From: an uncultured delta proteobacterium
GTDB taxonomy: Bacteria > Desulfobacterota > Desulfuromonadia > Geobacterales > DSM-12255
Direction: 5' to 3'
Length of the DNA stretch: 64,000 bases
Assembly (NCBI GenBank): GCA_963787125.1
Contig: CAWBBV010000006.1
Coordinates: 192,001-256,000 of the forward strand
Shown here: piece after piece, positions 1 through 64,000 of the stretch
Position numbering within the stretch: position 1 is the first letter of the stretch
Layout of the letters: each line of letters opens with the position of its first letter
Translations under genes and position numbers: made by a program
The notes under the pieces: generated by a model
What the model saw: the letters and a program-made list of their open reading frames with translations, nothing else
Database searches by the model: none
What the model was told of the DNA's origin: nothing

Positions 1-189
1 GATTGACCTATGATGAAGCCCCATGATCCGACTTTTGCAACGACCCAGTCTGCAGCGCGCTGACCGAGAGTCAGCTGTTCGTTAATCACTTCATTGACGT
101 TTTTGACCGGCGCATGATCATGCTGATATGGCAGGGGGAATTCTGGTATTGTCATCAATCAACTCCAGCAAGCATTCAGGCTGCTTTTT

Positions 190-687
190 TCACGTTTTTC
201 TCTTTTTCCTATCTTTAAAAAGGATAATCAGAAGATAAAAGACCACTCCGACGTTGATACTGAGCACAGTCACTTTTGGCCAGGATATGCGCTGCACAAC
301 CTCAAATACCTCGATAGGTATATACATTCCACCGGTAAGTATTGCAAACCACTCTGCCCAGGACTTTCTCAGCCACAGCCCCACGGCTTCTACCATCCGC
401 ACTATAAAGTACATGGCAGCCGCAATTGCCAGGCTCCAGAGCTTTGTATCGTTAACATTTGCCGTCAGGTCGAGAAATATTTGCGGATAATGGCTGGCAG
501 GATTCAAATGAAAGTGTTCGACCAGGCGCATGGCCGCGGCGTGGAGGTCTTTGTGAATGAATGAAAGCAGGCCAAAGCCTGCTAAAAGGACGAGCAGCCC
601 TTTAAAACCCTCAAAGAGCGCCACAATATGCAGTCCACGCGCGTGAGCATTTCCCGTTCCAGGTTTATGAGTTCTGCGCTGTTTCAT
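190..687 (-). CDS. DUF2127-like membrane protein
   Basis: 165-aa ORF with four hydrophobic segments and EAVGLW...WAEWF motif. Confidence 0.75.
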   Translation of the reverse strand: MKQRRTHKPGTGNAHARGLHIVALFEGFKGLLVLLAGFGLLSFIHKDLHAAAMRLVEHFHLNPASHYPQIFLDLTANVNDTKLWSLAIAAAMYFIVRMVEAVGLWLRKSWAEWFAILTGGMYIPIEVFEVVQRISWPKVTVLSINVGVVFYLLIILFKDRKKRKT

Positions 688-756
688 TTCCAGATCTCTG
701 TATTTGACAACAGCTGATCCCTATATAACAGCAGATCCTTTTTCAGTTGCGGATTG

Positions 757-1047
757 TTATTCAATCAGGGTCAGTTTGTGCACGATCTTCTCATCAATCA
801 GGCCATCAACGGCATTGACGTAATTTTTAAAATGATCCGTGTTCATGTGAGCTTGAAGATGGGCGAGACTCTCCCATGTTTCATAAAAGAAGAAAATCTC
901 CGGGCTGTCATTGTCCTGATGCAGAGCGTAGCCAATGCAACCCGTCTCTTTTCTTGTTGGTGCAATCATTTTAACAAGTTCGCTTTTGACGATCTCAAGA
1001 CTCCCCTTCTTTGCAACGATTTTCGCTACTACAGACAGTTTCGACAT
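757..1047 (-). CDS. Antibiotic biosynthesis monooxygenase (ABM) family protein
   Basis: TRKETGCIGYALH...FYETWES...HMNT motif. Confidence 0.85.
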   Translation of the reverse strand: MSKLSVVAKIVAKKGSLEIVKSELVKMIAPTRKETGCIGYALHQDNDSPEIFFFYETWESLAHLQAHMNTDHFKNYVNAVDGLIDEKIVHKLTLIE

Positions 1048-1082
1048 TTAGCACCTCTGAAATTTTAACCTGATGAATATCC

Positions 1083-1978
1083 TTACTTACATAAGCTTTC
1101 AAGAAACATCCGCACGCCCTTCTTTTCGCTGAACTTGAGGGCGCCCGTCAGACAATTACCCTTTTTCAGAATAATGACCGGGCCGTAGAGAGGATCGCCA
1201 CCTTCAAGAAAAAGTTCTTTTTCCTTTGAACCTCAAGCTTAGCATTAACCAGCTGAGAACGATAGCGATCTAGAACTGCCGCTGCGGAAACGTTTGTTTT
1301 ATCCAATAAGAGGAATATTTGAAAATTTACCCCTGCAACGACTACATCCGTCATAATGCCTTTACCCAGGAAATCATAGCCAAGGAGACTCTCCGGCAGA
1401 TAGCGCTCACTCCCTTTTACTGCCTCAGGACGATCTAAAACCTTGAGTTCAGGCGGCCTTTGCCTCTCAGCCGGCAATAATGCTGCGACCTTCCGGGCAC
1501 ATTCAGACAAAATATTTGAGTCGACACTGTCTGTCCCGGTCAGCTGAATATGGACAAAGTAGCGACCTTGATAGAAAAAGATTTGAGCACCGGAGAGATT
1601 TGCCTCAGTTCCGATGTCAAGCGTGCGCCCTTCTTTCTGGCGGTAGTTGGCATAGATTCCAAAAGCATCAAGCGGGGAACCCAGCCGGTAGAGTTCGACG
1701 TCGACTCCTTCAGCAGCTTTCTTCCCGAAGAGATAGCGAGCGGCGTCCATCCCGTCAAAACCATACGGGAAATAGAGTTCTGCTTCACCGTTGATCCGCT
1801 CGGAAAGAGTGTCCCGGTCGTACTTAACCGGTTTACCGTCGATCTGCCAGCCACTGCCGCAGGTGTCCGGCAGCGTTACTCCACCCTTCTCAGCAACTGC
1901 CACAGAGCTCAATGATATCAGGCAGAGGAGAGCCAACACCAGCTTGAACGAATAGCGCGTGCAACTTTTCAACTTCAT
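1083..1978 (-). CDS. Exported protein (DUF6599-like), apparent frameshift near 1225
   Basis: Signal peptide and INGEAELYFPYGF motif; ATG 1978 overlaps the upstream stop (ATGA). A plausible C-terminus (ELFLEGGDPLYGPVIILKKG...ESLCK*) continues in another frame after an A-rich run, stop at 1083. Confidence 0.6.
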
Positions 1979-3153
1979 GCGAACACTCCACGGGCTCGCG
2001 CCATCTTGGCAGCAATGTCGAGGCCGTTGACACAACGGGCGGTACACTCTCCACAAGCAACACATAATCCGGCATTTGTCTGTCCGGGAATTTCATCATA
2101 GGTCGAGCGGGCAAGTTCCATATCCCGGTAACCCCCTTCAGCATACATGAGGGCACGGTTGACAGTCGACACCTCCACCCCTTTTTGACACCCGGTTTCA
2201 CAAGATCCACAGAAAGAGCAGTAGAAAGAGGCTATCATTTCTGAATAATGATCGAGGCGACGCAGGTCTGCATAGGTAAACGGCATCCCCATGACGGCTA
2301 TATCTTCCTTCAACTGCGCCATATCCTTCATGCCCGGGATGGCTGCCGTCACTTTGGGATTCTGGAGCGCCCATTTTAAGGCTGCCTGGTGCGGGGTTAT
2401 TTTGCCCAAAGCCGTTGTTTCATAACCTCCGGCCTGAGTCTTCATGGCTATTATACCGATTCCGGCCGTACCGGCACGATTGATCGCCACAGACAGCTCC
2501 TTGTCGGACTTGAAGTTGTATTTGACAAGGCAGGTGTCAAAGAAACGATCAGGATCGTCAACCAGAGCGTTCAGCACCGCAACTTCATTTTTGTGGGTTG
2601 TTACGCCGCAAAAGCGGACTTTACCCTGTTTTTTAAGCAGGGTCAGAGCTTCGCGCGTTTCGGCAAAGAATATTCTCTCTGTTCCGGTAACGTTGTGCAG
2701 CTGGATGACATCTATATGATCGGTTCCGAGAGCTTTCAGGCTACTCTCCACATCCCGGATGATCTCGGCTTTAGTTTTGGATTCGGAAGGGGTCTTGGTG
2801 GCAAGATAAACTTTATCGCGCAGCCCTTTAACAGCTTTGGCAACGATCTCCTCGTTCTTCCCCCCCATATACTTGCGGGCAGTGTCGATATAATTGATGC
2901 CCTGCCCGATAGCGGCACGGATGACTTCCGGTTCCGGGGTGAGCATGGCGCCGAAACTGACAACTGTTATTTCCAGGCCGGTGCGCCCCAAAGTCCGGTA
3001 AACCGGCTTGGGCAAAGGAGCGGGATCGGCTGCAGCCAGCTGTTGCAGAGCCTCTGCCATAACCGGCGGAGCGATCAGCGCTGTTGCAGCGCCGACCATA
3101 CCAGCCTGGATAAAAGTCCTGCGGTTCATCCCCGTTTTCTCATTTTTATCCAT
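1975..3153 (-). CDS. Tat-exported aldo/keto reductase with C-terminal 4Fe-4S cysteine motifs
   Basis: NRRTFIQ Tat motif, YRTLGRTG, IDTARKY, CxxCxxCxxxC motifs. Confidence 0.85.
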   Translation of the reverse strand: MDKNEKTGMNRRTFIQAGMVGAATALIAPPVMAEALQQLAAADPAPLPKPVYRTLGRTGLEITVVSFGAMLTPEPEVIRAAIGQGINYIDTARKYMGGKNEEIVAKAVKGLRDKVYLATKTPSESKTKAEIIRDVESSLKALGTDHIDVIQLHNVTGTERIFFAETREALTLLKKQGKVRFCGVTTHKNEVAVLNALVDDPDRFFDTCLVKYNFKSDKELSVAINRAGTAGIGIIAMKTQAGGYETTALGKITPHQAALKWALQNPKVTAAIPGMKDMAQLKEDIAVMGMPFTYADLRRLDHYSEMIASFYCSFCGSCETGCQKGVEVSTVNRALMYAEGGYRDMELARSTYDEIPGQTNAGLCVACGECTARCVNGLDIAAKMARARGVFA

Positions 3154-3192
3154 AAAAACCCTCCCGATTTTGAATCAAAAAAGTTTCACTTT

Positions 3193-4323
3193 TCAGCCCA
3201 TATTAAGACAGAGCGCTGCATAGATACGGGCAGCAGCATTAATTTCTGTGAGTTTGACATGTTCATCCGGGGTATGCGCGGTTTCCAGCAAGCCTGGACC
3301 AAGAATGAGCGGTTTGCAGCCGGCAGCAAAAAACATATTGCCGTCCGAATGGGAGCGGAAGGCATCCTGATGGAAATCCAGATCAAGCAGAGGATATATA
3401 TCCCGGAGAGTTTCGGCAACTCTGTTACCAGTGCCTATATCATAGCCGGCAGAAGCAAACTCAAAAGCAACCTCCATCTCAAGACATGAAACAACGCCAT
3501 CGGCTTCGATAACAAGTTGGCGAATAGAATCCTGAAGAGCAAGCGGATCCCTGTCCGGGGGGAGATGCAGGTCTATCCAGGCTTCACACCGATCCGGCAC
3601 TACAAAACCGGCGCGCGACGAGCGCAGCTCCCGGATCGAATAGACAATCTCGGATTGGGCCCGATCAAAGAGAGGATCCTGCCCAAGAAAAAGCAGTGCC
3701 CGCAGCATCGACTCCACGGCGTTATGCCCGAGTTCCGGGAGAGAGGAGTGACTCTGCCGGCCATGGGTAACGAAACCCGCTTCAAGATAACCGTAATGGG
3801 CAAAACAGGCTGCAAGGCCGGTAGGTTCTCCGATTACAACCCATGGCGGTCGGCACTCTTTCAAAAAGGCATCGCTGCCATCGCCGTTCTCCTCTTCGCC
3901 CACCACCAGCAAAAGTCCGACTGCCGGGCGTTTTGCCGGAGGAAGTGCATCGGCTATAGCCAAAAAAGCCTCGACCATGGCAGCGCACCCTCCCTTCATA
4001 TCGGCACTGCCAAGCCCGCGGATGACATCGCCGTTCTCACAAGGACCAAAAGCCTCCAGATCCCAGGCTGGGACAGTATCCACATGACCAACAAGGTAAA
4101 GGAGCGGCTCTTCTTCACCCATCGTTACCCGCAGGTTGTAACGCTCCTCATCAACCTCCTGGCGCGTAACTACAAAACCAGCCCGACTTAAGAGATCTTC
4201 AAGGTGGAGTTGAATGTCTTCTTCTTTTCCTGACGGTGAATAAATTTCCAGCAGATCAAGAACAGTTCTGTGCAAACGGTCTGGATCGATAGCCTGCCAA
4301 ACACGGTTCAAACGGTCTGTCAT
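3193..4323 (-). CDS. M20 family metallopeptidase/deacetylase (ArgE/DapE-like)
   Basis: GHVDTV, GSADMKGG, GEEE, GEPT, AHTPDE motifs. Confidence 0.9.
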   Translation of the reverse strand: MTDRLNRVWQAIDPDRLHRTVLDLLEIYSPSGKEEDIQLHLEDLLSRAGFVVTRQEVDEERYNLRVTMGEEEPLLYLVGHVDTVPAWDLEAFGPCENGDVIRGLGSADMKGGCAAMVEAFLAIADALPPAKRPAVGLLLVVGEEENGDGSDAFLKECRPPWVVIGEPTGLAACFAHYGYLEAGFVTHGRQSHSSLPELGHNAVESMLRALLFLGQDPLFDRAQSEIVYSIRELRSSRAGFVVPDRCEAWIDLHLPPDRDPLALQDSIRQLVIEADGVVSCLEMEVAFEFASAGYDIGTGNRVAETLRDIYPLLDLDFHQDAFRSHSDGNMFFAAGCKPLILGPGLLETAHTPDEHVKLTEINAAARIYAALCLNMG

Positions 4324-4832
4324 GGCTTCTTGACCGCTTTCTTTTTCGTTTTGCGGCTCAGGTTAAGCGACATATACAGATGCTGCTGAGTATCACCGAA
4401 TCCCTGTTTTTTGAAGAAATTGATTGCAGGCTGATTGTCGGCGGCGGTGTCGATCATGATCATTCGCACCCCCTGCTCCTTCATCCGGCGCTTGATCTCC
4501 TTGAACAGGCCACTCCCAACACCGCTCTGCTGAAGTCCGCTGCGAACCCCCAGCCAGACCAGATAGCCGTATTTCCACGGCGAATTGTGTTTTTCCACTG
4601 TAGTCCCGAGAGCGAAGCCAAGAATCTTCTCTCCGGCTTCCGCCACAAGACAGAGGTGGTTGTCGGAATTGTAGAGGGTCGTGATCTCGTATTCATCCCA
4701 GGTCCGGTAAAGACTTTGGGAATATTCAGCGGTAAAGACCTGCTCCCCGATATGAAACACTTCCGGAAAATCATCTATGGACATATTCCTAAAGCGCAGA
4801 GTACTGTCAACTCCTGAAGCCGGTTCTGTCAT
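4320..4832 (-). CDS. GNAT family N-acetyltransferase
   Basis: QQSGVGSGL acetyl-CoA motif, NQPAINFFKKQGF; coupled to the M20 gene. Confidence 0.85.
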   Translation of the reverse strand: MTEPASGVDSTLRFRNMSIDDFPEVFHIGEQVFTAEYSQSLYRTWDEYEITTLYNSDNHLCLVAEAGEKILGFALGTTVEKHNSPWKYGYLVWLGVRSGLQQSGVGSGLFKEIKRRMKEQGVRMIMIDTAADNQPAINFFKKQGFGDTQQHLYMSLNLSRKTKKKAVKKP

Positions 4833-5302
4833 GGTGAGACCTCTTAACACCCAGATAGTTATTCAACAGCGGTACTTTTAACTTTAACAGGTTTTCAGCG
4901 TGTCGCATGTCTCCATTAGAGACTATTCTTCCCGCCTCGCTCAATTCAGTCCCATCTCTCAGGAACAAGTAGTGAGTTTTTCAGTTGGACTGCGCCGCAC
5001 TCTTGTCAAATTATAATCCAAGTGAACTATCCACAAAGCGGTGTTGACAGGTTCACTTTATCTGTGGAGAAGAGCGAGAAAACCCCCTGACTTCAGGCCC
5101 CCTCCTCAACGTCTAAAAATCAGACAACCCATGTAACTAACTGAAATACAGCGCCAATAGCAATTTAATATTAGCTGACAACTGGCTTTTAAGCCTGTTC
5201 AAAACACCAGGTTAATATTGATTTTTTTCCGAAGCACTGACGAAACCGGTTTCAATGTTATACTTATGAATCAAAGTCAAGCAACTCGGAGAGGAGACTA
5301 CC

Positions 5303-6082
5303 ATGGCTGACCTGATGCCGGCAATATTCTTCGGGCATGGCAATCCGATGAATGCCATTGCAAATAACGATTATACCAAAGGGTGGCAGGCTATCGGCCA
5401 GACCGTTCACCGCCCCGCAGCAGTGCTGGTTCTATCCGCTCACTGGTACATCCAGGGGTGCAAGGTGACCGCCAATGTTGCTCCGCGCACGATCCATGAT
5501 TTTGGCGGTTTTCCGAAAGAGCTTTTTGCTGTTGCATATCCTGCCCCCGGCAGCCCGGAACTGGCCCAGCGCGTCAAGGAACTCCTTGCGCCTGTCGCAG
5601 TCGAACTCGATGACAGCTGGGGACTGGATCACGGTACCTGGTCAGTCCTGACACATGTATTTCCGCAGGCAGATATTCCCGTTGTGCAACTCAGCATAGA
5701 CAGCAGACAACCAGCGATCTTCCATTATGAATTGGGAAAAAGGCTGGCAAAACTGCGGGAGGAAGGGGTACTGGTCATCGGCAGTGGCAATCTCGTTCAC
5801 AACCTGCACACATACGCCTGGGGGGAAACCGGTATACCCCCCTTTGACTGGGCCGTGCGCTTTGAACAGAAGATTCTGGAGTTACTGCTCCAGGGCGATG
5901 ATGCCGGCATTATCGCTTATGAGGAGCTTGGCCACGATGCGCTGCTCTCTGTGCCGACTCCTGATCACTACCTGCCCTTGCTATACATCCTTGGCCTTCG
6001 CCGGGGAGATGACGCAGTCAGCTTCCCGCTGCAGGGGGTAGATGGCGGTTCAACCTCCATGCTTACGATCCGGATAGGATGA
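5303..6082 (+). CDS. ygiD: 4,5-DOPA extradiol dioxygenase
   Basis: FFGHGNPM, TIHDFGGFP, WGLDHG, SGNLVHNL, PTPDHYLPL motifs; GGAG RBS. Confidence 0.9.
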   Translation: MADLMPAIFFGHGNPMNAIANNDYTKGWQAIGQTVHRPAAVLVLSAHWYIQGCKVTANVAPRTIHDFGGFPKELFAVAYPAPGSPELAQRVKELLAPVAVELDDSWGLDHGTWSVLTHVFPQADIPVVQLSIDSRQPAIFHYELGKRLAKLREEGVLVIGSGNLVHNLHTYAWGETGIPPFDWAVRFEQKILELLLQGDDAGIIAYEELGHDALLSVPTPDHYLPLLYILGLRRGDDAVSFPLQGVDGGSTSMLTIRIG

Positions 6083-6262
6083 CCAATAAGAGGCGGGAGT
6101 TGGCACAACATTTGGCCGCTTTTTCCGGAGTCAGTGGAGCAGTAGAGCCAGCCGGAATTTAATAAGTATCTATTCCTTTGTTTCAGGGGCAAACTCGACT
6201 AGTTTGAATCTGGAAAAAATTGCAGCCTGCACGCTAGCCAGCCAATTATTGAGGATACGGAA

Positions 6263-7093
6263 ATGCCAGCTAAAATCTCTGCCGTTATGATTGCCTGCAC
6301 GCTGTTTTTCACCGCAGCCGTGGCAGTCAATGCCGAAATCGTCACCGTTGGCGGTTCCGGCGGCATGATACCTTTGCTGACGACCCTCGGCGAGGCTTAT
6401 ATGAAAAAGCATCCACAGGATGAGATCCAGGTAAACCCTAACTCCCTTACCCAGTCAGGGGGAATTCTGGCGGCGAAGACCGGCGCAGTGGACATCGGCA
6501 TGTCGGCCCGCCAACTGGATGCAAGAGAACTGAGCTACAGTGTAGACAGTTATCATATTGCTGATGTGGCGGCCGGTGTGGCGGTTCACAGCAATGTGAC
6601 GGTCAAGACCATTACGTCAAAACAGCTGTGCGCTATTTACTCGGGGAAAATTCACAACTGGCGGGAGCTCGGCGGTCACGATGCCAAAATTGTTGTTTTT
6701 ACCAGACCTGACAGTGACTCGACCAAACAGGCGTTTCGTCAGGCAATCCCCTGTTTCAACGAACTGAGAGAAACACCTGAAGTCATCAGCATGTTCACCT
6801 CCAATGCCATGTTAGCCGTGCTGCAGCGAACACCTGATTCTATCGGCATTATCGACTCAATTGCCCTTGAACAGTCCCGCGGCAGGGCCCGCCTGCTCAG
6901 GCTTGACGGCAAAAGTGCCACGGCTGAAGAAGTAGCCGGCGGTCGCTGGCCGATAATCAAAAGATATACGCTGGTACTCGGGAAAGACCGCAGCAAAGCC
7001 GTTGACCGCTTCATGCGCTTTATCAAGTCCCGGGAAGGAGCCGCCCTGATCAGCAAACATAACAGCCTCCCGATTACTTTTCCCTACCCTTGA
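6263..7093 (+). CDS. PstS-like periplasmic substrate-binding protein
   Basis: Signal peptide, VGGSG, DIGMSAR, IYSGKIHNWRELGG. Confidence 0.8.
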   Translation: MPAKISAVMIACTLFFTAAVAVNAEIVTVGGSGGMIPLLTTLGEAYMKKHPQDEIQVNPNSLTQSGGILAAKTGAVDIGMSARQLDARELSYSVDSYHIADVAAGVAVHSNVTVKTITSKQLCAIYSGKIHNWRELGGHDAKIVVFTRPDSDSTKQAFRQAIPCFNELRETPEVISMFTSNAMLAVLQRTPDSIGIIDSIALEQSRGRARLLRLDGKSATAEEVAGGRWPIIKRYTLVLGKDRSKAVDRFMRFIKSREGAALISKHNSLPITFPYP

Positions 7094-7131
7094 CAAGGAG
7101 GATATAACTCATCGTTGTGGTCGTTTTACGA

Positions 7132-7539
7132 CTACCTGACCGTTATACCCGCCGCATATAGTGCATACTTTCTATCCTCTTCCAGCACATGGTGTAAAAG
7201 CCATTTGCCGATAAAGACGATCAGCTCCTTGGTCAACTCCAGCTGATTCGTGTGACGAATCCGCTTCATCTCCTCCATCTTGAAAACAAAATTGTTATGC
7301 CTCTCGACATGATCGTCAACCTCAAAATATTCAATCCGGCGCATATACTCCTCTTCCGCCTTGAAATGATATTCGGTGTAGGCAAGCAATTCATCAAGCT
7401 TGGGGCTGACACAATTCTCGTTGTCAACATCGAGACACTCAGCGTACAAACGATTAAGAATTGAAATCAGCTTTTTGTGATGGCTGTCCAACTCCTCATT
7501 ATTGACTGAAAAATCATCATTCCAGGACATGAGCGGCAT
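7132..7539 (-). CDS. Bacteriohemerythrin
   Basis: W-x4-SV-x4-D-x-HH, HFKAEE, H-x3-H, WL-x2-H-x3-ED motifs; start at MPLMSW after GGAG. Confidence 0.9.
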   Translation of the reverse strand: MPLMSWNDDFSVNNEELDSHHKKLISILNRLYAECLDVDNENCVSPKLDELLAYTEYHFKAEEEYMRRIEYFEVDDHVERHNNFVFKMEEMKRIRHTNQLELTKELIVFIGKWLLHHVLEEDRKYALYAAGITVR

Positions 7540-7720
7540 AGTCTCTTCTCCATGATTGCAGATTACCGAAACAGTGAAAACATTTGCAACGGTCTTAAAA
7601 AGGGTGACATCCGTAGACTGACAAACCTTATGGAACGTATTGCGAATTCTTTTCAGTTTATCGGCGCTCAACATAATTCAACTTGCGAACCTAAAAAGCC
7701 CGACACAGCCGGGATAAAAA

Positions 7721-8101
7721 TCATTTGGTCAGCGGAAGAGCTTTTACAGGTTCACTGGTAATCGATCTTTCGATATTTGCACTTTTATCCCCATAAACTA
7801 CAGTGCAGTTGGTGCTGAACGGAAAATACCAATATCCGGTTTCACCGATCAGTTCTACGGTGTTGATGTTACCGTTAGCCGCAGCTGTTATTATTGAACC
7901 ATCTCCGAAAATGGGAATGAAATAGAACATATTTAATGTACAGGATGACCCTTTTTTCATTGAAGTCAGATCAATAAATTTAATATTCTCAACTCCAACT
8001 GGAGTGTTGTCGGCATACCGCAATGTCTTGGCAAGATCCTTTGTACTTGTACAACCCGAAGTACCTAGTAAAATAGTTAAAACAGCCAGCAATTTTTTCA
8101 T
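7721..8101 (-). CDS. TRL-like lipoprotein
   Basis: Lipobox TSGC, GSSC...GDGSIITAA...CTVVYG. Confidence 0.65.
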   Translation of the reverse strand: MKKLLAVLTILLGTSGCTSTKDLAKTLRYADNTPVGVENIKFIDLTSMKKGSSCTLNMFYFIPIFGDGSIITAAANGNINTVELIGETGYWYFPFSTNCTVVYGDKSANIERSITSEPVKALPLTK

Positions 8102-8125
8102 ATCGATCCTCCTGTACCCTTTAGT

Positions 8126-9947
8126 CGTTGTGTCAAACTTCTTGACATGTCTTTTTGCTTTTCAGTTCTAATTTCAATGCATTACCAATCAAAGTCTTGC
8201 CTCCCCCCGTGATTCTGGTTAAGAATGCCAGTTATGGAGGGCTAGCTCATGTCGTACCTATCCAAAACTGCCCGGTTTGTTGTCTGGATTTGCTCCAAGT
8301 TTACAAAGACCGAGATTGAACAGATCGTCGTCGGGTTGTCAGATGTCCTCGAAAATCGTAATCCTGAAGTTAAGCCAAAGGACGATTTCAAAGAGAAACA
8401 TCCGAACTACAGAAACTTTATTGTCGATCCCAAGCCGCCACTGACTGAGCCCCCAAAGTTTAAAAAAAAGACCTCGATCAAAAAGACTACCGGCAACTCC
8501 TGATTGAGTACGAAACACTTCACGGAAAGTCTCTTGCTCCGGTCAAGCTCCGGGCGGGTTCATCACCGGTTCCAGTGCATGTCACCTGTCCCTGCTGCGG
8601 AGCGCCAAATACTTATCTCTACTTCAACGACGGAAAGAAGCGCTCTCAAGTTCTCTGCAAGGTTTGCTCTCAACTCTTCCAACTCCAACAGCGCTTCAGA
8701 ACCAACAGAAAGTCAAAGCTCTTCTGTCCCCATTGCGGGCTGGCTCTCTTCAGGTGGAAGTCGCAAAAGGAAGTGACCATCCACAAGTGCCCAAATGATA
8801 ACTGTCCTCACCGTATCCAGGCGCTTGCCAAGCTCAATAAAGCCGAGAAAGAGCTGATGAAAAAGAAAAGTTCTCAGTTCAAAATCAACTACCAGTACCG
8901 CGAATATCACTACAAACCGGAAGAGTTGGAACTCTCTTCTCCGGACAAACCGCCGGTCGAACTGGCGAGAATCCATAACAGCGAAAACGTGCTTGGCCTG
9001 ATTCTGACTTTCTATGTTTCATTCGCCGTTCCGGCCAGAAAAACTGCTCAAATCCTGCGCGAAGTCTTCTGTATCAAGGTTTCTCATCAGACAGTTCTCA
9101 ATTATGCCGCTGGCGCCGCCTGGCACTGCCACCGATTCAATCTCAAGCATAAAGGCCATATCGATAATATCTCTGCAGGTGATGAGACCTACATCAAGAT
9201 CCTGGGCAAGCACCATTATGTCTTCTTTTTTATCTCGGCAAAGAACCTGAAAATCTCCGCCTATCACGTGGCCGATAACAGGGGCACTCAGCCTGCCATT
9301 ATCGCTATGAATGAAGCCATCAGGACTGCTTCTGCCGATCAGCAAATAACCCTTGTCAGCGACGGAAACCCTTCTTATCCAGCTGGCATTCATTTCATCA
9401 ATGCCCAGACTGATGATTCCCAGACGATTCAGCACAAAAAGGTTATTGGCCTCCAAAACCTTGATGCCGAGTCCGAAGAGTACAGATCCTTCAAGCAGCT
9501 CGTTGAGCGGCTCAACAGAACCTTCAAGTATCATGTAAGGCCAGCAGCAGGATTCAACAGCACAAACGGTGCGGTATCTTTAACTACGCTGTTTGTGACC
9601 CACTACAACTTCCTCAGGCCTCACATGTCGCTAAAATATCTACCACCGGTGCCTTTGCAGGAGTTGAAGGCACTGCCGACCATTCAGGCTAGATGGACCA
9701 AGATCCTCTCGCTAGCTGCCTGACTTCCCGTCTTCAAAGATCAATTTACTGATTGTTGTTTTAATCTGACCAACTATCTCACGTGCCTGGTCACAGAGTG
9801 GCTTGCCCAAAATTCAAGCCAGTAACCACAAAGTAGTGAAGTCACAGTCTGGACAGACTCGGAAAAGATGCAGATGAAGGGCATCGTTTACTTTCGAGTA
9901 CTTTCCATTTCAATATCCCGGCTTTTCATGAAACTTTTGACACTATC
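8126..9947 (+). mobile_element. IS6-like DDE insertion sequence, copy 1 (1822 bp)
   Basis: Ends CGTTGTGTCAAA / TTTGACACTATC form imperfect IRs; 8-bp direct repeat CCTTTAGT at 8118-8125 and 9948-9955. Confidence 0.9.
8249..9723 (+). CDS. Transposase (orfA 8249-8503 joined by -1 frameshift to zinc-finger/DDE orfB)
   Basis: GDETYIK, SDGNPSY, VERLNRTFK catalytic motifs; CxxC pairs; A AAA AAG at 8464-8470. Confidence 0.85.
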
Positions 9948-9955
9948 CCTTTAGT

Positions 9956-11777
9956 CGTTGTGTCAAACTTCTTGACATGTCTTTTTGCTTTTCAGTTCTA
10001 ATTTCAATGCATTACCAATCAAAGTCTTGCCTCCCCCCGTGATTCTGGTTAAGAATGCCAGTTATGGAGGGCTAGCTCATGTCGTACCTATCCAAAACTG
10101 CCCGGTTTGTTGTCTGGATTTGCTCCAAGTTTACAAAGACCGAGATTGAACAGATCGTCGTCGGGTTGTCAGATGTCCTCGAAAATCGTAATCCTGAAGT
10201 TAAGCCAAAGGACGATTTCAAAGAGAAACATCCGAACTACAGAAACTTTATTGTCGATCCCAAGCCGCCACTGACTGAGCCCCCAAAGTTTAAAAAAAAG
10301 ACCTCGATCAAAAAGACTACCGGCAACTCCTGATTGAGTACGAAACACTTCACGGAAAGTCTCTTGCTCCGGTCAAGCTCCGGGCGGGTTCATCACCGGT
10401 TCCAGTGCATGTCACCTGTCCCTGCTGCGGAGCGCCAAATACTTATCTCTACTTCAACGACGGAAAGAAGCGCTCTCAAGTTCTCTGCAAGGTTTGCTCT
10501 CAACTCTTCCAACTCCAACAGCGCTTCAGAACCAACAGAAAGTCAAAGCTCTTCTGTCCCCATTGCGGGCTGGCTCTCTTCAGGTGGAAGTCGCAAAAGG
10601 AAGTGACCATCCACAAGTGCCCAAATGATAACTGTCCTCACCGTATCCAGGCGCTTGCCAAGCTCAATAAAGCCGAGAAAGAGCTGATGAAAAAGAAAAG
10701 TTCTCAGTTCAAAATCAACTACCAGTACCGCGAATATCACTACAAACCGGAAGAGTTGGAACTCTCTTCTCCGGACAAACCGCCGGTCGAACTGGCGAGA
10801 ATCCATAACAGCGAAAACGTGCTTGGCCTGATTCTGACTTTCTATGTTTCATTCGCCGTTCCGGCCAGAAAAACTGCTCAAATCCTGCGCGAAGTCTTCT
10901 GTATCAAGGTTTCTCATCAGACAGTTCTCAATTATGCCGCTGGCGCCGCCTGGCACTGCCACCGATTCAATCTCAAGCATAAAGGCCATATCGATAATAT
11001 CTCTGCAGGTGATGAGACCTACATCAAGATCCTGGGCAAGCACCATTATGTCTTCTTTTTTATCTCGGCAAAGAACCTGAAAATCTCCGCCTATCACGTG
11101 GCCGATAACAGGGGCACTCAGCCTGCCATTATCGCTATGAATGAAGCCATCAGGACTGCTTCTGCCGATCAGCAAATAACCCTTGTCAGCGACGGAAACC
11201 CTTCTTATCCAGCTGGCATTCATTTCATCAATGCCCAGACTGATGATTCCCAGACGATTCAGCACAAAAAGGTTATTGGCCTCCAAAACCTTGATGCCGA
11301 GTCCGAAGAGTACAGATCCTTCAAGCAGCTCGTTGAGCGGCTCAACAGAACCTTCAAGTATCATGTAAGGCCAGCAGCAGGATTCAACAGCACAAACGGT
11401 GCGGTATCTTTAACTACGCTGTTTGTGACCCACTACAACTTCCTCAGGCCTCACATGTCGCTAAAATATCTACCACCGGTGCCTTTGCAGGAGTTGAAGG
11501 CACTGCCGACCATTCAGGCTAGATGGACCAAGATCCTCTCGCTAGCTGCCTGACTTCCCGTCTTCAAAGATCAATTTACTGATTGTTGTTTTAATCTGAC
11601 CAACTATCTCACGTGCCTGGTCACAGAGTGGCTTGCCCAAAATTCAAGCCAGTAACCACAAAGTAGTGAAGTCACAGTCTGGACAGACTCGGAAAAGATG
11701 CAGATGAAGGGCATCGTTTACTTTCGAGTACTTTCCATTTCAATATCCCGGCTTTTCATGAAACTTTTGACACTATC
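9956..11777 (+). mobile_element. IS6-like insertion sequence, copy 2 (tandem)
   Basis: Repeats copy 1 at a 1830-bp offset; followed by a third CCTTTAGT at 11778-11785. Confidence 0.9.
10079..11553 (+). CDS. Transposase, copy 2 (frameshift fusion)
   Basis: Same translated ORFs as copy 1. Confidence 0.85.
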
Positions 11778-12000
11778 CCTTTAGTCGTTGAAACGCACCC
11801 GGTGTAAAACAAGGACAATACTCACATTGATATTGGAATATTTTTATTGTAACGTCTCTTCGACAATTTGCAAGGTAACAGGACAGGTGGGCAGAATCGG
11901 CATGAATTACTGAAAAACAGAGTTGGTTGTTGAGTGACACCACATCGAGAGCGGATCTGTTTCATTACTAAATTCTGAACAAATTTGGAGAAACCAATTT

Positions 12001-12579
12001 ATGCAGAACTCATCGACTATTGTGCTGGGGACAATTATCTGCCTGACTATCACGGGCTGTGCCGACCTCCAATACCTTAATACTATTCACCTCTCAAAAA
12101 AGGAGGCCAAGTACATGGTTATTGATGACGGCAAAAGGTTTGTAATAATACCATTCAATGAAGACGCGGAGCAACTTCGCTATGCAAAATCAGTAGGCAG
12201 CATAATGAAAGGTTTCAGTTTAACGGTTGTCGACAGCTTTGTTGATATCGATGAAGCAAAAGTTGATCCGATGGGAAAAGAGTCAGATGATGCTACCCAA
12301 GTGGCATCATCCGGCGCTGGAAAGGAAGAAAAAATTTCCGGAAGTGACAATGATAAAGTTGCTGTCAATTCAACTGCTGCTGACAAAAAAACCGAATATT
12401 TTATTGAAACAATGGCTAATAAAGACGGTGACGGGACGGTAAAATTTATAAGAAGATATGACAAGACTGTCTTGGGAATATTCAGCATTTCTCCAGTCAG
12501 GTTTACTATGCGCCCCCAATTATATGCTGCCTTGGTAAAAATGAAATTGCTAACGGGCAGAAGAAGTCCATCGACCTGA
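12001..12579 (+). CDS. Hypothetical lipoprotein
   Basis: Lipobox ITGC; GGAG RBS. Confidence 0.6.
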   Translation: MQNSSTIVLGTIICLTITGCADLQYLNTIHLSKKEAKYMVIDDGKRFVIIPFNEDAEQLRYAKSVGSIMKGFSLTVVDSFVDIDEAKVDPMGKESDDATQVASSGAGKEEKISGSDNDKVAVNSTAADKKTEYFIETMANKDGDGTVKFIRRYDKTVLGIFSISPVRFTMRPQLYAALVKMKLLTGRRSPST

Positions 12580-12584
12580 GGTTT

Positions 12585-13547
12585 TTAGTTGCAGACCTGA
12601 TTTTTGCCGCTATTTTTTGCCCGCAAAAGAGCTGCATCCGCTGCCGCAATGATTGCCTCCTTTCTGCTGCCCGGAACTGCTTCAGCTACTCCGACAGAAA
12701 AGGTCAAATACGGCAGGGGATTGCCGTGATGATCTTCGATGCTCGCCTCCATTACCTCGCGCCGCAGTCTCTCGGCCATGATATTCGCTGTGACCGCTTC
12801 GATTTCGGGAAGGATAATAACGAATTCATCTCCACCAAAACGGGCAGCCAGAATCCCGGGCCGGCTGTTGTTGACGATCACCTGAGCCACGCCGTGAATG
12901 GCTCGGTCACCGGCCAGATGACCAAAACAGTCGTTGATCTCCTTGAAGTTGTCAAGATCGGCCATGATAAGCGATAACGGTTTACCGGCCATATTGCAGC
13001 GCACCAGCAACCTGTCGAGCATCTGATCGAACCAGTGGCGGTTATGCAGGCCGGTGAGTGAATCGATGGAACCGAACTGACGGTAATTATCAATCAGGTT
13101 CATCCGCTCTTCAATGATTCGATTGGCGTGGCGCAAGCGGTGAGTAAGGATGGTGAGAAGGTTACAGGCCGCAGCATGGGATACCTGCACCAGTGACCAG
13201 AGGAGCTCTTCCCTTATCTCTACAAGCCTGCAGAGCGAGTCCGCAACCACGTAAGCGGAGACGACGCCGCCATCAATCAGGGACATCTCCCCCAAAGTCT
13301 CCCCCGCCCCAAGGGTAGTAATCGGCTCATTGATCGTACTCCCCAGGTGAATCCGCACTGATCCCGAGATAATCACATAGAGAAAGGAATTCTTCTGTTC
13401 GGACGCCAACAGCAACTCGTTATTCGCTAACTCCCTGATGCGGCACTCCTTCAGAATACCTTCCACCGATTCAGGGGTAACAAAGCGTAATAGATTTGAG
13501 TTCAGCAGGGCAGCAACATCTTGTTCATTGAGTAGCAAACGATCCAC
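12585..13547 (-). CDS. cNMP-binding domain / GGDEF diguanylate cyclase
   Basis: GEMSLID cNMP motif; DSLTGLHNR, DLDNFK, RFGGDEF. Confidence 0.92.
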   Translation of the reverse strand: MDRLLLNEQDVAALLNSNLLRFVTPESVEGILKECRIRELANNELLLASEQKNSFLYVIISGSVRIHLGSTINEPITTLGAGETLGEMSLIDGGVVSAYVVADSLCRLVEIREELLWSLVQVSHAAACNLLTILTHRLRHANRIIEERMNLIDNYRQFGSIDSLTGLHNRHWFDQMLDRLLVRCNMAGKPLSLIMADLDNFKEINDCFGHLAGDRAIHGVAQVIVNNSRPGILAARFGGDEFVIILPEIEAVTANIMAERLRREVMEASIEDHHGNPLPYLTFSVGVAEAVPGSRKEAIIAAADAALLRAKNSGKNQVCN

Positions 13548-13602
13548 AATTTACCCCCGTAAAAAATATCTCATCATCTTATACGTGTAGCCGCAGACAG
13601 GT

Positions 13603-14325
13603 CTACTTATCGCGTGCCTGACCGGGATTTGAGCCCCTTCTGGGCGGGTATCTGTGGGAGCGGTTTTTATTGCCTCCCCCCCTGGGCGCTTCTGCCTTTG
13701 GCCGCAACGAAGCGAGCAGCTCTTCTGCCCAGACGCTGTCGCCAAAACAGCACTCTGCGGCAACATAAGCGACATCGTCCGCTTGCGAACCTGCAGTCTT
13801 GACCTGCAGCAGTCGCTCGATCAAGGTTTGCGCCCAGTAGTACTCTCTGAGCACTTTTTTACCGTCGATTTCATCATAGGAGTAATCACTGCAAGGGATT
13901 CTGTTTTTCAGGGTCTCCCCGGAACAGCCGAGCACCTCGGCGGCCTGCTGCTGGGTGAACATACCGGCGCTGGACGCTTTGCGCACAATAACCTTGGCAC
14001 CTCCACCGGGCACGACCGGCCGCTGTTCGGCTGCGTGGCTGGCCAGCTGCGCCCTGAAATCGGCCTTTTCGGCTTCTTTCAATCCGGCAAAAGCAGCTTC
14101 CAGCGCCTGTTCCCCCAGATCACTGATTGCCAGAAAGCGGATAACCCCTTCGGTCAGAGTCAGGTTTGAAACAGTGACCTGTATGTCACAGTTGTCGGCA
14201 GAAAAGAGTTCCACCTGCTCTGCATCGGCAGTTTGAAGAACCACTGCCACAAGTGCAGCACGAAACGGACCCTCTTCCGGCCTGAAAGTGATCGTAGTAA
14301 CAATATTCTTTAACAGCTCAATCAT
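13603..14325 (-). CDS. Hypothetical protein with HTH-like segment
   Basis: Long ORF containing FTQQQAAEVLGCS; start uncertain. Confidence 0.55.
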   Translation of the reverse strand: MIELLKNIVTTITFRPEEGPFRAALVAVVLQTADAEQVELFSADNCDIQVTVSNLTLTEGVIRFLAISDLGEQALEAAFAGLKEAEKADFRAQLASHAAEQRPVVPGGGAKVIVRKASSAGMFTQQQAAEVLGCSGETLKNRIPCSDYSYDEIDGKKVLREYYWAQTLIERLLQVKTAGSQADDVAYVAAECCFGDSVWAEELLASLRPKAEAPRGGGNKNRSHRYPPRRGSNPGQARDK

Positions 14326-14497
14326 CTGATGTACCCCATTTTCAGCAGTCCATGCGGACCTGCGGATTTGCACATATTACTGCGAATGTCGGTTATTTAC
14401 TGCATGGTAACACAAATAAACAGATAGTAATCGGTTACCACCAGACCTGCCAACTTACAAAAAAAGAGCCCTGATTTCTCAGACCTCTTTTTATAAT

Positions 14498-14548
14498 TGG
14501 TGCGAGGAATGGACCAGAACCATCACAAGGTTGCCCCCGCCAGCCCCT
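14498..14548 (-). repeat. Degenerate duplicate of the tRNA-Leu 3' half (att site)
   Basis: Aligns to 32244-32295 with 4 mismatches and 1 gap; adjacent decayed terminator-like hairpin at ~14460-14492. Confidence 0.85.
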
Positions 14549-14807
14549 AAAAGCAGGCGGGATAACCTTCTACGAGCCATTCTACAAAACCGTAAACTAG
14601 AAAAAGTCCTTGATCTTTGGCATAGTATCAATAGTATCGCTTCAGCAGTTTTCAACCTTTTCCAGCTGTTTCCAGCCCTGTTCAGTAAACAAAAAGAACA
14701 TGCTCCAGGTCAGCATATCTCCAGGAGCCAGGAAGATACTACGTCAAATCCAGAATAACCGACACTAGCAGAAGCTGGAACAATATACAATAACTGCATT
14801 GAGATGT

Positions 14808-15107
14808 TCAAGAGGGGCTTATGTCGCGAAACTTCCGAAAAGCGCCGATCAGGGCCAGGTTGTTGGCTTCGGTAGCTCCGCTGGTAAAGACAATTTCGCT
14901 CTCTTTACGACAGCCCAGCACCTTGGCAATAGTCTGCCGCGCCTCGTCAACAGCCTGTTTCGCCCAGGTTCCATGAAGATGATAGATACTGGCAGCATTG
15001 CCGTACACTTCGCAAAAATACGGCAGCATCTTCGCCAGCACCCACCTGTCTACCGGCATTGTAGCGTTGTGATCGAGATATATCGGCTCTTCCATTGTTC
15101 TTTTCAT
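14808..15107 (-). pseudogene. N-terminal fragment of cysteine desulfurase (DndA/IscS-like)
   Basis: IYLDHNAT, YGNAAS, IVFTSGATEANNLA; ends after ~95 aa, before the PLP lysine. Confidence 0.85.
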
Positions 15108-15223
15108 CTCCTCACCTGCATGAACTCAAAAACAAGCTCGCCTGGCGCTGTAAAATCATTTTGACAGATTACGATTTAGTGTTTAATGTAGTGCTTAATA
15201 AAGCATCAAATGTGAGGTGTTCC

Positions 15224-15502
15224 ATGTCCATCAGTCTCGCAGAAGACATCCGCTCGGTTACCGATCTGAAACGGCATACACGGGAAATTCTTGATCATAT
15301 TCACCGGTCAGGTCGGCCTACGGTGCTTACAGTCAATGGCCGGGCCGATGCGGTCATCATCGACGCCAAAGTCTACGAAAAGCAGCTCAAAGCAATGAAC
15401 CTCGCCCGCCTGTTGTCAGTAGCAGAGGAACAAGTTGCGAGCGGCCAGACTCGTCCGGCCCGCGCCTTTCTGACAGAGTTCAAGAATGCGCGTAACATAT
15501 AA
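15224..15502 (+). CDS. Phd/YefM family antitoxin
   Basis: SVTDLKRH...PTVLTVNGRADAV; overlaps the toxin start. Confidence 0.85.
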   Translation: MSISLAEDIRSVTDLKRHTREILDHIHRSGRPTVLTVNGRADAVIIDAKVYEKQLKAMNLARLLSVAEEQVASGQTRPARAFLTEFKNARNI

Positions 15503-15800
15503 CGTCGAAATCACCGCGGCTGCGGAGCGAGATGTTGAGGAGATCTGGATTTACATCGCCGACGACAGCCCGGAAAACGCCACTGCCTTTATACTGCGCC
15601 TTGAGGAGCAGATCGACACGCTTGAGCAGCTTCCCGAGCGCTGCCCGCTGATTCCGGAAAACGAACAGCTCGGTACATCCTATCGCCATCTGCTTCATGG
15701 AGCCTACCGCACCATCTTCCGTATAAACGGCAAGACCGTCTATATCCTGCGCATCATCCACGGCACCCGTCTGCTCGATTCATCCTGCTTCGAAAACTAA
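15486..15800 (+). CDS. RelE/ParE family toxin
   Basis: AAERDVEEIWIYIA...YRTIFRI...ILRIIHG. Confidence 0.85.
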   Translation: MRVTYNVEITAAAERDVEEIWIYIADDSPENATAFILRLEEQIDTLEQLPERCPLIPENEQLGTSYRHLLHGAYRTIFRINGKTVYILRIIHGTRLLDSSCFEN

Positions 15801-15839
15801 GAGCTAAAAATCTCTTCAACCAGCCCTTATCAACTGGGC

Positions 15840-16070
15840 CAGATTCCACCCCCCGCACCCGGTTCACCAGCAGTTCAACACCGCGATTGATATGGGCATG
15901 GAAATAGTCTTCCAGTTCTTCAGGATCAATTTCCTTCTGATGACACCACTGCAGGAACAGCGACGTCAACACCGGTTCATGCTCGCCAAACAGGGTGGAG
16001 ACATGACAGCTTCAACTTGGCAACTTGGAACCCCGTGTCCCCTCGGAACTCCGGCCCCACTGTTGCCTTC
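15840..16070 (-). pseudogene. DndE-like remnant
   Basis: Frame reads STLFGEHEPVLTSLFLQWCHQKEIDPEELEDYFHAHINRGVELLVNRV, resembling the DndE C-terminus; 5' part broken, with tandem CAACTTGG at 16013-16028. Confidence 0.6.
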
Positions 16071-16137
16071 TTGCCACTTGACATTTACCGTAGCCTGATG
16101 AATAGTTTATCAAATTTAAAACCTTTTGAGGTGTGTC

Positions 16138-16356
16138 ATGAGCCCAGCAAAATCGGCATGTGCCAAGGAACTCTTTCACGAGATCGAAACCACGCCGGAG
16201 GAGTATCTGCCGGCTCTTCTGGAAATTGTACGCGGATTCCGCCACGGCATTTTTTTGAAACCTGCGGACGAAAGTTTTCGCCAGGGTATACAGGAAGCGT
16301 TGCAAGGGAATACCTTACCGATATCTGAATTATGGAAGGGCATCGATGCCCGCTGA
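16138..16356 (+). CDS. Putative antitoxin
   Basis: Small acidic ORF ending LPISELWKGIDAR, overlapping the toxin. Confidence 0.7.
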   Translation: MSPAKSACAKELFHEIETTPEEYLPALLEIVRGFRHGIFLKPADESFRQGIQEALQGNTLPISELWKGIDAR

Positions 16357-16690
16357 TTCGGTCTGCATCTCGTTTACCTTCGAATTCAAGCGCAACCTGC
16401 GTGCGCTTGCCAAGAAATACCGCTCCATCCGCACCGACATTCAGCCCCTCATAGACCAACTTAATACCGGCATGCTACCCGGTGATCAAGTCCCTGGCAT
16501 CAGCCTGACTATCTTCAAAGTACGCCTTCAAAACAGTGACATTCAAAAAGGGAAGCGTTCCGGTTACCGTTGCATCTACTATCTCAAAACCCGAAACGAC
16601 ATTATTCTGATTACCGTCTACTCCAAGGCTGAGCAATCAGACGTAACTGCGGCAAGAGTACACACTATCCTCCAAGAAATGGGAAAGTAG
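16346..16690 (+). CDS. RelE/HigB-like toxin
   Basis: KVRLQNSDIQKGKRSGYRCIYY...ITVYSK. Confidence 0.85.
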   Translation: MPADSVCISFTFEFKRNLRALAKKYRSIRTDIQPLIDQLNTGMLPGDQVPGISLTIFKVRLQNSDIQKGKRSGYRCIYYLKTRNDIILITVYSKAEQSDVTAARVHTILQEMGK

Positions 16691-16733
16691 TTTCCGCCAT
16701 GAAAGTTCTCACCCCTAGGCCGACATAACTGTT

Positions 16734-17027
16734 TCAGGTCTTCGGCTCGGTACGGGTAATCATGGTGTTCAGCCCCAGACCGAGCAGCTCCTTCGCCTCC
16801 ACCATCGCCGTCGTAAAACCTCCCTTGACCGCAGCATGGATCACGTTGGGCTCACCCTCTTCGTCCCAGGGCCAGCCGGTCCGCACAAGGGTGATCAACA
16901 GCAGCTCCAGCTTATCCGCTTTTTTGACCAACTCGGTGTACTCGTCCTCCAGTTCCGTCACTAGGGACGGGTCGATTCCCTGTTTCTGCAGCTTAATTTT
17001 GAGTCTTGCCATTGCATTCGGCATCAT
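16734..17027 (-). CDS. Hypothetical protein
   Basis: 97-aa ORF with AGGAGG RBS. Confidence 0.6.
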   Translation of the reverse strand: MMPNAMARLKIKLQKQGIDPSLVTELEDEYTELVKKADKLELLLITLVRTGWPWDEEGEPNVIHAAVKGGFTTAMVEAKELLGLGLNTMITRTEPKT

Positions 17028-17246
17028 AGCCCTCCTGGTTGTGCCGGGAACAGCAGAAGGGTTCCCCGGCAGCAGATAGTCAGCGCTGGTGTATAACGAT
17101 GCCCCCCGGTAGCATGCGTTGCTCCAGCCAGCTCTTCAGTAAATGTTTCATGATCGTGCGGCTGACAGGGAAGAGAAAGAAGAGACCGGCATAGCAGACG
17201 TTCAGGAGGCGGTTGCCGTTGTCATCCTGTCGCTACAGTTCAAAGC

Positions 17247-17783
17247 TCATGACCTTGATAGCAGCGCCAGGAAAAAGCGGAACCGGTCTACCAAAAAATC
17301 GAGGCTGTTCTCCAGAGTGTGGCCGTCCGGCACCATTGCCAGCTCCAGGCGGTGCTGGCAGGCAAAGTCCATCACCGGCCCCGGCGGGACAATTGTATCG
17401 TCCCAGCCGTGGATGATGACGGTCGGTGGTACATGGGTCAGCGTTGGCAGATCGGGGTATCCGGGAATGCCGATGGCCGGGGCCATCAGGAACAGGCCCG
17501 CCGGCCTGATCACAGGTGCTGCCGCCAGCGAAACGCTCCCCCCCATGCTGGAACCGGCCAACACAGTAATGCCGCCGTCCTGCGGGTGCTGCGCCAGCAG
17601 CATCCGCACCCGCTCCGCTGGATCGTCCACCCCGCGGTAGTCGATGCTGAGGACCGCGAAGCCCAGCTCCTCCGCCACCGGCGCAAGGCGGCTGATCTTG
17701 AGCCCCCAGGGGCCGGACTCCTTGCCGTGGGAGAAGATGACGGTTTTAGTGAGCGGGGCTTTTTCCATGGATATTTCGGGCAT
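17247..17783 (-). CDS. Alpha/beta hydrolase (YqiA-like)
   Basis: SHGKES, GSSMGG nucleophile elbow, HGWDD. Confidence 0.85.
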   Translation of the reverse strand: MPEISMEKAPLTKTVIFSHGKESGPWGLKISRLAPVAEELGFAVLSIDYRGVDDPAERVRMLLAQHPQDGGITVLAGSSMGGSVSLAAAPVIRPAGLFLMAPAIGIPGYPDLPTLTHVPPTVIIHGWDDTIVPPGPVMDFACQHRLELAMVPDGHTLENSLDFLVDRFRFFLALLSRS

Positions 17784-17819
17784 ATAACGTCCTTTTGAGT
17801 GTACGTGTGATTCGTATGT

Positions 17820-18107
17820 TCAATGCGCCTGCTTGAACGGATGGCAGAGCAGGCAGTGCTCCTTGGGTGGATGCTTCGGCGGCAGCGGTCGAGTAGCGGC
17901 GTTGTGGCAGCTCACACAGCCACTTTCCACTGCTACCCGCCTGTCGCCCTTGGCCAGGGCTCCGCGAAACGGGCGGTGCCGGTCGTCAACGGGGGTGCTT
18001 TTGGGCTTGTCCCGGAAGCTGTTCAGAACCAGAACCAGCAGCAGACCTCCCACGACAGCAATGAAACCCAGATCACGTTTACGCAGAAGCATGATGGTCC
18101 TTTTCAC
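17820..18107 (-). CDS. Small membrane-anchored diheme c-type cytochrome
   Basis: N-terminal hydrophobic helix, CVSCH and CLLCH. Confidence 0.8.
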   Translation of the reverse strand: MKRTIMLLRKRDLGFIAVVGGLLLVLVLNSFRDKPKSTPVDDRHRPFRGALAKGDRRVAVESGCVSCHNAATRPLPPKHPPKEHCLLCHPFKQAH

Positions 18108-18131
18108 CTCACAATTTCATCCGGTAAAACC

Positions 18132-19113
18132 CTACAGCCGCCACTCTTTCCGATGGTCGGCCAGATACTCGCGAGCCGGCCATTGATACCGGTCTACAGG
18201 CGGAATGATACCACGGCCAGAGAGAGTCTGGAGGAAGCCGGGGACGTTGGGATCGGCGGCGATCTGGCGGGAGGTGATGACGGCGTAGGAGTCCGACACC
18301 CCCATCATCCCCTTGTCAAAGGCCCAGTGACAGAGCTTGCACAGGGCCATGCCGTTGCGGATGTCGTCGTTCTGGCTCCTGCTCCAGGGGACGATATGGG
18401 CGGCATCCACCACGGTGTGCTGTTCCGGCGTGATGATCCGCACCCCGCAGAGGGCGCAGCGGTGGTCATAGGCCTTCACCACAATGCGGCGAAAGCCCTG
18501 ATCACGGGCTGCGGGGCGGTAGTTGTCCGCCTCGATGATTTCCTGCACCAGCGGCAGATGGGATTTTTCTTCCAGCAGTCTGACTGTAGGCGAATGCCTC
18601 GCGATTGATGATCGACTGCTCCCGCAAAAGAGCCGCGGCTTCGGGCGAGAAGCAGGACTGCAGCAGTGCTTCCCGCAACGCCTCTCTCCCCTCCCCGCTC
18701 TGCATGACCTGAAACAGCTCCTCGTCCAGCTTTGCGCCCAGGGCGTACTTGCGCAGGTAGGTGACGGAGGAGGTGTTGTTGATGATTGCCGGGGTAATGG
18801 TTGTGCCCGGTTGCGGCACCAGTTCCCAGAACGGCTCCCGGTCGAGACGGGAGAAGGGAAAGGCGATGCTGCTGGTCTGACCGAGGGGGATGATCCGCCG
18901 CCAGTAGAGGTTGAACAGCTCGTTCAGCTCCACCAGATCGCCGGTCACGGCGATGAACGGCGAGGTGATGACGCCGCGATGCACCAGATCCAGCACCGCC
19001 AGCAGCAGGAGCGGTTTGTGCGGGGCCTTGCGCTTGGTGGCGTCGGTCCAGGTCGCGCCGGGGGCGCGGTTGAGGGAGGCGAAGTGTTTGATGGATGTGG
19101 TGAGGTTGGTCAT
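18132..19113 (-). CDS. SBD-HNH modification-dependent restriction endonuclease, split by one extra base at ~18582
   Basis: APHKPLLLL and FPFSRL N-terminal motifs; CALCG...DAAHI...NGMALCKLCHWAFD HNH domain in the next frame. Confidence 0.75.
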
Positions 19114-19187
19114 GGTTTCTTTCAGATTATTGAGAAACTAAAGAGAGTTGAGACACGACATCTAGAGGCGATCAAAATGTCAAAAAG

Positions 19188-20273
19188 TCAACCCTTACCC
19201 CGCAGGGTCCCACCCTTGATCTGTCCGCCTGCCGGGACTTGCAGTTGCTGAATATCCTGCTCCAGTTCCTTAAGACTTACTTCATGCTGAATCTGCCGCT
19301 GCACTTCACGATATTTGTCGAACTCAAGCGCCGACTTTTCCAGCGCCATCTGGTGGCTGATCTTTCCGGCATGGGTGAGCAGATCGCGGCCATTAAGCTG
19401 AATTATCGCGTCCAGCCGGGCAATCCAGTCATTCATGTACATGGGAGTTCGCTGCAGCACCATGGTTTCTGCAAAGGCCAGGTACTGTTCAACCAGCAGT
19501 CCGAGCAGCTTCATTTCATCCTCTGTCAGATAATTCTTGGCAATGCTCACATCGCTTTTGCGCACCGCCAGTTCACCCTTTTTGTCACAGGACTGCATCC
19601 CCATGAGCGGCAGCGCAGCATCGGCCCGGCGGAATACCAGCTCCGCCGCTGTCTGCTGGCTGATGGCCCAGAGCAGTTTGTTCTGCACCACCTTGAAGAA
19701 CTCGATCGTCTTTTCGTCCCTGGGATCGTAGTCGATACTGGTTGCGTAGATATCCTTGATTTTCTGGTAGAAGAAGCGCTCCGAAAGTCGGATTTCACGG
19801 ATGCGTTCCTGCAACTCGCTGAAATAATTCATGGAGCTGCCGCTCTTGAAGCGCTCGTCGTTCAGGGCAAAGCCCTTGACGATATACTCCTTGAGTCGCT
19901 GGGTGGCCCAGATGCGGAACCGAACGCCCTGTTGGGATTTAACCCGGTATCCGACCGAGATGACCAGATCCAGGTTGTAAAAGTTGACCTCTTTCGACTG
20001 AGTTTTCCCTTCAATTGCGCCGTGTCGGGTGGTTGTCCGGAATTTCCGGATAACCACCTGCTCGTCCAGTTCACTCTCGTCGAAGATATTCCGGATATGC
20101 TCCGATATGGTTTTTTTGCTTTTGCCGAATAACTGCGCCATATGGTCCTGCGACAACCAGACCGTCTCGTCCTCCAGTCGGACATTGATCCGGATTGTCC
20201 CGTCCGGCGCCTGATAAATGAGTATTTCCGAGTTATTCACGCTTATGGGAGAATTGGTCAGGTCTTTGCTCAT
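19188..20273 (-). CDS. RhuM family protein
   Basis: ETVWLSQ, YNLDLVISVGYRV, FRIWAT, IREIRLSERFFYQK, IAKNYL. Confidence 0.9.
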   Translation of the reverse strand: MSKDLTNSPISVNNSEILIYQAPDGTIRINVRLEDETVWLSQDHMAQLFGKSKKTISEHIRNIFDESELDEQVVIRKFRTTTRHGAIEGKTQSKEVNFYNLDLVISVGYRVKSQQGVRFRIWATQRLKEYIVKGFALNDERFKSGSSMNYFSELQERIREIRLSERFFYQKIKDIYATSIDYDPRDEKTIEFFKVVQNKLLWAISQQTAAELVFRRADAALPLMGMQSCDKKGELAVRKSDVSIAKNYLTEDEMKLLGLLVEQYLAFAETMVLQRTPMYMNDWIARLDAIIQLNGRDLLTHAGKISHQMALEKSALEFDKYREVQRQIQHEVSLKELEQDIQQLQVPAGGQIKGGTLRGKG

Positions 20274-20411
20274 TGGTATTATCCTTTAACGGATTCTCTG
20301 TAAATGTGAAGAATGGAGAACCGGCCCTCGCATTCTCCTCAACAGCTCGTTCTGCTTCCAACAGTGAAAACAGGTTTCATCCCTCATAATTCATCCTTCA
20401 TAATTGTATTT

Positions 20412-20496
20412 CGCTTGGTGGCGTCGGTCCAGGTCGCGCCGGGGGCGCGGTTGAGGGAGGCGAAGTGTTTGATGGATGTGGTGAGTGAGGTCATGG
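20412..20496 (-). repeat. Direct repeat of the 5' end of the SBD-HNH gene (19031-19115)
   Basis: 74 bp identical (20412-20485 vs 19031-19104) plus a near-identical start region. Confidence 0.9.
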
Positions 20497-20723
20497 CCTT
20501 GTTATCATAATTTGTTCGGATTTGGAGTTCGACCAGCTTTGGCTTTAGCAGAAGAAGCTGAGTTAGTCAATTGATCACTATCCCTTAATCCCATTCAACA
20601 GATTTTACACTGTTTTTTGAACTGGAGAGGTTCTCAGGCTTAAGCCAAAAATATAAGTTGACAATGGCAGTAGCTTTAGTAAACTTACTACGTGCAGTAA
20701 ACATACTAACCAGGAGAAAACAT

Positions 20724-21212
20724 ATGCCATACGAAACGAAACAGAAGAAGAAAATTGACCCGACTGACGAACTCCCACAGAACCTTTCACACAAGCCTGT
20801 ATATGCATTGCCATATGAATATTTCGATGGGTTTTACGCTGGGAAAACTGACGCAAGATTCATTTCCATCGGCTTAGCACAATATGATCACGACGAAGTT
20901 TCAGTTAAAGTTTTTAGGCACACAGGGGAAAAATGGACGAGACAATCTGAGGAACTTCCACTTCACAGGATGATAGATGCCGTCACCTTTTTAACGAAGA
21001 TTATTTTTGGTACGGACAATGGAAATGCGGTTTTTGAATCAGAAACATTTGAGAATCAGTCTGAAACATTAAAGCTTACACGTGAGGATAGGACGGCAGG
21101 AGAGTTGGCAAGATTTCATAGATTTTTGGCAGACAATGACAAATTAATAAAGGATCGATTGAACGTATTATATGATCTTATGGGCGAACTGAAAGAAAAA
21201 GGTAAATTTTAA
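20724..21212 (+). CDS. Conserved hypothetical protein (DUF6530-like)
   Basis: LSHKPV, SIGLAQ, RHTGEKWTRQSEELPLHR; AGGAG RBS. Confidence 0.7.
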   Translation: MPYETKQKKKIDPTDELPQNLSHKPVYALPYEYFDGFYAGKTDARFISIGLAQYDHDEVSVKVFRHTGEKWTRQSEELPLHRMIDAVTFLTKIIFGTDNGNAVFESETFENQSETLKLTREDRTAGELARFHRFLADNDKLIKDRLNVLYDLMGELKEKGKF

Positions 21213-21278
21213 TAATCTGACAACATTTTTGGAATTAAATACATTAAGGCGGCCGATCGGCCGCCTTCCGTAATTACA

Positions 21279-22271
21279 CTATGCTCTTCTACAAAGAGCA
21301 GTGGGGGCAGCCGTGGAAATAAACGCCGCGTGTCCAGCTTCAAATGGAGCGACTGAAAGAATATCGTTTTCAAGCGAGATAATGATAGTTCCAGCGCAGC
21401 ATGCATTTACGGTTTTACCGGCAGAAAATGTATTAACAAGATGATCTCCTGCGTTTTCAGGCAACATGCTAGCGCAATGCTCTGAAAGCTGTGTGCAGAC
21501 GATTCTTGCCCCTGGCACAACCTCCTTAATGGCTTTTATAATATTTGGTTGTGGTGTCGAATATCTGCCTCTTCCGATTGAGAACACAACGGTATTGGGT
21601 TGAATACAATTACATACCTGTTTCGTGAATTCTATTAAGTCAGCCCCCTCAACTTTCCCCCCATGGTGTGGAAATACAATTACTGGTGCTGTGGCATCAA
21701 CTTGGCATTCAGTAAGATATTCCATCATGTTGAGAAAGCCGGTATTATCTATATCCCCAGTGAATACTAGAATCGGCCTATCGTTTTGCAGGACTCTAAT
21801 TACTGCACTTACGGAATTAGACGTTATCGAACGATTACTCCGGTCCTTTGAACCAGGACCTTTCCCTGCCAAGTAAATGCTAGGTGCAAGTATTTCAACC
21901 TTGAAGGCTCCAAAGTTAAAGGTGTTTGAATCGCTGACTGTAAGAGCTACACCGAAGTCGACGTCCCCACCATTATGAGCCTTGCTCAATGTAAAGAGTA
22001 GGTCGTCCCAAATGATAGAAGCTTTACGAGAGTCCGTATTGAGCCGGACTTTTCCAATTGTGAATTCCTCAGAACTAAGCAGCCCTATTAAACCTGCAAT
22101 ATGGTCTTGATCTGCATGCGAGATTAGAAGTACATCAACGTTCGAAATCCCTTCTGCTTTAAGGAACTCCATTAGAGAAGCTCCTGGTCCGGCATCAATT
22201 ACGAGTGTATGATTATCTTCTCTGACAATCGCACAATTGCCGTGCCCTACGTCCAAAATGAATGCTGGCAT
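21279..22271 (-). CDS. ComEC/Rec2-type metallo-beta-lactamase fold hydrolase (putative nuclease)
   Basis: LDVGHG, SHADQDH, FTGD, PHHG motifs; no membrane domain. Confidence 0.85.
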   Translation of the reverse strand: MPAFILDVGHGNCAIVREDNHTLVIDAGPGASLMEFLKAEGISNVDVLLISHADQDHIAGLIGLLSSEEFTIGKVRLNTDSRKASIIWDDLLFTLSKAHNGGDVDFGVALTVSDSNTFNFGAFKVEILAPSIYLAGKGPGSKDRSNRSITSNSVSAVIRVLQNDRPILVFTGDIDNTGFLNMMEYLTECQVDATAPVIVFPHHGGKVEGADLIEFTKQVCNCIQPNTVVFSIGRGRYSTPQPNIIKAIKEVVPGARIVCTQLSEHCASMLPENAGDHLVNTFSAGKTVNACCAGTIIISLENDILSVAPFEAGHAAFISTAAPTALCRRA

Positions 22272-22279
22272 GACTAGAA

Positions 22280-22945
22280 CTACCTCCCGCGGAACTCAAA
22301 CTCGTCAAAGTACAGTTCTTCGTCAGACTCAGCTCCGGTGTTTACCTTTGCAAAAAACCTCGTTCCAGGTTTAATCTCGGCTCTAAACTCGAATGGGATT
22401 ATATCCATTGGGAATCTTATTATCTCTGACGGGTTCCATCCGGGAATATTCGCAAAGACAATAGGGTTTTTCGTATCTAAATCCACCTCTTCAACTCGAA
22501 GAAGAGTTTTCCAAGGCCGTCTTTTCGGCAAAAAATGATTACTAAATTCTTGAATACAAATTTCGAATCCTTTAGCTATAACATCAGGATCAGCTTCATC
22601 ATGTGAGAGAAGAACGGGTATCTTCCTACGAAAGCGTCTCATATCGTCGATTAACGCTTTACTCCAACTTGTAACAAGCACAGCAGGAAATCTAACATCA
22701 TAAGATATTGCAACTGCTTCAGCACCGGTGCAATAGGCATAATTTCTGGTGCTTAGATGATGATCACACACAATTGCGTCAGCTTCTCCGCGCGCAATGC
22801 CGACCAACTCGTCTGCACTCTTGAAAGGTCCAATAAGAGGTTTAGCATTAAATTGTGCATCTCTGAGTTCAGCAGAAAGGGTTTCTCGGGCATCGTCAGA
22901 ATCATCGACTACAGCAATAGATATTATGCTCACATTACGCTCCAA
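22280..22945 (-). CDS. Receiver-domain protein with uncharacterised C-terminal domain
   Basis: VVDD acidic pocket, CDHHL phospho-acceptor Asp, VLVT; alternative start GTG 22933. Confidence 0.75.
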   Translation of the reverse strand: MERNVSIISIAVVDDSDDARETLSAELRDAQFNAKPLIGPFKSADELVGIARGEADAIVCDHHLSTRNYAYCTGAEAVAISYDVRFPAVLVTSWSKALIDDMRRFRRKIPVLLSHDEADPDVIAKGFEICIQEFSNHFLPKRRPWKTLLRVEEVDLDTKNPIVFANIPGWNPSEIIRFPMDIIPFEFRAEIKPGTRFFAKVNTGAESDEELYFDEFEFRGR

Positions 22946-24992
22946 GTATCGGCAGTTCTACCGAAATTTCCGCACCACCCAAAGATCCATTTGACAGTGC
23001 GCTGATGGATCCACCCAAATCTTTTACAGTGTCACGGACTATTGTAAGGCCAAGGCCTGTGCCATTAGGATAGGTAGTTTCACCAGGGAGCCAAATATCC
23101 TTAAGGCTTATTCCAGATATGCCTGGACCATTGTCAGCGATGACAATAGTCACTATCCCATCTGCGACTTGCGTCTCAACAGAAATCAAACGATCCTGAG
23201 GAGGAGCCGTCTCGAAAGCCTTCAAGGAGTTTGTTATGATATTTGAGATAATTGACTCTATTGCTGCCTCGCTAGCCCGGAGATACGGATTCCCCGCATC
23301 ATATTTGAACCTTACTTCGGTTTTTCTCTCTTTTATCGTTAAAGCAAACATATCAACAACATCACTGATAACCTTATGAATATCGACCCGAGAAACCCGT
23401 CGTTTTTCATGATCTATAAAATTCAAGGTCAAGCTACCAAATGCTTTAAGTATTTCCGCTTGACGTTGAACAATTCCAATAGGACCTTCAAAGAACTCTT
23501 CAAATTTATCTGATACCGCTGTTTTCGCACGATTCTCAATGAGCTTTGCATTTTTTTCAATAAGCCTAAGTGGATGTTTTGACTCATGAGCAAAAATACC
23601 TGCCGTAATCCCTGCAGTACTAAGAGTCCTGTAGAGTTGAACTTCCTTTTTGAGGATTACAGTCTCCTTAGTTCGTGCTCGATCATAATCTTTGAATTTC
23701 TCTTCTACGTTTTTCTTTTCTTCAGATGGCAACAATTTAATAGCTTCATCAATAGTTTGTTTAGCCTTGTCAACTTCACCTTTTGCTTGTTGTCTTTGCT
23801 GTTGTCTTTTAGATTCTCTTTCTTCTTTTCTCCGTCGATGCATCCAATCAAGTGCATCGGTAGCAAAGCGCTTCAATTCATGAAACAATTCACTCTCAAC
23901 AAGGCCCGAACGATCCGTTTTCTGAAGAAGGTCTTCATTTGTACCAATTACAGCCATTCGGCCAATTGACGTATTAGTTCCAGGGCGTAACTCAGGATCT
24001 CGAACGCGACTAAGATTCATGTCAAGCCAGTCGTTCCCTGGGTTTCCATATGGCGAGACACGAAGACCATGTATATATAAGTGGACTCCACCAAATTCCT
24101 TAAGCCATGCTTTGACCTCGCCGACGGTTGTTGGACGAAAGGAAAACGTATCGCTACTGAGAATATACGCCCAAATGTCAAATGTAGCCGGAGGGCAATT
24201 GTACTTACTGACCTTAGGACTTATTTCATCGTGATCAGCGGCAAAGAGCTTGTTTCCTTTCCAATCCGTAACCGTTGCTTTAACCTGCCCATTTGTGTCA
24301 ACTTCTGCAAAAAGATGAAATTCAGCATCATCAAAATATCTTCGCTGAACAAGTTTTTCTAGATCTTCGAATTCAGGAGCTTTCAATATGGGCTGAAATC
24401 CAGAAGGATTGTCTCCAAAAGGATCCGCAAGCAACAACAGACCCCTAGCCAGCCTTTTCACGTCATTGCGAGTTATCCTATAACGAAGGTTAGCGATTCT
24501 TATCTCGGTTCCCCTTCCGACACTTGAAGCACGAACAGTTTCTTCTATCTCCAGGTCAACTTCTTCAACAACATCGAACTGGTCAAATTTTCTCCAATCT
24601 ATGAACAGTGAGTATTGTTTTTTCTCCTCTTCTAACGGCCTAGTAAGCAGGGTGGTTTCAGTACCTAGTCTTAATGCAGCGAGCCTTCCAAGCCCTTTAT
24701 TCCCGGCAGGAATTCGTCCTAAGCGTGTTACCTTCCTAACATTTTTTGCTGACTTTCCAAGTAGCAACCAACTGTTTTCGATATCCTCTTTTTCCATTCC
24801 TTCGCCATCATCACTTACAGAAATCGTTCCTCCGAGTACTTGTGTATTCCTTATCTGGATCGTGCAAGTATTAGCATCTGCGTCATATGCATTCTTTACC
24901 AATTCAAGAATTCCTTGGTCGGGGTTTGGGTTCAACTCCTCACCAAGACGTCTAAGAATATCGGTAGAAAATTTTAAGTGCGCTTTACTCAT
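22935..24992 (-). CDS. MORC/GHKL ATPase fused to histidine kinase
   Basis: ELVKNAYDA, DDGEGM, GNKGLGR, GTEI; coiled coil; FAHESKHPL H-box, ITNSLKA, DNGPGI, GTGLGL. Confidence 0.88.
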   Translation of the reverse strand: MSKAHLKFSTDILRRLGEELNPNPDQGILELVKNAYDADANTCTIQIRNTQVLGGTISVSDDGEGMEKEDIENSWLLLGKSAKNVRKVTRLGRIPAGNKGLGRLAALRLGTETTLLTRPLEEEKKQYSLFIDWRKFDQFDVVEEVDLEIEETVRASSVGRGTEIRIANLRYRITRNDVKRLARGLLLLADPFGDNPSGFQPILKAPEFEDLEKLVQRRYFDDAEFHLFAEVDTNGQVKATVTDWKGNKLFAADHDEISPKVSKYNCPPATFDIWAYILSSDTFSFRPTTVGEVKAWLKEFGGVHLYIHGLRVSPYGNPGNDWLDMNLSRVRDPELRPGTNTSIGRMAVIGTNEDLLQKTDRSGLVESELFHELKRFATDALDWMHRRRKEERESKRQQQRQQAKGEVDKAKQTIDEAIKLLPSEEKKNVEEKFKDYDRARTKETVILKKEVQLYRTLSTAGITAGIFAHESKHPLRLIEKNAKLIENRAKTAVSDKFEEFFEGPIGIVQRQAEILKAFGSLTLNFIDHEKRRVSRVDIHKVISDVVDMFALTIKERKTEVRFKYDAGNPYLRASEAAIESIISNIITNSLKAFETAPPQDRLISVETQVADGIVTIVIADNGPGISGISLKDIWLPGETTYPNGTGLGLTIVRDTVKDLGGSISALSNGSLGGAEISVELPILGA

Positions 24993-26278
24993 ACCTTTCT
25001 CCACGGGATCTCTGCGATTGAAGATATAGTTAAATGACGGCATCTTATACGCTCATTTAACCAATCATTTGCCCACTTTGTGCTTAGCATATTCAACAGC
25101 GCTTGGCAGGTTTCAAGTGATTTATCCTTAGGCTGTAATACTATTAAATGATTATCGACTGCTACTGAAGAGTCCACGTTAATGATAGTCGATACTGCTC
25201 TAAATAAATCATCCGGCCTTGATGTCCTTCTAATAACTACAAATGGCGAAGGAATTATCTTACGAGAATACCTTCGACTGTGACTAACATGGCTTACAAT
25301 TGACCATTTCGGTAGATCTTTAGAGATAAGATATGGCACCGTCGGACCATCGTGCGAATCTCTATAATCAACCACTGTACCTATCGACAAATCAAACATA
25401 CTAGAAATTGTGCTGCAATTGTTTGTTACAGGGTAGCTCCAGTTGAGAGTACTATCATTGTTATTAACAATTAAGGCATCGATTAGGAAAACATTCACAT
25501 CAATACTAGGTTCAAATTGTCCCAATGCTGTTATTTTATTAACTAGCATTTTTTTGCTGACAATACGTCTCCATCTTTCATAGCGTGCACCTGATCTAAG
25601 TACTTCTGGAAGTATTGCTATAATTCGCGTTCCCACATTGGATTTAACAACATAATCGTGAAAAAAAACGGCTGCGTAGTTAGTTTTTCCTGACGACCAT
25701 ACACATCCTTTTGGTGTGTCAACAAGATTGTAAGGTGGATTCATGACAACATAGTTAAAATCCATACCGATGTCAGCAGTAGTTACTCCACAGCCCTGTT
25801 TTATGTTTTTGAAATAGGTACCTATTCCTTTAAATCGTTGAGGTAGTGCCGCTCCTTTGTGTAACGCAGTAAGTGCAAGCCTAGCTTTTGTTGCCATTAC
25901 GAATTCATGGTGCAAATCACTTCCGTAAAAAATATTGCCCCATGAAGACATCGTATTCTCGAAATCTTCAGTAATAGTTATGTTTTTTGCCACGTCTACC
26001 AGCAAATCACCAGCACCGCATGCAGGATCAATGATTTTATGTTGGCAACCAAGTAATTTTGAGTCAATCAGCTGAGTGGTTTCATTCGCTAAGAAACCTC
26101 CAGAAAAAAAAGCACCAGACTCCCTTCTTGCTTCGTATGACACAAGTTGCTGAAGCTTCCGCGCTGGCTGACCATTAAGGGCAGAAATTACCGAAACATC
26201 ATCCTTCGGAATAGATCCAAAAACGATCCCTTCGCACAATTTTTCTAGATGTGAAACGTATCCAGCGTATGCTTTCAT
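24989..26278 (-). CDS. N6-adenine DNA methyltransferase
   Basis: GAFFS, DPACGAGD (motif I), NPPY (motif IV); stop overlaps the next ATG. Confidence 0.88.
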   Translation of the reverse strand: MKAYAGYVSHLEKLCEGIVFGSIPKDDVSVISALNGQPARKLQQLVSYEARRESGAFFSGGFLANETTQLIDSKLLGCQHKIIDPACGAGDLLVDVAKNITITEDFENTMSSWGNIFYGSDLHHEFVMATKARLALTALHKGAALPQRFKGIGTYFKNIKQGCGVTTADIGMDFNYVVMNPPYNLVDTPKGCVWSSGKTNYAAVFFHDYVVKSNVGTRIIAILPEVLRSGARYERWRRIVSKKMLVNKITALGQFEPSIDVNVFLIDALIVNNNDSTLNWSYPVTNNCSTISSMFDLSIGTVVDYRDSHDGPTVPYLISKDLPKWSIVSHVSHSRRYSRKIIPSPFVVIRRTSRPDDLFRAVSTIINVDSSVAVDNHLIVLQPKDKSLETCQALLNMLSTKWANDWLNERIRCRHLTISSIAEIPWRKV

Positions 26279-26384
26279 AATAGTCCTAAGGTGTAATGCA
26301 AACTACGCAAACATAACACGATTTTGCAAAAATACACATACCTTCTGTTGCCTGTGAAGAGGTGCTTCATCAATTCCCGACTAC

Positions 26385-26560
26385 CTACCCACCCCTTCTA
26401 TTATCCTCAAACATCTCCACCGGCATCTGATGCCTGAGCCGCCAGACCATCTTGATCGGCCGGTCGCTCTCGTAACTGACCATATCCACCGGCCCCAGAT
26501 AGGTAAACGGCACCTTGACATTGTTCCGCTTTTTTTGGTCGCGGGCAAACCGTTCAATAC
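26385..26560 (-). pseudogene. C-terminal fragment of a DUF3427-like protein
   Basis: PFTYLGPVDMVSYESDRPIKMVWRL; no N-terminus. Confidence 0.55.
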
Positions 26561-26855
26561 CCGTTTTTACTTGCTCTTTCCTCGAGGTCACGCCATTCGG
26601 CAATTTTACTTTCCAAATATCTGAGCTGACTTGTACGGTCTCTGCTGAAGAAGTGGCTTAACTCACTTGAAAGATCAATACGTATAAAAATTCTATTAGG
26701 TTTGTCCTGGTCCTGGTCGGTAAGGCCAAGTTTTATCAGGTTCTTCGAATCAATCGATTTTCCCAAATTTAATTCAAACACCAAATAGGCAGGCTGATTG
26801 TAATATATACCTATCCAACATCTATTTCCTTCTGTGTAGTAACCGATATACTCTT

Positions 26856-28105
26856 TGAACTTCCCCCGAGATTGTGGACAGTCCGAAAAGCTGCTACAAA
26901 AGCAGACGGAGGACAGTCATGGTATCGAAGAGAAAGTCGTTCACCCGCGAGTTCAAGATCGAAACGATCAAACTGGTTACCGATGGAGGTGCCGATGTAA
27001 ACCAGATAGCGAGCGATATGGGGATTCACCCCAACACGCTTTACAACTGGATCAGGCAGTTATCGGTTAAACCTGAAGAAGCGTTTCCCGGCAAAGGGCA
27101 TATGACCTCTGACGCGGAGATAATCCGTCAACTTAAGCGTGAAAATGAGCGTTTAAAGATGGAGCGTGAAATCTTAAAAAAAGCAATGGCCATCTTTTCA
27201 AAAGACCCGACTTGACCTTTAGCTTCATCCGTGAGAATCAGACTGAGTTTCGGATCTCCATCATGTGTAGCGTTTTCGACGTTTCACGGAGCGGATATTA
27301 CGCCTGGTTAAAACAGCCAGAAGGCAAAAAAAGTCAAGAAGATCAAGCGCTATCAGAGGTGATCAAAGAGATTCACCAAGAGAGCAATCGCACCTACGGA
27401 AGTCCCAGGGTGCACCGGGAACTACAGAGGCGCGGCAAGCATTACGGTCGTAACAAGATTGCCCGCCTGATGAGAAAAGATGGCCTTAGAGCGAAGACGA
27501 AGCGCAAGTTCAAGGCAACGACCAACTCTAAGCATAAGTTGCCCGTGGCGGCCAACCTTCTCAATCGGGAGTTCACGCCAAAGCGGCCTAACCAGGCATG
27601 GGCCGCAGACATCACTTACATCTGGACCGGCGAGGGGTGGCTCTACCTGGCAATAGTTATGGACTTGTTTTCACGTGCCATCGTTGGGTGGTCCATGTCG
27701 GAGCGAATGACCCGGAATATTGTCATCGATGCTTTCATTCTCGCAGTTAAGCGACGAAACCCGCCGCGTGGACTGATTCATCATTCCGATAGAGGGTCGC
27801 AGTATGCAAGCATTGAATTCCAGGCCCTGTTAGTGAAAAATGGCACAACTTGCAGCATGAGTCGCAAAGGTAATTGTTGGGACAACGCACCGGCAGAAAG
27901 CTTCTTTGGGACACTTAAGAGAGAGCTTGTATTTCACTGCCAGTATTCAACCCGAGCCGATGCACGCCAGAGCATCTTCAGTTACATAGAACGTTTCTAT
28001 AACCGTAAAAGAATTCATTCTTCGCTGGGGTATCGGACTCCATACGAGGCGGATCAACTCAAATTTGCAGCTTAACACCCTGTCCACTGAACCGGGGGAA
28101 CTTCA
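26856..28105 (+). mobile_element. IS3 family insertion sequence (1250 bp)
   Basis: TG...CA ends with IRs TGAACTTCCCCCG / CGGGGGAACTTCA; 3-bp target duplication CTT. Confidence 0.92.
26919..28075 (+). CDS. IS3 transposase OrfA (26919-27215) / OrfB (27212-28075), -1 frameshift
   Basis: HTH Orf[27 protein letters not shown]7G run at ~27176-27183. Confidence 0.92.
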
Positions 28106-28793
28106 CTTTCCCGCCGCTAAGCGGTTTTGATTTGATCGAATTATGCTCGATTGCTTTGCCAATCATATTAAGCAGATTGTGGAGCGACGTTACGCCTTCA
28201 ACAAGTTGCCAACTGACATGATCCATGACGATCCCCTTTGACTCTAAGAATTGCTTGAATTGATCGACTACATAACGGCTCAGATCTTTCGTAATTATAA
28301 GTTGTGTGAGGTACTCATAAATGTCAGACCATCTAAGACATAAATCCGGTTTATGGTGATTTAATCCGTTTCCTAAAGGATACTTAGTTAACAAAACAAG
28401 AAATGTATCAGCATAGCCACTCTTTGATAAAGCTGATCTGTAACGCTTTATCTGGTCCAGCCCCAATCCTGATTCGGATTTAACTTCAATATAGCCAAGA
28501 GATATTGTCGATTTGATCTGAATATCAGGCCTACCATCGCTTGTTGCTACCTGGGTGATAATAGTAACTTCATTACAATCGGCAGCAGTGACGTCGATGT
28601 GACCATTACTGATTTTTTTGAACAACTGGACAGCAGCAACCTGCTCATGTTCTTGCAAAAATTGAAGTAAATAGACGAATGCCTCCGTCATGAAGTTTTC
28701 GTCCTGCCGGTATGCCCAACGGTTCAATCTTGATAAAAGATCCATAGAAAATCAAACTCCTACAAGGTAAGTACGGGTTCCGGAAGCATATTG

Positions 28794-29687
28794 TTAACGC
28801 CCACTCACCCCTACCCCCGCCACAACAATCGGCATCTCAAACATGAACCCCAGATACGGCAACTCCCGCGCGGCCTTCTCGTAACTCATCATCCCTGAAT
28901 AAACCGGCGACCGCTCACTTACAGAGTTCTCCCGCGCTCGCTTCTGCCCCAACTCGCACAGGAGCGCCGCAAAGGCCGTCATCGGACAGAGAAGCAGGCC
29001 GAGCCTGGCAGCCCTGTATTTACGGGCCAGCATGAACTTTACATAGTCCTGGTAGTAGGAGCGGGCATTGCCGAACTCCACCTCTACCCAGATGCCGTTC
29101 TTCTCGAAATCGCACTTGAGCCCCAGTTCCGGCACAACCCGCTGCTCCCGCTGCCAGCCTCGATCAACTAATCCTGCGCTGATCAAACCGTTGTAGTCCG
29201 CCTGATTGAAAGCAGCATCATAATCCACCGCGGCCAGCGACTCCCTGATCTGGTGAATCTCTGTGATGCCCTCCATTTCCTGCCTCTCCAGGTGATGCAG
29301 CTGTAGAGCGCCGATCTGCAGGGCTGGAGCGGTACTCTTCAAAATCGGCTTGAACAGGAAGGTGAACGGCGCAACCTCGACAATCTCCAGCAGGTTCCCT
29401 GCTACCGATCCGCCGAATACCGCAGCCAGCCAGAGCCGCAGCCGCTCCTGTGACTTGTTTTCATAGCGGAACTGGAGATGGCCCGGTTTGTTGTTCAAGC
29501 GGCGTATCTCGGCCTTCACCGGTTCTTCAGCACCGCAGAGTATTGTCACCGCGACCTTGCCGCCCTTCTCTATCGCCCGCAGCCGCTCCGTCTGCGCCTC
29601 AAGCGGAATCGTCACGCCGTACCTGAAGGTGGACAGACCGACCGGGTGGAGGAACTTCAAGTTTTCAAACAAAGAAGGCTGCATCAT
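28794..29687 (-). CDS. BglII/BstYI-like restriction endonuclease with extra N-terminal domain
   Basis: CDFEKNGIWVEVEFGN...QDYVKF motif. Confidence 0.7.
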   Translation of the reverse strand: MMQPSLFENLKFLHPVGLSTFRYGVTIPLEAQTERLRAIEKGGKVAVTILCGAEEPVKAEIRRLNNKPGHLQFRYENKSQERLRLWLAAVFGGSVAGNLLEIVEVAPFTFLFKPILKSTAPALQIGALQLHHLERQEMEGITEIHQIRESLAAVDYDAAFNQADYNGLISAGLVDRGWQREQRVVPELGLKCDFEKNGIWVEVEFGNARSYYQDYVKFMLARKYRAARLGLLLCPMTAFAALLCELGQKRARENSVSERSPVYSGMMSYEKAARELPYLGFMFEMPIVVAGVGVSGR

Positions 29688-30499
29688 GTGTGCAAGAACA
29701 CCTCTTCCCGGTGCATCTGCATAAACTCGGCATCCGGTGGAAACTTCTCCGGCATCACGATCTGCTTCCCTTCGTAATCAAGGAAGTTACGCGCAAGCGA
29801 ATCGTTCGGCAAATACTCTCGCAGATAAGGGCTGAGTACAAGACGATACTCTTCGTCCAGAGTGATTAGCCCCTTGTCAAATGCAGCGTCCTGGGTCTGC
29901 GCAAGGCAAAGGCCATTCTGCGGATTAAGACGCTGCTCCGGGTATTTGCCCCACGGGAGGATGTGGCTTGCCACTAATAGCGCCGGAACCGGATTTCCGG
30001 TAATGCAGCAGCAGCTGTTGTAGGAAGCGAGCACGCTTTGGCGAAAGAACTGCTGGCCGAGGCGTGTCTTTACCGAGACGATCTTTTCTGTCGGTCCGGA
30101 AGGTTCTGTGATAGGGAGCTTGAATATGGATTGGCGGCGTGACGTGCTCTTTCCTGGCACAGCAGCCGGCTCCGCCACTTCGGTCTGCCCGATCAACAGT
30201 TGCAGCTGTTCTTCGCTGGTTACGCCATACTCTTCCCAATTGGCGGTGAACTCATTCCACGCTTCCCGATCAGCGCGACTTGCCCCCTGCAAACCCTTGA
30301 TGCCACGGGCCTGATGGTACGGGTCGAGCGAGGCAAGGTTGCACAGCTTCATGGAAAGGCTGCTGGGCGTCCTGCCGAGCTTTTGCGCGACTTCGATGAT
30401 CAGGGGGTTGCCATGGCGCAGCTGACCAAAGGGAAGCTTGCAATACAGGTTCATTGCCAGCATCAACTCATCATGTGACCACGCTTTACCTTGTGCCAT
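29684..30499 (-). CDS. HNH endonuclease
   Basis: RLGQQFFR, CCITG, ASHILPW, NGLCL...AFDKG. Confidence 0.88.
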   Translation of the reverse strand: MAQGKAWSHDELMLAMNLYCKLPFGQLRHGNPLIIEVAQKLGRTPSSLSMKLCNLASLDPYHQARGIKGLQGASRADREAWNEFTANWEEYGVTSEEQLQLLIGQTEVAEPAAVPGKSTSRRQSIFKLPITEPSGPTEKIVSVKTRLGQQFFRQSVLASYNSCCCITGNPVPALLVASHILPWGKYPEQRLNPQNGLCLAQTQDAAFDKGLITLDEEYRLVLSPYLREYLPNDSLARNFLDYEGKQIVMPEKFPPDAEFMQMHREEVFLHT

Positions 30500-30678
30500 T
30501 TACAGCCCTCAAAATCAAAAAAGCCGCTCCACCGGTCGATCCCGGCACAACGGCTTGCAGTCATCTATCTATGCCCATCTCCATCCACCCACTCCACACC
30601 ACCTCATAAATTCGCTTAATTAATACACTTTGTCTATCTTGACGTCAATGCGATTTAATGGCACTTGAAACGGCCTTA

Positions 30679-31347
30679 TTACTGCTCTAACAATTTGCGG
30701 GCTAAGCTATGCAGCTCTGAGTTTGCTAATGCGACCACCTTTTTCTTAACTGAACGGGAATAATACTCCTGTTCAGTCTTGGACAAAGGGAGGCCTTCGA
30801 GTTTTTTCTTAAACAGATCCTTCTGTTTTGGCGAAAAGAGCTGAGAAAGGGCATACGCTAGAGAAAACTCCTCATACTTCTCCTTGCTCCGCCTGGTTTT
30901 ATCAACGTTTTGTTCGAAGTACAGTTCAAACAGTTTCCTGAGACGCTTAGAGTCGAGTTCCTCATTATCCCAGGCTAGTGGTTGATTATGAGCTAGAGAG
31001 TTGCGCCACTCCTTTGCCTGAAACTTGTCTTCATTGGAGAGTTTCTTTTTAAGCTTGGTCAACCACGGAAATGTCAGGTGGTAGGACGAGTACACGGATG
31101 AAGACAGGAGTAACAGCTTGTGAAAGTTATTCTTATCCTGGTCAGATAAAAGTCGCTCAACCAGTTCGGGGGTAAACTGGTAGTTTTCAGCGGCATTTAC
31201 CAGCAGCACCGGAAATCCTTCCCAAAGACGGGTGTCATGGCTCTTAACCACATCTGCAAGAGTTTTATTAACATCCAGTTCCTCGCTTGGCTCAAGCATA
31301 GGAAAACCGAGCTTCGATAAGCTGTGCATCAGGTCATTGTTACTCAT
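30679..31347 (-). CDS. Hypothetical protein coupled to the nucleotidyltransferase
   Basis: 222-aa ORF overlapping the upstream stop; C-terminal SKTEQEYYSRSVKKK. Confidence 0.7.
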   Translation of the reverse strand: MSNNDLMHSLSKLGFPMLEPSEELDVNKTLADVVKSHDTRLWEGFPVLLVNAAENYQFTPELVERLLSDQDKNNFHKLLLLSSSVYSSYHLTFPWLTKLKKKLSNEDKFQAKEWRNSLAHNQPLAWDNEELDSKRLRKLFELYFEQNVDKTRRSKEKYEEFSLAYALSQLFSPKQKDLFKKKLEGLPLSKTEQEYYSRSVKKKVVALANSELHSLARKLLEQ

Positions 31348-31942
31348 AGAGACCCTTCTCCTTTAGCAATGCAACGAAATGCTCAATGTTTGGTTTCAGC
31401 CGACTTTCTGCCACGTCATAGCTGACCATCTCATTGAAGTGCTCAATAAGCCCTGTTATGGATAAATCGGCTATATGGGCTTCAGCCAGAGCAAGGCAAT
31501 CCGCAAAATCGACTCTTGTCCCACGCATCAGCTTACTGGAAATCAGATCATAGTCGTTTAGGATGCCGATATAAAGGTGTGAGTACTCTTTTAAGAGAGT
31601 GTGCCTCCCCTCTTCCAATGGAGATGTCAGCAGCCCGGTTGTATGAATGGAGTTCCCACGAAAGATATCAAACTGAAATTGTTCCCCTGGTCGCTGCCAG
31701 CCCGCATGAGTTACCGGTTCATAATCCAACGCCTTGAGATTGTATATTAAATACTTATACTCACTGATACTCGGAACCATGAAATCTACATCTTTCGTCG
31801 ACGGTTTGACTCCAAGCAGGGTCATGGCTGTTCCACCACAAGCGATCAGGTGAACTTTGCGTCTGAGGACGCGGTTCCACTCCTCCATAATCTCAAGCAG
31901 CTGGTTTCTGTTTAGCCTGTAGTCCATTTTGTAGTTATCCAT
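31340..31942 (-). CDS. Nucleotidyltransferase (DUF6036/AbiEii-like)
   Basis: CGGTAM...TKDVDF signature, SSKLMR. Confidence 0.75.
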   Translation of the reverse strand: MDNYKMDYRLNRNQLLEIMEEWNRVLRRKVHLIACGGTAMTLLGVKPSTKDVDFMVPSISEYKYLIYNLKALDYEPVTHAGWQRPGEQFQFDIFRGNSIHTTGLLTSPLEEGRHTLLKEYSHLYIGILNDYDLISSKLMRGTRVDFADCLALAEAHIADLSITGLIEHFNEMVSYDVAESRLKPNIEHFVALLKEKGLYE

Positions 31943-32243
31943 ACAATATTTTGTACTTATTCATACAAACTCTTGTACAGTATTATACATTTAAACAATA
32001 TTATTCAAGCTCAATTTGTGAGTTCCGGTTATCCCTTGTCTTGAGTGAAGTGGTAATGTCTGCCTTACCTCCAAACGAGTTACGAAGGTCAAGCGGTATC
32101 CATTGCCGATAATAAAAGTGACCATTACGGTTAAGCAAATGCTTAGACATAAAAAAAACCTGCCTTCGGCACAGTCGTTAAACTGTGACAAAAACAGGTT
32201 CTCTCTAGTCGAAATCAAGCTAACTTATTGATTTCATTATTAT

Positions 32244-32330
32244 TGGTGCGGTGGAATGGACTCGAACCATCACAGGGTTGCCCCCGCCAGCCCCTCAAGC
32301 TGGTGCGTCTACCAATTCCGCCACCACCGC
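32244..32330 (-). tRNA. tRNA-Leu(GAG)
   Basis: 87-nt cloverleaf GCGGTGG...CCACCGCACCA; anticodon arm CCAGC-TTGAGGG-GCTGG; long variable arm; GTTCGA. Confidence 0.97.
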
Positions 32331-32417
32331 ACAAAGAGGATATTCTGTTGTCAAACTGTCCTGCAAAAAGAAATGAATATGTACCTTAAGACAGCTGTTG
32401 CTGTCAACAAAAAACTG

Positions 32418-32792
32418 CTACTTTGCCGGTGCAGCCGGTGCCGGGGCTGGCTGGACAGGAGCAGTACCCTGGGGAGCGGCAGGTGCTGCCGGAGCTGTCT
32501 GCTGAGCCGGGGCAGCCGCTGGTGCCGGAGCAGATTTTCCTGACATTATCGAGGAACTTCTCCCGGTTGAAGAGAGATGAGCCAGGGTAAGTGAGGTCAG
32601 CATGAAGATTACCGCTGCGCCTGTTGTCATTTTGTTCATGAAGGTGTTGCCGCCACTGGCGCCGAAAACAGTCTGGCTGCCGCCTGCACCAAAGGATGCG
32701 CCCATTTCTGCGCCCTTGCCCGACTGCAGCAGAACAATCCCTATCAAAGCGACACTGACAAAAATATGAAGAACTATGAGTACGTAATACAT
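32418..32792 (-). CDS. secG: Preprotein translocase subunit SecG
   Basis: VLLQSGKGAEMGASFG motif; position after tpiA. Confidence 0.95.
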   Translation of the reverse strand: MYYVLIVLHIFVSVALIGIVLLQSGKGAEMGASFGAGGSQTVFGASGGNTFMNKMTTGAAVIFMLTSLTLAHLSSTGRSSSIMSGKSAPAPAAAPAQQTAPAAPAAPQGTAPVQPAPAPAAPAK

Positions 32793-32859
32793 AAGTTTTT
32801 TCCTTTATTGTCCCGTAACGGGATTAAATTAAATAACACAACAAACACAAAAAACAAAG

Positions 32860-33618
32860 TTATTTTTGCGCAGCGTTAACCAGAGCGGCAAATGAATCCG
32901 CTTTGAGACTTGCTCCACCCACAAGAGCACCGTCAATGTCCGGTCTGGCTATCAGCCCGGCAATATTATCCGGTTTGACGCTGCCGCCATAAAGAATCCG
33001 CATATTGTCAGCCGCAGCGGTGGTGTACAGTTTCTTGAGTTCAGCGCGGATAAAGGCGTGAGCCTCCTGAGCCTGGTCGTCAGAAGCTGTCTTGCCGGTG
33101 CCGATCGCCCAGACAGGCTCATAAGCCACAATGACGCTGGCGAGATCTGTTTCGGGAACTGCTGTCAACCCGCCTTTAATCTGCCTTGCCAGGACATCAA
33201 AGGTGCGGTCGCTTTCACGTTCGGCCAGAGTTTCGCCGATACAGAGTAGCACAGTCAGTCCGGCAGCAACTGCCGCCTTGAGCTTTTTGTTAACGGTATC
33301 GTCGGTTTCGCCGAAATACTGGCGGCGCTCCGAATGGCCGATGATGACATGACTGCAGCCTGCATCCAGCAGCATTTTCGGGGAGATCTCCCCGGTAAAG
33401 GCGCCTTCTGCTTCCCAGTAGCAATCCTGGGCTGAGAGTTTAACATTGCTGCCGGTGATGACGCTGTTGACGCTGTCCAGTACGGTGAATACCGGGGCGA
33501 CGACTATTTCAACATTATCGGCGGCGGCGACAAGCGGGAGCAACCCGCTGACCAGCTCGACAGCCTCTGCTTTAGTTTTAAAAAGTTTCCAGTTACCGGC
33601 GATTACAGGTTTACGCAT
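32860..33618 (-). CDS. tpiA: Triosephosphate isomerase
   Basis: [29 protein letters not shown]. Confidence 0.98.
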
Positions 33619-33627
33619 TGAATCCTC

Positions 33628-34825
33628 CTATTTAACCTTTACGTCGAGAGCTTTGACTCCCGGCAGCACTTTACCTTCCAACAGTTCCAGAAAAGCGCCG
33701 CCACCGGTGGAGATGTAGCTGACCTTGCCGGCTACGCCGGCCTTGTGGACAGCAGCATCAGTATCGCCGCCGCCGATAACGGTCGTGGCATAGCAGTTAC
33801 CGACTGACTCGGCCACCGAGAAAGTACCGCGGGCAAAAGCGTCCATTTCAAACACTCCCATCGGTCCGTTCCAGATAACGGTCTTGGCATCACGAAGCGT
33901 TTCGCTGAAAAGTGTCGCCGAGGCCGGGCCGATATCCAGCGCCATCCACCCTTCGGGGATCTCCTGAACGGTCGTTATGAAGTTGGTGGCTGTCGCTTCA
34001 AAAGCGTTGGCAACGACGCAGTCAACCGGCAGGTAAAAGGTTACGCCCCGTTTTTTAGCCTTGTCCATAATCTTTTTGGCGGTCGCGATCAGTTCGTCCT
34101 CTACCAGCGACTTGCCGACCGAATACCCCATGGCTTTGAGAAAGGTAAAGGCCATGCCGCCGCCGATAACAATCTTGTCGACCTTGTTGACCAGTTTTTC
34201 CAGCACTTCAAGCTTGCCGGAAACTTTAGCCCCGCCAAGAATCGCCACCAGCGGCCGCACCGGATTGCTCATTGCTTTATCGAAAAAGGTCATTTCGTTT
34301 TTCATCAGAAAGCCGGCAGCGATGGTCGGAATGATCTTTGTGATGGCCTCGACCGAGGCATGGGCGCGGTGGGAAACGGCAAAAGCGTCGTTGACGTAGA
34401 TTTCGCAGCCGTTGACCAGCTGAGCGGCAAAGGCCGGATCATTCTTCTCTTCTCCAGGGTAAAAACGGACATTCTCCAGCATGACGACTTCGCCAGGTTT
34501 CATGGCGGCAATGAGAGCGTCAACTTCAGGGCCGAAGCAGTCAGGCGCCTGGGTAACTTTTTTGCCGAGGAGCTGGGCAAGCCTTTTGGAGGCCGGAGCC
34601 ATGGTGATACTTGGCCTTTTTCTCCCCTTTGGGACGTCCGAGATGTGATGCAAGCATCACTTTGGCTCCCTGTTCGATGGCATATTTGATCGTCGGGACA
34701 GCACCGGCAATCCGGCTGTCTTCGGTGATGTTTCCCTTGTCATCCTGGGGGATATTAAAGTCAACCCGGATGAAGACCTTCTTCCCTTTCAAGTCCTTGA
34801 GCTGGTCGATATAACGGATAGGCAT
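33628..34825 (-). CDS. pgk: Phosphoglycerate kinase (apparent +1 base at ~34606)
   Basis: RVDFN and SHLGRP in one frame; LENVRF, WNGPMG, STGGGA in the next. Confidence 0.95.
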
Positions 34826-34845
34826 AAAAACCTCCTTGGTAGAAT

Positions 34846-34873
34846 AAAAAAAGAGGGGGAACATGTCCCCCTC
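34846..34873 (-). terminator. Intrinsic terminator-like hairpin between gap and pgk
   Basis: GAGGGGGA-loop-TCCCCCTC followed by a T run on the minus strand. Confidence 0.65.
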
Positions 34874-34893
34874 CGTCTGCTTGCCAACTGCTG

Positions 34894-35943
<1,050 letters not shown>

Positions 35944-36143
35944 CTAAATAATATACAAATCTTTAGTTCATCGTCAATGGTTTTCCTTAAAAAATTCATA
36001 TATGCACAGCAGGGCAACACGAACAACTCCTGCTCAGCAGCCGGTCATCTGTAAATTTCCGGCAGCAGCAACCTCTGCTGCCTGGTCTACCTTCGGATCC
36101 GGGCCGTTACTTGAAGGGGCAGCTCTTGTTGCGTACTTTGGTT

Positions 36144-39100
36144 TCAATTCTGAATAACGATGCCGTCGAAGCTGACAGTTCCGGCGGTGATCGTGATGGA
36201 ACCGTGAACCGTGGACAGCCCGGAAGCGGTCGTAAACCCGGCATCATAGCCGCCGATCAGGGTATATGTTACTGCCCGGTCCAGGGTCAGCACTTCGTAA
36301 AAATCACCGGTCATCAGGGCAAGATCACCACCTTCCAGAACATTAATCAGACCGTCGCTGACTGTCCCAAAAGTGACGCCGTTCGCCTTGACACTCCCCC
36401 CGGGCACCAGAGTGTAGCCGGTGCCGCTAAGGGTGATATCGGTATTGGGTGCGTTGACATCACTGGCGGAGACCCTTAGCGTAGTGCTCTTTGCGCCGCT
36501 GCTGGTGGGGCTGAAGCTGACTGTCAGCGTGCAGCTTGTGCCCGGTTCCAGGCCCGGCGTCAGCGTACCGCAGGTGCCGCCGGCGCCGTTGCCCGGGTTG
36601 ATGCTGTACTGGCCGGAAGCTGCCCCGGTCAGCACCATGGCGCTGATTTGCAGCGCACGGGAACCGTTGGCGGCGGTGTTGCTGATGGAGATGGTTTGAC
36701 TGACCGTCCCCCCGCTGGCGATATTGCCGAAATCTTTGGACAAAGGTGAAACCGCAATAACAGGATTACCGGACTGGCCGCCGCGAACCGGCCAGACATA
36801 GCCGACGTTGGTCCTGCCGTCGGCGTAGGTGAGGCCGTAATCCATACTGACGCCCCAGGCGCTGGTAGTACCGCCAGCGTTGATACTGGACGACCAGTAG
36901 AAGTACGCCTGAACATCAGTAAACAGGTTATTATTCAGCCAGGTACCCGGGCTGTTTTCCGCTTTATTGAGCAGACTGCCAATTTCACTGATATTGGGAA
37001 GCCGCCAGTCACTATGCCCCTGATAGTTACTGTTGTTCAGGCCATTAATATAATTCAGTGCGCCTTGCCAGGTTTTAGTCGGGTGAATAACACCTGCAAT
37101 ATTGCCGCTCTTGCTCCATATCAGACCGGTCAGGTTATCAGTTACCGACTGATCGCCGTTATCGGAAAACCTGGGGGTTGGCCAGGCCGCGCCAAGCTGT
37201 AACTCACCATCCTGTCCTGTGCCACTGCAGGATACGGCCAGATTGGACGCGTTGTAGCAGGTGGTCTGCCCGGTTTTCGCAATAACCGGATCACCGGACA
37301 ATCCGGACTGTCCGCCGCGAACCGGCCAGACATAAAAGTTGAGGGTCTTGGTGTTCATGCCCACGTAGCCATTGTTCATAGCGACGCCCCAGGCGTAGAT
37401 GGCAAGGCCGGCGACGGTACTGGACGACCAGTAGAAGTTAGCGCTGGCGGCGGTAAAACCACCACTGTTCAACCAGTCAGCCTGATTTCCCGCCCCGCGA
37501 CTGATCAAGCTCTGCAGCTCATTAATATCAGGCAGGCGCCAGTCATTGTGCCCCTGATAGTTACTGCCGTTAAGATTCTTGATATAGTCCAGCGCTTCAT
37601 GCCAGTTTTTTGTGCCACTGGCAATATTCCCGTTCTTGCTCCAGATCAGCCCGCTCAGGTTGTCGGTTACCGTCTGGTCACCATTATCCGTAATGCGGGG
37701 GACGGGCGCAACAAGGCCCATCCGCAGCTCCCCGTCCTGGCCGGTCCCTGCGCAGCCGGTGGGTGCACCGGCTGCGTCGAAACAGGCGCTCTGGCCGGTC
37801 TGGGGGATCTGCACGACAGCACCCCCCTGCTTATAGGCGACACAGTCTGCATCCGGGCCGTTGCTTGCTCCCTGGCAGATCCAGCTCCAGGGGCCGGTAC
37901 CTGTGACGCTGGTCGGTGTGCCGGAGTTGCAGAGATTGGCTGCCGGTGCAGTGGTGACTATGGAAGTGTGGCTGCTGCCGCAGGTCTGGATAAAGGTGGC
38001 AGTAACTGCTTTTGCAGCGTCCATGGTGAGCTGACAGCTGCCACTACCGCTGCAGGGGCTGCTCCAGCCGCTAAAGCTGTAGCCGGCTGCTGCGGTGGCC
38101 GTCAGGGTGACAGCGGTATCGATATCGAAGGACTGGCTGCAGCTGCCGCGGCAGTCCACGCCTGGCGGCTTGGGAAGGACTGTCACCTTCTCGTCACCAC
38201 TGCCGGCAAAGGTGATGGTCAGCGGGTAGGTGATCGTGGTGAAGGTGAAGCCGACGGTGCAGTTGGCCGTGACAGCGCCGGTGGTGTAATCGTTACCGTT
38301 CCAGGAGCCTGGCGGGCAGTCGCCGCTGACACTGCCTGCCGGCTGATAGGTGGCAGCCGGGGTCAGAGTGAAAGTCGCGCCGGCGCCGCTTGCCACGGTA
38401 AGCGGATTGGTGGTGGCGATAGTGCCGTTGCCGCCACTGACGCTGGCGGTGGCAGTGTAGTACATGACCCCTGTTCCGGACAGCGCGATATCGATGTTGG
38501 GCGCATTCGCATCACTGCCGGAAACCCGCAAAGTGGCGCTTTTGGCACCGGCGCTCGTCGGGCTGAAGCTGACCGCGACGGTGCAGGAAGCGCCAGGGGG
38601 GAGCAGCGGCGTTTTGCTGCCGCAGCTGCCGCCGGTACCGTCACCAGGATTTATATTGAACTGGCCGGGATCGGTACCGCGCAAGTCGATGGCGCTAAGT
38701 TGCAGCTTGCTGGCGCCACCAGCAGCGCTGTTACTGACCGTAACAGTCTGGCTGCTACTGCTGCTGACCGCAACATCACCATATGTGCCGGCTGCAGGCA
38801 GAACCGAAATAACCGGATTACCGAACAGCCCCCCGCGAACCGGCCAGACATAGTGTCCGCTGGCCTTAAGGTAGCTGTAGACGGTGCCATTGTCCAGATT
38901 GACAACCCAGGCGGAGGTAGTACTGCCAGCGTAGGTAGTGGACGACCAGTAGTGCGCCTGGACGGCATTAAAAGGATGACCGTCAGGCAGTGCAGGGGTG
39001 TATTTTGAGGCGTCTAACAGGCTCTGCAACTCCGTGCGATCAGGCAGACGCCAGTCAGCGGCGCTGGAGCCGTCGGTCAGACTGCAATTGCCACTCGCCA

Positions 39101-39419
39101 GACCGTTACTCCAGGTGAGGGCATTGGCCCAGGTGAGGGAGCCGCTTGCCTTGACTATCCCGCCGACAGTGTCAGTACAGTCGGCGTTCAAAAGCCATAT
39201 AAGGCCGGTGAGATTATCGCTCACCGTGCCGTTGCCATTCGAGGTAAAGCGGGAAGCCGGCCAGGGGAGACCGGGTTTTAAATCCCCATCGTCACCTGGG
39301 TCATATGTTACGCTCTGGCCGGTTTCCGGAACAACGGCTTGCAGCGCCAGGGCTGAACCGTAATCAAGTAACAGGCTGCCGGCAAGTAAACAGCTCAGAA
39401 GAAAATATCTGTGATTCAT
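36144..39419 (-). CDS. Secreted multidomain protein: three DUF1566/Lcl domains, two Ig-like (ASH/choice-of-anchor D) domains, InlB-B-like repeat
   Basis: Three D-N-L-[TS]-G-L-I-W...WRLP...YWSS...VWPVRGG units; SFSPTSxGAKSxTL repeats; signal peptide. Confidence 0.85.
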   Translation of the reverse strand: MNHRYFLLSCLLAGSLLLDYGSALALQAVVPETGQSVTYDPGDDGDLKPGLPWPASRFTSNGNGTVSDNLTGLIWLLNADCTDTVGGIVKASGSLTWANALTWSNGLASGNCSLTDGSSAADWRLPDRTELQSLLDASKYTPALPDGHPFNAVQAHYWSSTTYAGSTTSAWVVNLDNGTVYSYLKASGHYVWPVRGGLFGNPVISVLPAAGTYGDVAVSSSSSQTVTVSNSAAGGASKLQLSAIDLRGTDPGQFNINPGDGTGGSCGSKTPLLPPGASCTVAVSFSPTSAGAKSATLRVSGSDANAPNIDIALSGTGVMYYTATASVSGGNGTIATTNPLTVASGAGATFTLTPAATYQPAGSVSGDCPPGSWNGNDYTTGAVTANCTVGFTFTTITYPLTITFAGSGDEKVTVLPKPPGVDCRGSCSQSFDIDTAVTLTATAAAGYSFSGWSSPCSGSGSCQLTMDAAKAVTATFIQTCGSSHTSIVTTAPAANLCNSGTPTSVTGTGPWSWICQGASNGPDADCVAYKQGGAVVQIPQTGQSACFDAAGAPTGCAGTGQDGELRMGLVAPVPRITDNGDQTVTDNLSGLIWSKNGNIASGTKNWHEALDYIKNLNGSNYQGHNDWRLPDINELQSLISRGAGNQADWLNSGGFTAASANFYWSSSTVAGLAIYAWGVAMNNGYVGMNTKTLNFYVWPVRGGQSGLSGDPVIAKTGQTTCYNASNLAVSCSGTGQDGELQLGAAWPTPRFSDNGDQSVTDNLTGLIWSKSGNIAGVIHPTKTWQGALNYINGLNNSNYQGHSDWRLPNISEIGSLLNKAENSPGTWLNNNLFTDVQAYFYWSSSINAGGTTSAWGVSMDYGLTYADGRTNVGYVWPVRGGQSGNPVIAVSPLSKDFGNIASGGTVSQTISISNTAANGSRALQISAMVLTGAASGQYSINPGNGAGGTCGTLTPGLEPGTSCTLTVSFSPTSSGAKSTTLRVSASDVNAPNTDITLSGTGYTLVPGGSVKANGVTFGTVSDGLINVLEGGDLALMTGDFYEVLTLDRAVTYTLIGGYDAGFTTASGLSTVHGSITITAGTVSFDGIVIQN

Positions 39420-39447
39420 GAATCGTACCTCAGTAAATGACCGATAA

Positions 39448-40017
39448 CTACTGTCCGCCGCGAACAGGCCAGACATATACGCCGGAGTTAGTCTTAAAGT
39501 TGGCGTCAACGACACCACTGTTCATAGAAATGTACAATGCTTTGGCCGTATCGCCGGCGTAGGTAGTGGACGACCAGTAGGAGTCCGCCTGGACGGCACT
39601 GAAGGGGTGACCGGTCGGCAGCGCCGGATTGGACTTTGAAGCATCCACCAGGCTTTCCAGCTCCAGGCGGGTGGGGAGCCGCCACTGACCGGCGGCAGAG
39701 CTGTCAGAAAGCCCGCAGGCGCCACTCGCCAGGCTGTTGGCGCTGGCAAGTGCGTTCACCCATGCCTGAGAGCCATAACAGTTGGCATTCTGCAGCCAGA
39801 CAAGGCCGGTCAAGTTATCGGTAACCGCGCCGTTTGCAGCGGTAAAGCGCTGTGCCGGCCACGGCAGACCAGCTTGTACCGCGCCGTCATCACCGCTGGC
39901 ATAGCTGCTTGTCTGGCCGCTGCGGGGGAGGTTGATCTCCGCTGAATGGAGGGTGGAAAATGTTGCAAGGAGCATCAAAACTGTACAGACCAGGATGGGA
40001 ACGATCTTTTGCAGCAT
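39448..40017 (-). CDS. Secreted single DUF1566/Lcl domain protein
   Basis: DNLTGLVW, WRLPT, YWSST, VWPVRGGQ*; signal peptide. Confidence 0.85.
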   Translation of the reverse strand: MLQKIVPILVCTVLMLLATFSTLHSAEINLPRSGQTSSYASGDDGAVQAGLPWPAQRFTAANGAVTDNLTGLVWLQNANCYGSQAWVNALASANSLASGACGLSDSSAAGQWRLPTRLELESLVDASKSNPALPTGHPFSAVQADSYWSSTTYAGDTAKALYISMNSGVVDANFKTNSGVYVWPVRGGQ

Positions 40018-40423
40018 GGGGTTGAACCTCTTTGCAGAAGGAATAGTGACACGAAAAACCATGTAAGGACTCGTCCCTTGCAGACACTGACGAAGCTGTA
40101 GAAATAAATCCAGCCGTGCAGATCCACAACCAAGGAGGTGAGTCGGCAGAATGTTAGCATATTTGCTGAATTTTCGACTCTTTTTTTGCTGGGTTTATCG
40201 AGCCTAAGCGGGACATCCCGGTAAAATGTCTGACAGGCAGGAATTACACCAGCCTGATAATTTTACTGAATTTTTCATCAGGAAGATTAGCAGTGGAACT
40301 CGTGTAACATCAGTTTTCATCTTGAACAAAAAGCCTTGATACGGTATAAATTTTGATTCACTCTATCTTGCTTGTTTAAACTTGAATCCGTCTATTCAAA
40401 AAGAGCAACGCTCGGAGAATTTA

Positions 40424-41194
40424 TTGAAAATCAGCATACTTGCCAGTGGCAGCAAGGGGAACGCCGTCTATATTGAGACCGGTGAAACGCGCCTTTTGAT
40501 TGACGCCGGCCTGTCGGCTACCGAGATTATCAAGCGTCTCGCCGTCATCGGTGTTGAAAGTTCCAGCATCCATGGCATCCTCATCAGTCACGATCACTCC
40601 GATCACACCAGAGGCGCAGGCATTCTGGCAAGGAAGCTGAAGATTCCTGTCATTATCAGTTCCCCCACCAGAGGGGCCTGCGAGCAGCTTCTGAAGAAAT
40701 GTGCCGTTACCGAATTTGAATCCGGCCGCGCCTTTGCATTCCGCGATATTGCTATCGACCCTTTTCAGACGACTCATGACGCGACTGATCCGGTCGGCTT
40801 TGTCATCGAATCTATTGAAGGTCGCTACGGTCATGTCACTGATTTCGGTATTGTTACGCGACTGGTGACCGAAAAGCTTAAAAAATCAAGAGCATTGGTA
40901 ATAGAGGCAAATCACGACGAAGAGATGCTGATGAACGGCCCCTATCCGTGGCATCTGAAGCAGCGGATAAAATCCAGGCATGGCCATATTTCCAACAATG
41001 AATCAATCGGCCTCCTGGAAGAACTGCTTCACAACCGCCTTGAAGGGGTATTTCTGGCCCATCTCTCGGAAGCGAACAACGACCCGAAGTTGCCGCGAAT
41101 TGCCGCTGAGCAGCTTCTGGCAAGGCAGAACTGTTGCAACCCACGGCTTTTTATTGCCGACCAGTATCAACCAAGCACAATGTTTGTAATATAA
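40424..41194 (+). CDS. MBL-fold metallo-hydrolase (YycJ/WalJ-like)
   Basis: ASGSKGN, HDHSDH, EANHD, GHISN, HLSE. Confidence 0.88.
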   Translation: MKISILASGSKGNAVYIETGETRLLIDAGLSATEIIKRLAVIGVESSSIHGILISHDHSDHTRGAGILARKLKIPVIISSPTRGACEQLLKKCAVTEFESGRAFAFRDIAIDPFQTTHDATDPVGFVIESIEGRYGHVTDFGIVTRLVTEKLKKSRALVIEANHDEEMLMNGPYPWHLKQRIKSRHGHISNNESIGLLEELLHNRLEGVFLAHLSEANNDPKLPRIAAEQLLARQNCCNPRLFIADQYQPSTMFVI

Positions 41195-41196
41195 AT

Positions 41197-41243
41197 TCAG
41201 GCTGAAGGTTGCAGGTTGAAGGAATAACCTTCAGCCTTCAGTC
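41197..41243. repeat. Heptamer-repeat inverted hairpin
   Basis: AGGCTGA/AGGTTGC/AGGTTGA units facing CCTTCAG x2. Confidence 0.5.
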
Positions 41244-41287
41244 TAATTACCTTTTACCAGTTACTATTATTTCAAGGAGCGTCAAAA

Positions 41288-42583
41288 ATGATTGCACGTT
41301 ACACAAGACCGGAAATGGCTAAAATATGGGAAGCTGACAACCGCTTCCGCATCTGGCTGGAGATTGAAACCCTCGCCTGCGAAGCCCAGGCAGAACTGGG
41401 AGTTATCCCGAAAGAGGTTATCCCGGTCATCCGCGCCAAAGGAAATTTCGACATCGAGCGGATTGATGCCATCGAAGCCGAAGTAAAACATGACGTTATC
41501 GCCTTCCTCACCTCTGTCGCCGAGCATGTCGGCCCGGAAGCCCGCTTTATCCACCAGGGGATGACCTCTTCCGACGTGCTGGACACCTGCCTCTCCGTGC
41601 AGATGACCCAGGCGGCCGACGAGCTGCTGGCCGATCTTGACATGCTGCTGGAATCGATAAAAGTCAGGGCCTATGAGCACAAGGATACGGTCTGCATGGG
41701 CCGCTCCCACGGTATTCATGCCGAACCGGTGACGTTTGGACTCAAGCTGGCATCCTTTCATGCCGAGATGCAGCGCAACCGGATCCGACTTGCCGCCGCC
41801 CGGGAAAACATCGCCACCGGCGCTATCTCAGGGGCTGTCGGCACCTTTGCCAATATCGACCCTTTTGTCGAGGAGTACGTCTGCGAAAAGATGGGGCTCA
41901 AACCTGAGCCGGTCTCTTCACAGGTCATCCCCCGTGATCGGCACGCCGAATACTTCTGTACCCTCGCCATTATCGCGTCGTCCATTGAACGGATCGCCAT
42001 AGAAATCCGCCACCTGCAACGAACCGAAGTGCTTGAGGCGGAAGAGCAGTTTACCAAGGGGCAGAAAGGCTCCTCAGCCATGCCGCACAAACGCAACCCG
42101 ATCCTTTCCGAGAATCTGACCGGCCAGGCGCGCTACATCCGGGCCATGTGCATCCCGGCCCTGGAAAACGTCGCCCTCTGGCATGAGCGGGACATCTCCC
42201 ATTCCTCAGTCGAGCGCTACATAGCACCGGATGCGACTGTCGCCCTTGACTTCTCCCTGCGGCGGATGAACGGACTGATCAGAAATCTCGTTGTCTACCC
42301 TGAAAATATGCTCAGGAACCTGAATCAGATGAAAGGGCTGGTCTTCTCCCAGAAGATCCTTCTCGACCTGACCCAGGCCGGCGTTTCCCGCGAAGACTCT
42401 TACCGTCTGGTACAGAAAAACGCCATGAAGGTCTGGGAGGACGGGAAGGATTTCCAGACCGAGCTGCTGGCCGACCCTGAAGTGTCAGGCGCACTCGGCG
42501 CAGCGAAGATCCTCGAATCCTTCGACCTCGGCTATCACTTAAAGCATGTAACCACCATTTTCAAGCGGGTCTTCGGTGAATAG
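41288..42583 (+). CDS. purB: Adenylosuccinate lyase
   Basis: GSSAMPHKRNP, HDVIAF, WHERDISHSS. Confidence 0.97.
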   Translation: MIARYTRPEMAKIWEADNRFRIWLEIETLACEAQAELGVIPKEVIPVIRAKGNFDIERIDAIEAEVKHDVIAFLTSVAEHVGPEARFIHQGMTSSDVLDTCLSVQMTQAADELLADLDMLLESIKVRAYEHKDTVCMGRSHGIHAEPVTFGLKLASFHAEMQRNRIRLAAARENIATGAISGAVGTFANIDPFVEEYVCEKMGLKPEPVSSQVIPRDRHAEYFCTLAIIASSIERIAIEIRHLQRTEVLEAEEQFTKGQKGSSAMPHKRNPILSENLTGQARYIRAMCIPALENVALWHERDISHSSVERYIAPDATVALDFSLRRMNGLIRNLVVYPENMLRNLNQMKGLVFSQKILLDLTQAGVSREDSYRLVQKNAMKVWEDGKDFQTELLADPEVSGALGAAKILESFDLGYHLKHVTTIFKRVFGE

Positions 42584-43658
42584 GGTTCTCGACTACTATC
42601 GCGTGCAGGAGAGTGACAGCCTTTATCTTTTCTGGGCAAAAGAGATCCTGCTGGCGATTCTGATTTTTGCCGCCTTCTGGCTGCTGGCAAAATTCGTCCG
42701 CTATTTTATGACAACCTGGGGGCCGAAATTCACCTCTTTTACCACCACCGACCTGGACGACCGGATTCTTTTGCGGATAACTCCGCCGACCTCCATCATG
42801 GTCGTCTTTGCCGGTCTTTATCTGGCGGTAAAATCGCTGCCGCTTCCTGAAAAAGCCCATCTGGCGGCCTCCGGTGCTCTTTTCATCATCACCATCGCCA
42901 TCCTGACCAACATCCTTTATCGCTCGCTGGATGAAGTTCTGGCATGGTACTCCGGCAGACTTGCCGAAAAAGGTGGCGGCGGGCTCGACCGGCAGGTACT
43001 GCCGCTGGTCGAAAAGCTGGCGACAATCTTTCTGGTCGGCACGGCGCTGATCATCGTCCTCAAACATTTCAACTACGATATACTTTCTCTGGTAACAGCA
43101 CTGGGCATAGGCTCCCTTGCCCTCGGTATGGCGGCAAAAGACACCCTTGCCAACATGATCTCCGGCTTCACTCTGATGATTGACCGCCCTTTCAGGCTGG
43201 GAGACCGCATCCAGCTTGCCGCCGGGCAGGTCGGCGATGTTCAGGATATCGGCCTGAGAAGCACCAAGATCAAGACCCTCGATAATCAGCTGCTGATAAT
43301 TCCCAATTCGGATCTCTGCAACACCATCCTGACCAATCAGGCGTTCCCTGACCTGCGGGCAAAAGCCAGGATCAACCTGGGGGTAGCCTACGGCAGCGAC
43401 GTTGAGCAGGTAAAAAGCCTGCTGACTGCGACGGCGTTTGAGGTCGGGGATGTCCTTCGCGACCCGCCGCCGGAAGCTTATTTCGCCTCCTTCGGTGACA
43501 GTGCCCTGCAGATGGCGCTCTTTTTCTGGGTGGATGAATACACCAAGGTTTTTCCGACCACCGACAAAATTAATTCTCTTCTCATAAAAAGGTTGGGAGA
43601 AGCGGGGGTTGTTATCCCCTTCCCCACCAGCAACGTCCATATTCATAAGGAACAGTAG
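42576..43658 (+). CDS. Small-conductance mechanosensitive channel (MscS family)
   Basis: AKDTLAN...DRPFRLGD...IGLRSTKI...IPN, IPFP. Confidence 0.9.
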   Translation: MNRVLDYYRVQESDSLYLFWAKEILLAILIFAAFWLLAKFVRYFMTTWGPKFTSFTTTDLDDRILLRITPPTSIMVVFAGLYLAVKSLPLPEKAHLAASGALFIITIAILTNILYRSLDEVLAWYSGRLAEKGGGGLDRQVLPLVEKLATIFLVGTALIIVLKHFNYDILSLVTALGIGSLALGMAAKDTLANMISGFTLMIDRPFRLGDRIQLAAGQVGDVQDIGLRSTKIKTLDNQLLIIPNSDLCNTILTNQAFPDLRAKARINLGVAYGSDVEQVKSLLTATAFEVGDVLRDPPPEAYFASFGDSALQMALFFWVDEYTKVFPTTDKINSLLIKRLGEAGVVIPFPTSNVHIHKEQ

Positions 43659-46649
43659 ATGCCAAACAGAATCGAAGTTGCACTCAAAAGCGGTCTGCGC
43701 GATTCGCGCGGAGAGCGGATAAAAAAAGAGATTGAACACCTCCTGCAGCTGAAGGTGGCGGAAGTCAAAAGCATCGATGTTTATACAGTCGACGCGGATC
43801 TTAGCGAAACTGAGCTGGCAGCTGCGGCTTCAGGGCCGTTCAGTGACCCGGTTATCCAGAACTGGAGTATCGATGCCCCGCTGGCAAAAGGCTTTGCTTA
43901 TGCAGTCGAGGTCGGTTTTCGCCCCGGAGTGACCGACAACACCGGTCGCACCGCCCGGGAAGCGGTCGAGTACCTGACGGGGAGAAAATTTGCCCCGACC
44001 GAGGGTGTTTATTACTCGGTGCAGTACCTGATCACCGGCGAACTGTCTGCCGCCGAAGTTGAGCAGATAGCCACCGGCCTCCTCTGCAACGTTCTTATTC
44101 AGCGCTATACGATTCTGTCGGCAGCCGAATTTGCCGCCGGCAAGGGTTTCCCGGTTACTGTCCCCAGGGTGCTGGTGGAGGCAAAAGCCGAGGTCCGGGA
44201 GATTGACCTGGAAGTTGCTGATGAAGAGCTGCTGCGCATCAGTAAAGATGGCGTTCTTGCCCTGACCCTGGAAGAGATGCAGATCATTCAGGCTCACTAC
44301 CGCGACCCTGAAGCAGTTGCCGCAAGGGGTGCTGTCGGTCTCGGCGCAAAGCCTACCGATGTGGAGATCGAGTGTCTGGCACAAACCTGGTCGGAGCACT
44401 GCAAACACAAGATATTCGCCGGCACGGTGCATTACGAAGACGAAACCGGCAAAAAAGAGGAGATCAAATCTCTTTTCAAATCATTCATTCAGCGGACTAC
44501 CAAGGATGTCCGCGCAAAGCTGGGCGAGCGTGATTTCTGTCTTTCCGTTTTCAAGGATAACGCCGGAGTCATCAAGTTCAACGCCGACCATTCCCTGGTT
44601 TTCAAAGTCGAAACTCATAACTCCCCCTCGGCGCTCGACCCGTACGGCGGGGCGCTGACCGGCATTGTCGGCGTCAATCGCGACCCGTTCGGCACCGGCC
44701 AGGGGTCGAAGCTGATCTTTAATACCGATGTCTTCTGCTTTGCCGATCCGTTCTATGCCAAGCCGCTCCCCAAGAGGCTCCTTCACCCGCGGCGAATCTT
44801 TGAAGGGGTTGTGGAAGGGGTGGAACATGGCGGCAACAAAAGCGGCATCCCGACTGTCAACGGTTCGCTGGTTTTTGACGAGCGTTTCTGCGGCAAGCCC
44901 CTGGTTTTCTGCGGTACCGCGGGGATAATGCCTGCCGTACTGAACGGCCAGCCGAGTCACGACAAGTCGATCAAGCCGGGCGACCTGATCGTCATGTCCG
45001 GCGGCAGAATCGGTAAGGACGGCATCCACGGGGCAACCTTCTCCTCTGAGGAGCTGAACGAAAATTCCCCGGTCACCGCAGTCCAGATCGGTGACCCGAT
45101 CACCCAGAAGCGGATGTTCGATTTCCTCATCAGGGCCCGTGACAAAGGGCTCTACAGGTTTATCACCGATAACGGTGCCGGCGGACTCTCCTCCTCCATC
45201 GGCGAGATGGCGGGCGAATGCGGCGGCTGCCGCATGGATCTGGCCAAAGCGCCGCTGAAATATGCCGGCCTCAACCCCTGGGAAATCCTCATCTCTGAAG
45301 CCCAGGAGCGGATGAGCATGGCGGTACCGCCGGAAAATATCGACCGCTTCATGGAGATGTCCAAACAGTTCGGCGTCGAGTCGACTGTCATGGGTGAGTT
45401 TACCGATAACGGCATCTTCCATATTCTTTACGAAGACAAGACCGTTGCCTGGCTCCCCATGGAGTTCATGCACGAAGGGCTGCCGCCGATGCAGCTCCCG
45501 GCCAAGTGGACCCCGCCGGTGTTAACCGAGGTAGAGGTAAAGGTAAAGGATGACTACAGCGACGACCTGAAGCAGCTGCTGGCGGCGCTCAACATCTGCT
45601 CGAAGGAATCTGTGGTGCGGCGCTATGACCACGAAGTTCAGGGTGGCTCGGTTGTCAAGCCGTTCACCGGCGTCAATAACGACGGCCCTTCGGACGCTGC
45701 GGTTGTCCGCCCGCTCCTCGACTCCTTTGAAGGGGTTGTCACCGCCCACGGCATCTGTCCCCGCTACTCCGACATCGACACCTACGACATGACCGCCAAC
45801 GCGGTGGACGAAGCACTGCGCAACTATGTGGCAGTTGGCGGTTCGCTTGAGCTGGTGGCCGGTCTGGACAATTTCTGCTGGTGCGATCCGGTTCTTTCCG
45901 ACAAGACTCCGGACGGCGATTACAAGATGGCCCAGCTGGTCCGCTCCAATCAGGCGCTCTACGACATCTGTATGGAGTACAACCTGCCGCTGATCTCCGG
46001 CAAAGACTCCATGAAGAACGATTTCTACGACGGCACGGTAAAGATCTCCATCCCTCCAACCCTGCTCTTCTCGGTTATCGGCAAGATTGACGACGCCAGA
46101 AAAGCGGTCACCATGGACCTGAAAAAAGCTGGTGACCTGGTCTACCTGCTTGGAGCGACAGCAGATGAGCTTGGCGGCTCCGAATACTTCGCCCTGCAAG
46201 GGGCACTCGGGGTCAGAGTGCCGAAGGTTGATCCAAAGAATGCCTACAGCCGCTATCAGGCGTACCACCAGGCGGTTAATGCCGGACTGGTAGCCTCCTG
46301 TCATGACCTCTCCGATGGCGGCCTCGCTGTTGCTGCCGCCGAATCCGCCTTTGCCGGTGGTTTCGGGATAGATATGGATCTGGCAAAAATTATCTGGAAA
46401 GGTGATAGCGCCGGTAAAACCGATGCGACGCTCCTCTTCTCCGAATCAGCCTCACGGCATCTGGTCACCATCCACCCGGAGCAGCAGGCAGCCTTTGAAA
46501 CAATCATGAAAGGCCACAGCTTGGCCGCTATCGGCATAGTAACTGTGAAGCAGTCCGTCACCGTCACCGGCAGCAACGGCGGCTGTGTGATTAACAGTGG
46601 ACTGACAGAGCTTAAAGAGGCCTGGCAGAAAACCCTCCGGGAGTTGTAA
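43659..46649 (+). CDS. purL: Phosphoribosylformylglycinamidine synthase (PurS-like plus PurL domains)
   Basis: WSEHCKHK, KVETHNSPS, DNGAGG, SEAQERM, SGKDS, HDLSDGG. Confidence 0.95.
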   Translation: MPNRIEVALKSGLRDSRGERIKKEIEHLLQLKVAEVKSIDVYTVDADLSETELAAAASGPFSDPVIQNWSIDAPLAKGFAYAVEVGFRPGVTDNTGRTAREAVEYLTGRKFAPTEGVYYSVQYLITGELSAAEVEQIATGLLCNVLIQRYTILSAAEFAAGKGFPVTVPRVLVEAKAEVREIDLEVADEELLRISKDGVLALTLEEMQIIQAHYRDPEAVAARGAVGLGAKPTDVEIECLAQTWSEHCKHKIFAGTVHYEDETGKKEEIKSLFKSFIQRTTKDVRAKLGERDFCLSVFKDNAGVIKFNADHSLVFKVETHNSPSALDPYGGALTGIVGVNRDPFGTGQGSKLIFNTDVFCFADPFYAKPLPKRLLHPRRIFEGVVEGVEHGGNKSGIPTVNGSLVFDERFCGKPLVFCGTAGIMPAVLNGQPSHDKSIKPGDLIVMSGGRIGKDGIHGATFSSEELNENSPVTAVQIGDPITQKRMFDFLIRARDKGLYRFITDNGAGGLSSSIGEMAGECGGCRMDLAKAPLKYAGLNPWEILISEAQERMSMAVPPENIDRFMEMSKQFGVESTVMGEFTDNGIFHILYEDKTVAWLPMEFMHEGLPPMQLPAKWTPPVLTEVEVKVKDDYSDDLKQLLAALNICSKESVVRRYDHEVQGGSVVKPFTGVNNDGPSDAAVVRPLLDSFEGVVTAHGICPRYSDIDTYDMTANAVDEALRNYVAVGGSLELVAGLDNFCWCDPVLSDKTPDGDYKMAQLVRSNQALYDICMEYNLPLISGKDSMKNDFYDGTVKISIPPTLLFSVIGKIDDARKAVTMDLKKAGDLVYLLGATADELGGSEYFALQGALGVRVPKVDPKNAYSRYQAYHQAVNAGLVASCHDLSDGGLAVAAAESAFAGGFGIDMDLAKIIWKGDSAGKTDATLLFSESASRHLVTIHPEQQAAFETIMKGHSLAAIGIVTVKQSVTVTGSNGGCVINSGLTELKEAWQKTLREL

Positions 46650-46652
46650 TAA

Positions 46653-47060
46653 ATGCCCGCAGTTGAACTAAAATCAGCCGATAATCCCATCGGTTTCAGA
46701 AAGCTGATCGGTCTGAAAGCGAAGCACGCTGCGGACGGTTATGCCGCCATGGAACTGACGATCTCTGCCGAGCACCTGAACAGCCTCGGTGCCCTGCACG
46801 GCGGCATTATCGCCACCATGATCGATCACTGTGGCGGTAATGCCGGCTGTATCTGCCCAAATACCGGCTCACGGAGAAAAGCTGTGACCCTCTCCCTGAC
46901 AACCAGCTTTCTGGCGCCGGTATCCAGCGGGACGGTTACCGCCACCAGTCGCAAACGACCGGGCGGCCGCCGTATTTTTGTTTCGACAACAGAAGTGACC
47001 GACGAAAACGGCATGCTGATTGCCGTAGGAGAAGCAACCTACCGCTACATCGACCCTTGA
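46653..47060 (+). CDS. PaaI family thioesterase
   Basis: HLNSLGALHGGIIATMID hot-dog motif. Confidence 0.88.
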   Translation: MPAVELKSADNPIGFRKLIGLKAKHAADGYAAMELTISAEHLNSLGALHGGIIATMIDHCGGNAGCICPNTGSRRKAVTLSLTTSFLAPVSSGTVTATSRKRPGGRRIFVSTTEVTDENGMLIAVGEATYRYIDP

Positions 47061-47073
47061 TAACCCGGACTTT

Positions 47074-47775
47074 TTGATGGAACTGATTTTTGATGGCATA
47101 AAAACCGCGCTGGCGCTGATATTCTCTCTGGATGCCGAAGTCTTTGCCGTGACGCTTCTCTCCCTGAAGGTCTCTTCGCTGGCCACCTTGATCAGCCTTT
47201 TTACCGGCTTACCCGTCGGTGTATTTCTTGCGCTCTCAAACTTTCCCGGCAGACGTTTCATCATCAGTCTGGTCAACACCGGCATGGGGCTCCCGCCGGT
47301 TGTTGTCGGGCTCTTTATCACTATCTTCCTCTGGCGCAACGGCCCCTTGGGCTTTCTGGAAATCCTCTACACACCGGCGGCCATGATCCTTGCCCAGGCG
47401 GTGATAGCCGCACCGATAGTCACCGGCATCACCATCGCTTCCATCCAGCAACTCCCCGCCAATCTTAAACTTCAGGTAAGAGCACTGGGTGCTACCCGCC
47501 TGCAGACTGTCTGGATACTTGTCCGGGAAGCAAGGCTGCCGCTCCTGGCAGCGGTGATGGCCGGCTTTGGCGGGGTAATTTCCGAAGTTGGCGCCTCCAT
47601 CATGGTCGGCGGCAACATCAAAGGTCAGACCAGGGTCCTGACAACCGCAACGGTCATGGAGAGTGGCAAGGGTAATTTTGAAACAGCAATCGCCCTTTCC
47701 TTAATCCTCCTGACTCTTACCTTCGGCATAAATTACTTTTTGACACTGATCCAACAGCGCGAGCGACCCCGATGA
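47074..47775 (+). CDS. Tungstate-type ABC transporter permease (TupB-like)
   Basis: GLPPVVVGL, SEVGASIMVGGNIKGQTRVLTT. Confidence 0.85.
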   Translation: MMELIFDGIKTALALIFSLDAEVFAVTLLSLKVSSLATLISLFTGLPVGVFLALSNFPGRRFIISLVNTGMGLPPVVVGLFITIFLWRNGPLGFLEILYTPAAMILAQAVIAAPIVTGITIASIQQLPANLKLQVRALGATRLQTVWILVREARLPLLAAVMAGFGGVISEVGASIMVGGNIKGQTRVLTTATVMESGKGNFETAIALSLILLTLTFGINYFLTLIQQRERPR

Positions 47776-48518
47776 GCGCGCAGAATCAACTTCTCACTGT
47801 TCAAGGACTCCGCATAGTCCGTGGTGGGGTTCAGGTACTTGACGTCGAAAGTTTTGGCATCTGCCGTGAAGAGAAGGTCGCCGTAATCGCCCCCAATGGC
47901 GGCGGCAAATCAAGCCTGCTCCTTGCCCTCGCCAGCCTTATCCCAAGAGAAAGCGGCGCCTTGATCTTTAATGGCGCAGAGGTGACAAGCAGTGGCGAAA
48001 CCGGCTTCAGACGGCGGATTGCCATGCTCTTTCAGGAACCGCTGCTTTTCGATACAACCGTTATTGACAATGTGGCTGAGGGTTTGCGCATCAGGGGGGT
48101 AAAGCGAAACGAAGCCCGGGAGCGGGCAATAGAAGGTCTGGAACTTTTCAAGATAGGTCATCTGGCAAAACGCTCTGCCCACAAACTCTCGGGTGGCGAA
48201 GCCCAGCGGGTCAGCCTGGCACGGGCCTTTGCGGTAAAACCCGAACTCATCCTGATGGATGAACCGTTTTCCAGTCTCGACCTCCCGACGCGGATCATCC
48301 TGGCCGAAGAACTTGGCGAGATCCTCCATAAATCAGGAACTGCAGCGATCATCGCCACCCACGACCGGATTGAGGCGCTACGGGTGGTGGAGAGGCTGGT
48401 TGTCCTTGATTCCGGAAGGATTGTACAGGAGGGGACGCCACAGGAAGTTATGGAGAACCCGGCAAACTCTTTTGTGGCTGCGTTCAAACGGACCAGCTAT
48501 TCTATGCCGGTTCACTAA
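47772..48518 (+). CDS. ABC transporter ATP-binding protein (TupC-like)
   Basis: PNGGGKS, LSGGE, LMDEPF. Confidence 0.88.
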   Translation: MSAQNQLLTVQGLRIVRGGVQVLDVESFGICREEKVAVIAPNGGGKSSLLLALASLIPRESGALIFNGAEVTSSGETGFRRRIAMLFQEPLLFDTTVIDNVAEGLRIRGVKRNEARERAIEGLELFKIGHLAKRSAHKLSGGEAQRVSLARAFAVKPELILMDEPFSSLDLPTRIILAEELGEILHKSGTAAIIATHDRIEALRVVERLVVLDSGRIVQEGTPQEVMENPANSFVAAFKRTSYSMPVH

Positions 48519-49092
48519 GCTCAACCCACCGGAAACAGTCGTGAGTATGATCATTAACCATTCCCACCGCCTGCATAAAAGCGTAACAGATTGTCGGCCC
48601 GACAAACTTGAAGCCGCGCTTTTTCAACTCCCGGCTCATCTGCTCTGACTCAGCAGTGCTGGCCGGGAGATCGGCGTGACTGGCCCAACAGTTCTGCAGC
48701 GTCACTCCGCCGGTAAAACTCCAGATATAGCTGTCAAAGCTGCCGAACTCCGTCTGAACCTGCAAAAACGCCCTGGCATTGGTAATCGCTGCCCCGATCT
48801 TGAGGCGGTTTCTGACAATGCTGGCATTACCCATAAGCAGAGCGACTTTTTCATCGTCAAAGGCAGCAACTGCTGCAGCTTCAAATTTATCGAAAGCCAG
48901 CCTGTAAGCCTCTCTTTTTCTTAAAACAGTAATCCATGACAGTCCGGCCTGGGCCCCCTCCAGGATCAGAAACTCGAACAGTAGCCGGTCGTCATGGATC
49001 GGCACGCCCCACTCACTGTCGTGATACTGGCAGTAAAGCGGGTCGCTGCCTGCCCAGCCGCAGCGGACAGGCGATTGCAGAGAATTATTCAT
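48502..49092 (-). CDS. tag: DNA-3-methyladenine glycosylase I
   Basis: RCGW, YHDSEWG, LEGAQAGLSW, GMVNDH. Confidence 0.95.
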   Translation of the reverse strand: MNNSLQSPVRCGWAGSDPLYCQYHDSEWGVPIHDDRLLFEFLILEGAQAGLSWITVLRKREAYRLAFDKFEAAAVAAFDDEKVALLMGNASIVRNRLKIGAAITNARAFLQVQTEFGSFDSYIWSFTGGVTLQNCWASHADLPASTAESEQMSRELKKRGFKFVGPTICYAFMQAVGMVNDHTHDCFRWVELSEPA

Positions 49093-49138
49093 CAGTCCCC
49101 CCTTTCAAAGTCGTTGTTGACCGAACAAATCAAGCGTA

Positions 49139-50350
49139 TCACAAGCACCCCACCGGCACCGAACGCACCGCCGGCCCAAGCGGCAACGATTGCGTCGCCA
49201 GACAGATAACAGCGCCAGGACCGACCGGCATCTTCAGGTTTGCCAATACCCCAAAGTTGCGAATATCACCCATGCCCGGCGATGCGCTCTTTTTGCACTC
49301 CAGCGGATAGATCGTCCCGTCCTGTATTATCAGCAGGTCGATCTCTTTTTTATCCTTGTCGCGATAGTAGAAAAACGGCGCCTGACGGCCATTGTGCCAG
49401 TAGCTCTTCAGCAGTTCGCCGATGATCCAGGTTTCCAGGATGGCGCCGGACATGGCCCCCGACTCAAGGGTTTCCGGGGTAGACCACTGGGTAAGGTAGG
49501 CGCAAAGGCCGGTATCCAGGAAGTACAGCTTGGGGGTTTTCACCAAACGTTTGGTCAGGTTGGAATGGTACGGTTCCAGCAGATAGACAATGCCGGAGGC
49601 CTGGAGGATGGAAAGCCAGCTCTTGGCGGTGTTGAAGGCCACGTCGGCGTCGCGCGCCAGGTCGGCCATGTTGAGCAGCTGACCGGTGCGGGCAGCCGCG
49701 GCTCGGAGGAAACGGAGAAAGGCCATTTCATCCCCCACACGGGCCAGGTCGCGGATGTCGCGTTGCAGATAGGTCTGAATATAGGAGCTGTAGAACAGGT
49801 CGCGGTCACCCTGTTCGCTCAAGGCGATGGCCGGGAATGAGCCGCGCCAGATCAGGCGATACAGCTCCATCAGATCGAGGTGGGAGCTGGGTTCGGTCTC
49901 ATCCGGCAGCGGGAGAAATGGCCGGGAGGTTTCCCCGCAGCCAAGCAGTTCACGGCGGGAGAAGCCGAGAAGCTGGAGCACCCCAACCCGCCCGGCCAGG
50001 GATTCCGACACTCCCCGCATCATCTGAAACTGCTGGGAACCGGTCAGCCAGAAGAGATTGGGCGAGCGGCGCTGGTCGCAGGCCATCTTGATATAGGGGA
50101 GCAGTTCGGGAGCGTACTGGATTTCGTCGATCAGTACCGGTGGCGGAAAACGCTGCATGAAGAGGGCCGGGTCGCTTTTGGCAAGGGCGAGCACCAGCGG
50201 GTCATCCAGGGTGACGTAGGTTCGCTCCGGTTCGCTTACCCTGCGCAGAAAGGTTGTCTTGCCGACCTGGCGGGCACCGGTGACCAGCAATACCGGGAAT
50301 TGCCGGGAAGCTTCCTTGAACCAGTTTTCGAGAGTGCGGGTGAGATACAT
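49139..50350 (-). CDS. AAA_14 ATPase with DUF4143 domain
   Basis: GARQVGKT, IDEIQ, ESLAGR, KLYFLDTG, EIDL. Confidence 0.9.
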   Translation of the reverse strand: MYLTRTLENWFKEASRQFPVLLVTGARQVGKTTFLRRVSEPERTYVTLDDPLVLALAKSDPALFMQRFPPPVLIDEIQYAPELLPYIKMACDQRRSPNLFWLTGSQQFQMMRGVSESLAGRVGVLQLLGFSRRELLGCGETSRPFLPLPDETEPSSHLDLMELYRLIWRGSFPAIALSEQGDRDLFYSSYIQTYLQRDIRDLARVGDEMAFLRFLRAAAARTGQLLNMADLARDADVAFNTAKSWLSILQASGIVYLLEPYHSNLTKRLVKTPKLYFLDTGLCAYLTQWSTPETLESGAMSGAILETWIIGELLKSYWHNGRQAPFFYYRDKDKKEIDLLIIQDGTIYPLECKKSASPGMGDIRNFGVLANLKMPVGPGAVICLATQSLPLGPAVRSVPVGCL

Positions 50351-50585
50351 GGAAAGCCACCTATCGTCTGAATTGCATAGTGATTGCAATATAGACGATG
50401 GATGGTTATTTTGTCAATGGTTTTAGCGGGATAGGTGAGGTGTGTTCTCTTTAAACAAATCAGACCTTCAACAGATAAATCCGCCAGGACATGGAAAAGC
50501 CATGCCGTGGAGTACGTACCACTTTGAGGAGCGGTTCAGGCTGCTGTCATATATCATCTGAAGGTAAGTTCATTTGTTGGCCTAT

Positions 50586-51093
50586 TTATTCCCCATTCGC
50601 CGTAGAAAGTTCCGCCTGCTTCAAGACAAGCTGAGTCGCATCTTCTGAAAGATCAGGCGGGTAGCCATACCGTGCCAACAGCCGCCGCACCTGCCGCCGT
50701 AAATCGGCACGGACCGACTCGCGTTGCGACCAGTCCAGCTTGGGCAAGCGCTTTACCATCTCCGCAAGTTCACGCGCCATCAGACGCAGCTTATCGCTCT
50801 CCATTGCCTGGCGTGCCGATTCGTTCTCGGCGATGGCATCATAGAACGCCGCTTCATCGGTGCTGAGGCCGAGCTTCCGACCGTGGTTTTGTACCTCGCG
50901 TACCCACTTCGCAAGATCCAGCAGCCGGGTAATCATCTCGGCAGTCGTAATGGCCTTATTCGTATAGCGTACCATCGCCTCTTCAAGGGCTTCGCGGAAC
51001 TTCTTGCTCTGCACGAGATTGGTTCGCTCGGTGCTGCGAATCTGGTCGGTAAGAAGTTTGCGCAGCGTCTCCAGTGCCAGGTTCTTTTGCTTG
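50586..51093 (-). pseudogene. Type I restriction HsdR C-terminal fragment (DUF3387-like)
   Basis: KNLALETLRKLL...LGLSTDEAAFYDA...DWSQRESVRA...YGYPPD; no N-terminus. Confidence 0.8.
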
Positions 51094-51111
51094 AAAGGAG
51101 AAAGGCATATA

Positions 51112-51315
51112 TGTAATTGAGATCATTACTTTTATAATTGTGTGCGGTTGTACTTGTGTTGAGGAAAAGTTGTTTATTTGCTGTAGGTTAGATTCACATT
51201 CTCGCTGAAAAAGCTCTATATTGCTTACGAAAGCTATTTTTATAATTCGGGGTAAAAAATGGCTGATTCGGGCTGTTGTGTGTGTTTGCGAAAAACATTT
51301 TTATAATTGTGTCGC
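51112..51315 (+). repeat. Putative prophage left end with three transposase-binding repeats
   Basis: TGTAATTGA at 51112; TTTTATAATT(G/C) cores at ~51130, ~51238, ~51299. Confidence 0.65.
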
Positions 51316-51825
51316 TGGGAGGGTTGTAGCGTTTAAAAATCTGCAAATATCATTTAAACGCCCTTTTCATGCCATTTAAAAAGAGATCACACTCGGAGGC
51401 TGTCAACAGCGCTCAAGGTGAAGGAAGTGAGCGCCGTCGAAAATCGAATGCAGAGCCGCTGTTGTCAATGAGCAGGGAACAAAAGACGCGGGGAGCGTGC
51501 TAAAACAGCTGAAATAAAGTTAAATCAGCGCGAATGCTGCGCTCTAATACAAGAGTTTGCTTTTATAAGCTGATTTTATTTGTACCGGAACCATATATCT
51601 TCGGGCAAAGCATACATGCTTTTTGATATTCAGACGTTGCGGATGCATATTCCGGAGGAATCCGACCATGATTCCGGCGTGAAACCGACCGCTATTCCGA
51701 TTTGAAACCGACCAACATTCCGCTGGCAATCCGACCAGCGTTCCGGAATGAATCCGACCAACAGTTTGTAGTCGCAAGGTAACTCAACAGCGTATTGTAC
51801 CCCTCATTTATTTGAGGAGGTCACA

Positions 51826-53367
51826 ATGCCGCAGAATCGAGTTACTATGCGTAAAATCCGAGAGATACTCCGTCTTGCCTGGTCTTGCAATCAGACCAGA
51901 CAATCCATTTCCGACAGTTGCGGTATCGGCAAGACAACCGTCACCGATACTCTATACCGGGCTTCTGCTGCCGGTCTGTCCTATCCCTTGCCAGCCGACC
52001 TCGATGATGAACGGCTGGAACGCCTTCTCTATCCTCAACATCCTCGTGCCATAACCAGTAGGCGGACACCTCCCGACTGGGCATCCCTGCATAACGAACT
52101 ACTCTCCCACAAGAACCTGACGCTGATGCTTCTATGGCAAGAGTATAAGGAACGGGAGCCATCCGGTTACCAGTACAGTCAGTTCTGTGACCTGTTCCGG
52201 TTCTGGCGTGGCAAACTCGACCTGTCCATGCGTCAGGAACATCGTGCCGGCGAGAAGATGTTCGTGGACTACTGTGGTCAGACTATTCCGATTGTTGACT
52301 CGAGCACCGGAGAGATACGTGACGCTCAGGTGTTTGTTGCGGTCATGGGAGCCAGCAACTACACCTATGCCGAAACCACATGGAGCCAGTCCCTTGCTGA
52401 TTGGACTGGTTCACATGTCAGAACATTCTCCTACTTCGGTGCCGTTCCTCATTGTCTCGTTCCAGATAATTTACTGTCTGGTGTCACCAAGACCTGCCGA
52501 TATGAACCTGGCATCAATGTCACCTATCAGGAAATGGCGACTCATTACGGCACCGCTGTTGTTCCCGCCCGTGTCCGCAAACCACGAGACAAGCCCAAGG
52601 TAGAAGCCGGTGTCCAGTTCGTGCAGCGGTTCATCCTTGCCGGTTTACGACATCACACCTTCTTCAGTCTGGCAGAAGCGAATGCTGCCATCAAAGAACG
52701 GCTGGAACTTCTGAACAACCGTCCCTTCAGGAAACTTCCCGGTACCCGCAAGAGTCGGTTCGAGGAACTTGACCGTCCGGCAATGCTGCCACTGCCGGAA
52801 CTCCCTTACCAGTATGCCCAATGGAAGATTGCCAGAGTGCACATTGATTACCATGTCGATGTGGAAGGGCATTTCTACAGTGTGCCGTACAGACTGGTAC
52901 GGGAACAGGTCGATGTTCGCTACACGTCTGCTACTGTGGAGTGTTTCCATAAGGGAAATCGTATCGCCTCGCATCCTCGCTCGTTTGTAAAAGGGAAACA
53001 CACCACTGACCCCGAGCATATGCCAACAGCCCACCGGGAGTATGCTGAGTGGACTCCGGAACGCCTCGTCACCTGGGCATCCCAGACCGGCAAGGCAACG
53101 GCGGCGGTTGTAGAATCCATTCTCTCCAGAAGAGCCTATGCGGAACATGGCTTTCGTTCCTGTATGGGAATCATCTCCCTTGGTAAAAAGTTCGGCAAGG
53201 AACGACTGGAAGCAGCCTGTGAACGTGCCCTGTTCATAAAAGGGATTAGTTACGCCAGCATCAAGTCGATTCTGAATAATAACCTTGACCAGAAACCTCT
53301 CCCCAAACAACAGGAACTGCTGACCGTTACCCACGATAACATTCGTGGTACGGATTATTACGGATGA
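51826..53367 (+). CDS. istA: IS21 transposase
   Basis: HRAGEKMFVDY, VPDNL, PRDKPKVE. Confidence 0.95.
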   Translation: MPQNRVTMRKIREILRLAWSCNQTRQSISDSCGIGKTTVTDTLYRASAAGLSYPLPADLDDERLERLLYPQHPRAITSRRTPPDWASLHNELLSHKNLTLMLLWQEYKEREPSGYQYSQFCDLFRFWRGKLDLSMRQEHRAGEKMFVDYCGQTIPIVDSSTGEIRDAQVFVAVMGASNYTYAETTWSQSLADWTGSHVRTFSYFGAVPHCLVPDNLLSGVTKTCRYEPGINVTYQEMATHYGTAVVPARVRKPRDKPKVEAGVQFVQRFILAGLRHHTFFSLAEANAAIKERLELLNNRPFRKLPGTRKSRFEELDRPAMLPLPELPYQYAQWKIARVHIDYHVDVEGHFYSVPYRLVREQVDVRYTSATVECFHKGNRIASHPRSFVKGKHTTDPEHMPTAHREYAEWTPERLVTWASQTGKATAAVVESILSRRAYAEHGFRSCMGIISLGKKFGKERLEAACERALFIKGISYASIKSILNNNLDQKPLPKQQELLTVTHDNIRGTDYYG

Positions 53368-53380
53368 ACAAAGGAACCCC

Positions 53381-54115
53381 ATGCTGACACAACCGACCAT
53401 CGAGAAACTCAAAGTAATGAAGCTCACCGCTATGGCTCAGGCATTCACTGAGCAGATGCAACGTCCCGACATGGCGTCCCTCACCTTTGAGGAACGCTTT
53501 GGTCTGCTTGTAGACCACCAGATGACAGAACTGGAGAACCGTAGGATGCAGAATCGACTGAGAACTGCCAAGCTACGCCTGTCGGCATCAATCGAAGACT
53601 TGGACTTCAGAGATGCACGAGGTATGAACCGGTCACAGGTAATGTCCCTTGCCCAGAATCAGTGGGTGCGAAGCCATCAGAATATCCTCATCACCGGACC
53701 AACCGGAGCTGGCAAGAGTTATCTCGCCTGTGCACTGGCACAGAAGGCGTGCCGGGATGGACACACAACTCTCTACCAGAGACTGCCACGATTGCTTCAG
53801 GACATCTCCATTGCCCGCCACGATGGTCGCTATCAGAAACTTATGGCTCAGGTGACCAAGTGCGAGGTGCTGGTGCTTGATGACCTGCTCATTTCGCCGC
53901 TCTCGCAGGATGACCAGCGGGAACTGCTGGAAATCGTCGAGGAACGTTACGACCGGAAAGCGACTATTGTTACCAGTCAGTTACCCATTAAGGCTTGGCA
54001 CGATGCCATGCAAGACCCAACGCTGGCTGACGCTATTCTGGATAGGCTGGTGCATAATGCCTACAAGGTCGAGCTGAAGGGTGAATCTATGCGGAAGCGA
54101 CGGACAATTACTTGA
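53381..54115 (+). CDS. istB: IS21 helper ATPase
   Basis: GPTGAGKS, LVLDD, DAILDRLVH, GESMRK. Confidence 0.95.
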   Translation: MLTQPTIEKLKVMKLTAMAQAFTEQMQRPDMASLTFEERFGLLVDHQMTELENRRMQNRLRTAKLRLSASIEDLDFRDARGMNRSQVMSLAQNQWVRSHQNILITGPTGAGKSYLACALAQKACRDGHTTLYQRLPRLLQDISIARHDGRYQKLMAQVTKCEVLVLDDLLISPLSQDDQRELLEIVEERYDRKATIVTSQLPIKAWHDAMQDPTLADAILDRLVHNAYKVELKGESMRKRRTIT

Positions 54116-54149
54116 CCGAAACAGTAGATATGTGACAATTTAACATGAA

Positions 54150-54158
54150 TGCTATAAT
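54150..54158 (+). promoter_or_regulatory. Extended -10 promoter for the passenger gene
   Basis: TGCTATAAT ~40 bp upstream of the ATG, followed by a GGAG RBS. Confidence 0.45.
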
Positions 54159-54198
54159 TGCTATTACAAACCATAATAAACCTGACTAACGGAGCAAG

Positions 54199-54963
54199 AT
54201 GACTATGAATAAATTTTTTCTGGTTATTTTCACCATATTACTTACTTCCCCTTGTTATGCTTTTGCTGGGAATGAAAGGATTAATCGATTCGAAGTAGAA
54301 GCCGGTGTCCTTGGAACCAAAAACATGGAAATTCATGGATACAAGCAAGAAAATGCGACTTCGGACTGGGACGCAATTGAGCCAACCGCACGTTTTGAAT
54401 TCTGGTCGGTCAAAAAGGATGGGTGGAATTTTGGAGGCGTCTTACAACCTCTATATGCTCATTACTCTGATACGCTTACTAATGACCTCAATTTTAAAGG
54501 CACAGTATATCATGCAGGACAGCATGGAACCCTTGACTATCAATTTCATTCAGCTCGGGCAACAGCAAACTATCCCGTGCTTTCATCAGATATTACCGGC
54601 AACTACCTTCGGCTTGGAGGGTCAGTCATCGCACGTTATGCTGATTTAAACTTTAAAACTACGTCGGATTCATTTCATGACACAAACTTTATTGTATTCC
54701 CATTGTTCAATATTGAAGGGGAAGCTGCAATTACGTCAAATCATAGTTTCTTCACTCGGGCTGACTTTTTACCATCGCCTTCTGGCAATGTATTTTTGGA
54801 CGGTCTCTTTGATGTCTTTATTGGGGTAAAAACACATCTTAAGTCAGGTAACTCAGTAGATGCAGGCATTCGATTGTTTTTTGGCGGGTATGACCCAAAT
54901 AAAGCAGACGAATATGCAAATAAAATATTTTTCAACGCCGCAGTTATCAGATACTCATGGTGA
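54199..54963 (+). CDS. Putative outer-membrane beta-barrel protein (IS passenger)
   Basis: Signal peptide, alternating amphipathic strands, terminal ...VIRYSW. Confidence 0.65.
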   Translation: MTMNKFFLVIFTILLTSPCYAFAGNERINRFEVEAGVLGTKNMEIHGYKQENATSDWDAIEPTARFEFWSVKKDGWNFGGVLQPLYAHYSDTLTNDLNFKGTVYHAGQHGTLDYQFHSARATANYPVLSSDITGNYLRLGGSVIARYADLNFKTTSDSFHDTNFIVFPLFNIEGEAAITSNHSFFTRADFLPSPSGNVFLDGLFDVFIGVKTHLKSGNSVDAGIRLFFGGYDPNKADEYANKIFFNAAVIRYSW

Positions 54964-55745
54964 CGATTCGGCATTAAGCTACAGACTGTGACACCCCATA
55001 CCTTGCGACTATAACTCCACTTGGTCGCTTTCGCCGGAACGCTGGTCGGATTCACAGCGGAACACCGGTCGCCATCACGTCAGTTTCCTTGGTCGGATTC
55101 ACCGGAATACGCAGCGGAGTCGTCTTTATCTTCTTTCAAGTATAACTCCGCTAAATCGTAATGATAATCTGCCAAATGCCGTTCAACCATTTCAAAGCAG
55201 TTGCCGCCCATTCCTTCGATATCTTTCTTGATGTAGTCGTATGCCCTGGGACTCTTAACAACAGAGTCAACTTGAGGTAAGAACCGTTCAAACAGGGCTA
55301 TAAGGTCGTTTCGGTCTTTAGCTCGTGTGTTGTATTCTGCAACCTTGGGATAAAGGAGAAACGCCGGGGCGTGGTCTGGATCAGCAGCCAGGCAGTTATC
55401 AAGCAAGGGGTAAATCCTTCTCTTGAACTCAGCCTGAAGGCGGATACGTTCCGCCGCGTCAATAGTAGTCTGCTGCGTTGTCCCGTCCGGCGCTCTTGTT
55501 GTCTGGTAGGTGTCGGTAATGATAGCCATAAGTTCTTTATCTCTGCGAACAGATAAAGGCACATCTGAAGGTGCTTGATAAGGGAAATCGTAAAGGCACT
55601 GAGCAAGATCTTTTGCTACCTGGAAATAGGAATCGCTTGATATTGCAACTGGAGCGGCCACCGACTGCTGTTCAGCGTCAACCGGCCCTTTTACCGGTTG
55701 TGGTGTCGGTTTTAAACCTTTCAGAAAGTCAAAGAATCCCATAAA

Positions 55746-56285
55746 TTACACTTTCACGCGTCTGATAAATACTGAATCCATCAACCGGCCATAATCACCC
55801 TGGGATAACTTTATTTTTCTTCCATCAATCATTAATTCACCATTTTCAAGGTTGTTTTCAAGATACATAAAGACTGAAAACATATCCTTTATTTCCTGCA
55901 TTGCCGGGAGATCGACGCGCGATTCAGATATCAATCCGGCAATGTCAAAAGCAGCGTGAGCATATATATTGGCTATCTTTGAATCAACTTTACCAGCTGA
56001 TTCAATGGCTGCCTGGATAACAGGAACAAACAGCTCATCATGTCCTATTTCAGATAGACGTTTACCACCACTACTTCCCCGCGCCATTTCGCCTTCACCA
56101 GCTAGTAGCCATGCTGGGTTTATATGTGGGAATGCAGCAAGTATCTTGTTCAGATCGTCAACGTCCGGCGTCCTTTGGGCTCTTTCCCACCGTCCGATAG
56201 TATTCAAATGCACCCCTACCTTTTCGGCAAAAGCATCTTGACGCATAACACCACGAACGTTTTTTATCCTCTCGCCTATACCCAT
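55746..56285 (-). CDS. XRE/HTH phage repressor
   Basis: IGERIK...QDAFAEKVGVHLNTIGRWER...INPAWLLAGEG. Confidence 0.85.
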   Translation of the reverse strand: MGIGERIKNVRGVMRQDAFAEKVGVHLNTIGRWERAQRTPDVDDLNKILAAFPHINPAWLLAGEGEMARGSSGGKRLSEIGHDELFVPVIQAAIESAGKVDSKIANIYAHAAFDIAGLISESRVDLPAMQEIKDMFSVFMYLENNLENGELMIDGRKIKLSQGDYGRLMDSVFIRRVKV

Positions 56286-56489
56286 TTTGTAACCACCAGA
56301 AACCCAAAAAGGTTGTTGATCTCACGCGGAGAAGTTACAACCATTTCAAAAAAGGTTGTAACTGTTTATATCTACTTGAAACATAACAAGTAATTTATAA
56401 TATTTGTCACTTAGGCAGAAAACAACACTAACAACCCATTTTAATTTTATTTATTGACAATGTACCCGTTTGGGTTTATTTTCACGGGC
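56280..56489. promoter_or_regulatory. Repressor/Ner divergent control region with sigma70-like early promoter
   Basis: TTGACA(56454)-17 bp-TATTTT(56477); several ACC(C)-N-GGTT quasi-palindromes, one in the promoter spacer. Confidence 0.6.
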
Positions 56490-56792
56490 ATGATGTTGAC
56501 AACGGACAAATTAAAAGAAACACGCGTTTTAAGAGCGTGGGTATTGTTCAGGCTCGCAGAGAAGGGATTGACCTTTACTGCCTTGGCAGATCGTTACGGA
56601 GCAGGCCGGGAACTCCCCTCAAAAGTGTTTACCAGTCCCCATTATCCAAAATGGGAAAAGATCATTGCTGACGCAATCCTGATGATGCCTGAAGAGATTT
56701 GGCCTGAACGATATAAAGAGCGGGCCGACCGCAAATCAAAGCAACTACTGCGTAAGGCTAAATCTACAAGAAAAGAGCGGGGGGCGCAATGA
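56490..56792 (+). CDS. Ner-like transcriptional regulator
   Basis: KGLTFTALA...YPKWEKIIADA...PEEIWPERY. Confidence 0.85.
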   Translation: MMLTTDKLKETRVLRAWVLFRLAEKGLTFTALADRYGAGRELPSKVFTSPHYPKWEKIIADAILMMPEEIWPERYKERADRKSKQLLRKAKSTRKERGAQ

Positions 56793-57262
56793 CTAAGAGC
56801 AAACAAAGTTTAGTTCCCGACCCGGCGCAAATGTCCCTATTTGACAGCATAAAACAGGATCAGGCCGAACGGATCGAAAAGAAACCGGGGCGTATGTGTG
56901 TAACCCACCGACTGCATGCTGCTTACAAGGCGGCGATCAAGGGCGCGTCAAAGTCCCGTGAGCAGATAGCTGATGACATGTCGGAACTGTCATGCCGCAA
57001 GGTCACAGTATCCATGATTAACAACTGGCTTGCTGACAGCCACCCCCACGAAATGACATGCGACTTGATAGACGCATTCTGCGAAGCAACCGGAGATAAC
57101 AGGCCGCTCCTAGTACTGACAGACACATACGGCATACACACTATCGAAGCGCCGGACAAAATCCGCGCCCGCCTGCAAAAGCTTGAAGAGCAAAAGAAGG
57201 AGCTGGACAAGGAAAAACACCGCTACGCCTCATTACTGCATGAATTGGAGCGTAAACCATGA
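56789..57262 (+). CDS. Phage regulatory protein (HTH)
   Basis: QMSLFD, SREQIADDMSEL, AFCEATG; coupled by ATGA overlap. Confidence 0.7.
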   Translation: MTKSKQSLVPDPAQMSLFDSIKQDQAERIEKKPGRMCVTHRLHAAYKAAIKGASKSREQIADDMSELSCRKVTVSMINNWLADSHPHEMTCDLIDAFCEATGDNRPLLVLTDTYGIHTIEAPDKIRARLQKLEEQKKELDKEKHRYASLLHELERKP

Positions 57263-57450
57263 TGGGATTTCCGGCCATACCTTTCAAACTCTGTGATTTT
57301 TGGGCAATCCATAGCGAGACTTGGAACGGTGACACGCTGACAGTATCCGGCCTACTGCCAGGCAATACAGCAGCGGTTGCCACTTTCATGAGACAAGCAA
57401 CGTCAAAAGGCAGTTGGCTTGCTGCTACCCTGGAAGGCCACAAACAATGA
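57259..57450 (+). CDS. Small hypothetical phage protein
   Basis: ATGA overlaps at both ends. Confidence 0.5.
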   Translation: MMGFPAIPFKLCDFWAIHSETWNGDTLTVSGLLPGNTAAVATFMRQATSKGSWLAATLEGHKQ

Positions 57451-59585
57451 AGCTGTCTCCAGTTCATGCCGAATTTCACGCCGCTGTCTACGAATATGAA
57501 AACCGCCTGCCGGTCTATGCCCTCTCAATTATAGAAATTGCTGAACATCTTGAATTATCACAGCAACTAATTGACAAGCAGCAAAAAAAATTCAACTGGC
57601 AACCGACCGGCGAACGTGTTCAAGGCGGGGGCGATAAGTACAATATCGACTTAATCAGGTTCTACAAGTCAAACGAAAAACACGCCGCCGCCCTGGAGAA
57701 GATAAAGAGCAAAATCAGAGATGAGAAAATAGCCCTTGAGCAAGATCAGGAAGCCGCCGCCATAGCTACCCGCCTTGCTAAGATCAAAGAGCAGATACGC
57801 ATTGACCGGTTGTCTGAAGCTGAAGAAGAGATGAATCACGATGACCGTGAATGGCTCTGGAACCAGATGGGGAAGAAAGGCACGAAGCAACAGGACAAGG
57901 CTATCATGAGAAGCATGGCCGTGGCCAAAGTTAAGAGTCTTCTTGCTGCCGGAGAATGGGAGCGGCACGCAATAGAGCAGGTTGCCAAAGAGATTGGAGT
58001 TCATGAGCAGAGCGTACGTGGTTGGGTGAGAAAAACCAAAGATTGCCACCCCTCTGACCGCGCCGCAGTACTGGTAAATCAGATACAAGGCAAAGGTGAA
58101 GAGGCTGAATTTACCTTTGAAGCCTGGGAAGCCTTTAAAAAAGACTATCTCCGCAAGAAGAGCCCTTCTTACTCTTCATGTTACCGCCGCTTGCAAGCCG
58201 CCGCCGTTCTTAACGGCTGGACAATCCCCACAAAAAAGACGGTTGAAAACTGGATTAAACGCAAAGTTGACGTAATGGTTATCAAATTCAGGCGTGAAGG
58301 GATGGAGGCCGTTGAAAAGTGCTTTCCGGCGATGAAGAGAAACAAAGACATGTTTGACGTAATGCAGGCGGTGAACGGTGACGGCTTCGCCCTGGGGATA
58401 TGGGCCGATTTCGGCAACGGCACTATAGTCAAGCCGATTGTCTGGAGCTGGCAGGATATCCGCTCTTCAAAGGTTCTCGCCTGGAGAATGGATATAAGCG
58501 AAAACCGTGAGCTTGTCAGACTGGCAACTCTTGACCTAATAACCGATTGGGGCATACCTGAATTTATGTATCTGGATAATACGCGGGCGGCTACTTCCAA
58601 GCAGATCAGCGGCGGCCTGCCGAATCGTTACCGCTTCAAGGTCAAGGATGATGACCCGTTAGGAATCATGCCGCTACTCGGGATTGATCTGAAATACACC
58701 CTGCCAGGGCACGGGCAAAGTAAACCTGTTGAGAGAGTTCACGGCATAGGCGGTTATCTGGACTTTGACACACTGCCGGTGTTTGAAGGCAGGGGCACAA
58801 AAGGCCGTCCCGTGCCGATTTCCGAAGTTGAAGAGCTGTTTAAAAACTTCGTCAACGAGATCAACGCCCGTCCGGATCGGCGCGGAGATTCAGTCAAAGG
58901 CAAAAGCTTTGACCAGGTATTCAGTGGACTGTATCCGGGGGCAATCATTACCAAGGCAACTGAAAAGCAGCGTAAATTCTGCCTTTCAGTTGCTGAAGTA
59001 GTCACGGTAAGCCGCACGAATGCAGAAATTACCCTGAAAGCTGGCAGGTCTGATGGTGGCGAGAATCGTTACTGGAATAACGAGCTTATAGCACGCATGG
59101 GGCAAAAGGTAACAGTACGGTTTGACCCGGCGAATCTCCATAGTCCGGTTTATGTCGAGACCATAAGCGGAGTTGAAATCTGTACTGCCGCGCCGTCCAT
59201 TACCGGAGGCTTTAAAGATGCTGCCGCCGCCCGTGAACATGCCAGGAACAAGGGCCACTTCAAGAAGCATGTCAAGCTTGCTGCTGAAGCGATTGGCAGA
59301 AATGACCTTGCTGAAGCACGGCGCTATATGGGGACAGTACCGGAGCCGGAGAAACCGCGAGCGAAAGTAACCCGGCTTGCTGCCAATGTACCGACAAAGG
59401 GCAAGGCTACCACGGATCAGGATAGCGGAGCTGTTGAGACACCTGCCTGTAAGACGCTACAGGAGTTGTTCCCGATTAAGAAAGTGGTGAACGGTAGTGA
59501 TTGCGAACATGACGCGGAAAGCGTTGCTGCATTGTGGCATAAGGGCGCTGCAAAGCTTTATGGGAAGAAAAGTGTGCTGTCATAA
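57447..59585 (+). CDS. MuA-like DDE transposase
   Basis: VNGDG, YLDN, SKPVER catalytic motifs; C-terminal VRFDP..LH. Confidence 0.92.
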   Translation: MKLSPVHAEFHAAVYEYENRLPVYALSIIEIAEHLELSQQLIDKQQKKFNWQPTGERVQGGGDKYNIDLIRFYKSNEKHAAALEKIKSKIRDEKIALEQDQEAAAIATRLAKIKEQIRIDRLSEAEEEMNHDDREWLWNQMGKKGTKQQDKAIMRSMAVAKVKSLLAAGEWERHAIEQVAKEIGVHEQSVRGWVRKTKDCHPSDRAAVLVNQIQGKGEEAEFTFEAWEAFKKDYLRKKSPSYSSCYRRLQAAAVLNGWTIPTKKTVENWIKRKVDVMVIKFRREGMEAVEKCFPAMKRNKDMFDVMQAVNGDGFALGIWADFGNGTIVKPIVWSWQDIRSSKVLAWRMDISENRELVRLATLDLITDWGIPEFMYLDNTRAATSKQISGGLPNRYRFKVKDDDPLGIMPLLGIDLKYTLPGHGQSKPVERVHGIGGYLDFDTLPVFEGRGTKGRPVPISEVEELFKNFVNEINARPDRRGDSVKGKSFDQVFSGLYPGAIITKATEKQRKFCLSVAEVVTVSRTNAEITLKAGRSDGGENRYWNNELIARMGQKVTVRFDPANLHSPVYVETISGVEICTAAPSITGGFKDAAAAREHARNKGHFKKHVKLAAEAIGRNDLAEARRYMGTVPEPEKPRAKVTRLAANVPTKGKATTDQDSGAVETPACKTLQELFPIKKVVNGSDCEHDAESVAALWHKGAAKLYGKKSVLS

Positions 59586-59660
59586 AGAAAAAGCCGTGCT
59601 GTAACACGGCTCTTCACTCCCCCAAGGGGGAAATTTCCAGATCAGGAGGAACGATACCAG

Positions 59661-60620
59661 ATGAGTGAAAATGTTGCAAGAATGTTTGAAGAATTATCGG
59701 ATGCAAGCGAACTGAGAGTCCGCGTAAGCGACATTATCAGCGAAACCGGCACGACACAGGGGAAGATTGCCAAGGAAACCGGCATTTCTCCTACCGCCCT
59801 TTCACAGTGGCTGCAAGAGAAGTACAAGGGAGACAATGCCGAGGTTGAAAGCAAGCTCCTGAAATGGCTTGCAGCCAGGGAGCGCCGCACAGTTGCCGGT
59901 GAGACCATGCCCGCCGCTGCTGATTATGTGGCGACACCTGCCGGAGAGCGTATCAAGGGGGTTTTGAGCTACGCACAGGCCGCCGCTGATTTGGCTGTCA
60001 TTTATGGTGGGGCCGGAGTGGGCAAAACCCGCGCAATCAAGAGCTATGCCGCTTCAAGTCCTAATGTGTGGGTCGCTACCATGCGACCGGATACCGCTTG
60101 TGTTGCTTCGTGCCTGGAAGAGATCGGCGAGTCCGTAGGGCTGAAAATGGCGAGCCGCGCCGCGCGCCAATCGCGGGATTTGACTCACAAATTTGCAGGA
60201 ACCGGCGGGCTGTTGGTAGTGGATGAAGCACAACACCTGAACATTGCCGCCATCGAAGCAATTCGTTCAATTTATGACGTTACCGGAATCGGCCTTGTCT
60301 TTTGCGGGAATGAATCGGTTTACGTCAGGATGACAGGAGGGAGCCGGGCCGCCACCTTTGCACAACTCTTCAGCCGGATCGGCAAGCGGTTAAGGTTGTC
60401 ACAACCAAGTCAGGCAGATGTAACCGCCCTTGCTGACGCTTTTGGAGTGAACGGCACGGCAGAGCGTCAGGCGCTTATAGAGATCAGTCAGAGGCCGGGG
60501 GCGCTTCGTTCTGTGGTTAAGGTAATTCGCTTTGCTGCTGTTATGGCTGCTGGCAATGGTGAAGGTGTCAATCTTCATTATATTTCGACGGCCTGGAAAG
60601 AGTTGGGGGGGGAAGCATGA
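59661..60620 (+). CDS. MuB-like transposition ATPase
   Basis: N-terminal HTH, GGAGVGKT, VDEAQHL, QLFSRIG. Confidence 0.92.
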   Translation: MSENVARMFEELSDASELRVRVSDIISETGTTQGKIAKETGISPTALSQWLQEKYKGDNAEVESKLLKWLAARERRTVAGETMPAAADYVATPAGERIKGVLSYAQAAADLAVIYGGAGVGKTRAIKSYAASSPNVWVATMRPDTACVASCLEEIGESVGLKMASRAARQSRDLTHKFAGTGGLLVVDEAQHLNIAAIEAIRSIYDVTGIGLVFCGNESVYVRMTGGSRAATFAQLFSRIGKRLRLSQPSQADVTALADAFGVNGTAERQALIEISQRPGALRSVVKVIRFAAVMAAGNGEGVNLHYISTAWKELGGEA

Positions 60621-60865
60621 CGTTACCAGCTGGGACCATACCACCGATTAAAATGGGAATTGAACAAGAATTAACCATAAGCCAAGTTGATTTAATAATG
60701 GAACTTGAAGCCTGTAGAGCAATGACTTTGTTTATCTCGGATGCTGTCGGCCTCATTTTGACAGAACATGGAAACTATAATGAAATATATCCTGTGCCAT
60801 ACGGCGCGGAGGTTTGCTTAACTTCACTGTCAGATAAAATTCATCAGCTCAGCATGAGAGGATAG
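60617..60865 (+). CDS. Hypothetical phage protein, C-terminus clipped by IS
   Basis: Pre-insertion end would read LSMRVKGGIA* (continuing at 62691-62710). Confidence 0.6.
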   Translation: MTLPAGTIPPIKMGIEQELTISQVDLIMELEACRAMTLFISDAVGLILTEHGNYNEIYPVPYGAEVCLTSLSDKIHQLSMRG

Positions 60866-62682
60866 TGTCAAAAGTTTCATGAAAAGCCGGGATATTGAAA
60901 TGGAAAGTACTCGAAAGTAAACGATGCCCTTCATCTGCATCTTTTCCGAGTCTGTCCAGACTGTGACTTCACTACTTTGTGGTTACTGGCTTGAATTTTG
61001 GGCAAGCCACTCTGTGACCAGGCACGTGAGATAGTTGGTCAGATTAAAACAACAATCAGTAAATTGATCTTTGAAGACGGGAAGTCAGGCAGCTAGCGAG
61101 AGGATCTTGGTCCATCTAGCCTGAATGGTCGGCAGTGCCTTCAACTCCTGCAAAGGCACCGGTGGTAGATATTTTAGCGACATGTGAGGCCTGAGGAAGT
61201 TGTAGTGGGTCACAAACAGCGTAGTTAAAGATACCGCACCGTTTGTGCTGTTGAATCCTGCTGCTGGCCTTACATGATACTTGAAGGTTCTGTTGAGCCG
61301 CTCAACGAGCTGCTTGAAGGATCTGTACTCTTCGGACTCGGCATCAAGGTTTTGGAGGCCAATAACCTTTTTGTGCTGAATCGTCTGGGAATCATCAGTC
61401 TGGGCATTGATGAAATGAATGCCAGCTGGATAAGAAGGGTTTCCGTCGCTGACAAGGGTTATTTGCTGATCGGCAGAAGCAGTCCTGATGGCTTCATTCA
61501 TAGCGATAATGGCAGGCTGAGTGCCCCTGTTATCGGCCACGTGATAGGCGGAGATTTTCAGGTTCTTTGCCGAGATAAAAAAGAAGACATAATGGTGCTT
61601 GCCCAGGATCTTGATGTAGGTCTCATCACCTGCAGAGATATTATCGATATGGCCTTTATGCTTGAGATTGAATCGGTGGCAGTGCCAGGCGGCGCCAGCG
61701 GCATAATTGAGAACTGTCTGATGAGAAACCTTGATACAGAAGACTTCGCGCAGGATTTGAGCAGTTTTTCTGGCCGGAACGGCGAATGAAACATAGAAAG
61801 TCAGAATCAGGCCAAGCACGTTTTCGCTGTTATGGATTCTCGCCAGTTCGACCGGCGGTTTGTCCGGAGAAGAGAGTTCCAACTCTTCCGGTTTGTAGTG
61901 ATATTCGCGGTACTGGTAGTTGATTTTGAACTGAGAACTTTTCTTTTTCATCAGCTCTTTCTCGGCTTTATTGAGCTTGGCAAGCGCCTGGATACGGTGA
62001 GGACAGTTATCATTTGGGCACTTGTGGATGGTCACTTCCTTTTGCGACTTCCACCTGAAGAGAGCCAGCCCGCAATGGGGACAGAAGAGCTTTGACTTTC
62101 TGTTGGTTCTGAAGCGCTGTTGGAGTTGGAAGAGTTGAGAGCAAACCTTGCAGAGAACTTGAGAGCGCTTCTTTCCGTCGTTGAAGTAGAGATAAGTATT
62201 TGGCGCTCCGCAGCAGGGACAGGTGACATGCACTGGAACCGGTGATGAACCCGCCCGGAGCTTGACCGGAGCAAGAGACTTTCCGTGAAGTGTTTCGTAC
62301 TCAATCAGGAGTTGCCGGTAGTCTTTTTGATCGAGGTCTTTTTTTTAAACTTTGGGGGCTCAGTCAGTGGCGGCTTGGGATCGACAATAAAGTTTCTGTA
62401 GTTCGGATGTTTCTCTTTGAAATCGTCCTTTGGCTTAACTTCAGGATTACGATTTTCGAGGACATCTGACAACCCGACGACGATCTGTTCAATCTCGGTC
62501 TTTGTAAACTTGGAGCAAATCCAGACAACAAACCGGGCAGTTTTGGATAGGTACGACATGAGCTAGCCCTCCATAACTGGCATTCTTAACCAGAATCACG
62601 GGGGGAGGCAAGACTTTGATTGGTAATGCATTGAAATTAGAACTGAAAAGCAAAAAGACATGTCAAGAAGTTTGACACAACG
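60861..62682 (-). mobile_element. IS6-like insertion sequence, copy 3
   Basis: Reverse complement of copies 1/2; 8-bp duplication CATGAGAG (60853-60860, 62683-62690). Confidence 0.92.
61085..62559 (-). CDS. Transposase, copy 3 (frameshift fusion)
   Basis: Same translated ORFs as copies 1/2. Confidence 0.85.
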
Positions 62683-62706
62683 CATGAGAGTTAAGGGAGG
62701 CATAGC

Positions 62707-62835
62707 ATGAAAACAATCAAGCGATTTATTGAAGAGCAGATAGCAAAAGTCAGATTGATGGCCGCCCGTCGCAGTGCCATGCAAGGCGCAACCGCCGCCG
62801 CTTGCCGCATGGCCTTGAACGGCTGCCGGTTGTGA
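62707..62835 (+). CDS. 42-aa hypothetical phage protein
   Basis: GGAGG RBS; ATGA overlap with the reconstructed upstream gene; MKTIKRFIEEQIAKVR... Confidence 0.4.
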   Translation: MKTIKRFIEEQIAKVRLMAARRSAMQGATAAACRMALNGCRL

Positions 62836-62910
62836 ATATTATGAAAGAATTAAAGATAAGGCTGCGACGAATCTTGAGAGAAGAGCAACAAGGGAAAAAG
62901 GGGGCACACC

Positions 62911-63402
62911 ATGGCACAAAAAGCACACAAGCAGGCCGGGCCACCGATAAGCGCCGCACAGATCAAGAAGCTTCACACCCTCAAGACCGCGCTGAAGTTT
63001 GACAATGAAACCTATCGGGCCGCCCTGGACAATGCCGCCGGGGTTACTTCTTCCAAGGATTTGACCATACAGCAGGCCGCTGCACTTATAGACGACTGGC
63101 AGACAAAGGCCACCGCTGCCGGGGTCTGGAAGACACGTCAACCGAAAGCGAAAAAGTTTGATGACTTAGAGAACCGCCGTGGAGTGGTAGCCATGGCAAC
63201 CGTTCCACAAATGCGAATGATTGAAGCTATATGGGGTGAAGTCAGCAGAGCCACAGAACCGGAGGCAAGAGCCACCGGTCTTCGGCACTTCATCAAACGG
63301 ATTGCCAAGGTCGATAGTCTTCGCTTCTTGGATAGAGAAGGAGCAAGCGCCGTGATTAACGCATTAACCGCTATGCAGAAGAGTAAGGCATCTCATAGTT
63401 AA
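62911..63402 (+). CDS. GemA/DUF1018-like Mu regulatory protein
   Basis: QIKKLH...YRAAL...SSKDLT...QMRMIEAIW...LRHFIKR...VINAL. Confidence 0.8.
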   Translation: MAQKAHKQAGPPISAAQIKKLHTLKTALKFDNETYRAALDNAAGVTSSKDLTIQQAAALIDDWQTKATAAGVWKTRQPKAKKFDDLENRRGVVAMATVPQMRMIEAIWGEVSRATEPEARATGLRHFIKRIAKVDSLRFLDREGASAVINALTAMQKSKASHS

Positions 63403-63751
63403 ACGATGTACGCGCCTCATTATGTCGAGATAGGTGAACCATAGACATAAAGAGGGTTTCCGGGGTGGGACCCGGTAAACGGGTATGGTTCACCAGGGGC
63501 AATGCCTGAGAGACCCCAGCTTCGCCTCAAGCTGCTAATCAGGCAATAATAAGTTGAATGTCTTGGGAAAGGGTGGAAATCGCAAAAATGACCGTGACGC
63601 GCTTTTTACCGTAGTTGGCGCATGAAGGGCAACGGTTTTATCCGAACGCCGAACGTGGGGAAATTTAAAGATGGTTTAAACGCGGTTTTGGGAATGGGCG
63701 CACCTGTAAAAAACACGAAACACGAAACAACACAAAAATGGAGGTAATCGC

Positions 63752-63925
63752 ATGTTCAGTTTTGAAGAGTACGTAATGTTTCAGGCACTAAGTGATTCCA
63801 TGAAAAAAGCGCTTGCAGAAAAGTTTGCAGCAAAACGAATACCTTCTGAAGAGGCCAAAATTATTAAACAGATGGGAACCTCTTATGTAGATGCATGGGC
63901 ACAAAAGCAGATTGACACTATGTAA
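63752..63925 (+). CDS. 57-aa hypothetical phage protein
   Basis: GGAGG RBS; MFSFEEYVMF...QIDTM*. Confidence 0.6.
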   Translation: MFSFEEYVMFQALSDSMKKALAEKFAAKRIPSEEAKIIKQMGTSYVDAWAQKQIDTM

Positions 63926-63926
63926 A

Positions 63927-63996
63927 CGCGAAACCGGCGGGCAACATGCCGCCGGTCTGCCGGGAATGGCCGCCCGGCACTGATGAGCGAGGCCGT
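63927..63996 (+). ncRNA. Type II hammerhead ribozyme
   Basis: CGC-GAAA-stem III (CCGGCGG/CCGCCGG)-TC-stem I (TGCCGGG/CCCGGCA)-CTGATGA-GCG; loop I ATGGCC pairs with 3' GGCCGT. Confidence 0.92.
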
Positions 63997-64000
63997 AAGG

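Follow-up and report, generated by a model that had tools for sequence, protein, structure and literature searches.

A fusion of a GHL ATPase with a kinase was noted in 2008 (PMC2292703), and R.HgiDII and R.EcoUTORF4938P are GHL ATPases of restriction-modification (R-M) systems (PMC2441816). The families HEF_HK and Response_reg_2 (PF19191 and PF19192) pair a GHL-ATPase/kinase with a divergent receiver beside methylases, and a related kinase-receiver pair is induced in planta (PMC8011034). Ambrosia (AbrR-AbrA-AbrB-AbrC-AbrD), from P. aeruginosa, is a validated anti-phage system: it is induced on infection and shows no host toxicity, its receiver Asp is needed for defense (D60A), and phage methylated by AbrA were not protected (bioRxiv 10.1101/2025.09.30.679545). 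The ComEC nuclease domain has about seven-fold higher activity with a tethered DNA-binding domain, which is an OB fold (PMC12455585).

The cassette, its island, and its distribution

The window, that is, the whole stretch of 64,000 nucleotides analyzed, contains a cassette of four minus-strand genes (21279..26278) within an island. The features are as follows.

14506..14548, strand not assigned: left boundary of the island, a 43-bp, 93% copy of the 3′ part of tRNA-Leu
21246..21267, strand not assigned: probable terminator, a 9-bp GC-rich hairpin between the stop of the MBL gene and a convergent DUF6530 gene
21279..22271, minus strand: ComEC-type metallo-β-lactamase-fold (MBL) hydrolase, putative, 330 aa
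22280..22945, minus strand: receiver protein, 221 aa (start TTG 22945 or GTG 22933)
22283..22528, minus strand: C-terminal domain of the receiver, residues 140–221 (from the model and DSSP)
22935..24992, minus strand: GHL ATPase plus histidine kinase, 685 aa
24989..26278, minus strand: DNA methyltransferase, 429 aa
32244..32330, minus strand: tRNA-Leu(GAG), right boundary and probable integration site

All four reading frames are open, with lengths that match those of homologues, and the genes are tightly coupled. Methylase and kinase overlap by ATGA at 24989–24992, with GGAG upstream. The kinase ends at 22935, so that the receiver either overlaps it by 11 nt (TTG 22945) or follows after a 1-nt gap (GTG 22933, which is preceded by GGAG), and 8 bp separate receiver and MBL. 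This coupling recurs in relatives, with gaps of −13 to +10 in 27/27 co-oriented methylase-kinase pairs and of −17 to +18 in 35/35 kinase-receiver pairs. An upstream start of the kinase at ATG 25043 was ruled out, as homologues begin at the position of 24992. The initial annotation, made from the letters alone, had described four co-oriented, coupled, and intact genes, AT-richer than the host, and this is confirmed: the cassette has 42.0% GC versus 50.8% for the genome, and only 14 of 825 5-kb windows are equally low. The hairpin scan gave 4 such sites versus 4.2 expected in shuffles, hence the argument for a terminator at 21246..21267 is its position, not the count. The promoter scan found fewer sites than in shuffles. 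Pfam identifies N6_Mtase in the methylase, HATPase_c_3 and HATPase_c in the kinase, and Lactamase_B in the MBL, with no match for the receiver; none of the four proteins has a 19-residue stretch above 1.42 on the Kyte-Doolittle scale.

The island, flanked by tRNA-Leu(GAG) and its partial copy, spans 17.8 kb and is absent, with the cassette, from all 40 relatives searched. Its cargo includes nuclease and toxin-antitoxin genes and, as had been remarked, is often broken: near the cassette lie an IS3-interrupted gene, a DUF3427 remnant, and a split HNH gene. The nearby BglII-like and HNH genes were ruled out as cognate restriction enzymes, as they are not conserved beside the cassette.

The gene neighborhood, which the initial annotation had proposed to check, is conserved. 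All 64 kinase loci with at least 1.8 kb of downstream flank also have the receiver and MBL genes, 63 of them in collinear order; in L080 the two are inverted jointly, as a pair. The cassette is spread over 11 named phyla, and one version (L168) is carried on a Burkholderia plasmid. All-against-all clustering of open reading frames of at least 70 aa in 40 loci returned only the four genes and no fifth conserved one. The methylase is present in 55/64 kinase loci. Its slot is taken by other methylase classes, C5 among them, in six loci, with no obvious change in the kinase; among eight orthologous loci without the usual methylase, another one adjoins in six. In one locus (L001) a complete BsuBI/PstI R-M pair fills the slot, and in one (L077) kinase, receiver, and MBL are intact with no methylase within 5 kb on either side. 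In conclusion, the data support a conserved, mobile, island-borne four-gene module, of which the methylase is a usual but exchangeable component.

The kinase, the receiver, and the hydrolase

By sequence, the kinase appears to comprise a GHL (paraMORC-like) ATPase with S5 (~1–390), a coiled coil, an H-box with His469, and a catalytic domain (~536–685). Its N-terminal part matches the restriction enzymes BbrUII/HgiDII (E 2e-20). Residues E30, N34, D61, G63, G65, K358, R361, H469, N584, N588, D620, and G644–G648 are invariant in 34 kinase rows. Both ATPase sites and the H-box His are thus conserved and the protein has no membrane segment, in agreement with the earlier view of a kinase without a membrane sensor whose input domain is a complete second GHKL ATPase. 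The label of MORC-type ATPase has to be narrowed, however. The GHL ATP motifs are kept, together with an S5 bearing a conserved basic residue and an R-M context, as in the paraMORC type, but the strict MORC S5 motif GhXhhpXXRhl occurs in 0/34 kinases, the family having GVHLYxNGLRV, one residue longer. Because of this, MORC proper is excluded and, judged on its motifs, the ATPase is MORC-like.

Residues 6–138 of the receiver (model pLDDT 94.6) match receiver domains (Z 13.3, rmsd 2.6, 122 aligned). Of the five canonical active-site residues, D14, D15, D61, and T92 are kept and the β5 Lys is missing; the acidic pocket and Asp of the initial annotation are therefore there, but the lost Lys had been overlooked. 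Among 150 relatives, D61 is present in 148 and T/S92 in all, whereas a Lys occurs at any of positions 113–116 in 31 and never forms a conserved column. The protein is a pseudo-receiver by the definition of PMC12632262, and may be phosphorylated weakly or not at all. The C-terminal domain (140–221) had been called unfamiliar and not an HTH, rightly so: it is predicted to have five strands, the third and fourth being separated by one short helix (pLDDT >90, DSSP), and it has no Pfam, PDB sequence, or atlas match. The order of strands and helix is OB-like, though whole-protein fold searches were filled by matches to the receiver part. The domain is acidic (pI 5.2; family median 5.7).

The MBL carries the motifs DVGHG, HxDxDH, D173, and HHG, present in 33/33 homologues, and a conserved C-terminal Cys/His cluster (C259, C266, C291/292, H314, C327). 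Its best fold match is the ComEC nuclease domain 9ic4 (Z 26.1, rmsd 2.6, 249 aligned; sequence E 8e-20), followed by the Pce esterase (Z 21.8; E 2e-10), so that DNA is not the sole possible substrate. There are weak matches to the defense effectors LmuA, RTasMBL, and Avs1a. With its ComEC fold, its conserved metal site, and no membrane segment, the protein is soluble and of the ComEC type, as first proposed, and it most likely degrades nucleic acids.

Predicted docking, the methylase, and alternative readings

The predicted complex of receiver and MBL scores 0.75, the best of three controls scoring 0.00; 116 of 157 solved complexes attain the mark for this score, against 2 of 215 mismatched pairs (rough counts, own alignments being used here). 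At least 83% of contacts are shared between runs, and partner pLDDT is at least 87. In the model, the receiver contributes residues 139–150, 168–173, and 196–206, and its β domain sits beside the HxDxDH metal motif. The 25 best-predicted contacts covary, with a mean z of 1.70 in 59 receiver-MBL pairs and of 1.19 in 23 pairs withheld from the model. In each set, no slid pattern out of 45,359 scores as high, and shuffled pairing gives at most 0.64. Positions D90 of the MBL and R150 of the receiver form an acid-base pair in 40/59, are both lost in 16/59, and are discordant in 3/59. A tree-based test of 90/150 is underpowered, as it has only four independent pairs (3.3 in the same direction and 0.0 in the opposite one; p 0.25). 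Moreover, every protein pair yields single-pair z values of 5 to 7.7 in a 46-row set, where 90/150 falls outside the top eight. Single-pair covariation between the other cassette proteins is at background level. On the receiver, conservation is higher in the interface than elsewhere in its domain (0.56 vs 0.41, p 0.007), and three of four conserved basic residues face the MBL in the model; the MBL side is no more conserved than the protein average (0.43 vs 0.51). No receiver-MBL fusion was found among 7,989 longer candidates, which is weak evidence. Taken from the model, the receiver C-terminal domain appears to dock directly onto the MBL.

We regard as evenly balanced the proposition that the cassette is a mobile anti-phage or anti-plasmid module whose nuclease is under protein-level control by a phosphorelay. 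The methylase-HATPase kinase-receiver-nuclease set of Ambrosia, which defends and needs the receiver Asp, speaks for it, as do the retained catalytic motifs and the tRNA-borne island of nuclease and toxin-antitoxin genes. The GHL-S5 clamp, of HgiDII/BbrUII-type origin, would sense a DNA state or a phage protein that signals infection, and thereby turn on the fused kinase (His469). The latter would phosphorylate Asp61 of the receiver, as suggested by the conserved residues and by the D60A mutant of Ambrosia. The receiver would then be no transcription factor: its β domain, pre-docked on the MBL, would on phosphorylation switch the hydrolase on, via release or allosteric activation, and the MBL, by analogy with ComEC, would degrade nucleic acid. 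The methylase would supply, as an exchangeable input, a DNA mark read by the sensor, which may either protect or tag. We lean somewhat against the sharper version in which the clamp reads DNA methylation and His-to-Asp transfer to the Lys-less receiver flips the pre-assembled nuclease in seconds, without transcription, with a swappable methylase. Licensing of the nuclease by the relay, an idea already present in the initial annotation, gains from the predicted complex and its covariation, although we still infer the defense role, the trigger, the DNA substrate, and the role of the methylase.

The methylase bears on the first alternative, in which it labels sites in the host DNA, the entry of DNA unmethylated at such sites sets off the GHL clamp, and cleavage is licensed through the relay; this would be a restriction system with its nuclease linked by phosphorelay rather than by fusion. 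The protein has a GxFF motif X, a DPACGAG motif I, and an NPPY motif IV (NPx[YF] in 33/33 homologues), matches N6_Mtase (Pfam, E 2e-6) and, best in the PDB, M.BseCI (E 3e-9), and is probably a γ-class amino DNA methyltransferase acting on N6-adenine. Its similarity to the methylase of the BsuBI/PstI pair of L001 (hhalign 98.4%, 358 columns) includes the C-terminal region, which thus looks like a target-recognition region of the BsuBI/PstI type and is more conserved than the catalytic part (0.56 vs 0.48). This favors a self/non-self role, as do the resemblance of the GHL domain to BbrUII/HgiDII and the methylases adjoining in 6/8 loci that lack the usual one. However, AbrA methylation did not protect phage in Ambrosia, methylases of C5 and other classes replace this one with no obvious change in the kinase, L077 does without, and a synonymous-shuffle test on 45 cassettes found a general depletion of palindromes (CTTAAG 0.38) and no clearly avoided target. 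The earlier proposal that methylation marks self is weakened by these data and is doubtful, and we think this alternative rather unlikely; it would be compatible with docking. CTCGAG is depleted in the host (0.28), which is not attributable to the cassette because the latter was recently acquired.

Less probable still is a kinase that watches over the methylase or a neighboring R-M system, a phage inhibitor of which would release the hydrolase and kill or arrest the cell. The exchangeable slot, with a complete R-M pair in L001, the MBL domains that are effectors elsewhere (the weak matches above), and the tight gene coupling, which suits a stoichiometric complex, would fit such a guard, but methylase-kinase covariation is only at background level, and Ambrosia shows no host toxicity. 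We consider it improbable that the receiver, once phosphorylated, uses its OB-like domain to bind nucleic acid, inducing the operon as Ambrosia is induced on infection or providing the nuclease with a DNA-binding subunit, in the manner of the tethered domain that raises activity in ComEC. The strand order speaks for it; against it, the receiver has no HTH, its C-terminal domain is acidic with its conserved basic residues in the predicted protein interface, and no XRE gene lies upstream in 38 loci. Equally improbable is a hydrolase whose substrate is a small phosphodiester, either a nucleotide signal or a metabolite, or a selfish or stress-signaling element outside defense, as the Pce match and the induction of a related pair in planta might suggest, since ComEC is clearly closer than Pce in fold and sequence, and a patchy distribution, a place in an island, and linkage to a methylase are in keeping with conflict systems.

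If protein-level control of the nuclease is true, it would be a second wiring of the His-Asp relay into immunity, with a receiver directly controlling an effector enzyme, the ComEC nuclease domain would be reused outside DNA uptake, and the module could be a source of a phosphorylation-switchable nuclease. The receiver-MBL pair is a small testable complex (551 residues) with named residues, and through the cassette one could approach a question standing since 2008, namely what prokaryotic MORC-like ATPases sense. Surprise is capped by the class itself being already described.

Comparison with known systems

In the mostly open-access literature searched, we found neither a paper on the four-gene set, which may be among the >500 candidate clusters of Ambrosia, nor a defense system with a receiver-bound nuclease. 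Within these searches, the statement that the set is not characterized holds for the set but not for its class, which is described (PMC8011034) and has one validated member, Ambrosia. The set is not Ambrosia, as it lacks the XRE, wHTH, and HNH of that system. Of the PADLOC models, 0/36 fit the receiver and none fits the other three proteins at the family level.

Ambrosia names an N6 methylase, a HATPase sensor kinase, a receiver, and a nuclease in the same order, and the receiver Asp that it requires is conserved in the cassette. The cassette has counterparts of AbrA (N6_Mtase with NPPY) and, at the domain level, of AbrB (HATPase kinase). The Ambrosia operon is headed by the XRE regulator AbrR, whereas no XRE was found among 95 small upstream ORFs in 38 loci or upstream in the window; two of the 38 loci carry HTH_17/AlpA excisionase-like upstream ORFs. 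AbrC is a receiver with a wHTH and AbrD an HNH nuclease, in contrast with the β domain and, in 64/64 loci, the ComEC-type MBL of the cassette. Ambrosia is from Gammaproteobacteria, the cassette from 11 named phyla. In 400 genomes of a single gammaproteobacterial class, a search for Ambrosia loci turned up seven matches, of which two are the cassette and five differ in architecture; an HNH family match was seen in none.

The HEF_HK systems share a soluble HATPase_c_3, H-box(HE), and HATPase_c kinase, a divergent receiver, and adjoining R-M genes, but neither PF19191 nor PF19192 matches the cassette at E 0.01. Their receivers keep the β5 Lys, their partners are C5 methylases, Vsr, and HNH, and the accessible Results of PMC8011034 contain no MBL partner. 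With paraMORC and MORC systems the cassette shares GHL plus S5 with intact ATP motifs adjoining a methylase, but it has neither the MORC S5 motif nor a helicase, and its nuclease is a separate gene reached via the receiver. With ComEC (PDB 9IC4; PMC12455585) it shares the fold, the HxDxDH/HH metal site, and, by prediction, a small β-barrel partner; the cassette MBL is, however, stand-alone, soluble, and extended by a Cys/His-rich C-terminus, and its partner is a separate receiver whose domain looks protein-binding, not DNA-binding. Ambrosia is proposed to act by transcriptional control, whereas direct binding is predicted here: the class of the cassette is already described, and the predicted docking of receiver and nuclease is its new part.

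The cassette and its island

The cassette is real and intact: its four genes lie where the initial annotation had placed them, as open reading frames on the minus strand, within a 17.8-kb island bordered by tRNA-Leu and a partial copy of it.

24989-26278, minus, methylase, open, 429 aa
22935-24992, minus, GHL-kinase (ATPase clamp fused to a histidine kinase), open, 685 aa
22280-22945, minus, receiver, open, 221 aa
21279-22271, minus, metallo-beta-lactamase-fold (MBL) hydrolase, open, 330 aa
32244-32330, tRNA-Leu, island border
14506-14548, 43-bp copy of the tRNA-Leu 3′ part, other island border

The genes are as tightly coupled as claimed, with an ATGA overlap between methylase and kinase, an 11-nt overlap or 1-nt gap between kinase and receiver (depending on which of two possible receiver starts is taken), and an 8-bp gap before the MBL gene. 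The reported AT-richness is also clear, at 42.0% GC versus 50.8% for the genome, where 14 of 825 windows are equally low. The cassette is single-copy, and its proteins contain no membrane segments, in agreement with a kinase devoid of a membrane sensor. The receiver family is absent from 40/40 related genomes searched, the matches there being generic receiver domains (E above 1e-5).

Other island genes encode HNH, BglII-like, PD-(D/E)XK, RhuM, and toxin-antitoxin proteins, and several are broken, as had been remarked. An IS3-family element (about 26856-28105) splits the PD-(D/E)XK_4-like gene (start 28745). What is apparently the rest of that gene extends to 26554, and a C-terminal remnant of DUF3427 (26385-26657) comes next. 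Ahead of the cassette, no regulator gene was found. At 28794-30499, a BglII-family nuclease whose N-terminal 155 aa are unassigned, and which lacks an adjacent methylase, is coupled to an HNH gene matching a PADLOC HNH model at 1e-93; the two are possibly a modification-dependent pair. Adjoining the tRNA (30679-31942) are a DUF6036 nucleotidyltransferase and an unassigned partner, which we take to be AbiE-like. Two overlapping ORFs (18132-20273), with a RhuM/PDC-S05 gene upstream, each correspond to one half of a model for a phosphorothioate-DNA restriction nuclease and are apparently a single frameshifted gene. The opposite island end (15227-16690) carries a Phd-ParE pair, a RelE-like gene, and a truncated cysteine desulfurase. 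Elsewhere in the window, identical DDE transposase ORFs stand in tandem (8575-9723 and 10405-11553). In this genome CTCGAG occurs at 0.28 of expectation, by far the rarest 6-bp palindrome on this measure.

Conservation of the genes and their products

Loci were gathered through kinase similarity alone, so the partner genes provide an independent readout. Those counted have a kinase score of at least 300 bits; fragments and ordinary kinases were dropped, and a few near-duplicates retained. Receiver and MBL genes are present in 64/64 loci with at least 1.8 kb downstream (63 collinear), and at L080 they are inverted jointly, as a pair. The usual methylase occurs in 55 of 64 loci whose upstream flank spans at least 1.5 kb; it is collinear in 50 and inverted or moved in 5. 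The proposed check of co-occurrence in other genomes came out positive. Among the nine loci lacking the usual methylase, one finds instead a BsuBI/PstI R-M pair upstream (L001), a related methylase (L019 and L024), an Eco57I-like methylase (L060), an N6/N4 methylase-Mrr fusion downstream (L022), or a C5 methylase (L134); L140 has a distant kinase, L073 is cut short, and L077, with no methylase within 5 kb, is a three-gene core only. L077, L022, L001, and L080 are natural variants of use for experiments. No fifth gene recurs across the loci. The cassette is widespread and mobile, spanning 11 phyla (from record titles) with copies on plasmids and six viral contigs, and at an E cutoff of 1e-10 the receiver family comprises 769 clusters.

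The methylase has gamma-type motif order, and its motif IV, NPx[YF], is kept in 33/33 sequences. Its C-terminal region, alignable to a BsuBI/PstI-type methylase, is unusually conserved (mean majority 0.56 versus 0.48 in the catalytic part). In the kinase, both ATP sites and the H-box His469 are invariant (34 rows); the strict MORC motif is missing, and the N-terminal portion is similar to BbrUII/HgiDII restriction enzymes. The MBL hydrolase was correctly described as soluble and ComEC-like, the ComEC nuclease domain being nearest in fold and sequence (Z 26.1, rmsd 2.6, 249 aligned). The H-x-D-x-D-H motif of that domain (PMC12455585) is retained in 33/33 sequences. A C-terminal Cys/His cluster may be a site for a further metal.

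Receiver residues 6-138 adopt the receiver fold. The acidic pocket and Asp had been noted rightly (D14, D15, D61; T92 is also present), but the absence of a conserved Lys had been missed. This makes the protein a pseudo-receiver by one definition, although such a loss need not abolish phosphorylation (PMC12632262). On the Streptomycetaceae branch (L038-L040), receiver beta5 ends with a Lys, and the methylase is divergently transcribed. Residues 140-221 are, as suspected, unfamiliar and not an HTH: the predicted structure has five strands plus a single helix, their order OB-like, and fold searches gave no match.

A predicted receiver-nuclease complex

Co-folding of the MBL hydrolase with the receiver scored 0.75 (best control 0.00), with contact agreement of at least 83% and partner pLDDT of at least 87; the mark used is reached by 116/157 solved complexes versus 2/215 mismatched pairs, a calibration that is rough here, with own alignments used. 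Receiver contacts come solely from the C-terminal domain, and the MBL side centers on the helix after the metal motif and includes D56. To our knowledge, no solved complex resembles this one, and PDB sequence searches with the receiver C-terminal domain found none. On the receiver, the interface shows higher conservation than the remainder of the domain (p 0.007); conservation of the MBL interface is not raised.

Covariation is seen across the 25 best predicted contacts (mean z 1.70 over 59 pairs). In 23 pairs withheld from the model the mean z is 1.19, more than with any of the 45,359 patterns obtained by sliding; shuffled pairing gives z of at most 0.64. At MBL90/receiver150, acid and base are paired in 40/59, both lost in 16/59, and discordant in 3/59; a quick kinase tree puts the number of changes at 8 and 9. 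Supported branches, however, provide just 4 independent pairs, with p 0.25 in the tree-based test, and single-pair z values as high occur in every protein pair (46-row set). The evidence for docking is the whole covariation pattern, not any one pair. The C-terminal domain is acidic and directs its conserved arginines at the nuclease; hence it looks like a docking module rather than a DNA-binding one. Model and covariation together make direct binding of the nuclease by the receiver probable.

Phosphotransfer from kinase to receiver would then either release or activate the nuclease, and the MBL hydrolase would act on nucleic acid. Methylation as a mark of self and a guard, or abortive, mode differ only in input, and both are compatible with receiver-nuclease docking. 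Transcriptional control by the receiver is a further, less likely rival. For the whole chain, from sensing through relay to nuclease switch, the case is evenly balanced.

Relation to known systems

GHL-plus-kinase fusions among R-M genes (PMC2441816) and paraMORCs (PMC2292703) were reported in 2008. A 2021 paper (PMC8011034) described soluble dual-ATPase kinases accompanied by divergent receivers. Other GHL-kinase architectures (L177, L178, L179, L090, L169, L180) include a C5 methylase, a kinase, and a receiver of 360-370 aa whose long C-terminus is unassigned. The L090 kinase has an N-terminal EcoRII-N DNA-binding domain, a hint that GHL-kinases read DNA sequence. More distant kinases are paired with C5 methylases and 360-470-aa receivers having nothing in common with the cassette receiver's C-terminal domain; the output end of such systems is therefore modular.

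Ambrosia proves that a methylase-kinase-receiver-nuclease set can defend; defense requires the receiver Asp, infection induces the system, and its own methylation gives no protection against it (bioRxiv 10.1101/2025.09.30.679545). The cassette, which we consider likely to be a defense system too, has the same outline by the features described there, but three defining features of Ambrosia (XRE, wHTH, and HNH) are missing from it, so the set does not match this named system. Receivers and Ambrosia are unmentioned in the portion of the Tiamat preprint available. The four-gene set had been called uncharacterized, and literature searches found no paper on it; its class, however, is already described, with one member, Ambrosia, validated. 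The difference from the published model is the predicted direct control of the nuclease by the receiver, a departure that is easy to test.
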